Source: Candidatus Latescibacterota bacterium (GTDB lineage Bacteria > Latescibacterota > UBA2968). Taken from it: DNA of 64,000 bases. Positions 1 through 64,000 of this stretch are shown piece by piece. The stretch is taken from contig OZ240241.1 in the NCBI GenBank assembly GCA_965198115.1, positions 4,032,001 through 4,096,000 on the forward strand, written 5' to 3'. Numbering within the stretch: position 1 is the first letter of the stretch; each line of letters begins with the position of its first letter. A program made the position numbers and the translations under genes. The notes below the pieces were generated by a model. The model had not been told where the DNA came from. It searched no databases and saw nothing but the letters and a program-made list of their open reading frames with translations.

Positions 1-715
1 TGATCCACCCGCCCGTCAAGGCCGGTATCAGAAGACCCCCACGCACAGTCGCGACGAGTACCTGACGATTGTCTCGCCGTAGTACTGCGCCCAGGAAGAG
101 CCAGCACGCAGTCGTCGCCGCTTGAAGGCACGCATAAACCAGAGTGACATAGGCAGGTGCGAGGTGTGAGTTCGCCGACCTGAGACGCGCGAGTGCTGTA
201 TCGTCGACAATCGCGTAGCCTGTCGTCCCCAGCGCTGCGAGGAGGGCGAACGCGAAACCCGGGTGCAGGTACACCGACAGTCTGAACGCCGTGACGCTTC
301 GAAGCGGAACCAGGAGACTCCCCACCACGATCAGCACAGCACCTGGCCAATAGCCTGGAGTGATCGCATCCGGATTGTGGCCGATCAGGACGCTCACGAT
401 GGCGACGAACAAGGCTGGCGCGGCACGGGCTACCGGATACGCGATCGAAAGCTCACCCGTGCGGTAGGCCGCCGCAAGGGAGCCGAGGTAAACCGCTTCG
501 AGGAATCCGGCTCCCGTAACGAGCACCACATCGTACGCGACCATCGATCCTGGCACAGCCGGAAACAGAATCAGGATCGGGGACAGGAGAAGGGCGCCTC
601 CTGTGATGGCCACGAGGAAGAACACCAGCGTGGGCACCCGATGTTTGCCGAACGCGTTCCACCCCGCGTGCATCACGGCCGAAACGAGCAGAAGGACAAT
701 CGCGAATGATTGCAT
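1..715 (-). CDS. EamA/DMT family transporter (3' end runs off the window)
   Basis: Not in the ORF track. Manual translation from ATG 715 gives MQSFAIVLLLVSAVMHAGWNAFGK...AAAYRTGELSIAYPVARAAP, a hydrophobic protein with HAxWN and YPxAR motifs typical of DMT transporters. Confidence 0.85.
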   Translation of the reverse strand, partial: MQSFAIVLLLVSAVMHAGWNAFGKHRVPTLVFFLVAITGGALLLSPILILFPAVPGSMVAYDVVLVTGAGFLEAVYLGSLAAAYRTGELSIAYPVARAAPALFVAIVSVLIGHNPDAITPGYWPGAVLIVVGSLLVPLRSVTAFRLSVYLHPGFAFALLAALGTTGYAIVDDTALARLRSANSHLAPAYVTLVYACLQAATTACWLFLGAVLRRDNRQVLVATVRGGLLIPALTGGWI

Positions 716-767
716 CAGTCAGGTGCGTCCCCCCGCCAACCCCACATCTCTTCAGCAGTGAGCCACA

Positions 768-832
768 AGGGCGAAGCCGTCTCTGCTGTCATCTGTCTTC
801 TGTACTCTGTCATCTGACAACAGGGCGAAGCC
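768..832. repeat. Five imperfect 7-bp tandem units flanked by an 11-bp direct repeat
   Basis: ctgtcat ctgtctt ctgtact ctgtcat ctgacaa at 786-820; agggcgaagcc at 768-778 and 822-832. Confidence 0.8.
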
Positions 833-856
833 ATCCTATCTGCCCACGGCCCACCG

Positions 857-1669
857 TCACTCGTACTTCCTCTTCCACTTCCAACTGTCGCTGCCCGAAA
901 TCAGAGGCTGAATCTCCTCGGGTAACGTACTTACGAAAGCGGGATCCACTTCATTGCCCGGCCATTCACGTAGCATCGGAGGCGTGTAGCCCGAAACGAG
1001 AATCACTCGCTCGCGGTCGCTTTTGATCTTCGTCGTGCTGTGGATGAGCGATTCGGGAAACAGCAACACGGACCCGGCCTTGGCCTCCACCTGATATATG
1101 AGCCCGGCGTCTGCCATCGCAGCCTCGATCATCTCATCCTTGTCCCACGTCATCCGATGACTGCCTGGAATTACCGACGTACCACCGTCGTCGGGCCCCA
1201 CGTCGGTCAGATAGGCCAGCGTCTTCACGAACAGACAGTGAAACCGATCTCCTTCCTGATAGCATCCCCAGGTGGGGGTGGTGCCACGATGAAAGCCTGT
1301 CGGGTGGGTCCGACGTGTAGAGAGCTCTTCATCCGTGTCCTCGGGATTCCGTCGATTGATAATCGCTTCCGACTCCTCCAGCCGGACCCTTCCCCCAACC
1401 ACCTCTTCTACCAAAGGCACGAGCTCTGGATGCGTCGCATAGCTCAGAAGCGCGGGATCGTAGGCGACGAGATTACCCATCAACATTCGGTCGCCCTCGC
1501 CTTGTCTATAGATCCCTTTTGATTCCGCATCGGGATCGTCCCTCATCCGTAAAAGGGCCTCTCTACTCGCTCCAACTTCCTCCTCGTTCAGCACCTCCTC
1601 CAGGAGCACGTATCCATAGGCGTCGAACTGGAATCGTTGAGCCTTTGTCAGGCGTACGTCTGTTCCCAT
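857..1669 (-). CDS. Phytanoyl-CoA dioxygenase (PhyH)-like protein
   Basis: QFDAYGYVLLEEVL, YLTDVGPDDGGTSVIPGSH and AGSVLLFPESLIHS motifs. Likely start is ATG 1669; the ORF-track extension runs into the ISL3 end. Confidence 0.85.
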   Translation of the reverse strand: MGTDVRLTKAQRFQFDAYGYVLLEEVLNEEEVGASREALLRMRDDPDAESKGIYRQGEGDRMLMGNLVAYDPALLSYATHPELVPLVEEVVGGRVRLEESEAIINRRNPEDTDEELSTRRTHPTGFHRGTTPTWGCYQEGDRFHCLFVKTLAYLTDVGPDDGGTSVIPGSHRMTWDKDEMIEAAMADAGLIYQVEAKAGSVLLFPESLIHSTTKIKSDRERVILVSGYTPPMLREWPGNEVDPAFVSTLPEEIQPLISGSDSWKWKRKYE

Positions 1670-1744
1670 CTGCTCAATCCCATTGGGTAAGTGAGTGTCG
1701 ACCAGTATCCGCCCGACAAACAGGGCGCGCAACCAAAGAAAAAC

Positions 1745-3164
1745 GGCTATATCCGGATCTCTCAACGAGATGAAGTGGGTGAAGGTGCCGTGGTTCCTGG
1801 CATGGGGGCGCGGTTAGAGTGTGCGGAACCTCTTCGGAATCTGCTCAGGGATGTTTATGTCTCCGACGGTAAGGAAGATCATATCGTTGAATGCGTCGAG
1901 TGTGCGGAATCCGCTGGCTCGGTTCTTGACGATTTGGACGATTCGGTTGAGGCCTTCGGCGATGGCGTTGGTAAGACGCGTGTTCACGAATGCGAGGACG
2001 CCGAAGAAGTGCTGTCGCAGGGTCCTGACGAACTTTCGCAGGGGTTCACGTCGACTTCTGAGTGCGGACGTCGTCCAGCATTTCAGGAAGCGTTCGGCAG
2101 CCCAGGGCGCTTTGTATTCCCAGAACTGCTCGAACTCGTCCTTGAGTCTCCAGGCTCTATAGATTCGGTAGTTCGCCTTCTCCAGTGCTTTGAGTGTCCG
2201 AGTATCCCCTCTGGAGCGTGTCGCTGAGTGCCGGTAGAGGAGCCATCGGAGGCCCTTCATGGCTTTGCGCTCATCCGGGGCAGCTTTACGCCACTGGTCC
2301 TTACGGACCTCGTCAACGGCGGCATTGAGAGCCTTGACGATGTGAAAGCGATCGAGGACCAGCTTGGCATTCGGACAGTGTTCCTGGATGGCTCCGATGT
2401 AAGCTTCGCTCATGTCGCAGCAGGCCCACTCGATCTTGGATCTCCGGTAGGGACTGAGAGCCTCTGTGAAGAACCGATCGATCGTTTTACGCGCCCTGCC
2501 GCGGCCAACCCACACCACGCAGGAGCGGTCCAGATCGTAAACGAGCGTGGCGTACCTGTGACGCTTGGCGTAGGAGATCTCGTCGATCCCGATGGTTTTG
2601 AGCCCTCGGATACGATGACCTTCACGAAGCCGCGTGATGGATCGGTGAAGGAGATCCGACAGCGTCGAGGCAGAGATGCGCAGCAACTCGGACGCCGCCT
2701 TCTGCGTCATGGTCTGGCAGTAGCGCAGCATGGCATACTCGAAGCGATACGTCACCCGAGAGAACCGCTCCGCCCACGGAATCTCCTCGACCACACGACC
2801 GTGGGTAGGACACCGAATCTCCCGAGGATGGTAGAGAAGCCAGACCCTCCACCCGCACACCGGAATGTCACGCCACCGACGCGGATGGGGCATTGTGCGG
2901 ACGATTTTACCTCGACGGCCGCACTCCGGACAACAACAACCATTCTTATGTGGCTTTACGGCGATGACGAAGCAGCTTCTCCCCTCAAACCACCAGCTGA
3001 CAACACGGAACCCCTTGAATCTCAGCAGTTTCGATAGTAATCTGCTCCCGGTCATAGGTCGCACCCCCTTCGCTTTGATTGTCCTACACACACAACCAAG
3101 CGTAGGGAACGATCTATGACCTTGTCATTCTATAGTTTCACCGTTGAGAAACCCGGATAGAGCC
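1745..3164 (-). mobile_element. ISL3-family insertion sequence
   Basis: Imperfect terminal IRs ggctatatccggatctctcaacg (1745-1767) and cgttgagaaacccggatagagcc (3142-3164); 8-bp TSD agaaaaac at 1737-1744 and 3165-3172. Confidence 0.95.
1814..3055 (-). CDS. ISL3 family transposase
   Basis: Zn-finger CPECG, IGIDE, CCDMSEAY, VLDRFHIVK and TNAIAEGLN motifs. Confidence 0.95.
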   Translation of the reverse strand: MTGSRLLSKLLRFKGFRVVSWWFEGRSCFVIAVKPHKNGCCCPECGRRGKIVRTMPHPRRWRDIPVCGWRVWLLYHPREIRCPTHGRVVEEIPWAERFSRVTYRFEYAMLRYCQTMTQKAASELLRISASTLSDLLHRSITRLREGHRIRGLKTIGIDEISYAKRHRYATLVYDLDRSCVVWVGRGRARKTIDRFFTEALSPYRRSKIEWACCDMSEAYIGAIQEHCPNAKLVLDRFHIVKALNAAVDEVRKDQWRKAAPDERKAMKGLRWLLYRHSATRSRGDTRTLKALEKANYRIYRAWRLKDEFEQFWEYKAPWAAERFLKCWTTSALRSRREPLRKFVRTLRQHFFGVLAFVNTRLTNAIAEGLNRIVQIVKNRASGFRTLDAFNDMIFLTVGDINIPEQIPKRFRTL

Positions 3165-3246
3165 AGAAAAACGCCCCTCTCTGCCATCCTCAGAAAGGAG
3201 CGTGATACTGTCCTGTCTTTGGCGATCTGTTCGCAGCCGGAGGTAC

Positions 3247-3291
3247 ATCCTGAGCCCCTCGACTTCGCTCGGGATAAACTCCGTCGAAGGG
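3247..3291. repeat. REP-like palindromic repeat, copy 1
   Basis: Core cccctcgacttcgctcgggataaactcc (3255-3282) within overlapping inverted repeats; 23/28 identical to the reverse-complement copies at 5043-5070 and 38555-38582. Confidence 0.7.
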
Positions 3292-3418
3292 CTGCTCCCA
3301 CCGCAAGATCTTGGGAAGAGCATTACCACGCCCGCTCTCCCGTTCGCCCCGTCTCCCGCTCGTCCGTCTCTGTCTTCCGGCGTCTATCCTCCGAAGTAAC
3401 GGGGTCACGAAGGAGGAT

Positions 3419-4909
3419 CTAAGGTAAGTCGGTACTCCCCATCAGGTATCGGTCAACTTCATGGGCGGCCTCGCGGCCCTCCTTGAAAGCCCACACGACC
3501 AGACTCATCCCTCGACGCACATCGCCGGCAACGAATAGACCTTCGACCTCCGTCGTGTATTGACCGACTTCGGCTTTGGCGTTCGATCGAGCGTCTCTCT
3601 CCAAATCGAACTCGTCGAGCAGTGTGTCCTCAGGGCCAAGCCATCCCATCGACAGCAGGACAATATCGGCCGGCCATGCTTTCTCCGTTCCTTCCACTTC
3701 ACGGAACGGTCTGCCATCTTCCTGGGGCTCCCACTCGACCTCGCGTGTATGTAGTTCTTTGACGTTTCCATTCCCGTCGTCAGAAAACTTGAATGTACTG
3801 AGCTTGTAAGTACGAGGATCGCCCCCGAACCGTGCCGCCACTTCTTCGTGGCCGTAGTCGATCTTCAGAATCCTCGGCATCTCGGGCCACGGATTCCCAT
3901 CCGTCCGTGCCTCCGGCGGCGCGGGGATGATATCGAATTGGTTCAGAGATTTGCATCCGTGCCGCATGGACGTACCGAGACAGTCGGTGCCGGTATCTCC
4001 CTGGCCGAGTACGACCACGTCCTTGTCTTTAGCGGAGATATAGTTCCCGTCCCCGTGCTTCGAATCCAGAAGACTCCGGGTGTTCGCCTCCAGGAACTCG
4101 ATCGCCTGGTAAACGCCCTTGAGATCGCGTCCCTCGACGGGAAGATCCCTTGGTTTAAGCGCGCCGATGCATAGCACGATCGCGTCGAAATCTTCCATCA
4201 GTTTCTTTCCCGGGATGTCCGTACCAATTTCGGTATTGAAGACGAAATCGATCCCCTCCGCCGCCATGAGATCGATCCGACGCTGCACGGTCATCTTATC
4301 CAGCTTCATGTTCGGGATACCGTACATCAGCAGCCCACCCGCCCGGTCGCTTCTCTCGTAAACGGTCACGCTGTGTCCCGCCGTATTCAACTGGGCGGCG
4401 CAGCACAGCCCCGCGGGCCCCGACCCCACGACAGCGACGCGCTTGCCCGTACGTCTGTCGGGTGGACTGGCCACGATCCAGCCTTCTTCCCACGCCCGAT
4501 CGACGATACTGACTTCCATCTGCTTGATCGTCACCGGAGGCTCGTTGATCCCGAGCACACAGGATCCTTCGCACGGGGCAGGACACACGCGACCGGTGAA
4601 CTCCGGGAAGTTATTCGTCTTATGGAGTCGCTCGATCGCCTCTTTCCACAGACCCCGATAGACGAGGTCATTCCATTCGGGGATCAGGTTGTTGATGGGG
4701 CATCCGGACGGAAATGGCGTGTTCTCGGGAAGACTCTCTCCAGTGTGGCAGAACGGAACTCCGCAATCCATGCAGCGTCCACCCTGCTGTCTCAGCTTCT
4801 CCTCGGTCAGGTGGAGGTGGAATTCGTCCCAGTCCGCGATCCGCTCCCCCGGGGAACGGTCGGCCGGCAGTTCACGATCGAACTCGAGAAATCCGGTCGG
4901 TTTACCCAT
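3419..4909 (-). CDS. gltD: Glutamate synthase small subunit
   Basis: [10 protein letters not shown] start, [28 protein letters not shown] and GSGPAG motifs; lies downstream of gltB. Confidence 0.97.
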
Positions 4910-5042
4910 CAGTTCTCCACGATCCTGGTATTACTGAAGTCAAATTCATCGCACTTCCTGTCCTACGAACCACCCCAGTCAATCTTGTTCCCCGAATAGG
5001 GCCTCGATCCCGAGGACTCTACGTTCCCTGTGTATTCTGTTT

Positions 5043-5147
5043 GGAGTTCATCCCGAACGGAGTGGAGAGGAGGGCCCAAGATTTCCGTTCGTGTTTTTCG
5101 TGTATTTCGTGGTTCTGTCTTTGTCTTTCTTCCGTGTGTTCCGTGGT
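5043..5147. repeat. REP-like copy 2 plus 9-bp tandem repeats in the gltB-gltD spacer
   Basis: ggagttcatcccgaacggagtggagagg (5043-5070); ttcgtgttt ttcgtgtat ttcgtggtt (5088-5114); ttccgtgtg ttccgtggt (5130-5147). Confidence 0.7.
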
Positions 5148-5148
5148 C

Positions 5149-8100
5149 TTAGCCCGCAACGGCTTCCCGGAAGGCGGTCAACGTCGCATCATCTCCCTGC
5201 AGCCCCCTCGCCTGTGCCCGTTCGATGGCATCGAGTATCTTGCGATAATCACGCGGCATCACTTTGACGAATCGCTCGACCATCCGATCCCACGAAGAGA
5301 GCATCTCACGTGCAAGCGCACTGTCCGTGTAGTCGGCGTGACGCTCGATCATCACTCGTACCTCTTCGATTTCCTCAGCGTCAGAAAGCGACTCGAGATC
5401 CGAAATCTCCTGATTGCAGCGCGTGTCGAATGTGCCGTCCTCATCGAACACGTAAGCGATGCCACCGGACATCCCAGCGGCAAAGTTTCGACCCGTAGGA
5501 CCCAAAACCACGACGCGACCGCCCGTCATGTATTCACACCCGTGGTCTCCGACCGCTTCCACGACGGCACGAACACCGCTGTTTCGGACACAGAACCGTT
5601 CTCCGGCCATTCCGCGGATGAACGCTTCGCCATTCGTCGCACCGTAGAACGCGACGTTTCCCACGATGATGTTGTCGCGAGGCACGAACGTCGACCCCTC
5701 TGGCGGATACAGAATCATCCGTCCGCCGGAAAGACCTTTTCCGTAGTAGTCGTTTGCGTCACCCTCCAGCTCGAGCGTCACGCCGGGGGGGACGAAGGCC
5801 CCGAAGCTCTGACCTGCCGAACCCTGGAAGTGCAGATGAATCGTGTCTGCCGGGAGTCCATCGGCACCGAATCGCCGCGTCACCTCGCTACCGAGAATTG
5901 TCCCCACGACACGGTTCGTGTTCTTGATTGGCAGTTTCGCCTTGACGTGTGAACCGTCCTCCAACGCCTTATCGCACAAGTCCAGAAGGGTCTGGTTGTC
6001 GAGGGCATTCTCCAACCCGTGGTCTTGGGCGACACAGCAGTAGGTCGGCTCGTCACGTCCCGGTTCGGGTTTATGGAGGATCCGGCTCAGATCCAGGTGC
6101 TTCGCCTTCCAGTGTGTGACATCGTCCCGCTGTCGCAACACGTCCACCCGACCGACCATCTCATCGACCGTCCGGAACCCCAACCTGGCCATAATCTCCC
6201 GCATGTCCTCAGCGATGAACCGGAGGAAGTTCACGACCTGATCAGGCGATCCCATGAACTTCTCCCGTAGGTCAGGATTCTGCGTCGCAACACCCACCGG
6301 ACACGTGTCCAGATGGCAGACCCGCATCATAATGCAGCCCATCGCCACCAACCCCGTCGTCGCAAAGCCGAATTCCTCAGCACCCAGTAACGCCGCGATG
6401 ACAACATCGCGTCCGGTTTTCAGCTGACCGTCTGTCTCGACGACGATTCGACTTCGCAGATTGTTGATCACGAGCGTCTGGTGTGTGTCCGAAAGACCCA
6501 GCTCCCAGGGCAGTCCGGCGTGTTTGATACTGGTTTGCGGGGAAGCGCCGGTACCGCCATCGTGGCCGCTGATCAGCACGACATCGGCGTGACCCTTTGC
6601 AACGCCGGCAGCCACCGTACCCACGCCCACCTCCGAAACCAGCTTGACGTTGATGCGCGCGTCCGTATTCGAATTCTTCAGATCGTGGATGAGCTGCGCC
6701 AGATCCTCGATCGAGTAAATGTCGTGGTGGGGGGGCGGTGAGATCAGCTCAACACCCGGTGTCGAGTGCCGAACTCTTGCGATCCACGGATAGACCTTCT
6801 TCCCGGGTAGCTCGCCGCCTTCGCCTGGCTTCGCGCCCTGGGCCATTTTGATCTGCAGCTCGCGCGCGTTCACGAGATACAGACTCGTCACACCGAACCG
6901 GCCCGAAGCCACCTGCTTGATCGCACTGTTCTTCGAATCTCCGTTCGGCTCCAGCGTGTATCGTTCTGAATCTTCGCCGCCTTCCCCGGTGTTACTGCGC
7001 CCACCGATCCGGTTCATCGCGATCGCCAGCGCTTCGTGCGCTTCTTTGCTGATCGACCCGTAGGACATGGCCCCGCTCTTGAACCGTTTGGTAATCGACT
7101 CGGCCGACTCCACCTCCTCGATGGGGATCCCTTCCTCGGGAAGGTCGAACTCCATCAAGCCCCTGAGAGTGGCAATACGTTCGGACTGATCGTTGATCAG
7201 TTCGGCGTACTCTTTGTAGACCTCGTAGTCGTTCATTCTCGCCGCCAACTGAAGCTTGTGGATCGTCAGCGGGTTGAACAGGTGATACTCGCCGTCCTTT
7301 CGCCATTGGAACTGTCCACCGACGTCGAGGGTACGACCGTTCACCGGAATATCGGGGAAGGCCTGGCGGTGACGCATCAGCGCCTCTTCGGCCACCACTT
7401 CGAGCCCGATGCCATCCACGCGTGAATCCGTCCACGTGAAGTATTTGTCGACGAGAGCCTGACTCAGACCCACTGCCTCGAAGATCTGAGCACCCCGGTA
7501 GGACTTGATCGTCGAGATGCCCATCTTGGCGATGACCTTCACCACACCTTTGACAGCAGAATAGATGTATCCCGAAACGGCCGACGCGTGGTCGTAGCCT
7601 TCGACCATGCCCTCGCGAATCATGTCTCCGAGGCTCTCGAAAGCCATGTAGGGATTGATCGCCTGGGCGCCGTAGCCGAGTAGCAGGCAGAAATGATGAA
7701 CCTCCCTCGGCTCTCCCGACTCGATCGCGATGCCGACACGTGTGCGCGTTTTGTTCCGGATCAGATGATGGTGCAGACCTGACGTCGCAAGCAGGGCCGG
7801 AATCGGGCAATGCTCTCCGTCCATCCCTCGATCCGACAGGATCAACAGATTGACCCCCGTTTCGATCGCACGATCCGCACCTTCGAAGAGCGTATCCATC
7901 GCCAGCTCGAGCCCTGTCGGACCCTTTGACGTGTCGAACACAATAGGGAGAGTATGCGTCCTGAAGCCCGGATGGTCGATCGACCGGATTCGCTCCAGCT
8001 CCTCGTTCGTGAGGACCGGCCGCTCCAGTTCGATCTGGTGACAGCTTTCTGGCGCCGGGTCGAGCAGATTCCCCTCGAGGCCGATCGTCGTCGATGCCGA

Positions 8101-9738
8101 AGTGATCAGTTCCTCACGTAGCGGGTCGATCGGCGGATTCGTCACCTGAGCGAACAGTTGCTTGAAGTAGCTGTAGAGGAGGTGGGGCTTGTCCGACAGA
8201 ACGGCCAGCGGCGCGTCGTTCCCCATCGACCCCACGGGATCCTTCCCCGAGGAAATCATCGGACCCAGGAAAACTCGCAGGTCTTCGTAGGTATATCCGA
8301 ACACCTGCTGGCGTTGCAACACCTCTTCGTGGTCGGGTAGCTTATCGTCGATACTCGCCTTCGGCAGGTATTCCAAGGCGACAAGGTATTCGTCGAGCCA
8401 GGTTTGATAAGGGTTCGCTGTAGCCACCTGATCTTTCAGCTCTTCGTCGCTGATGATCCGGCCCTGCTCGGTGTCGACCAGCAGCATCCGACCCGGCTGG
8501 AGACGGTCCTTGTGAAGGACACGATCGGGCGGGACCTCCATCACCCCGACTTCAGAAGCCAGCACGACGAGATCGTCTTTTGTCACGTAGTAGCGCGAGG
8601 GTCTCAACCCGTTGCGGTCGAGCACGGCTCCGATCTTCACGCCATCCGTAAAAGCAATCGACGCGGGGCCGTCCCACGGCTCCATCAGACAGCTGTGGTA
8701 CTGATAGAAAGCGCGTTTCTCCGGACTCATGCTTTCGTGGTTTTCCCACGGCTCCGGAATCATCATCATCATCACGTGCGGGATCGATCGGCCGGCCAAC
8801 GTCAGGAATTCGAGCGCGTTGTCGAACACAGCAGAATCGCTTCCTTCCGGGTCCTCGATCACCGGCATGACCTTCTCCAGGTCTTCGCCGAACAATTCCG
8901 AAGCGAAATTGCCCTGACGCGTGAACATCCAGTTCACGTTGCCTCGCTTCGTGTTGATCTCGCCGTTGTGGATCATCATCCGATACGGATGCGAGAGCTC
9001 CCAACTCGGGAACGTATTCGTGCTGAAACGGGAGTGAACCAGTGCCAGAGCGGTCATGATCGACCTGTCTTTGAGGTCGATGTAAAAGTCCTCCACCTGC
9101 GCGGGCGTCAGCATCCCCTTGAAGACGATCAATCGCGAAGAGAGGCTCGACACATAGAAGTGCTCGCTGCCAGGCAAATCTCCTTCGTAACGAATCTCCC
9201 GGGCCACGCGCTTTCGGATCACATACAACTTCCGCTCGAACGCGTCCTGATCTTGAATGGCGTCGCTTCGACCGATGAAGATCTGCCGAATCGATGGCTC
9301 CAGACGCTTGGCGGTTTCGCCCAGATGCAGGTTGTCCGTCGGCACACCGCGCCAACCGAGCACGACTTGCCCCTCCTCAACCACGATGCGTTCAAGCACC
9401 TTCTCTTGCGCGTGGCGTTGATCACGATCGGGGCTCAGGAAGATCATGCCGACACCATACTTGCCCGGCCAGGGAAGGTCGATCCCGATCCCATCGCACG
9501 CAGACTGGAAGAAGCGGTGAGGAATCTGCATCAGAACCCCTGCGCCATCACCCGTATCCGGTTCGCTCCCCCTGGCTCCTCGATGGTCGAGGTTCACGAG
9601 CACTTCCATCGCCTGACGTACGATTCGGTTGGACTTCTGACCTTTCACGTGGGCCACAAAACCGATTCCGCAGGCATCGTGCTCGTTCTTCGGGTCGTAC
9701 AGACCTTGTTTCGGGGGCAATCCGATGGGGTTTGACAT
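5149..9738 (-). CDS. gltB: Glutamate synthase large subunit
   Basis: EHDACGIGF (catalytic Cys), [30 protein letters not shown] and [19 protein letters not shown] motifs. Confidence 0.98.
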
Positions 9739-9966
9739 GGGTTTAACCTTTTTGACAACGCCCATCACTGCGCGTGACCGCTACACCTCGGGGATTCGTC
9801 GTTCGAAACGGACGGCTCGGACTGTGACTTCGGCCGATGGGCTCAGCCAACCCGAGAACGTTTAATATAATGGGTTTTCGGGAAACCGCAAAGGCGGGGT
9901 AATACTTGGTAGTGTCCTAATTTGACGGCAGTCCGAGGTCGGCGGGACTGTCGGGTATGGGTGGAG

Positions 9967-10261
9967 CTACCTGTTTTGTGAAGCGATGGACGCACGGACG
10001 GCGTCTTGGGCAGAGGCTACCGGGGGGACGTGGAGAACAGCAAAAAACTGTCGTCTATCGGACCCTTGGACGGGAGACGACCAAGCGTATGCGATAGACG
10101 CCGATGGGTGGCCTTCGAGGGCGAAAGATGTGAACGTCTCCGTCCCAGACCGTCTCGCCCTCGAAGGTTTCTGTTACGTGTTCTGTGCCCGTATGGCGGG
10201 CGTTACATTCGTGTAGGCCCTCAACCGCCTGCTTCAGGGCCGCTATCGGGACTTCCTGCAT
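9967..10261 (-). pseudogene. Passenger gene B, ~97-aa hypothetical protein with a +1 frameshift near 10124
   Basis: MQEVPIAALKQAVEGLH...TFEGETVWDGDVHIF continues in another frame as ALEGHPSASIAYAWSSPVQGSDRRQFFAVLHVPPVASAQDAVRASIASQNR to TAG 9967. Confidence 0.7.
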
Positions 10262-11024
10262 CGTCAGCGTCCTCTGCTTCAGCGGCCAAAGACCAAATGG
10301 TCTGGAGGCTGTCTATCAACTTTCCGAACTTCGATTTTAGGACTTCAGAATCCATATCTGACAGGGAAAGCCCATTGACGGGGAATCCCACATCAATCTG
10401 GGCATCCCCCATCTTGATGGTGTAGGTTCCGGGCATTTTGTTTGTCCGATGAGAGACAGGGCCGGGCTGCGGTGGTGGCGGTGCTATGGCCGCGTCCCCG
10501 TCGTTGTCGGCGGATTTATCACCACCTTCACCCTCCAATATACGGGCTTCTGAGAGTCCTGCAAACTGAATTGTCGTCGGGTAATTCTGTAAAAAGGTTT
10601 CCGTTCCTGTTTCGGTAAACCCGTTTCTGCGCTTACAATAGTCCCTCATGTCGTAGATGTCCGGTATTGGTTTTTCCGGTGTGTAGAGGGTGCTGTAGAC
10701 AGGTGGACTAAGGGCCGCCAGCCGGAGATTCTTCATTCTCTCGTTCGAGTCGGGGCGCTCGTCCCTCACTATGTCACGGGCAATATCCGTCAACCGATAT
10801 TCCTTCGTACCCGCGTTCTTCTTGCCCCTTTCCTCCATCAATCCGAACTGCCCCAGTGTGGAAAGGGCCGCGTCGGCCGCATCGTTACTGGACACTAACT
10901 CACGTATCTGTGGGAGGATAGCGTCAAGATGCACCCACCGTGTTCCGTTTCTTTGCTCAAGGGCTGTCGTAAGATGAATCGATTCCTTGAGGTCTATTAA
11001 CGGATGAGATTTGCTCCTTGCCAT
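10221..11024 (-). CDS. Passenger gene A, uncharacterised protein with probable winged-helix N-terminal domain and low-complexity C-terminus
   Basis: 267 aa with CAGGAGG RBS; helix-then-wing pattern ALSTLGQFGLMEERG...YRLTDIARDI; Pro-rich linker; lower GC than the flanks. Confidence 0.75.
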   Translation of the reverse strand: MARSKSHPLIDLKESIHLTTALEQRNGTRWVHLDAILPQIRELVSSNDAADAALSTLGQFGLMEERGKKNAGTKEYRLTDIARDIVRDERPDSNERMKNLRLAALSPPVYSTLYTPEKPIPDIYDMRDYCKRRNGFTETGTETFLQNYPTTIQFAGLSEARILEGEGGDKSADNDGDAAIAPPPPQPGPVSHRTNKMPGTYTIKMGDAQIDVGFPVNGLSLSDMDSEVLKSKFGKLIDSLQTIWSLAAEAEDADDAGSPDSGPEAGG

Positions 11025-11057
11025 AGCGCAACCTCCTGAGATTTCGTATACTTTGTA

Positions 11058-11145
11058 TGGCGGAAGGCGCAGGAATCGAACCTTAGCCGTTCGGCTTCTC
11101 CAAGGTGTATGGCCCGGATTGCGTCACCAGACGCGAGCGCCTTCC
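11058..11145 (-). tRNA. tRNA(Sec)-like 9/3 cloverleaf RNA (allo-tRNA-like) with a non-canonical anticodon loop
   Basis: Reverse complement reads GGAAGGCGC-UC-GCGUC(UGGU)GACGC-AA-UCCGGG(CCAUACAC)CUUGGA-GA-AGCC(GAAC)GGCU-A-AGG(UUCGAUU)CCU-GCGCCUUCC-G-CCA: 9-bp acceptor stem, 3-bp T stem, D tetraloop, variable arm, G73 and encoded CCA. Confidence 0.8.
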
Positions 11146-11163
11146 GCCCGTATCTACAAAGCT

Positions 11164-11191
11164 AATATAGCGCCTACCCCGGCAATGTCAA
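11164..11191 (-). promoter_or_regulatory. Sigma-70 promoter for the tRNA-like RNA and passenger genes
   Basis: TTGACA-16 nt-TATATT on the minus strand; the -10 box ends 19 nt upstream of the cloverleaf. Confidence 0.7.
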
Positions 11192-11246
11192 CCCCCAATT
11201 CTTGAAATTGGGGGGTTTTTCGTGCCCCCAAACACCAAAATTGGCG

Positions 11247-11275
11247 TTGACACAGTGAGCGCCAATCTTTATGTT
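11247..11275 (+). promoter_or_regulatory. Sigma-70 promoter for the IS1 transposase
   Basis: TTGACA-17 nt-TATGTT; separated from the divergent promoter by a hairpin (acccccaatt/aattggggggt, ~11191-11216). Confidence 0.65.
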
Positions 11276-11306
11276 AGGGTTACACGTTAAGGTAAAGGGC
11301 ACCGCA

Positions 11307-12128
11307 ATGGCTAACAATCTGAAGCGCGAAAAGCAGGAAATGGCGATTAACTGCCTGGTGGAGGGAATGAGCGTCCGTTCCGTCGAGCGGCTGACGGGCG
11401 TCCACCGCGATACGATCCTGCGGTTGATGGTGCGGGTCGGGAACGGCTGTAAGACGATGATGGATGAAACCCTACGGGGTCTGTCCTGCAAGCGGATTCA
11501 AGTGGACGAAGTGTGGGGTTTCATCGCGAAGAAGGAACGGCACATCAAATACGGCGATCCCGAGGAATACGGCGATGTTTGAACGTGGGTCGCGCTTGAC
11601 GCAGACACCAAGCTGGTTCCGGCCTATAGAGTGGGCAGGAGGAACGGGCAGGTTGCGCGGGAGTTTCTTGGCGACCTGGCCTCCCGCTTGGACTCACGTA
11701 TTCAGCTTTCGTCCGACGCCTTTAGTGCTTACAAGGATGCCGTAGATGAACAGTGGGGCCCGGCCGTCGATTACGCGCAAATCGTAAAATCCTTTGAAGC
11801 GGAGCCCATCGGGCCGGGTAGGTATTCGCCCCCGAAGGTGTCGGCCGTCCACAAAGACGTGATTATGGGTGAACCCGACATGGGCCACGTATCCACGTCC
11901 TACGTCGAGCGCCAGAACCTAACGATGCGCATGTCGATGCGTCGGCTGACGCGGCTCACCAATGCCTTCAGCAAAAAGGGAGATAACCTGAAAGCGGCTG
12001 TCTCCCTACACTTTGCTCATTACAATTTCGCCCGCATCCATAAGACGCTGAGGGTGGCCCCGGCGATGGAAGCGGGCGTGACGAATCGGCTTTGGACCGT
12101 GGGTGATCTACTCGACTGCGCGGCGTGA
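11307..12128 (+). pseudogene. IS1-family transposase with one in-frame TGA (11580-11582)
   Basis: HTH (LVEGMSVRSVERLTGVHRDTI), IQVDEVWGF, SSDAFSAY and STSYVERQNLTMR. The two track ORFs share a frame and join as GDV*TWVALD, where Trp is expected. Confidence 0.88.
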
Positions 12129-12182
12129 AATTAGGACACTACCTAATACTTACTCCACTGCAGACTAAGCGAATCTAAAGGC

Positions 12183-12800
12183 TCAAGAATCGCGAACCAC
12201 GGTAGCTTTTCCGTTCGTCAGGTTCCGAATCGCATTCGACAGCCCTTCGACCCGTTCCGTCGGCAACCACAAACGAAACGTCGCATCTGTAGCATACTCC
12301 TCATCGACCATCTCGGCCTCGTAGTCAGGCAGAAGTCGTTTCATTTGGTCGACAAACGCATAGTCGAACCGAACGTGGATGGACAACCGATCGACCTTTT
12401 CTACCAGCTCCGCGGTGGACAGTGCGTGCTGGACACCCGATGAATACGCACGAACCAACCCGCCCTTGCCGAGCTTCGTCCCGCCGAAATAACGCGTTAC
12501 GACCACAGCCACGTCACCCGCGCCTCCGTGAACGAGGACGTTCAGCATCGGTCGACCGGCCGTACCGTGCGGTTCGCCGTCGTCGCTCATCCCCACCGTG
12601 CCCGTCGAGCCTGGCGGGCCGATCAAGAAGGCCCAGCAGTTGTGGCTCGCGTCGGCGTAGGTCTTCCGCACCTCCTCGACGAGACCCTTGGCGGCGTCGA
12701 CGCCGACCGCCGTGTCGAGGGTCGTGATGAACCGCGACCGTTTCACTTCGTCCTCCACGCGAACGCGGCCGGCCGGGATCGGATAGCGCGAACGAGACAC
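12183..12800 (-). CDS. yigZ: YigZ/IMPACT family protein
   Basis: KRSRFI, DASHNCWAF, SDDGEPHGTAGRPML and TRYFGGTKLGKGGLVRAY motifs. Confidence 0.93.
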   Translation of the reverse strand: MSRSRYPIPAGRVRVEDEVKRSRFITTLDTAVGVDAAKGLVEEVRKTYADASHNCWAFLIGPPGSTGTVGMSDDGEPHGTAGRPMLNVLVHGGAGDVAVVVTRYFGGTKLGKGGLVRAYSSGVQHALSTAELVEKVDRLSIHVRFDYAFVDQMKRLLPDYEAEMVDEEYATDATFRLWLPTERVEGLSNAIRNLTNGKATVVRDS

Positions 12801-12804
12801 GACG

Positions 12805-13821
12805 TCACATCTCCAGCATCGCTTTGACCACACCTGCTTCAGGCTTCAGCCACCCCGGAAACGCCTCCACGAACGTCGCATACGTTGCCCGGTGTGTGAT
12901 CCACGGTGACGTATCGACCCGGCCCGACTCCATCAGCTCGATGATGCGGCGGAAGTCCTCCGCGCGTGAATTCCGCGTGGCCAACAAGGTCGTTTCACGT
13001 CGATGGAATTCTGGATCGTTGAATGTGATGTCGTCCTGTACCAATCCCACGAACACCAGGCGCCCACCGTTCGCGACGAAGCGGAAAGCACCGGCCATCG
13101 ACCGTGGATTGCCCGTCGCGTCGAAAACCACCGTCGGAAGATCTCCGTCGGTCCAGTCCATCACCTCCTCCAGCGCCGTATCGAGATCTGAAAACCCCCG
13201 CTCCACCTCGAATTGAGCGTGAGCGAACGTCATACGGCTGGGTGCCAGTTCCAGAAGCCCCACACGCGCTCCCGCAACGGTCGCGAATTGGACGACCGAC
13301 AGACCGATGGGCCCCGCACCGATGACGAGCACTTTTTCGTCAGGCTCAATCGTCGCACGATCGACCGCGTGAGCGCCGATGCCAAGCGTCTCCACCAAAG
13401 CGAGCTGGCTCGTTTCGAGCTCATCCGACCGGTGCAGTTTGGCCGCAGGCAGAAGAATCTCTTCCCGCATCCCTCCATCCGTGTGAACCCCCAGACACTG
13501 GAGCTGCGTGCAGCAGTTGGTCTTGCCCCGGCGACAGGCAATACAACTGCCACAGGTCAAATACGGCTCCACCGCACACCGATCACCCACGTTCACATCC
13601 GTCACTCCAGGGCCGACCTCCACAACGGTCACGCCCAGCTCGTGGCCCAGAATGCGTGGATAATCGAAAAAAGGCTGGCGTCCCCGAAAGGCGTGCAGGT
13701 CCGTGCCGCAGACACCGACACGCTCCACACGAACCCTCGCCTGCCCGCCACCCGGACTGGCGGGGGTTGCCGTGTCGTGGCGCTCGAACGCCTCAGGCTC
13801 CCTCAAAACGATCGTTTGCAC
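12805..13821 (-). CDS. Zinc-binding alcohol dehydrogenase family protein (sugar-acid/polyol dehydrogenase-like)
   Basis: GVCGTDLH, LGHE, CGSCIACRRGKTNCC and GAGPIG motifs. Confidence 0.92.
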   Translation of the reverse strand: MQTIVLREPEAFERHDTATPASPGGGQARVRVERVGVCGTDLHAFRGRQPFFDYPRILGHELGVTVVEVGPGVTDVNVGDRCAVEPYLTCGSCIACRRGKTNCCTQLQCLGVHTDGGMREEILLPAAKLHRSDELETSQLALVETLGIGAHAVDRATIEPDEKVLVIGAGPIGLSVVQFATVAGARVGLLELAPSRMTFAHAQFEVERGFSDLDTALEEVMDWTDGDLPTVVFDATGNPRSMAGAFRFVANGGRLVFVGLVQDDITFNDPEFHRRETTLLATRNSRAEDFRRIIELMESGRVDTSPWITHRATYATFVEAFPGWLKPEAGVVKAMLEM

Positions 13822-13912
13822 GATGACCTCACACCTCAGATGTCCAGGACCTTGGATTAGACGCGGCGGCTTGCGTCCGTAGCCACCGCCAAACTGTAGG
13901 ATCGATTCTGTC

Positions 13913-13950
13913 AAAAAGAAAAGCCCCGAAGGCATTGAGCCTCCGGAGCG
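13913..13950 (-). terminator. Intrinsic terminator
   Basis: Minus strand reads gctccggaggc-tcaat-gccttcggggc followed by ttttcttttt. Confidence 0.75.
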
Positions 13951-13971
13951 TCCGATTCCTCGTCCGGGTGG

Positions 13972-14205
13972 TCAGATGGTGATGTCGATACTCACCCCAA
14001 CCCCGTTGGGTGAAGCCCGATTGACGACCCGGGAAACGAGATCTGCTCCGGCCGCCGAGGACGTGTTCGAATTGGAGTTGCCATCGACCTTGATCGGCCG
14101 GCCAGATGTGAGGGGCGGCATCGTCGTACGGGGAATGAGCCCGTTCGAGTTAACGTTGGATGAGGATACCTGTCCCGGCACCGTGCACCTCCTGCACTGA
14201 ACCAA
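13972..14205 (-). CDS. Small hypothetical protein (start uncertain)
   Basis: Fills the gap between the DUF554 gene and the terminator; ends GVSIDITI. Confidence 0.4.
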   Translation of the reverse strand: MVQCRRCTVPGQVSSSNVNSNGLIPRTTMPPLTSGRPIKVDGNSNSNTSSAAGADLVSRVVNRASPNGVGVSIDITI

Positions 14206-14208
14206 CCA

Positions 14209-14898
14209 TCAGATACTCAGCTTCCCGACGACCCATAAAATTAACGGCGCAAACGCCAGCGAGGGAAGGAAATTCGCCACCCTGACACGAGCCACGTCGA
14301 GCAAGGAAAGCCCTACGCCTACGATAATCAGGCCGCCGGCAGCCTCCATCTCCAAAACTGAGGCCTCCGACAACAGCGTTTGCAAACCCGTCGCCCCGAG
14401 CGTGAGCGTTCCCTGTAGCAACAGCACGGTCACCGCAGAAAACATCACGCCCACCCCGAACGTCGCCGCGAAAGCGAAAGAGGCGAATCCGTCGAGGACG
14501 GACTTGGTGGCCAGAAGCTCGAAGTTGCCCGAGAGGCCGTCCTGGATCGATCCGACCACCGTCAGAGGGCCGACGCAAAAGACGAGGCTCGAAGTAACGA
14601 ATCCTTCGCTGAACCGGCCGCCCCTCATCGAAAACCGCCGCTCGAGCCAGTCCCCAATCGCATCCAGACGGCCCTGTATGCGGATGCCCTCTCCGACCAA
14701 TGCGCCGAGAAGCGTGCTCCCCAGAAGAATGAGCACGTGATCCGTCTTGAGGGCCATTCGTGTGCCGATCAGGAGCGTGAACAGACCGATGCCGGCGAAA
14801 GTCGTCTGGCGCACACGTTCGGGCAATCGACCACCCACCACGAGTCCGACGGAACTTCCCGCCAGTACGGTCGCCACATTGATCAGGGTTCCCGTCAC
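14209..14898 (-). CDS. DUF554 family membrane protein
   Basis: GTLINVATVLAG, GFVTSSLVFCVGPL, LATKSVLDG and RVANFLPSL motifs. Confidence 0.9.
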   Translation of the reverse strand: MTGTLINVATVLAGSSVGLVVGGRLPERVRQTTFAGIGLFTLLIGTRMALKTDHVLILLGSTLLGALVGEGIRIQGRLDAIGDWLERRFSMRGGRFSEGFVTSSLVFCVGPLTVVGSIQDGLSGNFELLATKSVLDGFASFAFAATFGVGVMFSAVTVLLLQGTLTLGATGLQTLLSEASVLEMEAAGGLIIVGVGLSLLDVARVRVANFLPSLAFAPLILWVVGKLSI

Positions 14899-15326
14899 GT
14901 TTCGTTCCGCAGGGATGCCCAATCGGAAAACGGCAAGGACGCGTGCGTCTGCGCGATACGCCAGCGACCGTCCTCCCAAACGACGACGATCGACCAGCGC
15001 TCACCCGTCACGCGATAGGTCTTATCATTCTGCACGCCAGCGCCATCCCACAAGAACGTCGCCCAGGCGACATCGCCGTGAATCCTCACGAGCGTGTCTC
15101 TCCGTTCGAGCTCTACATCCTCCCACGCCGCCAGGTGTCGCAACCACACGTCGCGCACCGGCTCCAATCCAGCGACCCGACCCACGGACCCTGTGAAGAT
15201 CGCAACAGGGTCGAACGAAAGAAGCCCCGTCAAGGCATCGCCGTCACCGTTCTGAACGGCGTTCGTCAGCGTCGTCAGCAGAGACTCGATCTCGACGACA
15301 TCCGGATGCGTTGACCGATCGTGCAC
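14895..15326 (-). CDS. SnoaL/NTF2-like protein
   Basis: IHGDVAWATF...RWSIVVVWEDGRWRIAQTHAS pattern. Confidence 0.85.
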   Translation of the reverse strand: MHDRSTHPDVVEIESLLTTLTNAVQNGDGDALTGLLSFDPVAIFTGSVGRVAGLEPVRDVWLRHLAAWEDVELERRDTLVRIHGDVAWATFLWDGAGVQNDKTYRVTGERWSIVVVWEDGRWRIAQTHASLPFSDWASLRNET

Positions 15327-15328
15327 GC

Positions 15329-15673
15329 TCAGTGAGAGAGGTGCTCGCCCGTGATCTTGCAGCAGTCGGGGAGCGAGGCGTAGGCAGTGGAATCGGCCGA
15401 AACGCCGTTTGCATCGTAACCGGAAGCAGCGATGGCGTTCGCAAGTGCCTGTGGACCGGTCGATCCATCGTTGTAAGAAACACGTACCTGTTTCGCCTTC
15501 AAATCGACGGCCACGCGTCGAACCCCATCGACCTTCTCTACGGCTCGCTTTACCGTCGTTTCACAGTGTGCACACTGGAGGGTCGGGGTGTCGATCGTTG
15601 TCTGACGCGCCTCCGTCGTGTCACACGCCCAGAGGGCGGCCATCATCATAAGTCCTGCGATGATCCTGTGCAC
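15329..15673 (-). CDS. Heavy-metal-associated (MerP/CopZ-like) exported protein
   Basis: Signal/lipobox LWAC, metal motif QCAHC and C-terminal LPDCCK. Confidence 0.88.
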   Translation of the reverse strand: MHRIIAGLMMMAALWACDTTEARQTTIDTPTLQCAHCETTVKRAVEKVDGVRRVAVDLKAKQVRVSYNDGSTGPQALANAIAASGYDANGVSADSTAYASLPDCCKITGEHLSH

Positions 15674-15797
15674 GCCTTCTCCTTTCTCAATGCCCGAAAC
15701 CATACGGGATCCCCCATGACCTGTCAAGAGAGGCCACCAACGCAAAAGGGGGACGAGACAACAACGTCTCATCCCCCTCTCCTAAACTCAAAAACGG

Positions 15798-17582
15798 CTA
15801 TTCGGCGAGCGTTCCCCGGTTGTCGGCCTCGTCCTCGACGTCCGCCCGCTCCACGATGCTCTCCTGTTCCAAAGCAACCTTCTGCGTGATTTCCACAAGC
15901 TCGTAGAGCTCCTCCACCTGGCGCTGGATGTGACCGCGAATCTCGGCCTGCCCATCCGCCAACTCGATCAGGAGCCGTCCCTGCGAGGTTGTCTCTTCGA
16001 CATCCCTTGCAAGCCGGTCGAGGGCCGTCCCGCCTCGCTTCGAAAGACGCCCTGTCTGGCGCGCCGACCACCCCGACCCTTCGATGTGTGACGCCATCTC
16101 ATCCAGATCCTGGCGAACCTGAACGACACGTTCTTCGATCTCCCGCTGTAGACGCGCCACTTCGGGCCCCAGGTCGGAAATCGCTTCAACGACCGCCGCG
16201 AGTCCGCCGCTCTCCGTCTCCGCGCGACCCAACTCCACTCGCGCGGACAGAACGAGATGATCGATCGAGCTCTGCAGACGTGCAATCGATCGCGTCATCG
16301 TTTCGGACTCGTTCAGACGCCCACGTAGGCGAGTCGCGGCTTCGTGTACCATCTCGCCGTAGGCGGTCGCCTCTCTCGCCCCGTCGACGAGGTCCCAGAG
16401 GGATTCGGCTCGCTCGTTCGTCCGATCACCCGTTCGCTCGATCTGCTGACGGATCTCGTCGATCGATCGACGGAGGCTGTCGCCCTCGCTGCTCAGCGCT
16501 TGAATCGAGGATCTCACTCCCGCAAGACGTTCACCCAGGACGCGAACACTGCGCGTGACCAGGGAGGCCCCCCGCTTGAGTTCCTCCACGTCCCCCCGAT
16601 CCATCGATCGAGCCGGAGCCCCGTTTTGAGGGAGGGTGGTTTCTTCATCGAGGGGCTCATCGATCAACTCGAACCCTCCCTCCAGCAGGTCATCCTCCAT
16701 CGTCTCGAGTTCCTCGACCTCTGCGAGGATGTTCTCGTCGATCCCTAAGTTCGGGTCCATCAGCGGTTCGAAATCGCCCTCTTCTTCCACATCGGAAATC
16801 GCGAAGACGTCCGCCTCGTCAACCGTGCCCTCGTGAGGCTCGACCACTTCCCAAAAGACCGACGGACCTGCGAACTCCGATTCCTCGTCTAACACAGCGC
16901 TGGCCACGAACCGGACGTGGTGCGGGCCAATCTTGAACGTCGTTTCATACGGAAGATGGTCGGGGTCGGATAGCGCCTCAGCGGCGGCGGCGGGGTCGGG
17001 GTAAAGCGTCGAAATCCGTTCCCCAGACAGCGCAGTTGTGTCGATGGACAAGTGGTCGTTCAGCTGGAACAGCATCGACTTCGACGTGTCATTCTGGTAG
17101 ACGATGCGCAGATCCGCATCCGCCAACACGACGCCCATTGGAGCCGATTCCGCCAATGATCGGAACTTGGTCAGGGCGTTCAGCTGTTCCTGCAGGTATT
17201 CCTTTGAGCGTTCGGCAGCCTGCTTTTCGACCTCGATATCCCGAACCTGAGTCTCGAGATCCTCGACCATGTCGTTGAAGCCGCGCGCCATACGACGCAT
17301 CTCATCGGGCCCCTCGACTGGTAGCCGAGGATGCATGTCACCCGCCCGCATGCGCGTGAATGCGTCGACGATCGAGAGCACAGGGTTCAGTGCCCGCTCC
17401 ATCATGGAATAGAAGGCAACACCACACAGCCCAACGAATACGAAAGCGGCGAGGAACAGATGGGGGGCGTCGACTTGCTCCGGCACCAGAGAAATGATCA
17501 CGGGAGCGAACCAGCCAAGCGCGAGCGCGGCGAGAATCAGACCGACTGCGATGACCGTGAGTGTGAACCTCAGATTCGCCAT
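15798..17582 (-). CDS. Chemoreceptor-like protein (2 TM, HAMP, PAS, acidic linker, degenerate methyl-accepting domain)
   Basis: HAMP motif GPDEMRRMARGFNDMV, PAS motif ESAPMGVVLADADLRIVYQN, and an MCP-like tip LVLSARVELGRA. Confidence 0.7.
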   Translation of the reverse strand: MANLRFTLTVIAVGLILAALALGWFAPVIISLVPEQVDAPHLFLAAFVFVGLCGVAFYSMMERALNPVLSIVDAFTRMRAGDMHPRLPVEGPDEMRRMARGFNDMVEDLETQVRDIEVEKQAAERSKEYLQEQLNALTKFRSLAESAPMGVVLADADLRIVYQNDTSKSMLFQLNDHLSIDTTALSGERISTLYPDPAAAAEALSDPDHLPYETTFKIGPHHVRFVASAVLDEESEFAGPSVFWEVVEPHEGTVDEADVFAISDVEEEGDFEPLMDPNLGIDENILAEVEELETMEDDLLEGGFELIDEPLDEETTLPQNGAPARSMDRGDVEELKRGASLVTRSVRVLGERLAGVRSSIQALSSEGDSLRRSIDEIRQQIERTGDRTNERAESLWDLVDGAREATAYGEMVHEAATRLRGRLNESETMTRSIARLQSSIDHLVLSARVELGRAETESGGLAAVVEAISDLGPEVARLQREIEERVVQVRQDLDEMASHIEGSGWSARQTGRLSKRGGTALDRLARDVEETTSQGRLLIELADGQAEIRGHIQRQVEELYELVEITQKVALEQESIVERADVEDEADNRGTLAE

Positions 17583-17699
17583 GTGCGAGGGTCCTGAATG
17601 TTAGAAACGTTGGGAAAAACCGCCACTCTACCTTATCGACAAATCGAATAGATACTTGAACATGCCACGACTGCTCTAACCTGTCAACGTGCCCCATAG

Positions 17700-17737
17700 C
17701 AGAAGACCCCCACACCGAGCGGTGTAGGGGTCTTCTG
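17700..17737. terminator. Strong hairpin after the histone-like gene
   Basis: cagaagacccc-c-acacc-gagc-ggtgt-a-ggggtcttctg. Confidence 0.7.
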
Positions 17738-17755
17738 TGACAACTCGAAGCGAAC

Positions 17756-17962
17756 TTAGCGGCGGCGACGGGCGCTCTTCTTCGCTTTCTTGGCTTTTTT
17801 AGCCTTCTTGGCTTTTTTGGCCTTTTTGGCTTTCTTCGCCTTTTTGGCCGGCTTCTTAGCCCTTCTCGCTGAACGCTTGGCTGGCTTTTTCACCGTCCTT
17901 GCCGACTTTTTGGCGACGCGCTTTTTGGCCTTCTTCGTTTTCTTGGCCCTTTTTACCGGCAT
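17756..17962 (-). CDS. Small Lys/Ala/Arg-rich histone H1-like protein (68 aa)
   Basis: AAGGAGG RBS; AKK repeats encoded with varied codons; followed by a hairpin. Confidence 0.75.
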   Translation of the reverse strand: MPVKRAKKTKKAKKRVAKKSARTVKKPAKRSARRAKKPAKKAKKAKKAKKAKKAKKAKKAKKSARRRR

Positions 17963-18159
17963 CGCTTTCACCTCCTTCTCGTGGATTCGTAACAGCCGTT
18001 GGCGGTGTCCGCAGACGATCACACTTTAGGTCGACTTGACCAACTGTGAAACGCCCTTTATCTGCCGGTGAATATACGGCCGGTTCATTTCACGAATCAA
18101 GAAGATTCTGATTATTCAGCCACTATTTGACAGAGTTTTTAAGATCGAAACGACGCTGG

Positions 18160-19832
<1,673 letters not shown>

Positions 19833-19838
19833 TCGAAG

Positions 19839-19867
19839 AATATATCCGTCCTCAGGGCTCGTGTCAA
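19839..19867 (-). promoter_or_regulatory. Sigma-70 promoter of guaB
   Basis: TTGACA-17 nt-TATATT. Confidence 0.75.
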
Positions 19868-19881
19868 CAGACCCTCCGGGG

Positions 19882-19911
19882 TTGACCTCTCCTTCGTTCG
19901 GCGACTATAAT
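19882..19911 (+). promoter_or_regulatory. Divergent sigma-70 promoter
   Basis: TTGACC-18 nt-TATAAT upstream of the 19950 ORF. Confidence 0.6.
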
Positions 19912-19949
19912 AATAAGGAAGCGAATCGATCCAGGTCACGGAGGCGCAA

Positions 19950-20606
19950 GTGACGTTCATCGCCCTGATAGGCTTCATCCTGCTCGTCGTCGGACCGATC
20001 GTCATCGCCCTCTTATTCGGAGGGCGGCTTTTCGATCGGATGGACCGAAACCGGGCGGCTCAGCAACGACGACGACGAAACCTGACCACACGCGCTCTTC
20101 CCATCCAGTCCCGATCGATCGATGCCCTTCTGCAGACCGAAATCTCCAGGGATGAACTCGACGATCGGGTTGCACGGGCTCTCGAATCTTTTCGCACGCT
20201 CTCGCGTAGCGAGCCTGTACCGGTCGAGGTTTCTGAGGGGGCTCTGCGGGACGTAGAACAAACCATTCTGCGGCGTGAGTCTCGGTTCGTGACCTACTTC
20301 GACCTCGCACAGGTTCAGAGCGAAATGATCGAACTGCTTGACCGCGAGGTCTCGCTCCTCAGGGACTGGGCTGAAATACGAATCGATCTCGGGGCTCCCA
20401 GACCTTCCGTCGGCGATCCTTCCTACCGCGCCCCTGCCAAGGATTCGACCCCCACCGATCGTCTGCGGGACAGCATTGAACGAGCCGTCAGAAGGAGAGA
20501 CGATGCCGATCGGCAGATGCGCGGCTTGGGATCAGTGGGAGGTGCTGTTGATTTGAAGATTGGCGATGAGGATTCGGGACCCCATTCCGGGCGGAACCGA
20601 AGATGA
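19950..20606 (+). CDS. Hypothetical protein with an N-terminal membrane anchor
   Basis: GGAGG RBS, a hydrophobic N-terminus and a helical charged body. Confidence 0.7.
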   Translation: MTFIALIGFILLVVGPIVIALLFGGRLFDRMDRNRAAQQRRRRNLTTRALPIQSRSIDALLQTEISRDELDDRVARALESFRTLSRSEPVPVEVSEGALRDVEQTILRRESRFVTYFDLAQVQSEMIELLDREVSLLRDWAEIRIDLGAPRPSVGDPSYRAPAKDSTPTDRLRDSIERAVRRRDDADRQMRGLGSVGGAVDLKIGDEDSGPHSGRNRR

Positions 20607-20653
20607 GTCAGAACCGTTCAATATTACAAGCACTTAAGACACCCTGTTTTAGC

Positions 20654-20682
20654 TTGACAGGAAAAAATCGATTCATTAGATT
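20654..20682 (+). promoter_or_regulatory. Probable promoter of the TPR-exbBD-tonB cluster, now separated from it by the IS3 element
   Basis: TTGACA-17 nt-TAGATT in an AT-rich spacer. Confidence 0.55.
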
Positions 20683-20829
20683 TTGTAGCCTAGTAGCATA
20701 TTGCCCTTATTCTGCTCGCCGAAAACCTTGTTTAATAAGGATTTCGGCACTGTTTTTAGCACCCCGGGCTGCGGGAGTTATGTAGGATCTGTAAAGCCCG
20801 CGGTTGTCTGGACACTCGGGTGAGTGTAT

Positions 20830-21723
20830 TCAGGCGGCCTTTCGAGTTGCCGTGAGTGCGTTTCTAGCCTGTTCGGGCGTCTTGTAGCCGTGACGTTCGA
20901 TGATCCACCTGTGGTTGTATCTGTCCCGAAACTCAAGGAGTGCGAGGCGCAGGTCTTCGATGGTACTGAAGTGTCTAACCCACAGGAGGTTTTCTTTGAG
21001 GGTACGGATGAACCGCTCGGCGCATCCGTTGCCTTCTGGCTCACGCACGAAACTCGGCGATGTTTGGACGCCGAGGAATGCGATCTCGTTCTGGAAGTCG
21101 TCAGAGACGTATTGTGACCCGTGATCGTGTCGGAGCTCCAGTCCTTCGGCGATGTTTTCTTCGAAGCCCCCGAAGTGTTCACGGATGCCCTGTCGGATCG
21201 GCTCGAGAGCCTCAAAGCGGTTGGCCGTCTTGGAGGCGTGAATGCCCACACACTCGCACGTGCAGTGGTCGATCGCGATAAACACGGAGGCTCTGCCCTC
21301 GTCGACCGTGGGCGTCACAGTCAGGTCGGTGCCCCACATCTGATCGGGCTTCTCGGTCGTAATCGTGCCATCGTGGGCTCGTCGTTCGCGACGCCGTCCT
21401 GGACGCGCCTGGAGCCCGTTTTCACGCATCAACCGGCGGACCCGATCCTTTGACGTCCGCATACCGTGAAAGCGAAGCCTGGCCCAGATCTTGCGGTATC
21501 CTTCGCCGTGGAAGGGTGACGCGTCGATCTCCTGCTGAATGAGGGAGACCAATTCCTCATCGGTACCCGCTCCGACCGGGCCTCGCTTCCGGGGTTGCCG
21601 AAGATCGGTTACGGATGAACGACGAAGCTGGCTGTGCACCGTGGAACGGGGTATCTGCAACACTTTGCACACGCGTTTAATGCTGTAGCGTCTCCCCGTG
21701 GAGGGCGAAAGGACCTCACTCAT
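20830..21723 (-). CDS. IS3 family transposase OrfB (DDE integrase core)
   Basis: GYRKIWARL, WGTDLT, RHDHGSQY and NGCAERFIRTLKE motifs. Confidence 0.95.
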   Translation of the reverse strand: MSEVLSPSTGRRYSIKRVCKVLQIPRSTVHSQLRRSSVTDLRQPRKRGPVGAGTDEELVSLIQQEIDASPFHGEGYRKIWARLRFHGMRTSKDRVRRLMRENGLQARPGRRRERRAHDGTITTEKPDQMWGTDLTVTPTVDEGRASVFIAIDHCTCECVGIHASKTANRFEALEPIRQGIREHFGGFEENIAEGLELRHDHGSQYVSDDFQNEIAFLGVQTSPSFVREPEGNGCAERFIRTLKENLLWVRHFSTIEDLRLALLEFRDRYNHRWIIERHGYKTPEQARNALTATRKAA

Positions 21724-22049
21724 TTCCGCGACCTCCGATGCGCCAAAGGGCGGCGGGCTTCCAGACGATCGATTCTTTGTTGCAGCAGCTCGTTGTCCAT
21801 CGTGAGCTCGCCAATCTTCGCCTGGAGGTCCTTGACCCTCTCGTCACGCTCGTCGCTCGGACGAGAGCGTAGTGCGGCCTGGGCGCCAGAGTGGAACTGA
21901 TCGCGCCACTCGCTCAATTTAGCTGCCGTTACTCCCAGATCGCGAGAGACGCTGTCGAGGCTCTCGCCACGCATCACACGTAATACGGCTTCGGCCTTCT
22001 TCTTCACGGAGAAACGACCCTGCGAAGTCGCGCTTGTAGCCTTGTTCAT
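21720..22049 (-). CDS. IS3 family transposase OrfA (HTH plus zipper)
   Basis: RFSVKKKAEAVLRV...KIGELTMDNELL; ATGA overlap with orfB. Confidence 0.92.
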   Translation of the reverse strand: MNKATSATSQGRFSVKKKAEAVLRVMRGESLDSVSRDLGVTAAKLSEWRDQFHSGAQAALRSRPSDERDERVKDLQAKIGELTMDNELLQQRIDRLEARRPLAHRRSRK

Positions 22050-22137
22050 GGTGGACCCTCCTTTTCGACCTACTGTAGGTCAACGGAGTGTCCAAGAAAA
22101 CCCCGGGGCGCTGGAGAGTTATGTAGGAGCCAATCCA

Positions 22138-23319
22138 ATGAAATGCGCAACCCTCTACATCGGAATCGTCCTGCTCGTGACCGTCACGACAGCCGTTGTT
22201 CCCGATCGACTACTCGCGCAGAAAGAGGCCGTCGTCGATTCATCGAGGCAGGCACGGAAGCACCTGTCATTCGGCGCCCGGTATTACAAGAACAAGTCGT
22301 TCGAAGACGCCGAAACCCAACTCCTCAAGTCGGTTGCCTACAACCCTTCAGAAGGTCGGGCAGCCTACTATCTCGGGCGCGTCTACAACGACACCGACCG
22401 ATACGATGAGGCACTGGAGTGGTTCGACAAGGCCATTGAGCTTCTCAAGCCGACAAGCCCCAGTTTTCAGAACAGCTATTTCTTCAAGGGTCAGATCTAC
22501 CAGCTCCAGGAAGACCGGCCCAACGCAATCGATACTTACCAAAAACTCCTCGACATCGACCCCAAACCCGAACAGAAGATTCAGTATCTCCACTATCTGA
22601 TCAGCATGCTCGTCGAGGAGGAAGAATTCGAACCAGCCCTCGAATATGCTCGAGTGTGGGGCGAACTCGATCCCGACAACCCCGAAGTGCGCGATACGAT
22701 CGCCAAACTCGCCATGCATACCGGTGGCGCCGAGGAAGCGCTGGCGGAAAAGGAGAGAATTCTCGAGATGAACCCCAACGATTGGGAGACGCTCGAGTGG
22801 CTGGGCGACCAATATCGAGGACTGCAGGAACACGATAAGGCATTCGATGCTTTCGCTCGACTCCACGACCACGACCCCACCAACTTCATCTACCTTGACA
22901 ATCTCCTCGAACTCAGCAACCATACGGGCAAGAGAAACAGTTACCGCGTTGGCATTTTAAAGAAAATGCACGATTTGCAGCCCAAGAATCTCAAGGTCCT
23001 GGAGTCGTTGGCCGATCAGACGGGTTCTCTCAGGTGGATCAACACCGGGCTCAAGGTGGATGCACAGAGTGGACGACTGAACTACCTTAAGGGCGACCAC
23101 TATCTTAAAAGATGGAACAACGCTTCGGCCAAGCAGGATTCGGTTCGAGCCCTTACCTGGTACAAGAAAGCGCTGAAGGATCCCCAGTGGAGGGACAACG
23201 CTCAGCGAATGATCTGGGAGCTCGATCCGCCGCTCACCGAGGAGGAGAAGCGAAAGCGCGAATTCTTCGACAAGTCAAAGAACAAGAAAGAGGAAGTCAA
23301 GGTTAAGGGTAAGAAGTAG
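22138..23319 (+). CDS. Exported tetratricopeptide repeat protein
   Basis: Signal peptide after an AGGAG RBS; TPR pattern AAYYLGRVY...ALEWFDKAIEL. Confidence 0.85.
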   Translation: MKCATLYIGIVLLVTVTTAVVPDRLLAQKEAVVDSSRQARKHLSFGARYYKNKSFEDAETQLLKSVAYNPSEGRAAYYLGRVYNDTDRYDEALEWFDKAIELLKPTSPSFQNSYFFKGQIYQLQEDRPNAIDTYQKLLDIDPKPEQKIQYLHYLISMLVEEEEFEPALEYARVWGELDPDNPEVRDTIAKLAMHTGGAEEALAEKERILEMNPNDWETLEWLGDQYRGLQEHDKAFDAFARLHDHDPTNFIYLDNLLELSNHTGKRNSYRVGILKKMHDLQPKNLKVLESLADQTGSLRWINTGLKVDAQSGRLNYLKGDHYLKRWNNASAKQDSVRALTWYKKALKDPQWRDNAQRMIWELDPPLTEEEKRKREFFDKSKNKKEEVKVKGKK

Positions 23320-23522
23320 AAGAAGAGGAGAACCTCTTCGGTAATCTGCTCCTCGTTCTTCATCGCCTCACTACTTTCACCCGTTCGTGTGGGTCCACCG
23401 CTTGCATAGGCTACCCTGGCCATTCCCGGATTGCGGGACCACCGGTGACCACATCAAGCTCCGGGTTGGACCCTCCCCGATTTTCGTGACACAATACAAA
23501 CCAATCTCTTGGGGGATGTGGC

Positions 23523-24140
23523 ATGGTTGAACTGTTCGTCAAAGGTGGGCCCTTCATGTGGCCCCTTCTTCTTATGTTGTTCTTCGGTCTCGTCGTGTCC
23601 TTCGAACGCCTCTACACGCTCAGCAAGGCGCACATCAATTCAAAAGAGTTCTTTACGCAGGTCCAGGAGGCCTTGAAGCAGGGGGGACCTGAAGCGGCTG
23701 CCGAAATTTGCTCGAACACACCGGGCCCCGTTGCCTCCGTATTGCACGCAGGTCTGCTACGGTTGGACCGGGGTCTCGACCACGTCGAGAAAGCCATCAC
23801 CGAATCGGGGGCGGTCGAAATGGCCTTTCTCGAGCGGGGCATGGTCTGGTTGTCGACGGTCGCCAACATTGCTCCGCTGCTGGGCTTCCTTGGGACCGTG
23901 TCCGGTATGATCGGCGCGTTCGAGGCAATCGCCGCTGCAGGCGATGTCGAGCCTAGCATCGTGGCCAGCGGCATCTCCGAGGCACTGATCACTACCGCCT
24001 CCGGTCTGGTGATCGCCATCCCCATTCAGGCTTTTCACAACTTCTTCGTTTCGAAAATCGACAAAATTATCATCGACATGCAGGAAGCCTCCACCCAGTT
24101 TGTCGAAGAACTGATTCAGCTGGGGTACGGCAAGGAGTAA
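23523..24140 (+). CDS. exbB: MotA/TolQ/ExbB proton channel protein
   Basis: APLLGFLGTVSGMI and GISEALITTASGLVIAIP motifs. Confidence 0.92.
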   Translation: MVELFVKGGPFMWPLLLMLFFGLVVSFERLYTLSKAHINSKEFFTQVQEALKQGGPEAAAEICSNTPGPVASVLHAGLLRLDRGLDHVEKAITESGAVEMAFLERGMVWLSTVANIAPLLGFLGTVSGMIGAFEAIAAAGDVEPSIVASGISEALITTASGLVIAIPIQAFHNFFVSKIDKIIIDMQEASTQFVEELIQLGYGKE

Positions 24141-24143
24141 TCC

Positions 24144-24545
24144 ATGCATCTCAATCGACGGGAAAAGTCAAACCCGGAGATTCCGACGAGTTCGATGGCC
24201 GACATCGCCTTCCTGCTCATCGTCTTCTTCCTCGTGACAACGACGATGAACCAGGACAAAGGCATCGGCATGCAACTCCCCCCGGCGGGTGAGTCGAAGA
24301 AGATTCAGAAAAAGAACATTTGCAACATCTGGGTCAACGCGGCTGGTGCGATCCTCATCAATCTCGAAGAGGAAGTCCCCCTCACCCAACTGCGTGCGAA
24401 CATCGAAGCACGCATCGCCACGAACGAGAAGCTCATCGTCTCACTCAAGGCCGATGAAGAGACATCTTACGAAAGCTTCATCTCCGTACTGGACGAAGTC
24501 AAGCTCGCCGGAGCCGACAAAATTTCTCTAGCCTCGCCCGAATAG
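24144..24545 (+). CDS. exbD: ExbD/TolR family protein
   Basis: SSMADIAFLLIVFFLVTT transmembrane segment with the conserved Asp. Confidence 0.92.
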   Translation: MHLNRREKSNPEIPTSSMADIAFLLIVFFLVTTTMNQDKGIGMQLPPAGESKKIQKKNICNIWVNAAGAILINLEEEVPLTQLRANIEARIATNEKLIVSLKADEETSYESFISVLDEVKLAGADKISLASPE

Positions 24546-24554
24546 GGGGTTCCA

Positions 24555-24965
24555 TTGCCTGATTTCAAGAAAAAATCGAGCGTTGGTGAATCGATCCCCA
24601 CGGGCTCCATGGCCGATATCGCTTTTCTCCTCCTGATTTTCTTCATGGTCACCACCGTCTTCGTGCGGTATCGCGTGACTGGAATCATTCTGCCCCGGGC
24701 GGAAAAGATCGAGGAGTTGAAGAAACGGCGATTGATCTCCTATCTCTGGGTTTCGGCCGATCGCAAGATCTACATTGACGACAAGGTCGCGCAGCTCGAC
24801 CAGGTCGCCAACGTCTTCTACGAACGACGGGTCAAGGAACCCCAAACCATCGTTTCGCTTAAATGCGACTTCCGGGCACCGTATGGGCTCGTGTCGCGAG
24901 TGATCGAGGAACTCCGAAAAGCGGACACACTGCGAATCAACTTTGCCGCTGACAAGGAGGGGTGA
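24555..24965 (+). CDS. exbD: ExbD/TolR family protein (second copy)
   Basis: GSMADIAFLLLIFFMVTT. Confidence 0.92.
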   Translation: MPDFKKKSSVGESIPTGSMADIAFLLLIFFMVTTVFVRYRVTGIILPRAEKIEELKKRRLISYLWVSADRKIYIDDKVAQLDQVANVFYERRVKEPQTIVSLKCDFRAPYGLVSRVIEELRKADTLRINFAADKEG

Positions 24966-25612
24966 CCATGGTTAGAGGAAAAAACCCCGAAGCCGATCTG
25001 AGGCTGCGATACAAGAAAGTCTTCTGGATCTGTACGGGTATCAACTTTGTGCTCCACGTGCTCTTCGCCGTCCTCTTTCCCGATATGAATGTCCAGGCGG
25101 CGACCCGAAAGCGAGATCAGATCATCATCAACATGGAAGACATTCCAGAAACGCGTCAGATCCAGCGCCCCCCACCCCCACCGCGTCCTGCCGTGCCGAT
25201 CGAGACGGAAAGCGACGACGTGCCCGATGACGTCACGATCGAAAGCACGGACCTCGATTTCGACGATGCGACGGTCGACCTGCCACCTCCACCGCCACCA
25301 GGCTCCCACGACGCCATGGAGGAGGAGATCCTCGAATTCTTCATGGTCGAGGACAAGCCCAAACTCAAAAAGGGCGCGAAGCCGAAATATCCGGAGATCG
25401 CCAGAAAGGCGGGGCTTCAGGGTAAGGTGTTTGTCCGCTTCCACGTGGGCAGGGATGGCCGTGTCAAACAGGTTCAGATCCTCAAGGGTGAGGAAATCTT
25501 TCGCCAGGCCGCTATAGATGCGGTCATGCAGTTCGTTTTTTCTCCCGCCATGCAGAACGACAAGCCCGTCGCCGTCTGGATGAGCCAGGTCATACGATTC
25601 GACCTGAACTGA
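24962..25612 (+). CDS. tonB: Energy transducer TonB
   Basis: TM with a conserved His, poly-Pro linker and YPEIARKAGLQGKVFVRF C-terminal domain. Confidence 0.92.
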   Translation: MTMVRGKNPEADLRLRYKKVFWICTGINFVLHVLFAVLFPDMNVQAATRKRDQIIINMEDIPETRQIQRPPPPPRPAVPIETESDDVPDDVTIESTDLDFDDATVDLPPPPPPGSHDAMEEEILEFFMVEDKPKLKKGAKPKYPEIARKAGLQGKVFVRFHVGRDGRVKQVQILKGEEIFRQAAIDAVMQFVFSPAMQNDKPVAVWMSQVIRFDLN

Positions 25613-25634
25613 CGCCCAGAAAGAGAGTCAGTCG

Positions 25635-25670
25635 GGGGCCGCTACGACCGCGTCGTGGCGGCCCTTTTGT
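25635..25670 (+). terminator. Intrinsic terminator after tonB
   Basis: gggccgctacgac-cgc-gtcgtggcggccc followed by ttttgt. Confidence 0.8.
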
Positions 25671-25770
25671 GTTGCTTCTTGACACTCACGGGCGGGATTG
25701 ACTACTTTATTGGCTGTCCTGATTCGATCCGCACCAAACCACCTGTACCAGCAGCCAGATTGGGAGAACG

Positions 25771-26976
25771 ATGCTGATGACACGACGATTACTTGCCGCC
25801 GTCGTGGTGGCCCTACTGCTCGTTTCGTCGCCCAGCTTTACTCAAGTTTCGCCCGAGTCCGCTGAAAAATACAACGCTGGACAAGACCTGTTCCAAAAGC
25901 GACGCTACGCCGATGCCATCAAGACCTTCGAAGAAGCCGTAACCCTTGACGGGAAGAACGCCCAGGCCTACCAGGCAATGGGGTTGACGTATCAGAAAAT
26001 GCGGAACTACGAGAAGGCCGCGGAAGCTTACAAGATGGCGACATCTGTCAAACGTGACTACACGGGGGCCTATTTCGCGCTGGGTCAACTGCAGCTCGTT
26101 TCGCTCAAACAATATCGCGATGCTCAGGCCAGCTTCAGGAAAGTCCTGGAAATGGAGCCGGGCTTCAAAGACGGAAAAGCTCGAGAATTCCTGGCTGGTG
26201 CACATCTTCGGCAAGGCCTGACCTATATCCGACAGAAGGACTACAAGGGTGCGGTTGAAGAATACACCGAGGCCAGTCAGATAGACCCGTCGAGCGCCAA
26301 GACGTTCTACAACTTGGGTCTGGCGCACAAGGGTGCACGTAATTACAAGGAGGCAATCGCATCAATCTCGACGGCAACGGATCTCGACCCCAATTACGAC
26401 AAGGCCTACAAGTCGCTCGGAGATCTCTACAAGCTTACGAGAAAAAACAGCCGGGCAGCGGCCGCCTACGAAAAGGCCATCAAAGCCAATGTCAAGAACG
26501 GTAGGGCCTACATCGAACTAGCCGATGTTTACAGCGACACGAAACAGTTCAAGAAGGCAGTGACCACCCTCAAGAGAGGCGTCGCGGCCGTTCCCAACGA
26601 TGCCAAGATGTTGACCTCCCTTGGGTTCGCGAAGCATCAGGCCAAAGACTTCTCAGGAGCCATCGCTTCCTACAAGCGGGCACTCGCCAAAGACGCTCGA
26701 TCGAAGGAGACGAACTACCGGATCGCGGTTACCTATTTTGAAACGAAGCAATACAAGTCGGCGGCAGCTGCTGCCCGGAAGGCGCTTTCCGGCAGGTACA
26801 GCGTACCTGCCAACGTGATCCTCGGTGACATTTACGAAGCCATGAAGAGCGACGGGTGGAAGGACAAGGCCATCGCGCACTATGAGAAGGGGTTGCGTGA
26901 CCGTCGTTACAAGAAGTATTGCGAAGATAAGATCGAACGGATCAAGAATCCGATGGGTGAGGAAGAGACTGGGTGA
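25771..26976 (+). CDS. Exported tetratricopeptide repeat protein
   Basis: Signal peptide and many TPR units such as AKTFYNLGLAH. Confidence 0.9.
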   Translation: MLMTRRLLAAVVVALLLVSSPSFTQVSPESAEKYNAGQDLFQKRRYADAIKTFEEAVTLDGKNAQAYQAMGLTYQKMRNYEKAAEAYKMATSVKRDYTGAYFALGQLQLVSLKQYRDAQASFRKVLEMEPGFKDGKAREFLAGAHLRQGLTYIRQKDYKGAVEEYTEASQIDPSSAKTFYNLGLAHKGARNYKEAIASISTATDLDPNYDKAYKSLGDLYKLTRKNSRAAAAYEKAIKANVKNGRAYIELADVYSDTKQFKKAVTTLKRGVAAVPNDAKMLTSLGFAKHQAKDFSGAIASYKRALAKDARSKETNYRIAVTYFETKQYKSAAAAARKALSGRYSVPANVILGDIYEAMKSDGWKDKAIAHYEKGLRDRRYKKYCEDKIERIKNPMGEEETG

Positions 26977-27006
26977 ACCGTGGCGACCTGATCTCGATAG
27001 GAACCG

Positions 27007-27040
27007 AAAATGGGGGCTCGATGAGTTCCCATTTTTCTTT
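27007..27040 (+). terminator. Intrinsic terminator
   Basis: aaaatgggggctc-gat-gagttcccattttt followed by cttt. Confidence 0.7.
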
Positions 27041-30000
27041 GGTGCAAGGAAATAAGCTTTTGGTAAATTTAGTACTTAAGGGCGTTCCGTGCCCAGTCGA
27101 TAGTAATAGTGCCTCCCTTGCGGGAGAACTATGTCCGTATCCGGGACTGCCGTCCTCCGACGGAGGAGGAAAAACGTCAGGTCATCGCCGAATTCCCCAC
27201 AGGTGATATTATGGCAGAAGAACCCCTAGATCCCCAGAGCGAAGAGTCCGAAGAGGCCGAACCAGAGGCCCTCGACCAAAACGCCATCAACGAAATGCTC
27301 GAACAGGCCCAGGATTCCGAGGCCGACAATCTGGAAAACCTGCTCGACGACCTCGAAGAGACTCCCGAAGACGCGGAGGAGGGTGCAGAAACCTCTGACG
27401 CCGACCAGATGGAATCCATGCTCGACGACATGGAGGAGGAGACATCCGAGGAAAACCTGGATGACGTCCTCTACCAGGCGACACTCGCCGATACAGAAGC
27501 CACCACACAGGATGGAGAGCCCGTCGCCGAACCCGCTGAAGCTGAAGCCGCTGCCTCCGTGGATGAAGGAACGACGGAGGAGGAGGCCGAGGCTCTAGAC
27601 GATCTGGCCGCGCTTTTCGATGACGAAGATACTAAGGCTGAGGATGAAGCCGAGGAGGTAGTGGCTGTCGAGGAGCCGTCGGTCGATGAAGAAACGCCGA
27701 CCGATCAAGCTGTCGAGGAAGAGCCTCGCGATGAAGTAGAGGACCTCGGCGCCCTCCTCCAGGGGCTCGATGGCGACACGACTGAAGATCCCGTCGAAAC
27801 GGCTGTCGAAGAACCAGAGGAGGAAACGACCAGCGAACCGTCTGTTGACGAGGAGGCGGTCGGCGCAGAAGCGGATGCCGATACGGCAGAGATTGAAGAT
27901 CTGGACGATGCTGCCACCGAAGAAATAGTGGATCTCGTCGAGTCCCCCGAAGAGGGCGAGGATATCGCAGCAGCTGAACCGGTCGAAGATGAGGTAGATG
28001 TCGACATGGCCGACCTCGTCGACTCGCTCGACGAAGATGCCGGGGTCGCAGTGAGTGCGGAAGCCGCCGATCTGGAGACCGCCGAAGAAGCCACAGAAGA
28101 GGAAGGGCTGGAGGATCTTGTCGAAACTCTCGATGATGAAGAGAGCGCTGAAGGCGAGACGTCTGACGAAGACGCCGTCGAGGAAATCGATCTCGAGGCA
28201 CTCACCGAAGCGGAGGAGGATGACGACGTCGCCGATCTCGTCGATTCACTCGTCGATGAAGAGGCCCCCGACGACGAAGTCATCGCGGAGGATACGGCCG
28301 AGGGCGAGAGCGACGAAGATGCCGCCGAGGCCGTCGAATCGCTCGAGGATGACGAGCTTGTTGAGGACGCCGCAGACCCGGCCGTCGAGGGTGACGATGA
28401 TGTCGCCGACCTCGTCGAGGCGCTCGAAGACGATGCGTCCACCGATGTCACCGATACGGAAGACGTAGACCTGGCGGATCTGACCGAGGAAGATGATGTC
28501 GCCGAACTCGTCGAGGCGCTTGAAGACGACGAGTCTCCTGCGGAAAGCGAAGCCGAAGAGGCTATCGACCTCGGGCAGGTCGCTGAGGAGAGCGACGAGG
28601 AAAGTCTGTTCGATGCTCTGGTCGACGAGACGGACGAAGAGACCGAAGCGGTCGTAGATGACGCGGTTGAAGGCGAGGCCGTCGATGACGAAATAGAGGT
28701 CGATGCGATCGAAGACCTTGAAGAAGATGTCACCGACCCCTCGGCCGAGGAAATTACTGAATTGGCCGAAGAGGAAGACCCTGGCGAACTAGCCGAACTC
28801 CTGGACGACCTCGAGGAGGCAGACGATGCCGCGCCCGAAGTCGAAACCGAATCCGAGGACGACCTCGCCGACCTGATCGACAACCTGGAAGATGACGAGG
28901 CCGGGGCTGAAGTCCTGGACGAGGAAGATGATCTCTCGGATCTGCTCGAGGAGGAGGAAGGAGACGTTGCAGACGTCCTCACCCTGGACGACGACGAACC
29001 CGAAGAGGATGTGAACCTCGAGACGCTGATCGCCGAAGATCCTGTCGAGGAGGACCTGGACCTCACGGCGGACCCGGAAGAGAGCGACGAATCGGTCCTC
29101 GCCCTGTCAGACGAAGAAGACCTGGAGGATCTGGACAGTCTTCTCGAGGATCTGGACGCAGACCCCACCCCAATCGAGACCGTCCCCGACGAGGCCGAGG
29201 ATGACCTCGACGCGCTTCTCGCAGAAGACGACACGGACTTGACAATTGGCGTCGAGGACGAAGTCGCACACATCCTCGCAACAGGTGCGCCTCCTCCAGA
29301 CGCCGAAGATTCGATCCTCGATGACTTCAAGAGTGTTCAGGCGGACCTCGCTACAGAGGGAGGCGATGAAGGGGGAACCATCCTCTTCGTCGACTCTGAC
29401 GGGGAGAACATCAACCTTTTCCGTGATGCGCTCTCAGACGGTGACTACGCTTTAGTGACCGCTCCCTCTAGCGGAGAGGCTCTGAGTGCCATTCAGATAC
29501 ACGACGTCGATCTGATTCTCGTCAATCTCGACGAGGGGGACGGGGCGGATCTCGTGTCGGAACTCGGCGGACCGGATATGCCCGACATCCCGGTCATCGT
29601 CACGAGCGAAGAGAGTGAGAGGATCGAAACCGCCCTTCAGGAGGGAGCTGTCGACCACTTCTCCCGCCCCATTGGTGTGCTCGACCTCGAACTCCAGGTT
29701 CCGCTGACCGTCTCTAACCTCATTCGTCTCCGCCGTGCGGAGCGCACCCTGGCCGGAATGCCGTCCACTGCAATGGCAGAACCAACCGAGGACGACTCGG
29801 ACGTGGCCCTGGGCGCCGCCGAAGACGATTTGGACGCACTCCTGGGCGATGATCCGATTGTCGACGACGATGACCTGTTCGACGAAGACACGAACGATCT
29901 CGTCGACGATGACCTCTCCTCCTCCCTCGATCTCGACGATCTGCTCGATGACGACCTGAGCGAGGATGACCTCGATACCTCCCCCGAGGCGCTCCTGACG

Positions 30001-30376
30001 GGGACGGGGGGCAGCTTGACCGACGACGAGGGCGAGCGGTTGACACCCCTGTCCGATCAGGGCAAGATGGCAAAACGAATGGACCTCTACACGCCCACGA
30101 AATCATCCAGCCTGCCCACGTTCATCGGCATCGTGGGACTCGTTCTCGCCCTCGCCGGTATCAGCGGCCTGGCGACAAAATACGTGATGGACATGCGAGA
30201 CGCCGAGATGGTCGAGCCCCAATCCACGCGTCCGATCGCCCTCCCGGTGATCAAGCCTCCGACCATCCAACAGGCGGGTTACGAACGGTCTCGCGATCAG
30301 GTGCGGCGCCCAACCGACTTCGAGCGCCAAGCGGACAACGTCAAGCTCCGAATCCGGAATTCGGTCAGGGAGCTAA

Positions 30377-31670
30377 GGGTTCGCGAATAAATAAACGGTC
30401 GATCTCAATGTTGAGCCATTGGCCGGATCGTGTAGTTCCAGTCGCCGTGGAAATCGTGCGGAGTGAGATCGATTTGGGTCATCTGTTCATCGGTCACCTT
30501 GACCCCGTTAGGGTAGGGTCGCTTGTCGATCTCGGAGCGTACTCGGAGACCGGCTTGAGTGGTCGTTCCGGCAATGAGATTCACGGTTGCAGCCAGGCTG
30601 ACCAGGGGCTTGCCTCGCCAGTTCATAGCGATGAAGGAGAACAGGCGATGTTCGATCTTGTTCCACTTACTAGTGCCAGGAGGGTAGTGGCATACGGTGA
30701 TCGTCAGGCCAGTGCGATTCGCAAAGCGCTGCAGCTCCCACTTCCACAGCCGCGTCTTGGCGCCGTTGCTGCCGCCTGCGTCCGCCGTGATTAGCAGATG
30801 CGTCGAAGTGCCGTAGGCGGGCCGTCCCATGTTCTTCCACCAACTTCGGATCGCATTCACGGCGAAGCTGGCCGTGTCGTGATCGATACCGACACTTACC
30901 CAGCCTTCATCACGGCTCAGATCATACACTCCATAAGGGATCGCCTTGCCCTGAGCAGGCACTATGAAATCGTGTACCTTCACACGCTCCGGGTCTCCCT
31001 TGGGTCGCCATTCTCGGCCAGGATTCTTGAAGTCGCCGATCAACTCTTTCTTCTTGGTGTCCACCGAGATAACGGGAAGGCCCTGCTGCTGCTGCTGGCT
31101 AATCCGATCATCGAGGTAAACGAACTGAGCGTCCCGATCCGGGTGTGCAGATCCCTCCCTTGTCTTCCGATTCGCCTGCAGCGTGTAATCGTGTTCGTGC
31201 AGGAGATTGGCAACGATCCTGGGGCTCACCGAATGCCCCATCGCTTGCAACTCGGCGGCCAGTTTGCGAGTGCTCTTCGATGTCCATCTCAGAGGATTGT
31301 CGTCAGGCGACCCCGCAGTCGTTGGCTCGACCAGATCATTCAGGTCCTGCCACAGCGTCGGGTCCGTGTCGGCCTTCCGCTTACGACCGCCGCCTGGACG
31401 CCGGATGCGAGCCGGGTCCAAAGGTTCGTCCGACCTCAACTCCTGAATGCCACGAAAGATCCGCTCTCTGGACATTCCTGTCGCCAGAGCCACAATCGCG
31501 ATCCCACCGTGACCCAACGCTTCGGCTTCCGTGGCGGCCCACAGACGACGCGTGCGTTCCGTCAGCACCGGAGCCAAGGCTTCATACTTCGTTCGGAGAG
31601 TTTCGACGTCCACACTCCGAGCGTAAGATCATTACCTTGAAAAGTGCAGCACTTATTTCGTGGCAAACCC
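30377..31670 (-). mobile_element. ISAzo13-family insertion sequence
   Basis: IRs gggttcgcgaataaataa and ttatttcgtggcaaaccc; 3-bp TSD TAA at 30374-30376 and 31671-31673. Confidence 0.93.
30405..31613 (-). CDS. ISAzo13 family transposase
   Basis: ISVDTKKKELIG, ITADAGGSNG and PPGTSKWNKIEHRLFS motifs. Confidence 0.96.
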   Translation of the reverse strand: MDVETLRTKYEALAPVLTERTRRLWAATEAEALGHGGIAIVALATGMSRERIFRGIQELRSDEPLDPARIRRPGGGRKRKADTDPTLWQDLNDLVEPTTAGSPDDNPLRWTSKSTRKLAAELQAMGHSVSPRIVANLLHEHDYTLQANRKTREGSAHPDRDAQFVYLDDRISQQQQQGLPVISVDTKKKELIGDFKNPGREWRPKGDPERVKVHDFIVPAQGKAIPYGVYDLSRDEGWVSVGIDHDTASFAVNAIRSWWKNMGRPAYGTSTHLLITADAGGSNGAKTRLWKWELQRFANRTGLTITVCHYPPGTSKWNKIEHRLFSFIAMNWRGKPLVSLAATVNLIAGTTTQAGLRVRSEIDKRPYPNGVKVTDEQMTQIDLTPHDFHGDWNYTIRPMAQH

Positions 31671-32352
31671 TAAACGACCAAAACGGCGCTTGGTGGTCGC
31701 CTTGGCGCGTGATGCGCACCGTAGGAGGATCCGTCGACGTGCTCGTCCAGGGTCGAGATCGTCAGGATATCGTCGACGCATTCGGAGCCAGTCGATCGGA
31801 CGTGACAGCCGCGCTCAACAGCAACCGCACTGTAAGCTACCTCGAAGGTGTGGGCTACAACGTCCGCGGCAAGACAGAGTCTGATCTATCCGCCCGTGAG
31901 ACGTTCGAGCTCCTCTCCGCTCGAGAGATCAATTCGGCGGACGAAATCGTCGACGTCCTATCGAGATTGACCGATCGACTCGCACGCGATCGTGCTGAAC
32001 GATCGGAGCGAGAATCCAAACGACGGAAGTCGGGCACCGCCTCGATCGTGCCCAATGCCGTGCCAGCCATACCCGAACTCGATCAGAAACCGACGGCCGT
32101 CTTTGAGAAGGTGCTCGGCCGCACCGTCGATGCCCCGTCGAACCGACCCGTTCTCAGTCGGGGCTCGCCGAAAACCTCGTCGACCGGCTGACAGTATCGC
32201 ATCGATGCGAATGCACAGACGGGTGGCACGACGTGCCGCCCGTCTTTCCTATGTCTGCTGGTCACAGATCAACCAATCCCTCCGTTGCACTCCGATCGAC
32301 GACCCGTATATTGAGAAAATCCACGCCGTTCCACTAAAAGCCCGAGGATGAC

Positions 32353-33063
32353 ATGGAACGCTTCGTCGGCACTAGCGGATACAACTACAAAGAATGGAAG
32401 GGCGTTTTTTATCCCGAGAAGACCGCCTCGAAGGATATGTTGCGCTACTATGCGAGTCAGCTCAACACGGTCGAAATCAACAACACTTTCTATCGCGTCC
32501 CTAAGCCCCACGTCGTCGAATCCTGGGTGGAGCAGGTCCCAAAAGCCTTTCGATTCGTCACGAAGGCGACGCGCCGGATCACCCACATCAAGCGACTCAA
32601 GGAAGCCGGCGAGGAAACTGAATATTTTCTTGGCATCGCATCCCACTTCGGACCGTCGCTCGGCGCGATCCTCTTCCAGCTTCCTCCTTTCTTGCGTGGC
32701 GACGTCGATCGTCTGCGAGCGTTCGTCGACAACCTTCCGGAAGGCACGCGAGCTGCGTTCGAATTCCGTCACGACAGCTGGTATGTAGACGAGGTGTTCG
32801 ACACGCTTCGAGAGCGGAATCTCGCTCTGTGTTTCGCGCACGACGAAGAGGACACCGATGAAGATGTGGCACTGCGGTATGTGTCTACGGCCGACTGGGG
32901 CTATCTGCGACTGAGAGCCAAGGGCTACAGTGACGAGGAGCTCAAGCATTGGTCCGACAGCATCGATGCGAACGGCTGGAAGGAATCCTACATCTTCTTC
33001 AAACACGAGGATGATGGGGCGGGACCCGACCTTGCCGCCCGATTCAACGCGCTGTCGGAGTAA
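32353..33063 (+). CDS. DUF72 domain protein
   Basis: VGTSGYNYKEWKGVFYP, TVEINNTFY, LFQLPP and FEFRHDSW motifs. Confidence 0.93.
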   Translation: MERFVGTSGYNYKEWKGVFYPEKTASKDMLRYYASQLNTVEINNTFYRVPKPHVVESWVEQVPKAFRFVTKATRRITHIKRLKEAGEETEYFLGIASHFGPSLGAILFQLPPFLRGDVDRLRAFVDNLPEGTRAAFEFRHDSWYVDEVFDTLRERNLALCFAHDEEDTDEDVALRYVSTADWGYLRLRAKGYSDEELKHWSDSIDANGWKESYIFFKHEDDGAGPDLAARFNALSE

Positions 33064-33152
33064 ACAACCTCTCCATAGACCCTCACCTCACCCGTACCCT
33101 CAAATCCAAAAAGACACGTCCCACAGGCGTGTTCTTTGCCACGAGCGCATAG

Positions 33153-33878
33153 GTGTCACGCGTCGAAGGACACTACAAGCAGCTCCTATCCCGTCACTAC
33201 ACGTGGTTGTGTGGGGGCCTTGAATCCAACACTGAGCGTAACCTTGGGTTCTTCGCCGAAACCGGGCTCGTTCCAGCGCAGGATGACCTGGCAGTCGATC
33301 TTGGATCCGGATCCGGCTTCCAGTCCGTGGCGCTCGCCCGACTGGGTTACCGTGTCCTGGCCATCGACCAGTCCGAGGACCTTCTGACCGAACTGCAGCG
33401 TGCATCGTCGGACCTTCCGATCCAGACCGTTCAAGATGACCTGATCCATTTCGAAAGACACCTCGACACCACGCCTTCCCTCATTGTCTGCATGGGGGAC
33501 ACGATTACACATCTTGACGGTCTCGAGGCCATCCAGCTTCTCTTTCACGATATCCACACCTGTCTGGACCCCAAGGGACGCTTCGTCCTCAGCTTTCGCG
33601 ACCTGGGTGTCGAACTCGAAGGAGACGATCGCATCATCCCTCTCAAAAACGACGATGAAACCATCTTCACCTGCTTCCTCGAATATGAAGACGATTTCGT
33701 AACAGTCAACGACATCGTCTACGAACGAAGGGACGGAGACTGGCATCTCTATCGCAGTAGCTATAGGAAAGTTCGTCTTACATCCGCCCACATTCACGAT
33801 CTCTTCCCCAAGATCGGTTTCGAGATCGTCTCCTCAAAAGTCGAAGACGGCTTCGTCACACTCGTCGCCCGCAAATAA
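33153..33878 (+). CDS. Class I SAM-dependent methyltransferase
   Basis: Motif I AVDLGSGSG. Confidence 0.88.
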   Translation: MSRVEGHYKQLLSRHYTWLCGGLESNTERNLGFFAETGLVPAQDDLAVDLGSGSGFQSVALARLGYRVLAIDQSEDLLTELQRASSDLPIQTVQDDLIHFERHLDTTPSLIVCMGDTITHLDGLEAIQLLFHDIHTCLDPKGRFVLSFRDLGVELEGDDRIIPLKNDDETIFTCFLEYEDDFVTVNDIVYERRDGDWHLYRSSYRKVRLTSAHIHDLFPKIGFEIVSSKVEDGFVTLVARK

Positions 33879-33892
33879 GTCTGGGATCTATC

Positions 33893-34750
33893 GTGGGAAA
33901 CCCTCACACCTTCAATCTCGGGAACTTCGAACTCACCATCATCTCCGAGGGCAACGTCTACGGGGATCCGGCTATCGTCTTCGAGGGCATGGATGAATCC
34001 GTATGGCGCCCTCTCACGACACTCGACGACCGCGGCCGACTCGTCTTCGGCCTCAACATCATCCTCGTCCGGACGGCCGATCGTCTGGTCCTCCTCGACA
34101 CGGGAATCGGCGAACCGAACGAAGCACGCGAACGGTTCGAATCGATGTTCCCCTTTGAGCCGCATCTGCCCCTGCTAGGCGCCTTCGGCACCCTCGGGAT
34201 TTCACCCAGCGATGTAACCGACGTCGTGTATTCGCACGTTCACGCCGACCACATTATGGGAACGACCGTCGATCGTGAAGGAATCCGCGTCCCCTCCTTC
34301 CCCAAGGCACATCACTTCATGCACCGTGCGGACGGCGGCCAGGTGCCTGAGCGTCCAGACCGCAGGGCAAACTACAACCTGCACATCCCCATCCTGCAGG
34401 AACACGGTTTGTTCAACCTCACCGACGGCGGTCACGAGATCGCCCCTGGTATCACCACCATCCACGCCCCGGGCGAATCACCGGGCCACATTCTCGTGCG
34501 ACTCGAATCACAAGGTCACATCGCCTACTATGTGGGCGACCTCTTTCACGACCCGTGCGAGGCCGAGCATATCGACTTTGTCTGGCCCGGCCGGGACGCG
34601 GCAGCGATGATCCCATCCCGCAAAGACCTGATCGACCGCGCCACTCGAGAGAGCGCACTGCTCCTCGTCGCCCACACCCCCTTTCCGGGAACGGCACGAA
34701 TCGCCCGGGAAGGCGGTCCTATCGACTGGCAGGTCGTCGAGAACCCCTAA
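33893..34750 (+). CDS. MBL-fold metallo-hydrolase
   Basis: SHVHADH and LLDTG motifs; PGESPGH has Glu where His is usual. Confidence 0.88.
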   Translation: MGNPHTFNLGNFELTIISEGNVYGDPAIVFEGMDESVWRPLTTLDDRGRLVFGLNIILVRTADRLVLLDTGIGEPNEARERFESMFPFEPHLPLLGAFGTLGISPSDVTDVVYSHVHADHIMGTTVDREGIRVPSFPKAHHFMHRADGGQVPERPDRRANYNLHIPILQEHGLFNLTDGGHEIAPGITTIHAPGESPGHILVRLESQGHIAYYVGDLFHDPCEAEHIDFVWPGRDAAAMIPSRKDLIDRATRESALLLVAHTPFPGTARIAREGGPIDWQVVENP

Positions 34751-34797
34751 ATCATCCACGAGTCCACACGCGAGAACCGATCCTGTCGGAGGACACC

Positions 34798-36432
34798 ATG
34801 CTACGCACTATCGTCACCGCCACACTCTTCACCGCATCCATTGCATTCGGTCAAGACGATGGACCCATCGCCGGCCTCCTCGGGGGCATGGGCGACCACC
34901 AGTACGCTGTTACGACAGACGACCCCCTGGTCCAGCGCTTCTTCGATCAGGGCCTCGTGCTCACCTACGGATTCAACCATCTCGAAGCAGAGCTCTCCTT
35001 CCGAGAGGCGGCTCGCCGCGAACCCGACTGCGCCATGGCGTGGTGGGGTGTCGCCCTCGTCCAGGGTCCCAATATCAACTTGGGCATGCAGCCCGATGCG
35101 GTGCCCAAAGCGTGGGAATCCATTCAGAGGGCGCTGGCACTTCGCGAATCCGTCTCCGACAAGGAGCGGGGCCTGATCGACGCACTCGCGCAGCGCTACG
35201 AGCCAACGGCTTCCGACGACCGATCGACCCTCGACCAAGCCTACGCGGACGCGATGAGCGACCTACATGCTCGGTATCCCGGCGACACGGACATTGGGAC
35301 CCTTTACGCCGAGTCGCTCATGGACCTCCACCCGTGGGACTATTGGGAGGCCAACGGCGTGCCCAAACCGTGGGCGAACGACATTCTGGCCGTGCTCGAC
35401 GATGTGCTCACGAAGGATCCCGACAACCCGGGCGCGAACCATCTTTACGTGCACGCCATCGAAGCGTCCAAAACACCGAACAAGGGGGTGCCGAGCGCCA
35501 ACCGGCTGCGCGTGTCCGTCCCTGGCGCCGGCCACCTGCTGCACATGCCGTCGCATATCGACATCCGCGTCGGCACCTACAAGGAAGGGATGATCGCGAA
35601 CGAGAAATCAATCGAAGCGGATGATCAATATTTCAGCACGACCTGTGGACGACCCGGGGTCTACACCCTCGCGTACTACCCGCACAACTGGCACTTCCTA
35701 TGGGCCACCGCGACACTCGCCGGCGACAGAGCCAAGGCCATATCCGCCGCCCGTGGACTCGTCACGAAAGTCGACACAGCAGCCATGCGTGCCATGAAGC
35801 TGGCTGCCCTCGAGCACTTCCTGACGATCCCCATCCACACCCTCGTCAAATTCGAAGAATGGGAGGGCGTCCTGGCCGAGCCGCAACCCCCGGCCGACCT
35901 TACTTACTCACAGGGAATATGGCGCTACGCCCGGGCGATCGCATTCGCCCGCACGGACGAAATCGGCAACGCCAGGCAGGAGCTTTCTGCACTCCGGACA
36001 ATCGCCGCGGACACGTCGCTCACGGAATATCGAATCTGGGACATCAACAGCACCGCAGAGGTCCTCACCATCGCCCGAGAAGTCGCCACCGGGGAGATCG
36101 CGGCTGCCGACGGCGAAACCGACTGGGCGCTCAAGCATCTGCACGACGCCGTCACCCTCGAGGACCAGCTTCGTTACACCGAGCCATCGGACTGGCCAGC
36201 CTCCACCCGTCACACCTTGGGTCGTGTGCTCCTGAACGCTGGACACCACAAGGAGGCGGAACTGACCTTCAAAGAGGATCTCGCCATCTATCCCGAAAAC
36301 GGCTGGGCCCTCCAGGGGCTCCTCGAAGGCTATCGGACAACCGGGAATGCAGAAGGCTCGGCCGATACACAGAAACGTCTGGCCGAAGCGTGGGCCCACG
36401 CCGACATCGAGCCCGGGACCATCGGCCTCTGA
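34798..36432 (+). CDS. Exported TPR-like protein of a conserved uncharacterised family
   Basis: Signal peptide; FFDQGL..YGFNH, PGANHLYVHAIE and HLLHMPSHI motifs. Confidence 0.85.
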   Translation: MLRTIVTATLFTASIAFGQDDGPIAGLLGGMGDHQYAVTTDDPLVQRFFDQGLVLTYGFNHLEAELSFREAARREPDCAMAWWGVALVQGPNINLGMQPDAVPKAWESIQRALALRESVSDKERGLIDALAQRYEPTASDDRSTLDQAYADAMSDLHARYPGDTDIGTLYAESLMDLHPWDYWEANGVPKPWANDILAVLDDVLTKDPDNPGANHLYVHAIEASKTPNKGVPSANRLRVSVPGAGHLLHMPSHIDIRVGTYKEGMIANEKSIEADDQYFSTTCGRPGVYTLAYYPHNWHFLWATATLAGDRAKAISAARGLVTKVDTAAMRAMKLAALEHFLTIPIHTLVKFEEWEGVLAEPQPPADLTYSQGIWRYARAIAFARTDEIGNARQELSALRTIAADTSLTEYRIWDINSTAEVLTIAREVATGEIAAADGETDWALKHLHDAVTLEDQLRYTEPSDWPASTRHTLGRVLLNAGHHKEAELTFKEDLAIYPENGWALQGLLEGYRTTGNAEGSADTQKRLAEAWAHADIEPGTIGL

Positions 36433-36460
36433 ACCCAAACAATGTTGGATTCCCACAGGA

Positions 36461-36493
36461 AAGGGGCGCTCTCAATCGATGAGGGCGCCCCTT
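36461..36493. terminator. Hairpin between convergent genes
   Basis: aaggggcgctctca-atcga-tgagggcgcccctt. Confidence 0.75.
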
Positions 36494-36519
36494 CTCGTGT
36501 CGTGACAATCTCATAACAA

Positions 36520-37935
36520 TCAGCACTCGAGCCTCTTTCGCTCGGCTTCTACCTCTTCACACCATTCCTCCAGCTCAGACAGCATCCTGGCAGCGCGCTC
36601 TGGTTCGCGTTCGGCTAGGTTGTCTGCTTCCGCACGATCCGATTCGACATCGTAGAGCTCGATCGGAAGAGGATCGGGAATGGTGCGCTCCGGCTCCGGG
36701 TCGGTCATCAGGCGAACGCGTTCCGGATGGTATTTGTACTCGATGTCCAGTTCGACGTAGCGCGCCATAAGCTCAGCCGAACGATCGTTCGCAGGTGGCA
36801 TCGTCAGAGCCGGCCGAATGAGCTTGAAACACCCGTCCCGTATCGCTGCGTTCGAAGTGTAGACGGGTTCGCTCCCACTCCACTGCCAGAACCGCATCGG
36901 TGGCTCCGACACCTCCCCACCGCACAGCACGTTCTGTTGATTCTGCCCATCGATTGGCCGCGTTTCAGGCAACTCGACGCCCGCCATCGCGGCCAGTGTG
37001 GGAAACCAATCCGTAAAGTGGATCAGATCCGTGACCTCGCGGTCCGACTCGAGACCATCCGTCCATCGCACGATCATCGGAACACGGATTCCACCCTCGT
37101 AAACCGAGCCCTTCCCTGCTCGCAACCCCGCATTTGGTCGACGTGTATCCGTCGACCAACCTTCCGGCACCTGATCGTCACGAAGCCTCATCGCGGGCCC
37201 ATTGTCGCTCGTGAACATCACGATCGTGTTGTCTGCAACCCCGAGCTTTTCCAGCTCCTCCAGAACCTGCCCAACACCCGCGTCCATCACCTCGATCATC
37301 GCATAAGTCGCCGCAATCTGCTCTGAGTGACCCGCCTCCCGATAACTTTACTGCCACATCCGCCGGTGCCTGAAGCGGCGAATACGGGGCGTTGTAGGGC
37401 AGCATCATAAAGAAAGGCTCTGCCCGATGCTGTCTCACGAATGCGATCGCCTCATCCGTCAACACATCCGTCAGGTAGCGCCCGTCCGACCGCTCGCGCC
37501 GGCCGTTTCGCTCGACCCACCAGTCCCAGTAGTCCATCCACCCGCCCCGGAACCCGACGAACGTATCGATCCCCGAGCATTTGGATGGTAGCGGTCATCG
37601 AGCGCACCGTTGTGCCATTTCCCAATCAGCCCTGTCGCATAACCGCCCTGCTTGAAAACATCCCCGATCGTTGCTTCGTCCAACGCGATGCGATCCTTCC
37701 CCCGCACTTCCTGTGGCGACAGAGCGCCAGTTCTGTGGGCGTATCGCCCCGTCAGCAGCGAAGCGCGAGCAGGCGAACAGACCGGCGATCCGGAGTAGTG
37801 TTGAGTCAGGCACAGACCTTCCCCAATCAGCGCGTCGAGATGCGGGGTCCTCACCCGCCCCTCGCTGAACGCCCCAAAATCACCGTAGCCCATGTCATCG
37901 GCCACGATCAGGATGATGTTTGGTTTAGTCGCCAA
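36520..37935 (-). pseudogene. Arylsulfatase-family sulfatase split by two frameshifts
   Basis: KPNIILIVADDMGYGD, CSPARASLLTG, GKWH, FTSDNG and YEGGIRVP are spread over three frames (shifts near 37570 and 37340). Confidence 0.85.
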
Positions 37936-38054
37936 TCAGATAAAGCTGCTTCGCATACCTGCCACAAGGCCCGAACAGGGAAATGCCGTACGATCGGGTT
38001 GAAAGCGTCCACGTTCCCGTTCAAGACCAGCCTGGATCTGTTCCGCGAGATCTG

Positions 38055-38462
38055 TCACGGGGTAGTCGTTTTGCTCGTGAAGATGAGACCATTCTTGAAC
38101 GGATCGCTAAGATGAAGCTCGGTCTTTTCCCAGGGCTGGTCGACCAGTTCCATTCCGTGATGAGTGGTGGCAGACTCCTCGAGCATCTGGGTGTTTCTGG
38201 CTTTCAGGTCATCGAAGAATGCGTGCACATCCTCCACATCCGCCAGAATCCCGGTGCCCTCCGGAACCTTGTGTTCGGTCAAGTGAAGCGCCAGCTCCCC
38301 CTTCGTGATCCCGGGACTCACCCCTCTCGAAATTCCCATGTAGACAGGGAGACCTGGCTGGTGTCGCCACTCGAAATCGATCTTGAATCCGAGAAAATCG
38401 ACGTAAAATGGCAATGCCTCATCGTAACTCTGGATGTAGAAGGTGGGATATACGCGCGACAT
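38055..38462 (-). CDS. VOC/glyoxalase (bleomycin-resistance-like) family protein
   Basis: ALPFYVDFLGFKIDFEWR, LHLTEH and DPFKNGLIF motifs. Confidence 0.85.
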   Translation of the reverse strand: MSRVYPTFYIQSYDEALPFYVDFLGFKIDFEWRHQPGLPVYMGISRGVSPGITKGELALHLTEHKVPEGTGILADVEDVHAFFDDLKARNTQMLEESATTHHGMELVDQPWEKTELHLSDPFKNGLIFTSKTTTP

Positions 38463-38554
38463 TTTGACTCCTCTGTTTCGCACTTCAGTGCCTCTCGGCG
38501 TCCTGTCTCTGTGGTCCCCGCGTCCTCTGCGCTAATGTCTTTCCCCTCCGCGCC

Positions 38555-38582
38555 GGAGCCTGCCCCGAGCGGAGTCGAGGGG
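38555..38582. repeat. REP-like repeat, copy 3
   Basis: Reverse complement cccctcgactccgctcggggcaggctcc is 23/28 identical to 3255-3282. Confidence 0.7.
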
Positions 38583-38589
38583 TGTTGCT

Positions 38590-39633
38590 CTACCCACCCA
38601 GCGGCAAGTGCACCGTGGCGTGGTCTTCGACGGACCGGAATACCGCCTCAGTAAACTCCATGTACTTCACGCCCTGGTAAAACGTCGATTCCGGTTCGCC
38701 TGCGAAGCGTCCCTGAATCGCGTCGATGAAGTCCTGCTCGACGGTCCATTCACGGATCTCGCCCTCCGGAACCGTCAGCTCTTTCATTTCATCGTCACCC
38801 GTTTTGCCACCCAGAATCTGATGGCTCCCCAGGTAGTAAACCATCGCGCCTTCACTGCCATAGGCCTCGATGCTGCCGGGATGCGTCATCTGAGAAAGAC
38901 CTGAAAAAACGAGTGTCGCCAGGGCACCACTCTCCATTTCGGCCAGAATGTTGACCAAGTCGGGGCGCTCGACCGGGCCCAGCCCCCCGTCCACCGGCCG
39001 CTCCTTGGTGTAAGTCTTGCCCTGAGCCGAAACCGACGACGCGTAACCGAACCAGCGATGCACGTATTCGACGAGCATGCCGAGCCGTAACGTGTTGAGG
39101 CCGGAATAGCGAGCCATCTGACGCCAGGTCAGCGCACCATCAGGATCAACCAGGTCGCCGTTCGTGCACCGCACGTAGATGTTGTAGACGTCGCCCAGAA
39201 ACCCCTCGTCGATCAGCCGTCGAACGAACCAGTCTCCCCGCAAGCAATGCGGTGGCGGACAGATCTGCACCACGCGGTCCGACTCCATCGCCCTGCCGTG
39301 CATCAGCCGCGCCTCCGCGTAGTCCATCGCCATACGAGCCTGCACAAAAACGTGTTTGCCCGCGTCCAGGGATTCGATCACGAGCGGACAGTGGAGATAC
39401 GGCCACGTTCCGATCATCACCGCGTCGACGTCGTCACGAGCGATCAGCACGTGAGGATCCGTAACGATGTCGGGGCGTAGACCGAAGTCATCTGCGATCT
39501 TTCGACCGCTCTCTTCACTTCGATTGCAGACCGCCACCACCTCAGCGTCATCGATCTTGGCCAAACCTGGGAAGTGACGACTCCGGAAGATGCCGCCCGC
39601 ACCGATCACACCGATTCGAACTGTATCCGCCAT
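38590..39633 (-). CDS. Gfo/Idh/MocA family oxidoreductase
   Basis: RIGVIGAG and AGKHVFVQARMA motifs. Confidence 0.9.
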   Translation of the reverse strand: MADTVRIGVIGAGGIFRSRHFPGLAKIDDAEVVAVCNRSEESGRKIADDFGLRPDIVTDPHVLIARDDVDAVMIGTWPYLHCPLVIESLDAGKHVFVQARMAMDYAEARLMHGRAMESDRVVQICPPPHCLRGDWFVRRLIDEGFLGDVYNIYVRCTNGDLVDPDGALTWRQMARYSGLNTLRLGMLVEYVHRWFGYASSVSAQGKTYTKERPVDGGLGPVERPDLVNILAEMESGALATLVFSGLSQMTHPGSIEAYGSEGAMVYYLGSHQILGGKTGDDEMKELTVPEGEIREWTVEQDFIDAIQGRFAGEPESTFYQGVKYMEFTEAVFRSVEDHATVHLPLGG

Positions 39634-39661
39634 CGTTCCTCCAATTCTCGACTCGCGATCA

Positions 39662-41584
39662 TCAGTTCTTGATGAACAGTTGTTCGTGAAAAACGGGCCG
39701 GCTCCACCCCATGTAGGCGTCTTCCGTCGTCACCTCTTCGGGCACGTTCCCCAGCCGCGTGCCGGATCCCCAGACTGGCGTCACGAAGCCGGCGTTGATG
39801 AACGGGACCTCTTCCGTCACACGGTCGCGTACCTGCACCATTTTCGATAGGACCTCTGCGGGGTCGATCGTCGCACCCGCCTCCTCGATCCATCGCGAAA
39901 GCTCGTGGAGCCAGGGTGGGCCGACCGATGCCGCATTCCTGTGCCAGAAGGGACGATTGGGGCCCGTGATCGCCCATTGATGCCGATTGATCGACGGGTC
40001 GCTCGGCAAGCTCCTCCCCCAGAAGACATCGAAGTCACCCGCATTTCGTCTTGGAAGAATGATGTCACGCAAAGCGATGTTCAGGCTCACGTCGATCCCG
40101 AGCGCGCGCCACTGCTCGGCAACGAGTTCGCAGACGTCGATGCCCATGCCGGATATAACATCGATCGTGATCGCAAACCTCGTACCGTCGGCAAACTCTC
40201 GGAAACCGTCCCTGTCCCCGTCCACCAGTCCGGCCTCGTCGAGCAACGCCCTCGCCTTTGCCGGATCGTACGCTGCATAGGTTGGCATCAGGCTCGGGTC
40301 GTGGTAGACGCTGGAAGGGCCGAATGTCGTACCGGCAGGTTCCAGAAGTCCGTGATAGACGATCTGACCCAGCTCTTCCCGATCGATCCCGTGCGACAGC
40401 GCCATCCGCACGCGTCGATCCCTGAAGGCGTGTGCCAGCGCCTCTCGGGGCGCATCCCAGTTGAGGTAAAGAACCGACGCAGGCACGGGAGCTGCGAATC
40501 GCAGCTTGAACTTGCCGTCCCGCTCGGCGGTCTTCAGCGTCGAATACATGTTGATCTGCGCGTATCGGCCGAAAAGATCGATCTCCCCATTCATGAACTT
40601 GAGCAATATGACCTGAGGATCGAGTATGATGTTGAAGACGATTCGATCCGCGTAGGGCAGCTGATTGCCTTCTGAATCTATTTTGAAGTAGTAGGGGTTC
40701 CGCTCATAGACGACGCGTTGACCGCGTACCCATTCGACCGGGACCCACGGAGACAATCTTGGGAGGTTCGGCTTCAGAATCAGCTTCCCGGCCGTCGTGC
40801 TGTCCCTGAAGCCTTCGTACGTCGCATCCGGATTGTACTTGGGGTGGAGAGACGACAGAATGTGCTTCGGATAGGCGATCCAGTAATTGCTGACGAGGTC
40901 GAGGACCCGTCCGAGGGGCTTATGTGACGTCACCCTGAGCGTAAGGTTGTCGACCTTGGACATCTGAACTGGCTGACCTTCAACCAAAAAGTTGCTCGGG
41001 AAGAGCGGCCGGCTTCGGGCGTCGTCGTTCACCAGCATGTCGTCATACCAGAACAGAATGTCATCGACCGTGAACGGGACGCCATCCGACCATTTGATCC
41101 CCTTTCGAATCCGGAAAATAGCCGTCCTTCCCTCATCCTCGAACGAGTAGCTCTCCGCCAGATTGGGCACGATCCGTTTGGACAGATTCGGACGCTCGTA
41201 GTCCATCAGATTCTCGGTCAGCGTCTTGATCAGCCCGGGGGTCTGAACGATGTCCCCCGTCAACGCCCGTTTGAGCTCTCCACCGTAGCGTCCGATCTCC
41301 TCCACGGGTACGATCACGACAGGATCATCAGGCAGTCTGTCGGAAACGGGCGGCAGACGACCCTGGCGGACACGTTCGGCCAGCATCGGGGCCTCACCGA
41401 ACCGCCGCTCCTCCAGAACCCTCGGATCGATCGTCAGCGGTGCGGTCATCTGACCGACACTCTGGTCTCGCCCAGCGGTGGCGAGACCCGCAATCTCCGT
41501 CTTGCGAACCGGGTTGTCAGGCAGACACCCGTAGGAGAGCGAAAAGACCGTCACGATCACCGCCCTGCAAATCCAGATCATCAC
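39662..41584 (-). CDS. ABC transporter substrate-binding lipoprotein, family 5 (no permease in the window)
   Basis: Lipobox SYGC; LPPVSDRLP, KWSDGVPFTVDDILF and ERNPYYFKID..GNQLPY motifs. Confidence 0.92.
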   Translation of the reverse strand: MMIWICRAVIVTVFSLSYGCLPDNPVRKTEIAGLATAGRDQSVGQMTAPLTIDPRVLEERRFGEAPMLAERVRQGRLPPVSDRLPDDPVVIVPVEEIGRYGGELKRALTGDIVQTPGLIKTLTENLMDYERPNLSKRIVPNLAESYSFEDEGRTAIFRIRKGIKWSDGVPFTVDDILFWYDDMLVNDDARSRPLFPSNFLVEGQPVQMSKVDNLTLRVTSHKPLGRVLDLVSNYWIAYPKHILSSLHPKYNPDATYEGFRDSTTAGKLILKPNLPRLSPWVPVEWVRGQRVVYERNPYYFKIDSEGNQLPYADRIVFNIILDPQVILLKFMNGEIDLFGRYAQINMYSTLKTAERDGKFKLRFAAPVPASVLYLNWDAPREALAHAFRDRRVRMALSHGIDREELGQIVYHGLLEPAGTTFGPSSVYHDPSLMPTYAAYDPAKARALLDEAGLVDGDRDGFREFADGTRFAITIDVISGMGIDVCELVAEQWRALGIDVSLNIALRDIILPRRNAGDFDVFWGRSLPSDPSINRHQWAITGPNRPFWHRNAASVGPPWLHELSRWIEEAGATIDPAEVLSKMVQVRDRVTEEVPFINAGFVTPVWGSGTRLGNVPEEVTTEDAYMGWSRPVFHEQLFIKN

Positions 41585-42075
41585 AAGCCTCGTCGGGATC
41601 TATTCCATTACCCATTGCACAGCGCGGGGAGAAGCGACCGGCGCCATCTCCCCGCGTTGAAACATCCTCGGCTGCGACTCCGGACGGGACGCCCGGTATC
41701 GCCTTACGACGTCAACTGTCCGTTCAGCAAGTTCTTGAGGTCGATCGATGAATCGATCTCGGGTTGTGCAAACCACTCCGGCCAGTATTCCTCTGCCCGC
41801 TCGTTGATCTTGTAGTCGATGCTCTCGAACGCTGCTTTCACGTCTCGGATCAAGGTCAAGGTCTCGCGTGAGGTTCATCGCGAGCAGGCGGCATCAAGAC
41901 CAGAGGAGGTGTGGAGATGAGCGAACGAAGTGTGGAAAGGAGGTCAGCCGAACATCTCAGTCAGGCGGGAAATCAATCGGTACGAACGGGAAGACATCGG
42001 ATATGCAATGGAGGCAGGAGGGATGAACGCGAGGAATCCGATTGGAGACACAAGCCGGCTGAAGCCACGGAAGGT

Positions 42076-42174
42076 CTATATGGGGATCGGGCCGGCGAAC
42101 GTCTCGAGCAACGCATCAAGTTCCAGGAGTCGCACGGGCTTGTAAAAGTACGTCCATCCCGGGCATGCGGATAT
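42076..42174 (-). pseudogene. Internally deleted receiver-domain remnant
   Basis: DIRMPGMD is directly followed, out of frame, by YFYKPVRLLELDALLETFAGPIPI*. Confidence 0.6.
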
Positions 42175-42275
42175 CGATCAGATCCACGTATCACACGCCT
42201 GTAGCACGCAGCAACAAGGTCGATTAGCTGCAATCATTGTTATCACTATTTTAGGACGGATGCGCGTTCTTCGAA

Positions 42276-44247
42276 TCAGTTGCGGACCGGCCTTGCGTTG
42301 AAAGCCTGCTCGGTGAGGTCCGACGTTTGATTTTCGATCTCGACCTGTGGGAGAGCGATGGTGACCCTCGTCCCCTCGTTCTCCGAGGAGTGGACGTCCA
42401 TCGTCCCGCCGAAGTCCTCGACGATCGTCCTGGAGATCGACAGTCCGAGGCCAGTCCCTTTGTCGGGGTCCTTGGTCGTGAAGAAGGGATCCCAGATCTT
42501 CACGAGAATCTCCGGCGGGATGCCGCAACCGTTATCGGCAACCTCGATACCGACCTCCGGACCCGCGTCACCGGAATTGATGTAGGTGCGCACGGAGATG
42601 CAGGGCGACCGACCGTTACGGCTACCCTCGAAGGCATCGTGTGCGTTGTTCATCAGGTTGATGAGAACTTCCTCGAGGGAATATGGGTTGGCAAGAACAG
42701 GGGGCAGGTTCTCTGCCAGGTCGGCCTCGAGCGCCACGTCGTGGGACCTGAATTGGGCCTGGAGCAGGTCCATCCCCGAAGAGACAACTTCGTTCACGAA
42801 AACCGGCGAAACGTCGGGCTTGCCTGCTTCCCGGGCGAACATACGGATGTGGTCGATGATGTGGACCATGCGGTCTGCCTGTTCGACGATGCCGGAAAGA
42901 CGATCCTTCATCTTGTCGTTCGTCACACTCCATCCACGATCGAGTGAAATAAGCAGGTGCTCGGCCAATCCCCTTACCCACGAGCGGCTGGTTGAGCTCG
43001 TGGGCAATACCGGCGGCCATTTCTCCGAGAGATCGCAGTCGGTCAGACCGCATGGCAAGTGCCTGCTGTGCTTCAAGCTCACTTTCCACTTTCCGACGGA
43101 CCTCCTCGGTACGGGCGTGTTCCTGGATTTCCAGCCTCAGTTCCTTGGTCCGGTCAGCGACGCGATCTTCCAACGTTCGATTGGCGTCCTCGAGATCTCT
43201 GTAAACGGATTGCAGATTCTCCGCCATCAGATTGTAGGATACGGCCAGACTACCTATTTCATCCTCAGTTCGGACCGTGACCCTGCCATCCAGATTCCCG
43301 GAGCCGAGTTGCTCCGCGGCATCCCTCAACTCGAGGATGGGCCGGCTCACTTTCGCCGAAACCCACATGCCAAACACAAGCGTCAGGATCACAGCCAGGA
43401 AGCCCGACATCAGGACCGACGTTCTGACGACGGCAACCGCGCTTTCGGCTTCGTCGGCGTCTTGGAAGAAGACTGTGAGTCCCGCGTCGGAAAACGGAGT
43501 CGCCTTTGCATAGCAATCGACCCCGCCGAGGGTGACACGCACGGGCGCCGTCTCATCGGTATTCGCGTCATCGAACAGATCCAGCAGCACGTCTACGTCC
43601 CCGTCGGACAGGACCAGGTCAGGTCGGTCTGAAGCAGTCCCGATCACGTGCCCCTGATAGAGGATCAGAATGTCCTTGTCGGTCGTTTCCCTGACCCGTT
43701 TTGCATAGGCGTCATTCAGTTGTTGGCCAAGGCAGAGGTATCCTAGAATCTGATTCGCAATGATGACCGGCGCGACCGCGACGCTGTAATGCCCATCTTC
43801 GTAGGCCCAGATGTCGGCGGACGTCTGACCGGACTGATTGACTATCATGGCGGAAGAGCCGAAATCTTCGCCGATGCGACGCGGCCTATCGGCGTCTGCG
43901 AGTAGCGACTCGCCGGCGTCCAACACCAGCATCAGATCGACGTCGCTTGCTGCGTGTAGTTCTCTAGCCGTGTAAAGAACCGTGTCGTGGTCAACATCCG
44001 GGATGCTCAAGACCGCCTTTAAGTAGGGTGTCTGTGCAACCGACCGAGCTTTGGACGTGAGAAGATCGGTTTGGAGGTGGCTGAGTTGAGTGTAGGCCTT
44101 CTCCGCTGTCCCCAGGTTGCGGGCAAGCTCCTCCTGCCCCATTCTCTCCATCAGTCCACCCGTCAAGAAGATCGAGAGCAGAATGAAGCTCAGCGAGACA
44201 CTGACCATGCCCAGAAAGAGCCTCGACCTGATACTCAAGCGCCTCAC
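42276..44247 (-). pseudogene. Sensor histidine kinase HK1 (TM, periplasmic sensor, TM, HAMP, HisKA, HATPase) with a frameshift near 42975
   Basis: H-box GIAHELNQP is in one frame; the N, G1, F and G2 boxes (NLMNNA, DNGCGI, DPFFTTK, GTGLGL) are in another. Confidence 0.88.
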
Positions 44248-45259
44248 TCAATATTTCCCCGAATAGGGTTGTCCGAATTTATTCGTATGCGCAATCAGCT
44301 TCTTGTCCTCGAGAATCGTAAACGTCTGGAATGTGGTGGATCGATTCGAGACGGATAGACGCTTGCGCTGTTCTTTCCCGTACTCGTGCCAGGTTCGGAG
44401 CACATATTCTCCATCCGGCACGTCGGATATGACGAAGAGACCTCTTCGGTCTGTCAGCGCGAAATACGGATTGTCCAGGACGATGATGTTCGCAGTCATT
44501 TGTCCGTGCATGTTGCAGTAGACCTTGACCCAACCGGGTGTTGAGAACGTGACCGATTTCGATTTTCCCGGGCGGTAAATGTCGAGGTCGAAAGGTTTGG
44601 ACTTTGAAAGAGAGAAGACATTGTGAAAGATCGTGTCATCATTCGGAAAATCGACGGTCGTGCCTCTCGTGACCGGAAGAACCCTGGGGGAGAATTTGCG
44701 GCCTTCCTGTGATATCGAGGGCTGGATCACTGGCCTCGGCCATTCGGTTCCAGTCTTCACGCGATCCAAAAAGACGACCACATTCGATCGGTCCTCCCGC
44801 TCCCCACCATCCATCTCCAGAATCTTGACCTCCTCCGGCGATAACGTTCGCCCTGCCCGGGTAGCGACCCGCTCTGTCGGTTGCGTTTCTGAACTTCACG
44901 TGGCAGGACACGCAGGTTCGACGCATTTCACCAACGATCTGGGACGCTCGCTGCTGCTGCTTTGCAGCCGCGGCCGTCAGATCGGAAAATCTTCGCTCCA
45001 GATCCCCAGCATAGCCTTTGAAGACATCGATCAAATCTTCGTTGATCTGCGGTGCAATGTTGGCCAATGAATCGACCGTCCCTTTCATCCGCGTGGTCGA
45101 ATCCAGCAACGTGTCGAAGTCACCTTCGTCAAGCGCCTTCTCAACCAGCCTCAGATCACCAGCGAGTGATGCCATCGCGTGTTTGCTTGGGCCAGGATTC
45201 ATCTCATAGCCTTGGGCGGCCACGAGGCAGCAGAGCATCAGTTGGATCAGTACGGTCAT
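44248..45259 (-). CDS. Exported cytochrome c'-like domain fused to a cupredoxin-like domain (frameshift near 44833)
   Basis: Signal peptide and a helical domain ending CVSCH; removing one G gives NVIAGEVKILEMDGG..., then FHNVFS...VYCNMHGQM. Confidence 0.75.
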
Positions 45260-45270
45260 TGCGTTCGGTC

Positions 45271-46602
45271 CTAAAAGGAAACCACGACTTCAAGGGCACT
45301 GAAATTTCTGTCGTCATCACCTGGCCGCAGAGGAGAGGCGTCAATGACCTCATAGCGATCGAGACCCACTTCCAGCTTTATGGCTACTCGCGGATTCGCT
45401 CGCCACCCGGCACCGACCGAGAATCTTTGGAGTCGCTTTGCGTCGTAGCCGAAGGCCTGATTGCCACCTGCCAGGAACTCGCCACCAAAGTGGTAGCCTG
45501 CGTTCGAATCATAGGTTCCGATCTCACTGTAACGGGCGACGACCCACAGATCGTGCCTAACGAAGAAGCGAGGCTGAACCATGAACCACGTGAGGTCCCT
45601 GTCGAAAGAACGGTCCTCGTCGTTGACGAACGCTCGTCCATAGGAGAATTCGAAGTCCAGCTTTCTGGATGCCTTGACCTTCGCGTAGCCCTCATAGAGA
45701 AGCGCGTCCACCATCTTGCTGGGACTTTGCCCGAGGGCGGATTCGCCCCATACGCCCACCGGCTGGAAGAGGCTCCCACCGAGTATCAGAGCGCTTGCTG
45801 CCGTCGCTCCGTTCTTCATGACGCTTGCACTGAGATAGAGGGGCGTCCACGGTGTACCGTAGAGCTTGAAGCTGACCGCCTTCGCAGGGTCGTCTTCAAC
45901 GCTTCGAGCGATGGTACCATCCATCATGGACGCAACCCATCCGATCCCCCTCAGCTTGCCATACAAAACCAGACCTTCGTCCCATAGCCAGGGGTAGGCC
46001 GCGGAATTGGAGATCAACGGATTGTCAGGCGCATCCTGCCACAGGTATTCCTCGCCAAAGGGGATGTCCACACGACCCACCTTGACGCTCAGAAGATCAT
46101 CCCCCCACCTTCGCAGGACATTGCGAAAGTGCGCGTAGACTTCCCCCGTACTCACAGATTGGCTGTTGTCCCTCTGAAGTGCGTTGGTCTGGATTTCAAA
46201 GAAGAATGAAATGTCATCCCACGCATTCGCCTCGACGAACAGTGTCGTTTCTTTGATCACGAAACCCGGTTCGGGTCGAGTTCCATCGCTTCCAGAATCG
46301 GCCAGCCAAAACGCGCCGAATCCCGAAACGCTGAGGTTTTGATGCCAGGGCCGCGTAAAGACGGTCCCCGAAGACTCGGTCTCGGAAATCGAGGCAAGTT
46401 CCTCCCCTGACAGATCGACCGAGTCTTCTACCTCTACGGTGTCTCTGATCTCGAGGCGCTGTCTCAGCGCTTCGATCTGCAGCCTCAGTCGCTCCAGCTC
46501 CGCGAGTTCCTCCCGCGTGGTCGACTGTCCTTCAATGGTTTCTCCTGCAGACGCAACGACTGGACACAGAATCAGAATTGCGACGATAAGAGCCTTGCCC
46601 AT
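45271..46602 (-). CDS. Outer-membrane beta-barrel (porin-like) protein with an N-terminal coiled coil
   Basis: Signal peptide, ELERLRLQIEALRQRL, KVGRVDIPFG, amphipathic strands and a C-terminal Phe. Confidence 0.8.
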   Translation of the reverse strand: MGKALIVAILILCPVVASAGETIEGQSTTREELAELERLRLQIEALRQRLEIRDTVEVEDSVDLSGEELASISETESSGTVFTRPWHQNLSVSGFGAFWLADSGSDGTRPEPGFVIKETTLFVEANAWDDISFFFEIQTNALQRDNSQSVSTGEVYAHFRNVLRRWGDDLLSVKVGRVDIPFGEEYLWQDAPDNPLISNSAAYPWLWDEGLVLYGKLRGIGWVASMMDGTIARSVEDDPAKAVSFKLYGTPWTPLYLSASVMKNGATAASALILGGSLFQPVGVWGESALGQSPSKMVDALLYEGYAKVKASRKLDFEFSYGRAFVNDEDRSFDRDLTWFMVQPRFFVRHDLWVVARYSEIGTYDSNAGYHFGGEFLAGGNQAFGYDAKRLQRFSVGAGWRANPRVAIKLEVGLDRYEVIDASPLRPGDDDRNFSALEVVVSF

Positions 46603-46663
46603 TGGGTTTCCTTTCGTAATCCGGTCGGTGTGGCCTTCGCGTTGATACTCAGGTCACCAGACT

Positions 46664-46679
46664 CGCAAAACGTGTACCA
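46664..46679 (-). promoter_or_regulatory. Sigma-54 (-24/-12) promoter of the porin/cytochrome/HK1 operon
   Basis: TGGTAC-ACGTT-TTGCG, 62 nt upstream of the ATG. Confidence 0.7.
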
Positions 46680-46829
46680 ACCGTTGGGGACCGGACAAAC
46701 CGCGTAAAACGAGGCCATACGGGTGCACGGGCAACGTCGAAACACGCAACCTTAGCCAAAAGTGCTAGCACGTCTGGTGGACGATGCAGGATCGGATATC
46801 GAGCGTGGAGATTCTGAGAGAGAGGCGCC

Positions 46830-49800
46830 TTAGCCGGCGGCTTCCGACTGTAGGCTATGGGATCCAACGGCAGGAAGGGAAATCGTGACGGTGGTACCTC
46901 GACCATCTTCCGTGTCGATTTGGATGACACCGCCGAAATCCTCGATGATCGCTCTGGAGATCGATAGTCCAAGCCCGGTTCCTTTGTCAGGATCCTTAGT
47001 CGTGAAGAATGGATCCCAGATCTTCGAAAGAACATCGGGCGGGATGCCGCTGCCGTTGTCTTCGACTTCGATGCCGAGCGGGCGAGCTTCCCCGGCATTG
47101 AAGGACGTGCGAACCGAGATGCGGGGCTCCGCTCCATTACTGCTATTCACCACCGCGTCGCGCGCGTTGTTTATCAGGTTGATCAACACTTCCTCGAGGG
47201 AAAACGGATTGGCAAGCACAGGAGGCATGTCCTCAGCGAGATCGACCTTGAGGACGACATCCTGCGACCTGAGCTGCGCCCCCACCAGGCCGATCCCCGA
47301 GGAAACGACCTCATTTACGGTAACCGAAGACGAATCCGGTTTCCCAGCTTCACGAGCGAATCTACGGACGTGGTCGATAATGTGGACCATCCGGTCGGCC
47401 TGCTCGACGATGCGTCCAACGCGGTCCCTCAGCTTGTCATCCGAAACCTTCCATCCTCGGTCCAGAGAAATCAGAACGTGCTCGGCCAGGCCACGAACAC
47501 CCACCAGGGGCTGGTTCAGCTCGTGGGCGATGCCTGCCGCCATTTCTCCGAGAGACCGCAGACGGTCAGCCCGAAAGATCAGACTTCGTTGGGTTTCCAG
47601 TTCCGTCTCAGCGGCCCGTCGAGCTTCGATCTGGTTCTTCAACTTCTCGTTCGCATCATTGAGGTGCCGGGTCCGTAGCATCACGCGGTTCTCTAGGTCA
47701 CGCTTGGCGTGACGCAGCTGGAAATGCATCCTCGTGGTCCGTATACCCAGCCCGACGATGACAAGAAATGCGATCGAGCCGCCCACGATCAGGCTCTGTT
47801 TCGCTCGAGAAAATTCCAGATGTAGAACCGTCGTGGCCTCGTTCGACCATCTGAGGTCCCGATCGATGAACTGCACTTCGAAGACGTATTGCCCACTACT
47901 CAGATCCGCATATTCCACGCGGCGGCTCCTCGTGGTCGACCAGGCGTCATCGAGTCCAACCAGACGGTAGCGGAAAAGTAGATTTCGGGGGTTTGTCTTG
48001 AAACTGATCCCCTCGAATTGGAAGGTTACCAGTCCTCCCTCCGGCGCCAAGACCCGAGAGGCGTCGCGGTAATGTCGATCGGCGATCACGGATCGGATGG
48101 CCGCAGTGGATGTCGATCCAGGATTCGGCCGGAATCGTGTCAGCCCGCCGTGGGTCGTGATCCAGTAGGCGCCTTCGGCGTCCTGCACCAGGCCTTCGAC
48201 CACATTGCTCGCCAGCCCGTCTCGTTGTGTGAGGCTGGCAAAGGCTTCACCATTAAACCGAGTCAAGCCGTTCTCTGTCGCGAACCAGAGATGGCCCCCC
48301 CGATCCTCGTAGATCGATTCCACTTCGTCCACCACAAGGCCGTTTCGGGCGGTCCAGGTCTGAAACGTCTCCCCATCGAACCGACTCACACCTCCATCCG
48401 TGCCGACCCACAGGGCTCCGTCTCGACCTTCCAGCAACGACTCTACCTCATTGTCCGGTAACCCGTCCCGATCAGTAAAAATGCGCCACTCGGCTCCGTC
48501 AAAACGACAGAGACCTTCATCCGTTCCCGCCCAGAGGTTGCCTTTGCTGTCCCCCAGAAGGCATTCGACTTTGTCGTGCGGCAGGACGTTTCGAGAATCG
48601 AATGCGGTGAATCCTCGCCCGTTGAAACGAAACAGCCCCCGATCGAAGGTCCCGAACCAGACGTTCCCTGCGCGATCCTCGGCAATGGACTCGATCTCGG
48701 CACGCTTCAATGCGTCACTCGCTGGGAAGGGAAGAAACCGGCGGCCATCGAAAAAGAAAGGACCGCTTTTGGTACCAATCCAAATTCTGCCCTTGCTGTC
48801 CTCGAACACTGGCTCGACGCTGCTCGAGGGAAGATTCTCCGGAAGGTCATAAGTGACAAATGTGTTTCCATCGAACCGCGTGACGCCGGCGTTCGACGAA
48901 ATCCAGAAGTCCCCATTTCGATCTACAAAAATCTGGTCCAATTCATCCAGAGGAAGGCCGTCCTCAGTCGTGTAGGTCACGAATTCTTGCCCACGATATT
49001 GGCTTAGTCCATCCTGAGTCCCAACCCAGAGGGCGCCCTCCCTGTCGCGCTTCAGGGAAAGGACCCCTGCAACAGGGCCGCCAGGAACGCGGGTCGTATG
49101 TTCACCATCGAACCGAAACAGCCCATCGGCTGTTCCTACCCAGACGGTGCGTCCCTCGTCCTCGACAATCGAAGTTACACGAAGTCCGTCCAATTCCAGC
49201 GGAAGGACGGTCCACACTCCTTCCCCACCCACTTGCCATACGCGGTCGGAATCGGTTACCCAAACGCCACCGTCTCTCGCGAGTCCTACAATCGCAACCG
49301 GAGCGTTCGCTACTCCAAGCGTTAGGTTGAGATCTTCGAGACGACCGTCGCTCATTCGGTAGAGACCCAAGTCGGACCCGAACCAAACCGAGCCCGATCG
49401 ATCTTCGATGATCACGTTTACCGGGACGGACTCGAGTCCAGTAACGACCTTGAAAGTGATTCTTCCTGCTTGCTCCAATCGAGCAGCGCCTCGGGCCATC
49501 CCCACCCAAAGACGTCCGGACCGGTCCTTGTGGAGCGCGCGCACCTCCTCTGAAGGCAAACCGTGTTTGCCACTGAGGTTGGTAGAGCCGCCATCAACAC
49601 GTCTGAACACACCCGAATCGGTTCCAACCCACAACTCACCTGAACCTCCCGGCAGGATCGCTCTTACACTTGTGTCGGCGAGCCCATCTTCCCGCGATGA
49701 TGTAGCAAAGGATCGGCCGTCGAAACGCGTGAGGCTCCCACCAGCGGCGAGCCACAGGTACCCCGTGCTATCCTGTACGATCGAGGTCACAGAACCACTC

Positions 49801-49940
49801 GGAAGTCCGTCACCCCTACCGAAGTGTCGCCAATGACCGCCGAGCTTTCCGACACGGAATCCTGTCGCTTGTTTCGCAGCATCCGCAGCCCCTGCTACCA
49901 GAAAGACCGAGACAATCGCCAGAAACGCCAGAGACCGCAC
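46830..49940 (-). CDS. Sensor histidine kinase HK3 with beta-propeller (Reg_prop) repeats and a Y_Y_Y domain
   Basis: Repeated DxxGxLWxGT units, FRYRLVGLD...Y..L..G.Y.FEV, a TM and an intact HisKA/HATPase; the start is approximate. Confidence 0.9.
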   Translation of the reverse strand: MRSLAFLAIVSVFLVAGAADAAKQATGFRVGKLGGHWRHFGRGDGLPSGSVTSIVQDSTGYLWLAAGGSLTRFDGRSFATSSREDGLADTSVRAILPGGSGELWVGTDSGVFRRVDGGSTNLSGKHGLPSEEVRALHKDRSGRLWVGMARGAARLEQAGRITFKVVTGLESVPVNVIIEDRSGSVWFGSDLGLYRMSDGRLEDLNLTLGVANAPVAIVGLARDGGVWVTDSDRVWQVGGEGVWTVLPLELDGLRVTSIVEDEGRTVWVGTADGLFRFDGEHTTRVPGGPVAGVLSLKRDREGALWVGTQDGLSQYRGQEFVTYTTEDGLPLDELDQIFVDRNGDFWISSNAGVTRFDGNTFVTYDLPENLPSSSVEPVFEDSKGRIWIGTKSGPFFFDGRRFLPFPASDALKRAEIESIAEDRAGNVWFGTFDRGLFRFNGRGFTAFDSRNVLPHDKVECLLGDSKGNLWAGTDEGLCRFDGAEWRIFTDRDGLPDNEVESLLEGRDGALWVGTDGGVSRFDGETFQTWTARNGLVVDEVESIYEDRGGHLWFATENGLTRFNGEAFASLTQRDGLASNVVEGLVQDAEGAYWITTHGGLTRFRPNPGSTSTAAIRSVIADRHYRDASRVLAPEGGLVTFQFEGISFKTNPRNLLFRYRLVGLDDAWSTTRSRRVEYADLSSGQYVFEVQFIDRDLRWSNEATTVLHLEFSRAKQSLIVGGSIAFLVIVGLGIRTTRMHFQLRHAKRDLENRVMLRTRHLNDANEKLKNQIEARRAAETELETQRSLIFRADRLRSLGEMAAGIAHELNQPLVGVRGLAEHVLISLDRGWKVSDDKLRDRVGRIVEQADRMVHIIDHVRRFAREAGKPDSSSVTVNEVVSSGIGLVGAQLRSQDVVLKVDLAEDMPPVLANPFSLEEVLINLINNARDAVVNSSNGAEPRISVRTSFNAGEARPLGIEVEDNGSGIPPDVLSKIWDPFFTTKDPDKGTGLGLSISRAIIEDFGGVIQIDTEDGRGTTVTISLPAVGSHSLQSEAAG

Positions 49941-51005
49941 GACGGAAGGAACCGTTCCCAGCCAAGCTCTACCCGCTGGTCGGCAGAATGACGGCAACTG
50001 TCGTTCCCTTTCCCGGCTTGCTGTCGACTGTGAGGGTTCCGCCAAACTCTTCCACGATGCCCTTCCGAGATCGACAGCCCCAGACCCGTCCCCTTGTCGG
50101 GGGCCTTGGTGGTGAAGAAGGGATCCCAGATTCTGGTAAGAAGGTCATCGGGGATCCCGCAGCCGTTGTCCCCAACTTCGATTCCGACCTTGGGCTGCGC
50201 ACCCTCGGCCTCGAGGTAGGTGCGCAGGGAGATACGCGGAGCCGAACCGTTCTGGCTTCCTTCCACGGCGTCACGCGCGTTATTCATCAAGTTGATCAGG
50301 ACCTCTTCGAGCGAAAAAGGGTTGGCCAGAACATTGGGCAGCTCTTCCGCTAGGTTGGCTTCGAGCGCAACCCCGTGCGACTTCAACTGGGCACCCAGCA
50401 GATCGATGCCAGAGGAAACGACTTCGTTCAAGGAAACCGGACACAAATCGGGCTTTCCGGCCTCTCGGGCGAACATCCGGATGTGATCGATGATGTGAAC
50501 CATGCGATCAGCCTGTTCGACGATGCGCCGGACACGATCTCTGAGCTTGTCTTCCGAAACCTCCCACCCTCGATCGAGGGAAATCAGAACGTGTTCGGCC
50601 AGTCCGCGAACACCCACGAGGGGCTGGTTCAGTTCGTGAGCGATGCCCGCGGCCATCTCTCCCAGGGATCGCAGCCGGTCGGATCGGATGCTGAGCGCGC
50701 GTTGCGCTTCCAGCTCACGTTCCGCGTTCATTCGCGCTTCGTCCGCCTCGATGCGCTGCGTGATGTCCACGAGTGAACCCACGATTTCCGTCGGTCTGCC
50801 GTTCTGGTCCCTGACCAGATGGGCCTGATCGTGAACCCATCGATACGCACCCGATTTGTTTAGGATTCGGTAGGCGTGGGCGTGCTGGTTTTTCGTGAAG
50901 ATTCCCGGGAATTCACCCATCACCCGGGGCAGATCCTCCATGTGGATGTTGTCGATCCAAAACGTCTCGTCGGACAAGACTTCATCCGGCTGATACCCGA
51001 GCAAC

Positions 51006-52382
51006 GAGCTACAATCAATAGGTGTGGAAAAATAGAAAAGGCGACCCTACACTTCCCGTGAGATAACAATATCCACGAAATACCGGGTTCACAGGCCCGG
51101 TGGGAAGGAGGATCGCCGTGGGAAAACATAAGTCGAAGTCCCCCTCGTTGTCCATGCCGACGTGGGAAACCCTTGAGGGGTGGTTGCGTAAGGAAATCGA
51201 GGTTCGCATTCAGTCCATCGTTGAGGAGGAAGTGACCCAGTTCCTCGGACGCGGGTGGTATGAGCGCAAAGAAGCCGTAGATGCAGGATCCGGTTATCGC
51301 AACGGCTATGGGAAGCTGCGGCGATTGTCGACCTCTTGCGGCACGATCCAGATCAAGCGGCCCCGTGTTCGCGGTTTGGAGGAGCGCTTCGAGAGCAGGA
51401 TTCTGCCGTTGTTCGCTCGGCGCACGAGAGAGGTGGGGGAACTGCTCCCGGAGCTCTATCTCCACGGTCTGTCTCAGGGCGACTTCGAGTTGGCCCTGCG
51501 AGGGCTTCTCGGTGATGGGGCTCCGCTCTCCCCCTCGTCGATTGCTCGCCTCCGCGGTCAATGGGAGGTTGATTACCAGACCTGGCAGGAACGACGCCTG
51601 GACGATCGTGAGCTCGTGTATGCCTGGGCCGATGGGATCTACGTCAAAGCCGGACTTGAGAAAGATAAGGCGTGTCTGCTTGTCGTGATCGGCGCCATGA
51701 GTGACGGCCGCAAAGAGGTTCTGGGCCTGGTGCCTGGGTATCGCGAGTCGACCGAGTCCTGGCTGGCTGTCCTTAGAGACCTACGGGATCGCGGCTTGGA
51801 TCACCCCATTCTGATGGCGGCCGATGGCAATATGGGCATCTGGTCTGCCGTCGATCAGGTCTGGCCGCACACCCGTCAGCAGCGGTGCTGGAACCACAAG
51901 ATTCTCAACGTCCCGGACCAGATCCACAAACGTCAGCAGCCTCAAGCTCGTGCACTGCTCGTCCAGATTCCCTATGCCAGCACGCGTCAGGATGCGGAGA
52001 AGCTGCGCAAGCAGTTCGTCGCACGATATCGCAACGAGTTCCCGAAGGCGGTGGCAACACTCGAACGGGATTGGGATAGGATGCTCACCTTCTTCGATTT
52101 CCCAGAAGAACACTGGCGCCACCTGAGAACGACCAACATCGTCGAGAGCCCCTTTGCATCCGTGCGGTTACGAACCAACGCCGCCAAACGCTACAAGAAG
52201 GTCGTCTCGGCAAGCGCTCTCATCTGGCGAACACTGATGGTCGCCGAGAAACGCTTCCGGCGACTCAATGCACCCCATCTGTTACACGTTGTTTATGCAC
52301 AGCACAACCAAACTATGACCACAATCGACTCCGGGAAGAAGCTGGCCGCCTGATCTATTTACACACCTCTTGACTCGACCTC
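51006..52382 (+). mobile_element. IS256-family insertion sequence
   Basis: Imperfect IRs gagctacaatcaataggtgtgg... and ...acacacctcttgactcgacctc; 8-bp TSD cgagcaac at 50998-51005 and 52383-52390. Confidence 0.93.
51118..52353 (+). CDS. IS256 family transposase
   Basis: YRNGY, WADGIY, AADG, QQRCWNHK and LRTTNIVES motifs. Confidence 0.96.
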   Translation: MGKHKSKSPSLSMPTWETLEGWLRKEIEVRIQSIVEEEVTQFLGRGWYERKEAVDAGSGYRNGYGKLRRLSTSCGTIQIKRPRVRGLEERFESRILPLFARRTREVGELLPELYLHGLSQGDFELALRGLLGDGAPLSPSSIARLRGQWEVDYQTWQERRLDDRELVYAWADGIYVKAGLEKDKACLLVVIGAMSDGRKEVLGLVPGYRESTESWLAVLRDLRDRGLDHPILMAADGNMGIWSAVDQVWPHTRQQRCWNHKILNVPDQIHKRQQPQARALLVQIPYASTRQDAEKLRKQFVARYRNEFPKAVATLERDWDRMLTFFDFPEEHWRHLRTTNIVESPFASVRLRTNAAKRYKKVVSASALIWRTLMVAEKRFRRLNAPHLLHVVYAQHNQTMTTIDSGKKLAA

Positions 52383-53654
52383 CGAGCAACCCTTTGACAT
52401 TTTCGCTGACGAACGTAAACACCATTTGATCGTCCGGCCGACAGCTGTAGATGACGGCGGGGCTCGTGTCCAGCAGGTGCTGGAGCCTGCTTCGTGTGGA
52501 ACTCAACTGCTCCCGTACACGCTCTCGGTTCGCAAGTTCTCTTCTTCTCATCGAATAAAGGACGGCCAAGAATCCGACAAGCCCGAATCCAGGCAGGAAC
52601 ACGTAGCGAGCAAGTGCCCCCCACAACCGCCGGCTCTCCGCCCGATCCGTCGCCGGCCCTGTCCACCTCAGATCCCCGACCGCACTGCCAGAAGGTCCCG
52701 CAGTCAAGAACTTCGACGAACTCAAGAGGGAGAAATCTCCAGACTCTGCATCGAAATAGTGGGGGTCGGCGCTGAAACAGCAGTCCATGCTCGGACCGGT
52801 GTTGAAGTTCTTTCGGTTGTCATAGGTACAGATGGCCATCCTCTGGGCCTTAGGGTGGCTGAGCAACGCGTAGCTCCGGCAGCCCGTAAGAATGCTGCTG
52901 GAGATCAGAGCATCGGGAACGGCAAGAATGTCGACCCCGTCATAGGCGTTGTGTACGGTGATGTGAGAGATCCTGATTCGCACGGGAATTCGCACCCTGT
53001 CGACCTTGATCGCAGATTCGCCCAGATAGGAGAAGGTGCAATTCTGAATCTCGAGATACCGAACTTCATCTGGCCGCCTGAAGTCCACCGCCACCTGGCC
53101 AATGTTGTAGAAGAGCGTGTTGGTGATCACACAAGTGAGTGAGGTCCCACCCTCACCGGATACCCCTGCGACGACAAATCCGTCGATCTCACAATTGTCG
53201 ATGATGAGCTTCCGGGGTACGGCGGACACGCTACGGATAGCTCGTTGCGTGACGTTGGCCCCGGTCAGCCGGACACCACGAAGCAACAGGTCGCCGCGAG
53301 CGGAGAGATGGCTCTTCCCTTCGGTTCGCCAGACCGGGCGGTCCGACAGATCGGGATCGACGATCAGACTGAGAGCAACGTCCGGGCAAAACAACCTGAT
53401 CCGACTCGTGATAGATGCCGCTCGATACGATTACGAGCGTATCTCCGGCCGCCGCCAATCGGGCCGCCCGACTGATCGTATTGGTGCCTGACCGAATCGG
53501 GATAACCCGGGCGTGAGTGTCACGGCCCAGACAAGCGCGACCAAACACATCAGTGCTATTCCGGTCATTCTGCGCCGCTTTCCAAGTTGCACGTGCACAT
53601 CTTTCATCGTCGCTCCGCAGGTCACCAAGCCATGACGCATCTTGCGAAGTTCAC

Positions 53655-54425
53655 TCATGATGCAGTGCCGCTCCGGCTTTCACCACGCGTCGAGTTCTCC
53701 CGCTTGATCTGTTCCTTCTGCCAGACGTAGTCGACTTCACCCTTATAGAAGGCCAACGGCGTCTCTACCGCCCAGAGCTGCTTCCGGATCACCCAATTGT
53801 CAGGATCGAGATGGACTGCTGCCCTCAGCTCCACGAGTGCTTCCGCTCGATTATTTTGCTCCAGAAGTTGGGTCGCCCGCTGAAACCGTTCGTCCGCCTC
53901 CTGCTCCCTCGACGAGAGAGGGTGTGGAATCTCGGGTCTGTTCGATTCGGACCAGGCCGCCGGGATCGTTCCCGTCAGAACCCATTCCAGGAGTTCGGCA
54001 CTGAAATCAGACTCGTCGATGTTGACAGGTCCGATTGACTTGGCGAGAAGACCTTCTTCATCCAGGAGGATGCCGACGGGGACATACTTAAGGTTGAAGA
54101 CCTTGCCGATCACGTTGTGCTGGTCTAGAAGACTGGGGAACGTAGCGCCAGCCTTTTGAACCCAGGGCTTCGCCGCTTCAGCCCCTTGCGCGTCCTGCGC
54201 GATCGAGACGATCTGGACCAGGCCTTTGTGAGACTCGTGAAAGGACTGCCATCCAGGCAGCTGGCTGCGGCACCCTCACCACGATGCCCACACGAAGAAC
54301 ACAGTCCTCTTTCCGATGAATTCGTCCGATGTAACGAGATCTCCTTCGAAGAGATCCGGCAGGCTGATCGCTGGTGGCTTATCCCCGATCCCGAATCCCA
54401 ACCGGCCTTCTTGCGTGGTGTCCAT
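53655..54425 (-). CDS. Selenocysteine-containing TlpA/AhpC-TSA thioredoxin-fold protein (256 aa, WASWUGC)
   Basis: One frame from ATG 54425 through TGA 54276-54278 into the 53655-54113 ORF; TGA sits at the redox-active Cys position. Confidence 0.85.
54240..54275 (-). promoter_or_regulatory. Candidate bacterial SECIS hairpin
   Basis: GCUGCC(UGGAU)GGCAGU, with the loop starting 20 nt after the UGA. Confidence 0.65.
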
Positions 54426-54497
54426 CCCAATGCTTCCTTCCGTCAATGTTGCGGGGAGATTCAGGCACGAGAAAGTGTCATCGAGAGTATGGCTTCT

Positions 54498-54863
54498 TCA
54501 GATAGCACTCATTGGTGCCAGCTCGACGGCTTCCAGGACTTGATCCAGATCCAGCAATCGGATGGGCTTGACCAGGACAGTCAACACGTCCTCAGGTGGA
54601 CCCTGACTGGCCAGATCCACGTGGCCGCTGATGGTGACAAGGGGCAGATCGTGAGATTTCCCATTGATCTTCCGGAGGAGTTCCTCTCCGTCAAGACCCG
54701 GCATTCGCAGGTCCACAAAAGCGAGATCGAAGCTTCTCAGGTCCAGGATGTCCAGGGCAGCCTGTCCGTCCATAGCGGTCTCCACCCGATGCCCGCACTC
54801 GGCCAGGTATTCCCCGATGGTTTCGTGCACGATTTCCTCGTCATCCACGATCAATATTCTCAC
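54498..54863 (-). CDS. Single-domain response regulator
   Basis: ILIVDDE, DLRMPGLDG, ISGH and KP motifs. Confidence 0.92.
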   Translation of the reverse strand: MRILIVDDEEIVHETIGEYLAECGHRVETAMDGQAALDILDLRSFDLAFVDLRMPGLDGEELLRKINGKSHDLPLVTISGHVDLASQGPPEDVLTVLVKPIRLLDLDQVLEAVELAPMSAI

Positions 54864-55267
54864 GGTTGTGCTCCTGCATCTGAGGGTAAAACGGCTTCGA
54901 CGCCGGCCGCGTCTTCGAGAAATCGCTCCAATTCTTGGAGTCTGAAGGGCTTCCCCAGAACCCCGATGGTGCCCAGCTGAGAAGCCCGATCTCTCAAATC
55001 GGAACTATAAAATCCTGCCATCAAGCAGACTCGAATGTGAGGCCACGATTCCCGGATTCGGTGTGTCAGGTCATACCCACTCATGCCCGTCATCTGGACA
55101 TCGACAAAGGCGATGTCATAGAGCGTGGCACGCAGCGCCGCCAAGGCGGCTTCGCCGTCTTTGACCGAGGTCACATCGTGGCCCAGGTCGTCGAGAAAGG
55201 TCGTCAACGTCTGTCGGACGATTTCCTCATCGTCCACGACTAAAATCTGCTTGCTGGAATGGCTCAT
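54860..55267 (-). CDS. Single-domain response regulator
   Basis: ILVVDDE, DVQMTGMSG and KPF motifs. Confidence 0.92.
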   Translation of the reverse strand: MSHSSKQILVVDDEEIVRQTLTTFLDDLGHDVTSVKDGEAALAALRATLYDIAFVDVQMTGMSGYDLTHRIRESWPHIRVCLMAGFYSSDLRDRASQLGTIGVLGKPFRLQELERFLEDAAGVEAVLPSDAGAQP

Positions 55268-55305
55268 ATTCCCCGGTGGCTCCGACTGGTGATCCTAATA
55301 CACAC

Positions 55306-55321
55306 CGCAACAGCCGTGCCC
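55306..55321 (-). promoter_or_regulatory. Sigma-54 promoter of the receiver/receiver/selenoprotein/HK operon
   Basis: GGGCAC-GGCTG-TTGCG, 39 nt upstream of the ATG. Confidence 0.65.
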
Positions 55322-55455
55322 GAACGTGCTGAAGTCTATAACCCGTTCATAAACAGACTTTTAGTTCTATATAGTGTGGTCTGGCGAAAGTGCGTCGTTG
55401 AGTCAGGGTTAGCGATCCTTGACAGCAATAGATGACAACTCCGACTTCCCGACAG

Positions 55456-56820
55456 TCAAGCGATTTGGTACTTCTGAATTTTGTAGCGCAAGGTCGAATA
55501 GGGGATATCCAATGCAACCGCCGCCGCCTTACGATTCCACTTTGCTTCCTCGAGAGCAGTCAGGATCGAATCCCTTTCGCCAAAACTTTCCGATGGGATC
55601 ATCTTCGCTGTGGAGACCTTCGAGTGCCCATTGTGTCGACCCAGGTGGGCGGCATTAATGTCCCCGGATCTCGAAAGGATCGCTGCTCGTTCGATCATAT
55701 TCCTGAGCTCGCGTACGTTTCCCGGGAACGCGTAATCGAGCAGGTATTCTTTTGCATCCTGCGTCAACGATTTTTCCGAAACACCCCGTTGTGTTGCATA
55801 AACCGCAAGAAACTGTTCGGCAATGGGCATCACGTCTTCAGGGCGCTGATTCAAGGGTGCCAACTCGATCGGAAACACATTCAGTCGGTAAAACAGGTCG
55901 CTTCTGAATCTTCCTTCGGCGACCGCGTCTTCCAGCGGCGCATTCGAGGCCGCCACGACCGTGAGGTTCACGCTGATTTCCTTCGATCTGCCGACGCGTC
56001 TGAAGCTTCTCGTTTCCAGGGCACGGAGCACCTTGGCCTGGGCGTCGGCCGACAGGTCCGCGATCTCATCCAGAAAGAGCGTTCCGCCATCGGCCAACTC
56101 GAAATAGCCGGGTTTGTCCGTGGTCGCACCCGTAAAGGCACCCTTGGCGTGGCCAAAAAGCTCGCTTTCCACGAGGGCTTCGGGCAGAGCCGGGCAACTG
56201 ACCGGGATAAAGGGACGATCGGGGTTGCCACTCTTGAAATGAAGCTCTCTTGCGACGACCTCTTTGCCCGTACCCGTTTCTCCCGTGATCAGGACGGAAT
56301 CCACCCGTGCTTCGATGGCCAGATCGATCTGTTCACAGACTGACTCCGCGTTGGGACTCGCACCCATGAAACCGCAGGCGCTTTCCCTCAGGGCGCTGGA
56401 CTGGATCCCGCCGATCGTCTGTTTCAGATGTCGCTTGTCCTTCTCCAGACCACCGAGGCGAGCCACTTTTTCCAGAACCGCCTCGAGTTCCAGCAGCTTG
56501 ACTGGCTTGGGCAGGAAGTCAGCGGCCCCCGAACGAAGGGCTTCGATGACCATCTCCATGTTCCCGTGGCCCGTTATCATGACGATCGATGTTTCGGGGC
56601 ACGTTTTCCTAGCCCTCTCCAGGAGTTCCAGCCCGCTGAGACCCGGCATTTTGACATCGATGATCGCAAGGTCGTAGTCGTCCTTACCCAGTGCGATCAA
56701 GGCCGAGTCTCCTTCGCGGCAACTCTTGAACCGGTGCCCGCAATCCATCAGGTAATCGCCAATAGTCTCGTGAACGATCTGCTCGTCATCGACTAAAAGA
56801 ATGTTGAGTTGGCCCGACAT
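55456..56820 (-). CDS. Sigma-54-dependent response regulator (NtrC/AtoC family)
   Basis: Receiver, GETGTGKE, ESELFGHAKGAFTGA, LFLDEI, FPGNVREL and a Fis-type HTH. Confidence 0.96.
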   Translation of the reverse strand: MSGQLNILLVDDEQIVHETIGDYLMDCGHRFKSCREGDSALIALGKDDYDLAIIDVKMPGLSGLELLERARKTCPETSIVMITGHGNMEMVIEALRSGAADFLPKPVKLLELEAVLEKVARLGGLEKDKRHLKQTIGGIQSSALRESACGFMGASPNAESVCEQIDLAIEARVDSVLITGETGTGKEVVARELHFKSGNPDRPFIPVSCPALPEALVESELFGHAKGAFTGATTDKPGYFELADGGTLFLDEIADLSADAQAKVLRALETRSFRRVGRSKEISVNLTVVAASNAPLEDAVAEGRFRSDLFYRLNVFPIELAPLNQRPEDVMPIAEQFLAVYATQRGVSEKSLTQDAKEYLLDYAFPGNVRELRNMIERAAILSRSGDINAAHLGRHNGHSKVSTAKMIPSESFGERDSILTALEEAKWNRKAAAVALDIPYSTLRYKIQKYQIA

Positions 56821-56871
56821 GTTTTCCTACTCCGGTTGGCGTTGAAAGTCCTTCAGCCTACCGTTACCTAT

Positions 56872-56887
56872 CGCAAACGGGGTGCCA
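56872..56887 (-). promoter_or_regulatory. Sigma-54 promoter of the NtrC-like regulator
   Basis: TGGCAC-CCCGT-TTGCG, 52 nt upstream of the ATG. Confidence 0.72.
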
Positions 56888-57318
56888 AAACCCATTCGCT
56901 ACGACACAAAATTTATGACGGTTGCAAGTCGTTCTTTTGGTGAAGTTATGATCCTTCACTCCCCGGGAAATCGCCCCGTCACAAGAGGATCCGATAGGCT
57001 TCGGGTGGTCGATTTCAACCACAGAGAGGGATCACCTCCACACGTCGTAAGACAGGTCTTACAAAGTGTCGCTTATGTGGGTCGGATCGTCCTGATTTTG
57101 GCGGCGTACAAAGACACTCCAGGACCGGATCCCACGTGCGTTCGTGGTGTATTTCCATTTGCCCCTACACTCTTCTCCAGTCATTTTGGGCTGAGGAACC
57201 ACGCTCCCGCAGTCAATCGGATGGTTCACGACATCGATCCAGATGCCATCTGAATCGATGGACCCAACGCCTTCCTTAGACTGCAGGATGACCACACCAT
57301 TCGACCTGGAGACCCACG

Positions 57319-57717
57319 GTGGCTGAAAACGATATCCACCTCGCTGTTCTCGAAAACGACGGCCAGCGCGTGAAGCAACTCGCCGACGAGGATAGCTCCG
57401 GCGTCAACCGTCTGGTTGCCGTCGACAGTCAGCAAGGCCTGGCCCCCCTCCACGTGGCCGCCCGGCACGGCAGCATCGAAATGTGTGCGTTGCTCTATGG
57501 TCTGGGCGCGAGTCTCGAGGTGAGGGACGAGGAGCATCAGTGTACCGCCCTCGGCTGGGCTGCCTACTTCGGGCAGACCGAGACAGCCGAACTACTGATT
57601 CTCTTCGGCTCGGATGTCGAGGATCGATGTCGGCCGCTGATACTCGCACAGGAGCAGGGCCACTCGGAAACGGCCAAGCTTCTGCTCCAGTACGGCGCAC
57701 CCGAATTCGATGAATGA
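57319..57717 (+). CDS. Ankyrin repeat protein
   Basis: GLAPLHVAARHG and TALGWAAYFGQ repeats. Confidence 0.88.
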   Translation: MAENDIHLAVLENDGQRVKQLADEDSSGVNRLVAVDSQQGLAPLHVAARHGSIEMCALLYGLGASLEVRDEEHQCTALGWAAYFGQTETAELLILFGSDVEDRCRPLILAQEQGHSETAKLLLQYGAPEFDE

Positions 57718-57792
57718 GACTCGATATGTGGCTCGTTCGTGACTCCTGTTTCCATCGTCTGCCATCCCAGTAGCGAGGTCCCACTCTCCAAA

Positions 57793-59358
57793 ATGCCTGA
57801 AAATTTCGATATCCTGATTGTCGGCTCGGGTTCCGCCGGCTCCATTCTAGCCGCACGTCTCTCCGAAGAAGCCGGCCGTTCGGTTCTGCTGTTGGAAGCC
57901 GGGCCGGATTTCCGGACGGACGAATTACCCGACGAGATTCGGCGCGCTTACGGCGACCGCAACATCTGGCCCAAGGCGTTCGGGACGGAAACGAAGTTCG
58001 GATGGGGCTACCGGGGCCGCGGAACCGACGATTCCCCCGACATGATCGTTCCGCGAGGAAAAATCATCGGAGGTTCGAGTGCGGTGAACGCTCAGATCTT
58101 CTTGCGGGGTCCCCGGGAGGACTACGATTCTTGGGCCTCGTTCGGGAACGATCAGTGGAGCTACAACAGGCTCCTGCCTTACTTCTGTCTGAACGAGGCC
58201 GATCCTGACTTCTCCAACGACTACCACGGCAACAACGGACCGATCCGTATTCACAGGTTCAAGAATCCCGAATTGAATCCCGACCATCGCGCGTTCTACT
58301 CAGCCTGTCTGGATGCCGGTTACGCAGACTGTCCCGACCACAACGATCCCGATTCGACCGGCGTTGGGCCGCTTGCCCTCAACAACCCGAATGGCATTCG
58401 TTGGAGCACAGCGATGGGCTATCTGGAGCCTGCGCGGGATCGGGACAACCTCACGATCAGGGGCGACTGTCACGTTCGCCGAATCCTTTTCGAAGGAACA
58501 CGCGCAGTCGGCGCGGAGGTCGACAGCCGGGGTGAAACTTTCACTGTGCACGCGGCTGAAACCATCGTCTCTGGGGGCGCAATCGCTTCCCCACAGATCC
58601 TGATGCTGTCCGGGCTCGGTCCCGCTGATCATCTGTCGAGCCTGGGTATTCCGGTCGTACTGGATGTGCCCGGTATCGGGCAGAACCTGCGGGATCATCC
58701 CCAGGTCCCCGTGACCCTTCGCTCGAAGAACGACGTGATGCCCGACGGTTCAGACCCTCCGCTGCAGGTGGGCCTCCGCTACACGGCGACGGGCTCCGAC
58801 CTGAAGAACGACATGCTCATCCTTCCTGTGACCTTCGCCACGGAGGAAGGCTTCTACGTTTCGTCCCAAAGCGATCCAATCGGATTCTACCTCACCGCTT
58901 GCATCTATCTGGCCGCGGGCGCTGGGCAGATCACCCTCGCTTCATCCGATCCATACGACAAGCCGAACCTCGACTACGACTATCTCGCAGATCCTTTCGA
59001 TCGTGACCGGCTGCGCGAAGCCGTACGCATCATCATCGAGCTGACCGGTCACGCTGACTTTCGGAAAATCATCGAAGAGCGTGTCGACCCTACAGACGAG
59101 GATCTCGCGACCGATGCCGCGCTCGACGCGTGGATGAGCCGGAAGGTCTCGACGAGCCACCACTCGTCGTCGACGTGCAAAATGGGGCCCACATCCGACG
59201 ATGCGGCCGTCGTCGATCAGTTTGGGAAGGTATATGGTGTCGAGGGGCTTCGGGTCGCCGACGCCTCAATCATGCCCGACTGTGTCCGTGCCAATACGAA
59301 CGTATCGACGATGGTGATCGGAGAGCACATCGCCGATTTCATACGAAACGGATTCTGA
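57793..59358 (+). CDS. GMC family oxidoreductase (choline dehydrogenase-like)
   Basis: GSGSAG, RGKIIGGSSAVN, GQNLRDHP, GLRVADASIMP and NTN motifs. Confidence 0.93.
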   Translation: MPENFDILIVGSGSAGSILAARLSEEAGRSVLLLEAGPDFRTDELPDEIRRAYGDRNIWPKAFGTETKFGWGYRGRGTDDSPDMIVPRGKIIGGSSAVNAQIFLRGPREDYDSWASFGNDQWSYNRLLPYFCLNEADPDFSNDYHGNNGPIRIHRFKNPELNPDHRAFYSACLDAGYADCPDHNDPDSTGVGPLALNNPNGIRWSTAMGYLEPARDRDNLTIRGDCHVRRILFEGTRAVGAEVDSRGETFTVHAAETIVSGGAIASPQILMLSGLGPADHLSSLGIPVVLDVPGIGQNLRDHPQVPVTLRSKNDVMPDGSDPPLQVGLRYTATGSDLKNDMLILPVTFATEEGFYVSSQSDPIGFYLTACIYLAAGAGQITLASSDPYDKPNLDYDYLADPFDRDRLREAVRIIIELTGHADFRKIIEERVDPTDEDLATDAALDAWMSRKVSTSHHSSSTCKMGPTSDDAAVVDQFGKVYGVEGLRVADASIMPDCVRANTNVSTMVIGEHIADFIRNGF

Positions 59359-59393
59359 GTCCGCATCGTGACCCGCGACTTGTGAGACGAAAC

Positions 59394-61452
59394 ATGCTCG
59401 AGCGGCTTCGCAAATGGCTCAATCGGCAGGACTCTACGAACGTCGCCGACATCGTAGCCAGAGATTCTCTGCGCTTTCTCTTTGAGCGTGGTCCTGAGGC
59501 CTATTATCTCGCAGATCTTCAGGGTCATTTCATCGATGGCAACAAAGTCGCCGAAGAGCTCATCGGATACGCCCGAGAGGAGTTGATTGGTAAGAGCTTC
59601 CTCAAGCTCAAACTCTTGCCGACGGACCAAATACCTCGAGCTGCGGCAAATCTGGCGCGTTGCGCCCTAGGCTATGCGGTCGGTCCGGAGGAATACCAAC
59701 TTCGAAGAAAAGATGGCCAGATACTCGATATAGAAATCACGACGATTCCGGTGCAGCTCGAGGGGACAACGTATGTCCTGGGTTTGGCCCGAGACATCGC
59801 CTATCGCAAACAGATAGAGAGCGAACTCCGCGAAAAGGACGATCGCTACACGCGCGCGGTTTCATCAGGAAAAGTGGGTGTGTGGGATTGGAACATCCCC
59901 ACCGGTGACATCTTTCTCGATCCCATCCTGAAAGAGATGCTCGGCTATGAGGACGCTGAGATCCAGAACCACATCGACGAGTGGAGAAAGCGCGTTCACC
60001 CCGACGACAACGAAGCCGTCGTGTCTGCCACCAACGACTGCCTCGAGGGCAAGACCGACAGCTATGAGATCGAACATCGTATGGTGTGCAAGGATGGATC
60101 TGCCCGCTGGTATCTGGCGCGCGGCGACGTCGTACGCGACGCAGGACGGGCGACGAGGATGATCGGCACGAACACTGACATCACTCACATCAAAGAGATG
60201 GAAACGGAGCTTCGCGCAGCCAACTCGAGGACCTCGTGCAGCAACGGACGTCAGAGCTTCAAACCGCCAACGAACGTCTAAAGAACGAGGCCAAAGAGCG
60301 GGACCTCCTCGAAACCGAGCTCATCCGTGTCCAGCGTCTGACCGCCCTGGGTGAACTATCTGCAGGGGTGAGTCACAACCTGAACAACATTCTGACCGGT
60401 GTGCTGGGTCCCGCGAAGCTACTGCGCGTCAGGGTAGACGGCTCCGACCTCGCGCCCGAAATGGACACGATCATCAGGGCCGGCACACGGGCAGCCGACC
60501 TCGTCAAACGCCTCCACCACGCCGTCGGCGACCCGCACGAGACAACGTCGTCGGTCGATCTCAACCGGCTTGTCGAAGAGGCTGTGGCCGACACGCGACC
60601 CCGGTGGAAGGATGAGGCGGAGGGCCGAGGAGCCGAGATTGTCCTCCACACGGATCTGGGGGAAATCCCTCACGTCGAGGCCACACAAAGCGGTGTCTAC
60701 GACATCCTGATCAACCTGATTTTGAATGCCGTTGACGCCATGCCCGGAGGCGGTGATATCGAAATCACAACCTCGAGCACAGGGGACAATGTTCGCTTGA
60801 CGGTCGGTGACGATGGCATCGGAATGGACGATACCACGCGTGAACGCGCCTTCGAGCCCTTCTTCACGACCAAAGCGAAGGTCGGGACCGGTCTGGGTCT
60901 TTCGACCGTCTACGGCTCTGTTATTCGATGGGGCGGTAAAATCGACATCGAGAGTGAAATTGGCATCGGCACGCGATTCATCGTCGAGCTTCCAGCCACA
61001 AAGTCCGGCTTGCAAAGCGGAAGCCTAACCGACCCGGCTCCCTCCACGGAGCGGCAGGCCCGCATCCTGATCGTCGAGGACGAGCCATTTGTCGTCGAAC
61101 TCCTCGACCGCGTGCTGCGACCGCGGCATCGACTGACCATCCTCGATGACGGCGATCGTGCCCTCAAGACCTTCTCGGTGAATGAATTCGATATCGCTCT
61201 GATCGACCTGGGTCTGCCGGACGCCCGGGAGATCAGGTTGCCGAAGAAATCGCGCGGCGCGATCCAAGCGTCGTGCGTGTGTTGATCACCGGTTGGTTCC
61301 TGCAAGAGAACGACAGCCGGCTCAAGCCGTTCGACCTCCATCTTCAAAAACCGATCTCCGGCTCCGCCCAGATTCAAAGCATCGTCGCCAAAGCGATGGC
61401 CCTGCACGATGCGCGCCACCCTCCTCGTTCAAACCCCGTTCCGGGGGACTGA
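59394..61452 (+). pseudogene. Cytoplasmic hybrid histidine kinase (PAS-PAS-HisKA-HATPase-receiver) with two frameshifts
   Basis: PAS domains, SHNLNN, FEPFFTTK and the receiver ILIVEDE...DLGLP...ITG...KP are spread over three frames (shifts near 60225 and 61228). Confidence 0.85.
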
Positions 61453-61610
61453 CTCGCAGATCTTCGACTCGTTCTACCTTGTTGTGCAACGACGACTTCA
61501 GTAATTTTGTCGCCAGTCATCTTCGGCGGTCAAAAAGATAGAGTTCACGCCGTACCGTCGGTGGCCACGGCTCAATGGCTGAGCCAACCAGACTGAGGAA
61601 GGAAAGCTGG

Positions 61611-62333
61611 ATGCTTGGAACGGTTCAGAATTCGCACAACGAAGTCATCGACTACACGCTGCACGACGCGAATGACAACACCACCGACATCGTCGTCATC
61701 GGTCACGGTGTGACCGGCAACAAGGATCGTCCATTTGTCGTGGCCCTGGCCTCGGGACTGGCGGAAGCGGGCATTCCTGCCGTGCGGATCTCGTTCGCGG
61801 GGAACGGAGCGTCGGGTGGAAGGTTCGAAGAAGCCACCATCTCGAAAGAAGCCGAGGACCTGTCCTGTGTTATCGACGCCTTGGACGGGCGCCAGGTCGC
61901 TTACGTCGGCCACAGTATGGGGGGCGCCGTCGGCGTTTTACGAGCGAGCAAGGACAGCCGCATCAAGCTTCTCGTCTCCCTGGCCGGAATGGTGCACACC
62001 GAGACTTTCGCTCGAACAGAATTCGGTGATGTCACACCCGATCACGGCTGTATGTGGGACGAGCCGACCTGCCCTCTCTCCCGAACCTATATGGAGGATA
62101 TGGAATCCATCCATTCGGTCGTCGATCTCGGGGCGAATGTCAGCGTCCCGTGGCTGCTCGTCCACGGGACCGAAGACGACGTCGTCCCCCTTCAGGACAG
62201 CCTGGATATCTACGAACGCGCGAACGAACCTAAATCACTCGTCCAGATCGAAGGGGCGGATCACGTCTTTTCCGACCACACGCCACAGATGGTCAAGACC
62301 GTCATCGATTGGTTTCGCGAGCAAGGTCTTTAG
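61611..62333 (+). CDS. Alpha/beta hydrolase
   Basis: Catalytic triad motifs GHSMGG, HGTEDDVVP and GADHVF. Confidence 0.92.
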   Translation: MLGTVQNSHNEVIDYTLHDANDNTTDIVVIGHGVTGNKDRPFVVALASGLAEAGIPAVRISFAGNGASGGRFEEATISKEAEDLSCVIDALDGRQVAYVGHSMGGAVGVLRASKDSRIKLLVSLAGMVHTETFARTEFGDVTPDHGCMWDEPTCPLSRTYMEDMESIHSVVDLGANVSVPWLLVHGTEDDVVPLQDSLDIYERANEPKSLVQIEGADHVFSDHTPQMVKTVIDWFREQGL

Positions 62334-62409
62334 TGCCCAGGGACAAGGCAGAGTGCTCACACTCCTCAGTGTGGCCTCTCGACTCCGCGACATCATCCAC
62401 CCACGAGCT

Positions 62410-63222
62410 ATGACAGATCTCGCCATCGAAACAACGGATACCGTCCTTGGAGCTCGAATTCGGAACCTCTCGCTCGATCGCCCGTTGTCGAGCGACGAGC
62501 AGGTGGCGGTGGAAAAAGCTCTGTACGACTTTTCCGTGATCGTCTTCCCCGACCAGCAGATCTCGCAACTCGATCTCGTACACTTCACCAACTACTACGG
62601 CACGGCTGTCCCGCACGTTCGCAGACAACCCGACAATCGCGAGCTCGACGAAATCTTCATCATCTCCAACGTCAAAGAAAACGGGCAACCGATCGGTGCC
62701 CTGGGAAACGCCGAGCTTACCTTCCACTCCGATCTCTCCTACCTGCACGAACCCGGAACCATCTCGATGCTCTACGCGATCGAGATTCCCAGTGAAGGCG
62801 GTGACACCTACTGGTGCGACTGTTACGCGGCTTACGACGCGCTTTCCGATGAGATGAAGCAGAAGCTCGATGGTTTGAGAGCAGTCCATCGGCACTACGT
62901 CGATGAGCAGAATCCCAAAACGCCCGCGAGCCATCCGGTCGTCTGTACACATCCAGTGACTGGTCGAAAGGCCCTCTACGTCGGCCCCCACCTGACGAAA
63001 TACATCGAGAACGTCTCCAACGAAGAGAGCGAGTGCCTGCTCGGTGAACTCAACGACCACACGCTCCGACCCGAATTCATCTACACACACCGTTGGCGTG
63101 TCGGCGATCTCGTCGTGTTCGACAACCGATGCACGATGCACCGACGTAACCCATTCCCGGACGATCAACGTCGGGTGATGTGGCGAACTCAGATCTTCAA
63201 CGACGTCGCCCCCGTTCCTTAG
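62410..63222 (+). CDS. TauD/TfdA family dioxygenase
   Basis: FHSDLSY, GGDT, HPVVCTHPVTGRKALYV and FDNRCTMHRR motifs. Confidence 0.93.
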   Translation: MTDLAIETTDTVLGARIRNLSLDRPLSSDEQVAVEKALYDFSVIVFPDQQISQLDLVHFTNYYGTAVPHVRRQPDNRELDEIFIISNVKENGQPIGALGNAELTFHSDLSYLHEPGTISMLYAIEIPSEGGDTYWCDCYAAYDALSDEMKQKLDGLRAVHRHYVDEQNPKTPASHPVVCTHPVTGRKALYVGPHLTKYIENVSNEESECLLGELNDHTLRPEFIYTHRWRVGDLVVFDNRCTMHRRNPFPDDQRRVMWRTQIFNDVAPVP

Positions 63223-63258
63223 AGCCGATGCCAACCTTTTTGCATTTTGCATTCTAAC

Positions 63259-64000
63259 TTGAGCACTCTTCTATTCGGCCCGACCGGCATCGTGGGCTAC
63301 GCCATTGCCCGACGATGCCCCGATATTGTTCCAATTCTGTCAACGCCGAACAAGAAGGGCATCGCGCACGGATGGGATGTCGTCGTCCACGAGTGCGAGA
63401 GCGATGTTCGTCGCATCTGCGACAGAGACATCGAAGCCGTGATCTATGTTCACGCCGTATGCGACGTTGCAATGTGCGAAGCCCGCGAAGAGTGGGCGCG
63501 AGAGAAGAACGTCCTCAACCTGGTTCGCGTTCTGAGCCACATCCCTCGCGGCACTCGATTCGTCTATCTCTCGTCCGACCACGTCTTCGGTCACGACGGA
63601 AGCTACGACGAGCGTGACGAACCCTGTCCGATTTCTGCCTATGGGCGAACCCGCGTCGAGGCGGAACAGCGTGTGCTTCAGCGCGAGAACACCGTCGTGA
63701 TTCGCGTGCCTTTGGCCATCGGTCCCTCCGTCGACGGACGGACCGGGCACCTCGACTGGATGCGCTACCGCTTTACAAAAGGTCTCCCGATCACCATCGT
63801 AGAGGACGAAGCTCGGTCAGTCCTCAACGCCGAGGACGTCGTCGACCGAACTCTGGACTACGTCACATCGGACACGGTCGGTCTTCGCCACATTGCCGCA
63901 CCGGGCGTATCGCGAATCCAACTCGCAGACGGCGTGATCAAACACCTCAGCATGCCCGTCCGATATGATCTGAAGACTCGAAGCGAACAGCCGGCGCCTC
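63259..64000 (+). CDS. dTDP-4-dehydrorhamnose reductase (RmlD)-like SDR, partial
   Basis: Not in the ORF track. Manual translation gives LLFGPTGIVG...FVYLSSDHVFG..GSYDERDEPCPISAYGRTRVEAE; runs off the window end. Confidence 0.85.
   Translation, partial: MSTLLFGPTGIVGYAIARRCPDIVPILSTPNKKGIAHGWDVVVHECESDVRRICDRDIEAVIYVHAVCDVAMCEAREEWAREKNVLNLVRVLSHIPRGTRFVYLSSDHVFGHDGSYDERDEPCPISAYGRTRVEAEQRVLQRENTVVIRVPLAIGPSVDGRTGHLDWMRYRFTKGLPITIVEDEARSVLNAEDVVDRTLDYVTSDTVGLRHIAAPGVSRIQLADGVIKHLSMPVRYDLKTRSEQPAP

Follow-up and report, generated by a model that had tools for sequence, protein, structure and literature searches.

A clade of IS1-type insertion sequences probably controls its own transposase through a private tRNA addressed to one reserved GUA codon of the transposase gene. 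This tRNA would have a new fold, in which a 9/3 body is combined with an extra helix and an enlarged anticodon loop. Two unrelated bodies, one of serine and one of alanine type, appear to have come into use at this codon, and in sister elements a UAU loop seems to be paired with an AUA codon. The RNA folds as a cloverleaf, lies among the cargo of its element and belongs to a family with a recurrent loop motif. The transposases of its carriers have GUA at one fixed position and avoid it elsewhere.

An IS1-type element with a cargo cassette

The window is the whole stretch of DNA analysed, 64,000 nucleotides from a Candidatus Latescibacterota genome. The initial annotation had described in it an 88-nt minus-strand 9/3 cloverleaf carried by a bounded insertion sequence, with a promoter of its own upstream and a passenger gene starting downstream, and the feature is confirmed as real as first described (Table 1). 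The promoter-like site is found at 11191-11164 and the ATG of the passenger at 11024.

Table 1. Features of the IS1-type element, in window coordinates
Feature	Position	Strand	Basis
Target-site duplication, left copy, TAATACTT	9900..9907	.	Sequence comparison; empty site in G070
Terminal inverted repeat, left (start GGTAGTGTCCTAATTT)	9908..9927	+	Related elements bounded by same repeat
Small conserved ORF, ~100 aa in relatives, frameshift near 10125	9967..10261	-	Two frames; relatives intact
Passenger gene, 267 aa, large unnamed family	10221..11024	-	Homologues in elements L450, L383
9/3 allo-tRNA-like gene, 88 nt, G73, encoded CCA, variable hairpin	11058..11145	-	Fold, family alignment A1, model R1
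Putative anticodon UAC (would read GUA), followed by A37; 8-nt loop, A33	11107..11109	-	Transposase codon match, loop statistics, fold energies
Promoter-like site TTGACA-16-TATATT, sigma-70-type, for RNA and passenger	11164..11191	-	11/12 consensus match
9-bp hairpin with T-run, terminator-like, between divergent promoters	11192..11224	+	Weak: 2 found vs 2.6 expected by chance
Promoter-like site TTGACA-17-TATGTT for transposase	11247..11275	+	Sequence motif
Single-ORF IS1-type DDE transposase with in-frame UGA	11307..12128	+	Translation, relatives, NCBIfam
Family-conserved GUA codon, Val of Q-I-V-K, codon 160, profile column 171	11784..11786	+	Profile alignment
Terminal inverted repeat, right	12124..12143	-	Sequence comparison
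Target-site duplication, right copy	12144..12151	.	Sequence comparison; empty site

The element measures 2,236 bp between its inverted repeats and is flanked by an 8-bp duplication. In a genome of the same genus (G070) the site is empty, the sequence at window position 9907 being joined to that at 12144 with an 8-bp overlap. Terminal inverted repeats, a target duplication of 8-9 bp and an empty site, as expected of the IS1 family, are all present. Further likeness to that family (NCBIfam NF033558, Pfam PF03400) lies in the GGTA start of the repeats and, probably, in a transposase with HTH and DDE parts. Unlike classic IS1, elements of the window's type have a single transposase ORF plus passengers; the IS1A layout, with InsA and InsB' in two frames and a -1 frameshift, is absent, both halves of the window gene lying in the same frame around a UGA. 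This UGA (11580-11582) is codon 92, a conserved Trp in the relatives, whose transposases are single ORFs. The best NCBIfam match of the window transposase, a gene with an internal stop, is transpos_IS1 (E 2e-9 and 1.6e-6), under the 100-bit cut-off, and the transposase of the related locus L041 passes Pfam DDE_Tnp_IS1. We take the subgroup of the element to be ISMhu11, a name for which a literature search found nothing.

The small ORF has intact homologues at L041 (3558-3875), L044 (4014-4325) and L450, matches no Pfam or NCBIfam family, and accompanies this transposase clade both with and without the RNA. Contigs from two sequencing runs of one sample, probably the source, show 0 differences from window positions 9500-12600, UGA included. 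The UGA and the frameshift are therefore real, and the element is non-autonomous. A tie between the UGA and the RNA was rejected, the UGA being private to this copy and the loop of the RNA having no UCA.

The passenger belongs to a family of 5,295 clusters (50% identity; E<=0.001), in which the nearest named cluster is DUF5343-like, a weak lead. It matches no Pfam, NCBIfam or PADLOC family and gives no meaningful PDB match; searches with it returned no viral loci and, in one other case, the self-match only. None of its 8 Val codons is GUA. Promoter-like sites matching 11/12 consensus positions number 3 against 1.1 expected, and the one that would serve RNA and passenger lies 18 nt upstream of the first base of the RNA. 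A similar site precedes the RNA of L450, an element in an Actinomycetes genome that repeats the layout of the window, with a promoter, a CCA-bearing RNA, a ribosome-binding motif and a homologue of the passenger. L044, a close relative from the same class, has the same repeats and small ORF and neither RNA nor passenger. The RNA therefore belongs to a cargo cassette. Its description as cargo of a precisely bounded insertion sequence is borne out here by the inverted repeats, the 8-bp duplication and the empty site, and holds family-wide.

A tRNA-like RNA of 9/3 geometry

The acceptor stem of the RNA has 9 bp, all Watson-Crick, and the T stem 3 bp with the loop UUCGAUU, which together give the 12-bp branch of the 9/3 allo-tRNAs. 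The D stem has 5 bp and a UGGU tetraloop, and the variable hairpin 4 bp. A tRNA-Sec-like D arm with a tetraloop, a long variable arm and G73 are thus all present, and pair 3:70 is A3:U70, not G3:U70. The minimum-free-energy fold is this cloverleaf (z -3.58; 0/200 shuffles as stable), and it contains the irregular anticodon arm with an 8-nt loop that had been noted at the outset. Judged from its sequence, the window RNA is a variant of the 9/3 allo-tRNA class of Mukai et al. 2017.

Of the gene-finding checks initially suggested, ARAGORN called no tRNA gene in the whole window, and the best Rfam match of the RNA was tRNA-Sec, at 35.8 bits (E 2e-4), below the cut-off of 47 bits. Likeness to bacterial tRNA-Sec (selC; Rfam RF01852) extends to the GGAAG start, the CUUCCGCCA end, the tetraloop D arm, the long variable arm and G73, and could be read as a sign that the RNA is a captured piece of an ordinary selC gene. 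The probability of this is negligible. tRNA-Sec has a 13-bp branch (8/5, or 8/4 with a bulge), a UCA anticodon and a score of at least 47 bits, whereas the window RNA has a 12-bp 9/3 branch, no UCA and a sub-cut-off score. The host carries its true selC elsewhere, at 74.6 bits. The family model R1 matches only the window RNA across the host genome, and the family covariation described below likewise led us to reject a captured selC, a case that the initial annotation had named as fatal to its reading.

A family with a shared fold and an extra helix

Viral, GTDB and metagenome contigs scanned by sequence pattern yielded at least 112 distinct family sequences, the window's included, and at least 62 after thinning at 90%. 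Among the listed matches that have 2 kb of sequence on both sides, those of 9/3 geometry adjoin the transposase or the small ORF in 24/33 cases, against 3/76 of the others. Both inverted repeats flank the RNA in 17 of 30 listed loci, and an exact 8-9 bp duplication was seen by eye in 14. Acidobacteriota, Planctomycetota, Verrucomicrobiia, Polyangiaceae and Actinomycetes appear in the record titles. Applied with strict filters to 150 further genomes from the host phylum, model R1 found no family member, and among the sequencing runs listed none carries the RNA. The conclusions do not draw on G324, an unpublished genome.

In alignment A1, 93.5% of cells are paired, against 78.7% in shuffles, and both sides change in 20 of 25 pairs, so that the fold is shared by homologous elements with compensatory changes, the outcome that the initial annotation had required. 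Acceptor pairs 4-9 covary; 97.8% of acceptor cells and 100% of T-stem cells are paired, acceptor pairs 1-3 and two T pairs being fixed by the search pattern. G73 was also built into that pattern. A CCA is encoded in 21 of the 112 members, among the matches listed.

The family also has an extra helix, P2, in which nt 10-12 pair with a segment past the anticodon stem. Pairing reaches 95%, and covariation is seen at each of the three pairs, though rarely at two of them. Tested as a named structure and by partner shuffling, P2 is perfect in 47/62 members, against 25.8 +/- 3.0 on shuffling, and in 18 of the 26 members whose 5' strand is other than CCC; RNAalifold on a MAFFT alignment did not predict it. 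The window copy keeps at most 2 P2 pairs and folds more stably, by 3.2 kcal/mol, as a plain cloverleaf.

Relatives carry HigB-like, HTH, SecB-like, DUF4160/DUF2442 and IrrE-like genes as cargo (Pfam scan of 84 of about 240 neighbour ORFs), in agreement with the published toxin-antitoxin neighbourhood of 9/3 allo-tRNAs. At seven loci (L041, L424, L433, L497, L509, L513, L563) the RNA starts 1 nt past the stop of a cargo gene, and these genes differ; at L041 it closes a HigB-like/HTH/SecB-like operon. A cargo protein in another carrier element (L423:2201-2968) has a weak tRNA_anti-like (PF12869) match, below cut-off. With cargo genes and the place of the RNA in the element both variable, its suggested role as an RNase P signal for the passenger mRNA is not needed.

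The anticodon most likely reads GUA

The loop motif is UACA in 104 and UAUA in 8 of the at least 112 family members. The metagenome search pattern required UACA, whereas the GTDB scan was blind to the anticodon; among its loop-classified members UAC-A accounts for 15/21 and UAU for 6/21 (L404 was assigned to the UAU group). In the UAC register the loop looks like that of a tRNA: among the matches listed, position 32 is a pyrimidine in 100/104 and position 33 is U in 84/104; A33 occurs in the window alone. On the 5' side, the anticodon stem of the family stops 1-2 nt short. The anticodon is therefore most likely UAC with one or two extra loop bases 5' of it. The original suggestion of a decayed, non-decoding anticodon does not survive: UAC-A recurs across the family, and fixed GUA codons match it in the transposases of carriers. 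A comparison of anticodons among relatives had been proposed; it shows a recurrent UAC-A in 15/21, with UAU in the other 6, and the irregularity of the arm is not decay specific to this copy. A33 and the weakened extra helix are the only features that look peculiar to the window copy. The window RNA has probably drifted (A33), and this copy may as a whole be degenerate or relaxed, to judge from A33, the weak P2, the dead transposase and the 3 GUA among its 25 Val codons. Since the host encodes a tRNA-Val(UAC), there is no missing decoder for the element to supply.

In a second register, the family would consist of ochre or amber suppressors with a 7-nt loop, UUA or CUA followed by C37, the window copy having mutated to AUA. 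The minimal anticodon stem does close a 7-nt loop, pair 31:39 is formed in 46/62 members, and 9/3 RNAs with UUA anticodons were listed by Mukai et al. (PMC5389517; this and the other PMC reports below are cited for their available parts). This register is nonetheless very improbable, and we dropped it on the transposase codon evidence. It needs the pyrimidine C37, where nonsense suppressors have a purine, and carrier transposases have no conserved in-frame UAA or UAG (cargo genes being outside this comparison). Five members of CUA register with GUA at column 171 have G-UAA there, not G-UAG. Neither a stop anticodon with purine 37 nor a cognate in-frame stop in the linked transposases was found. 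A four-base match of base 33 with the base after GUA was also tried, and showed no covariation; members with C33 keep GUA followed by A, which excludes both this match and an amber reading of the overlapping stop.

A single GUA codon matches the RNA

Column 171 of the transposase profile is GUA in 39 of 41 transposases of UAC-A-loop carriers, and in 17/18 after thinning to <70% amino-acid identity. In the two exceptions GUA stands a codon upstream (L535) or out of frame (L572; this frameshifted gene was left out of the codon-usage counts). Eight other conserved Val columns have GUA in 3/275 cases. Elsewhere in carrier transposases the codon makes up 12/775 Val codons (1.5%), against 148/1,522 in other ORFs of carrier loci, 332/2,667 in other transposases and 23/177 (13%) elsewhere in eight clade-matched RNA-less elements, a range of 10-13% for the comparison sets. 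CUA, ACA, GCA and CCA show no depletion in carrier transposases. The window transposase has two GUA codons besides that of column 171.

A second sample was collected by transposase regardless of RNA, and the flanks were scanned with two models and ARAGORN. Among its 121 distinct genes, GUA stands at column 171 in 11/11 UAC-A carriers and in 4/110 others (4/56 of those with Val), a signal that amounts to one origin and about three losses, so that Fisher values overstate the association. The RNA body is of the long 9/3 type in four of these carriers and, in the other seven, a short one with G3:U70, A73 and the same loop. In a tree that kept the 50 non-carriers nearest to the carriers out of the 121 genes, carriers form one clade (support about 0.8). 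Inside it are three separate RNA-less lineages (8 genes) with GTG, GTC, ATC or AAT at 171. In L044 and L636 the GUA is present although no RNA was detected, and 8 of the 10 RNA-less relatives inside the clade are without GUA at this column; the flanks of L632 and L747 are truncated.

These patterns very probably reflect a functional link of some kind between the RNA and the column-171 GUA. Co-inheritance by descent, with a neutral RNA or one serving the cargo genes, is quite improbable. It would be in keeping with the single clade of carriers, with the two RNA-less members that keep GUA and with the lack of a match in the 150 other host-phylum genomes, but it does not account for a synonymous codon kept across transposases that share <70% identity and show free variation in other Val columns, for three independent losses, or for the contrast between 13% GUA in clade-matched elements and 1.5% in carriers.

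Control of the small ORF through GUA was rejected: it uses the codon freely (124/647 Val), at the same level in carriers (15/124) and non-carriers (14/113).

Other loops and other bodies

In the three 9/3 elements with a UAU loop, column 171 is ATC and column 189 is AUA. The pattern recurs in one element with a 7/5 tRNA(UAU) and is absent from two others with tRNA(UAU), one of them in the host genome. Among other anticodon variants, the codon match fits at L633 and does not at L754, L688, L662 and L032; with such mixed results, a generalisation of the shifted register to other anticodons is not established.

The short tRNA-like RNAs (about 71 nt) with G3:U70, A73 and UAC-A lie at L635:3878-3948, L650, L751:3413-3484, L786:3121-3192, L788, L789 and L793, and all seven elements have GUA at column 171. 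Short RNAs with other loops occur at L633, L754, L771, L645, L688, L046, L796 and L776, and tandem short RNAs at L786 (two) and L707 (three). A leucine-type tRNA body stands upstream of an IS1-type transposase at L662:3787-3872 and also at L663, L664 and L666, and a 9/3 RNA with the loop CUUUAAA does so at L376; no fixed cognate codon in either register was found for the leucine-type group or L376.

A proposed mode of transposase control

We propose that the RNA is transcribed from its own promoter-like site and processed by RNase P, and that SerRS charges it with serine, as G73 and the long variable arm suggest in the light of the E. coli experiments reported for 9/3 allo-tRNAs (PMC5389517). 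It would then enter the ribosome and compete with the host valine tRNA at the one fixed GUA of the transposase mRNA, where the enlarged anticodon loop would cause a fraction of ribosomes to stall or change frame. Output of full-length transposase would fall, giving a brake that acts in trans and scales with the copy number of the element. The product of a slip would be an N-terminal fragment that keeps the DNA-binding part but lacks the final catalytic residue, and in this it would resemble InsA of classic IS1. We hold this account, in which a serine-type RNA with a UAC anticodon slips or stalls ribosomes at the fixed GUA and so cuts full-length transposase, only tentatively.

The main rival is that the RNA decodes GUA in frame, placing Ser (Ala for the short type) at that Val to give a full-length transposase variant of altered activity, with GUA avoided elsewhere so that the variant folds. 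Both G73 and a long variable arm are determinants for SerRS, and in E. coli 9/3 allo-tRNAs put Ser at sense codons (PMC5389517); the short type has G3:U70 in 7/7. One GUA site plus depletion elsewhere is what such decoding would predict, and in yeast mitochondria a natural tRNA with an 8-nt loop gives sense codons a new meaning (PMC3113583). A misincorporation switch of this kind would account equally well for the avoidance of GUA elsewhere. This reading is nonetheless somewhat unlikely. Residues tolerated at position 171 are V, I, H, Q, T, N and D, with S or A in some, so that amino-acid identity alone seems a weak lever; the RNA-less lineages revert to Val, Ile or Asn and not to Ser or Ala, and simple miscoding needs no mis-set loop. 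A needed serine thus seems unlikely, and this, together with a loop enlarged 5' of the anticodon as in SufJ, a frameshift suppressor tRNA of +1 type (PMC4238358), both in the 8-nt loop of the minimum-free-energy fold and in the family register, favours slipping or stalling.

Against slipping or stalling stands the free use of GUA in the small ORF, a gene that should suffer from any tRNA causing frame slips in general. Nor was a conserved shifted product observed: the +1 frames extend over 17-59 codons, and the short -1 frames have equally short counterparts in non-carriers. The six allo-tRNA(UAU) amber variants that Mukai et al. found inactive in E. coli (PMC5389517) were also counted against it, as were the encoding of CCA by only 21 of the 112 members listed, the mixed outcome for other anticodon variants, the three GUA codons of the window transposase, and the GUA kept by L044 and L636. 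A -1 shift at a GUA-AAR hexamer was rejected as the purpose of the codon, -1 frames being equally short in 6/8 clade-matched GUA-less non-carriers and L535 having no Lys context.

The RNA might instead not decode at all and act as a decoy for a toxin that attacks tRNAs, as a processing signal where cargo operons end, or through a loop pairing with the transposase mRNA away from the ribosome, the GUA being a pairing site or owing to another cause (an NNA-AAR hexamer, an antisense -10). The extra helix P2 departs from the normal tRNA fold, the RNA lies 1 nt past a cargo stop in 7 loci, cargo is often toxin-antitoxin-like, the loop found most often could pair with 5-6 nt around the GUA, and NNA_AAG is a known -1 site (PMC5009743). 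These variants predict neither the in-frame depletion of GUA, nor its loss with the RNA, nor the switch to AUA in UAU elements, and L535, whose GUA is not followed by a Lys codon, speaks against an NNA-AAR cause. We regard a non-decoding role as clearly unlikely.

Relation to known systems

The (9/3) allo-tRNAs (PMC5389517) share with the window RNA the 9-bp acceptor, the 3-bp T stem, the D stem with a UGGU-type tetraloop, the long variable arm and G73, and two UUA-type rows of that report match it in D arm core and T arm context. Published 9/3 RNAs lie near toxin-antitoxin genes, one of them overlapping a transposon-related ORF (PMC5389517; review PMC7609411). Their published anticodons (Arg, Leu and UAA; PMC5389517) stand in a regular 7-nt loop, unlike the UAC-A in an enlarged loop found here. 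The subfamily loop hexamers TTTACA, TCTACA, TGTACA and CATACA are in no anticodon loop of the available supplement tables of PMC5389517. The available text of that report mentions no extra helix, no residence in an IS1-type element bounded by inverted repeats and target duplications, and no matched codon; the 'five-stem junctions' of its Fig. 4A and S5 may show part of this.

Enlargement of the loop 5' of the anticodon is shared with SufJ (PMC4238358) and the yeast mitochondrial tRNA-Thr with an 8-nt loop (PMC3113583). SufJ is a mutant from the laboratory, and the yeast tRNA changes the meaning of an entire codon box, whereas the loop of this family is kept across bacterial phyla on a mobile element and is matched to one codon position. 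As in the control of insertion sequences by frameshifting (PMC5009743), low transposase output would be set at translation, here by an element tRNA acting in trans and not by a slippery site in cis. A literature search, with most subscription papers outside its coverage, found no report of an insertion sequence with a tRNA aimed at a codon of its own transposase. Codon-matched control of this kind is thus undescribed in the searchable literature, within a known class of RNA.

Allo-tRNAs have served as engineering scaffolds since 2017. If our proposal is correct, a trans-acting, codon-addressed regulator of transposition would be a natural function for them, and mobile elements would bring site-directed decoders into hosts of several phyla, missed by tRNA scanners as by ARAGORN here. 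The one-codon match makes that natural role directly testable by a synonymous swap of GUA to GUC. About 100 natural 9/3 RNAs with the extra helix and enlarged loops are also candidate frameshift or missense tools.

Related loci in the host genome

The host genome (G000) contains a second IS1-type element (C1:5954090-5956560, L032) with a 7/5 tRNA-Ile(UAU) with CCA directly upstream of the transposase. It has a DUF5343-like passenger, and 0 of the 14 Ile codons in its transposase profile columns are AUA. Remnants of elements related to that of the window (passenger end, small ORF) lie at C1:4020806-4021031 and C1:6187757-6188290, with 77-78% identity, and one of the two keeps the same inverted repeat. 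A compact array of 20 tRNA genes, including a tRNA-Ile(UAU), is found at C1:2870558-2872531, and three further host genes for tRNA-Thr(UGU) at 5106190, 5117492 and 6124366. Elsewhere in the window, the minus strand has at 17756-18022 a short, repetitive ORF rich in Lys and Ala, which we take to encode a histone-like protein.
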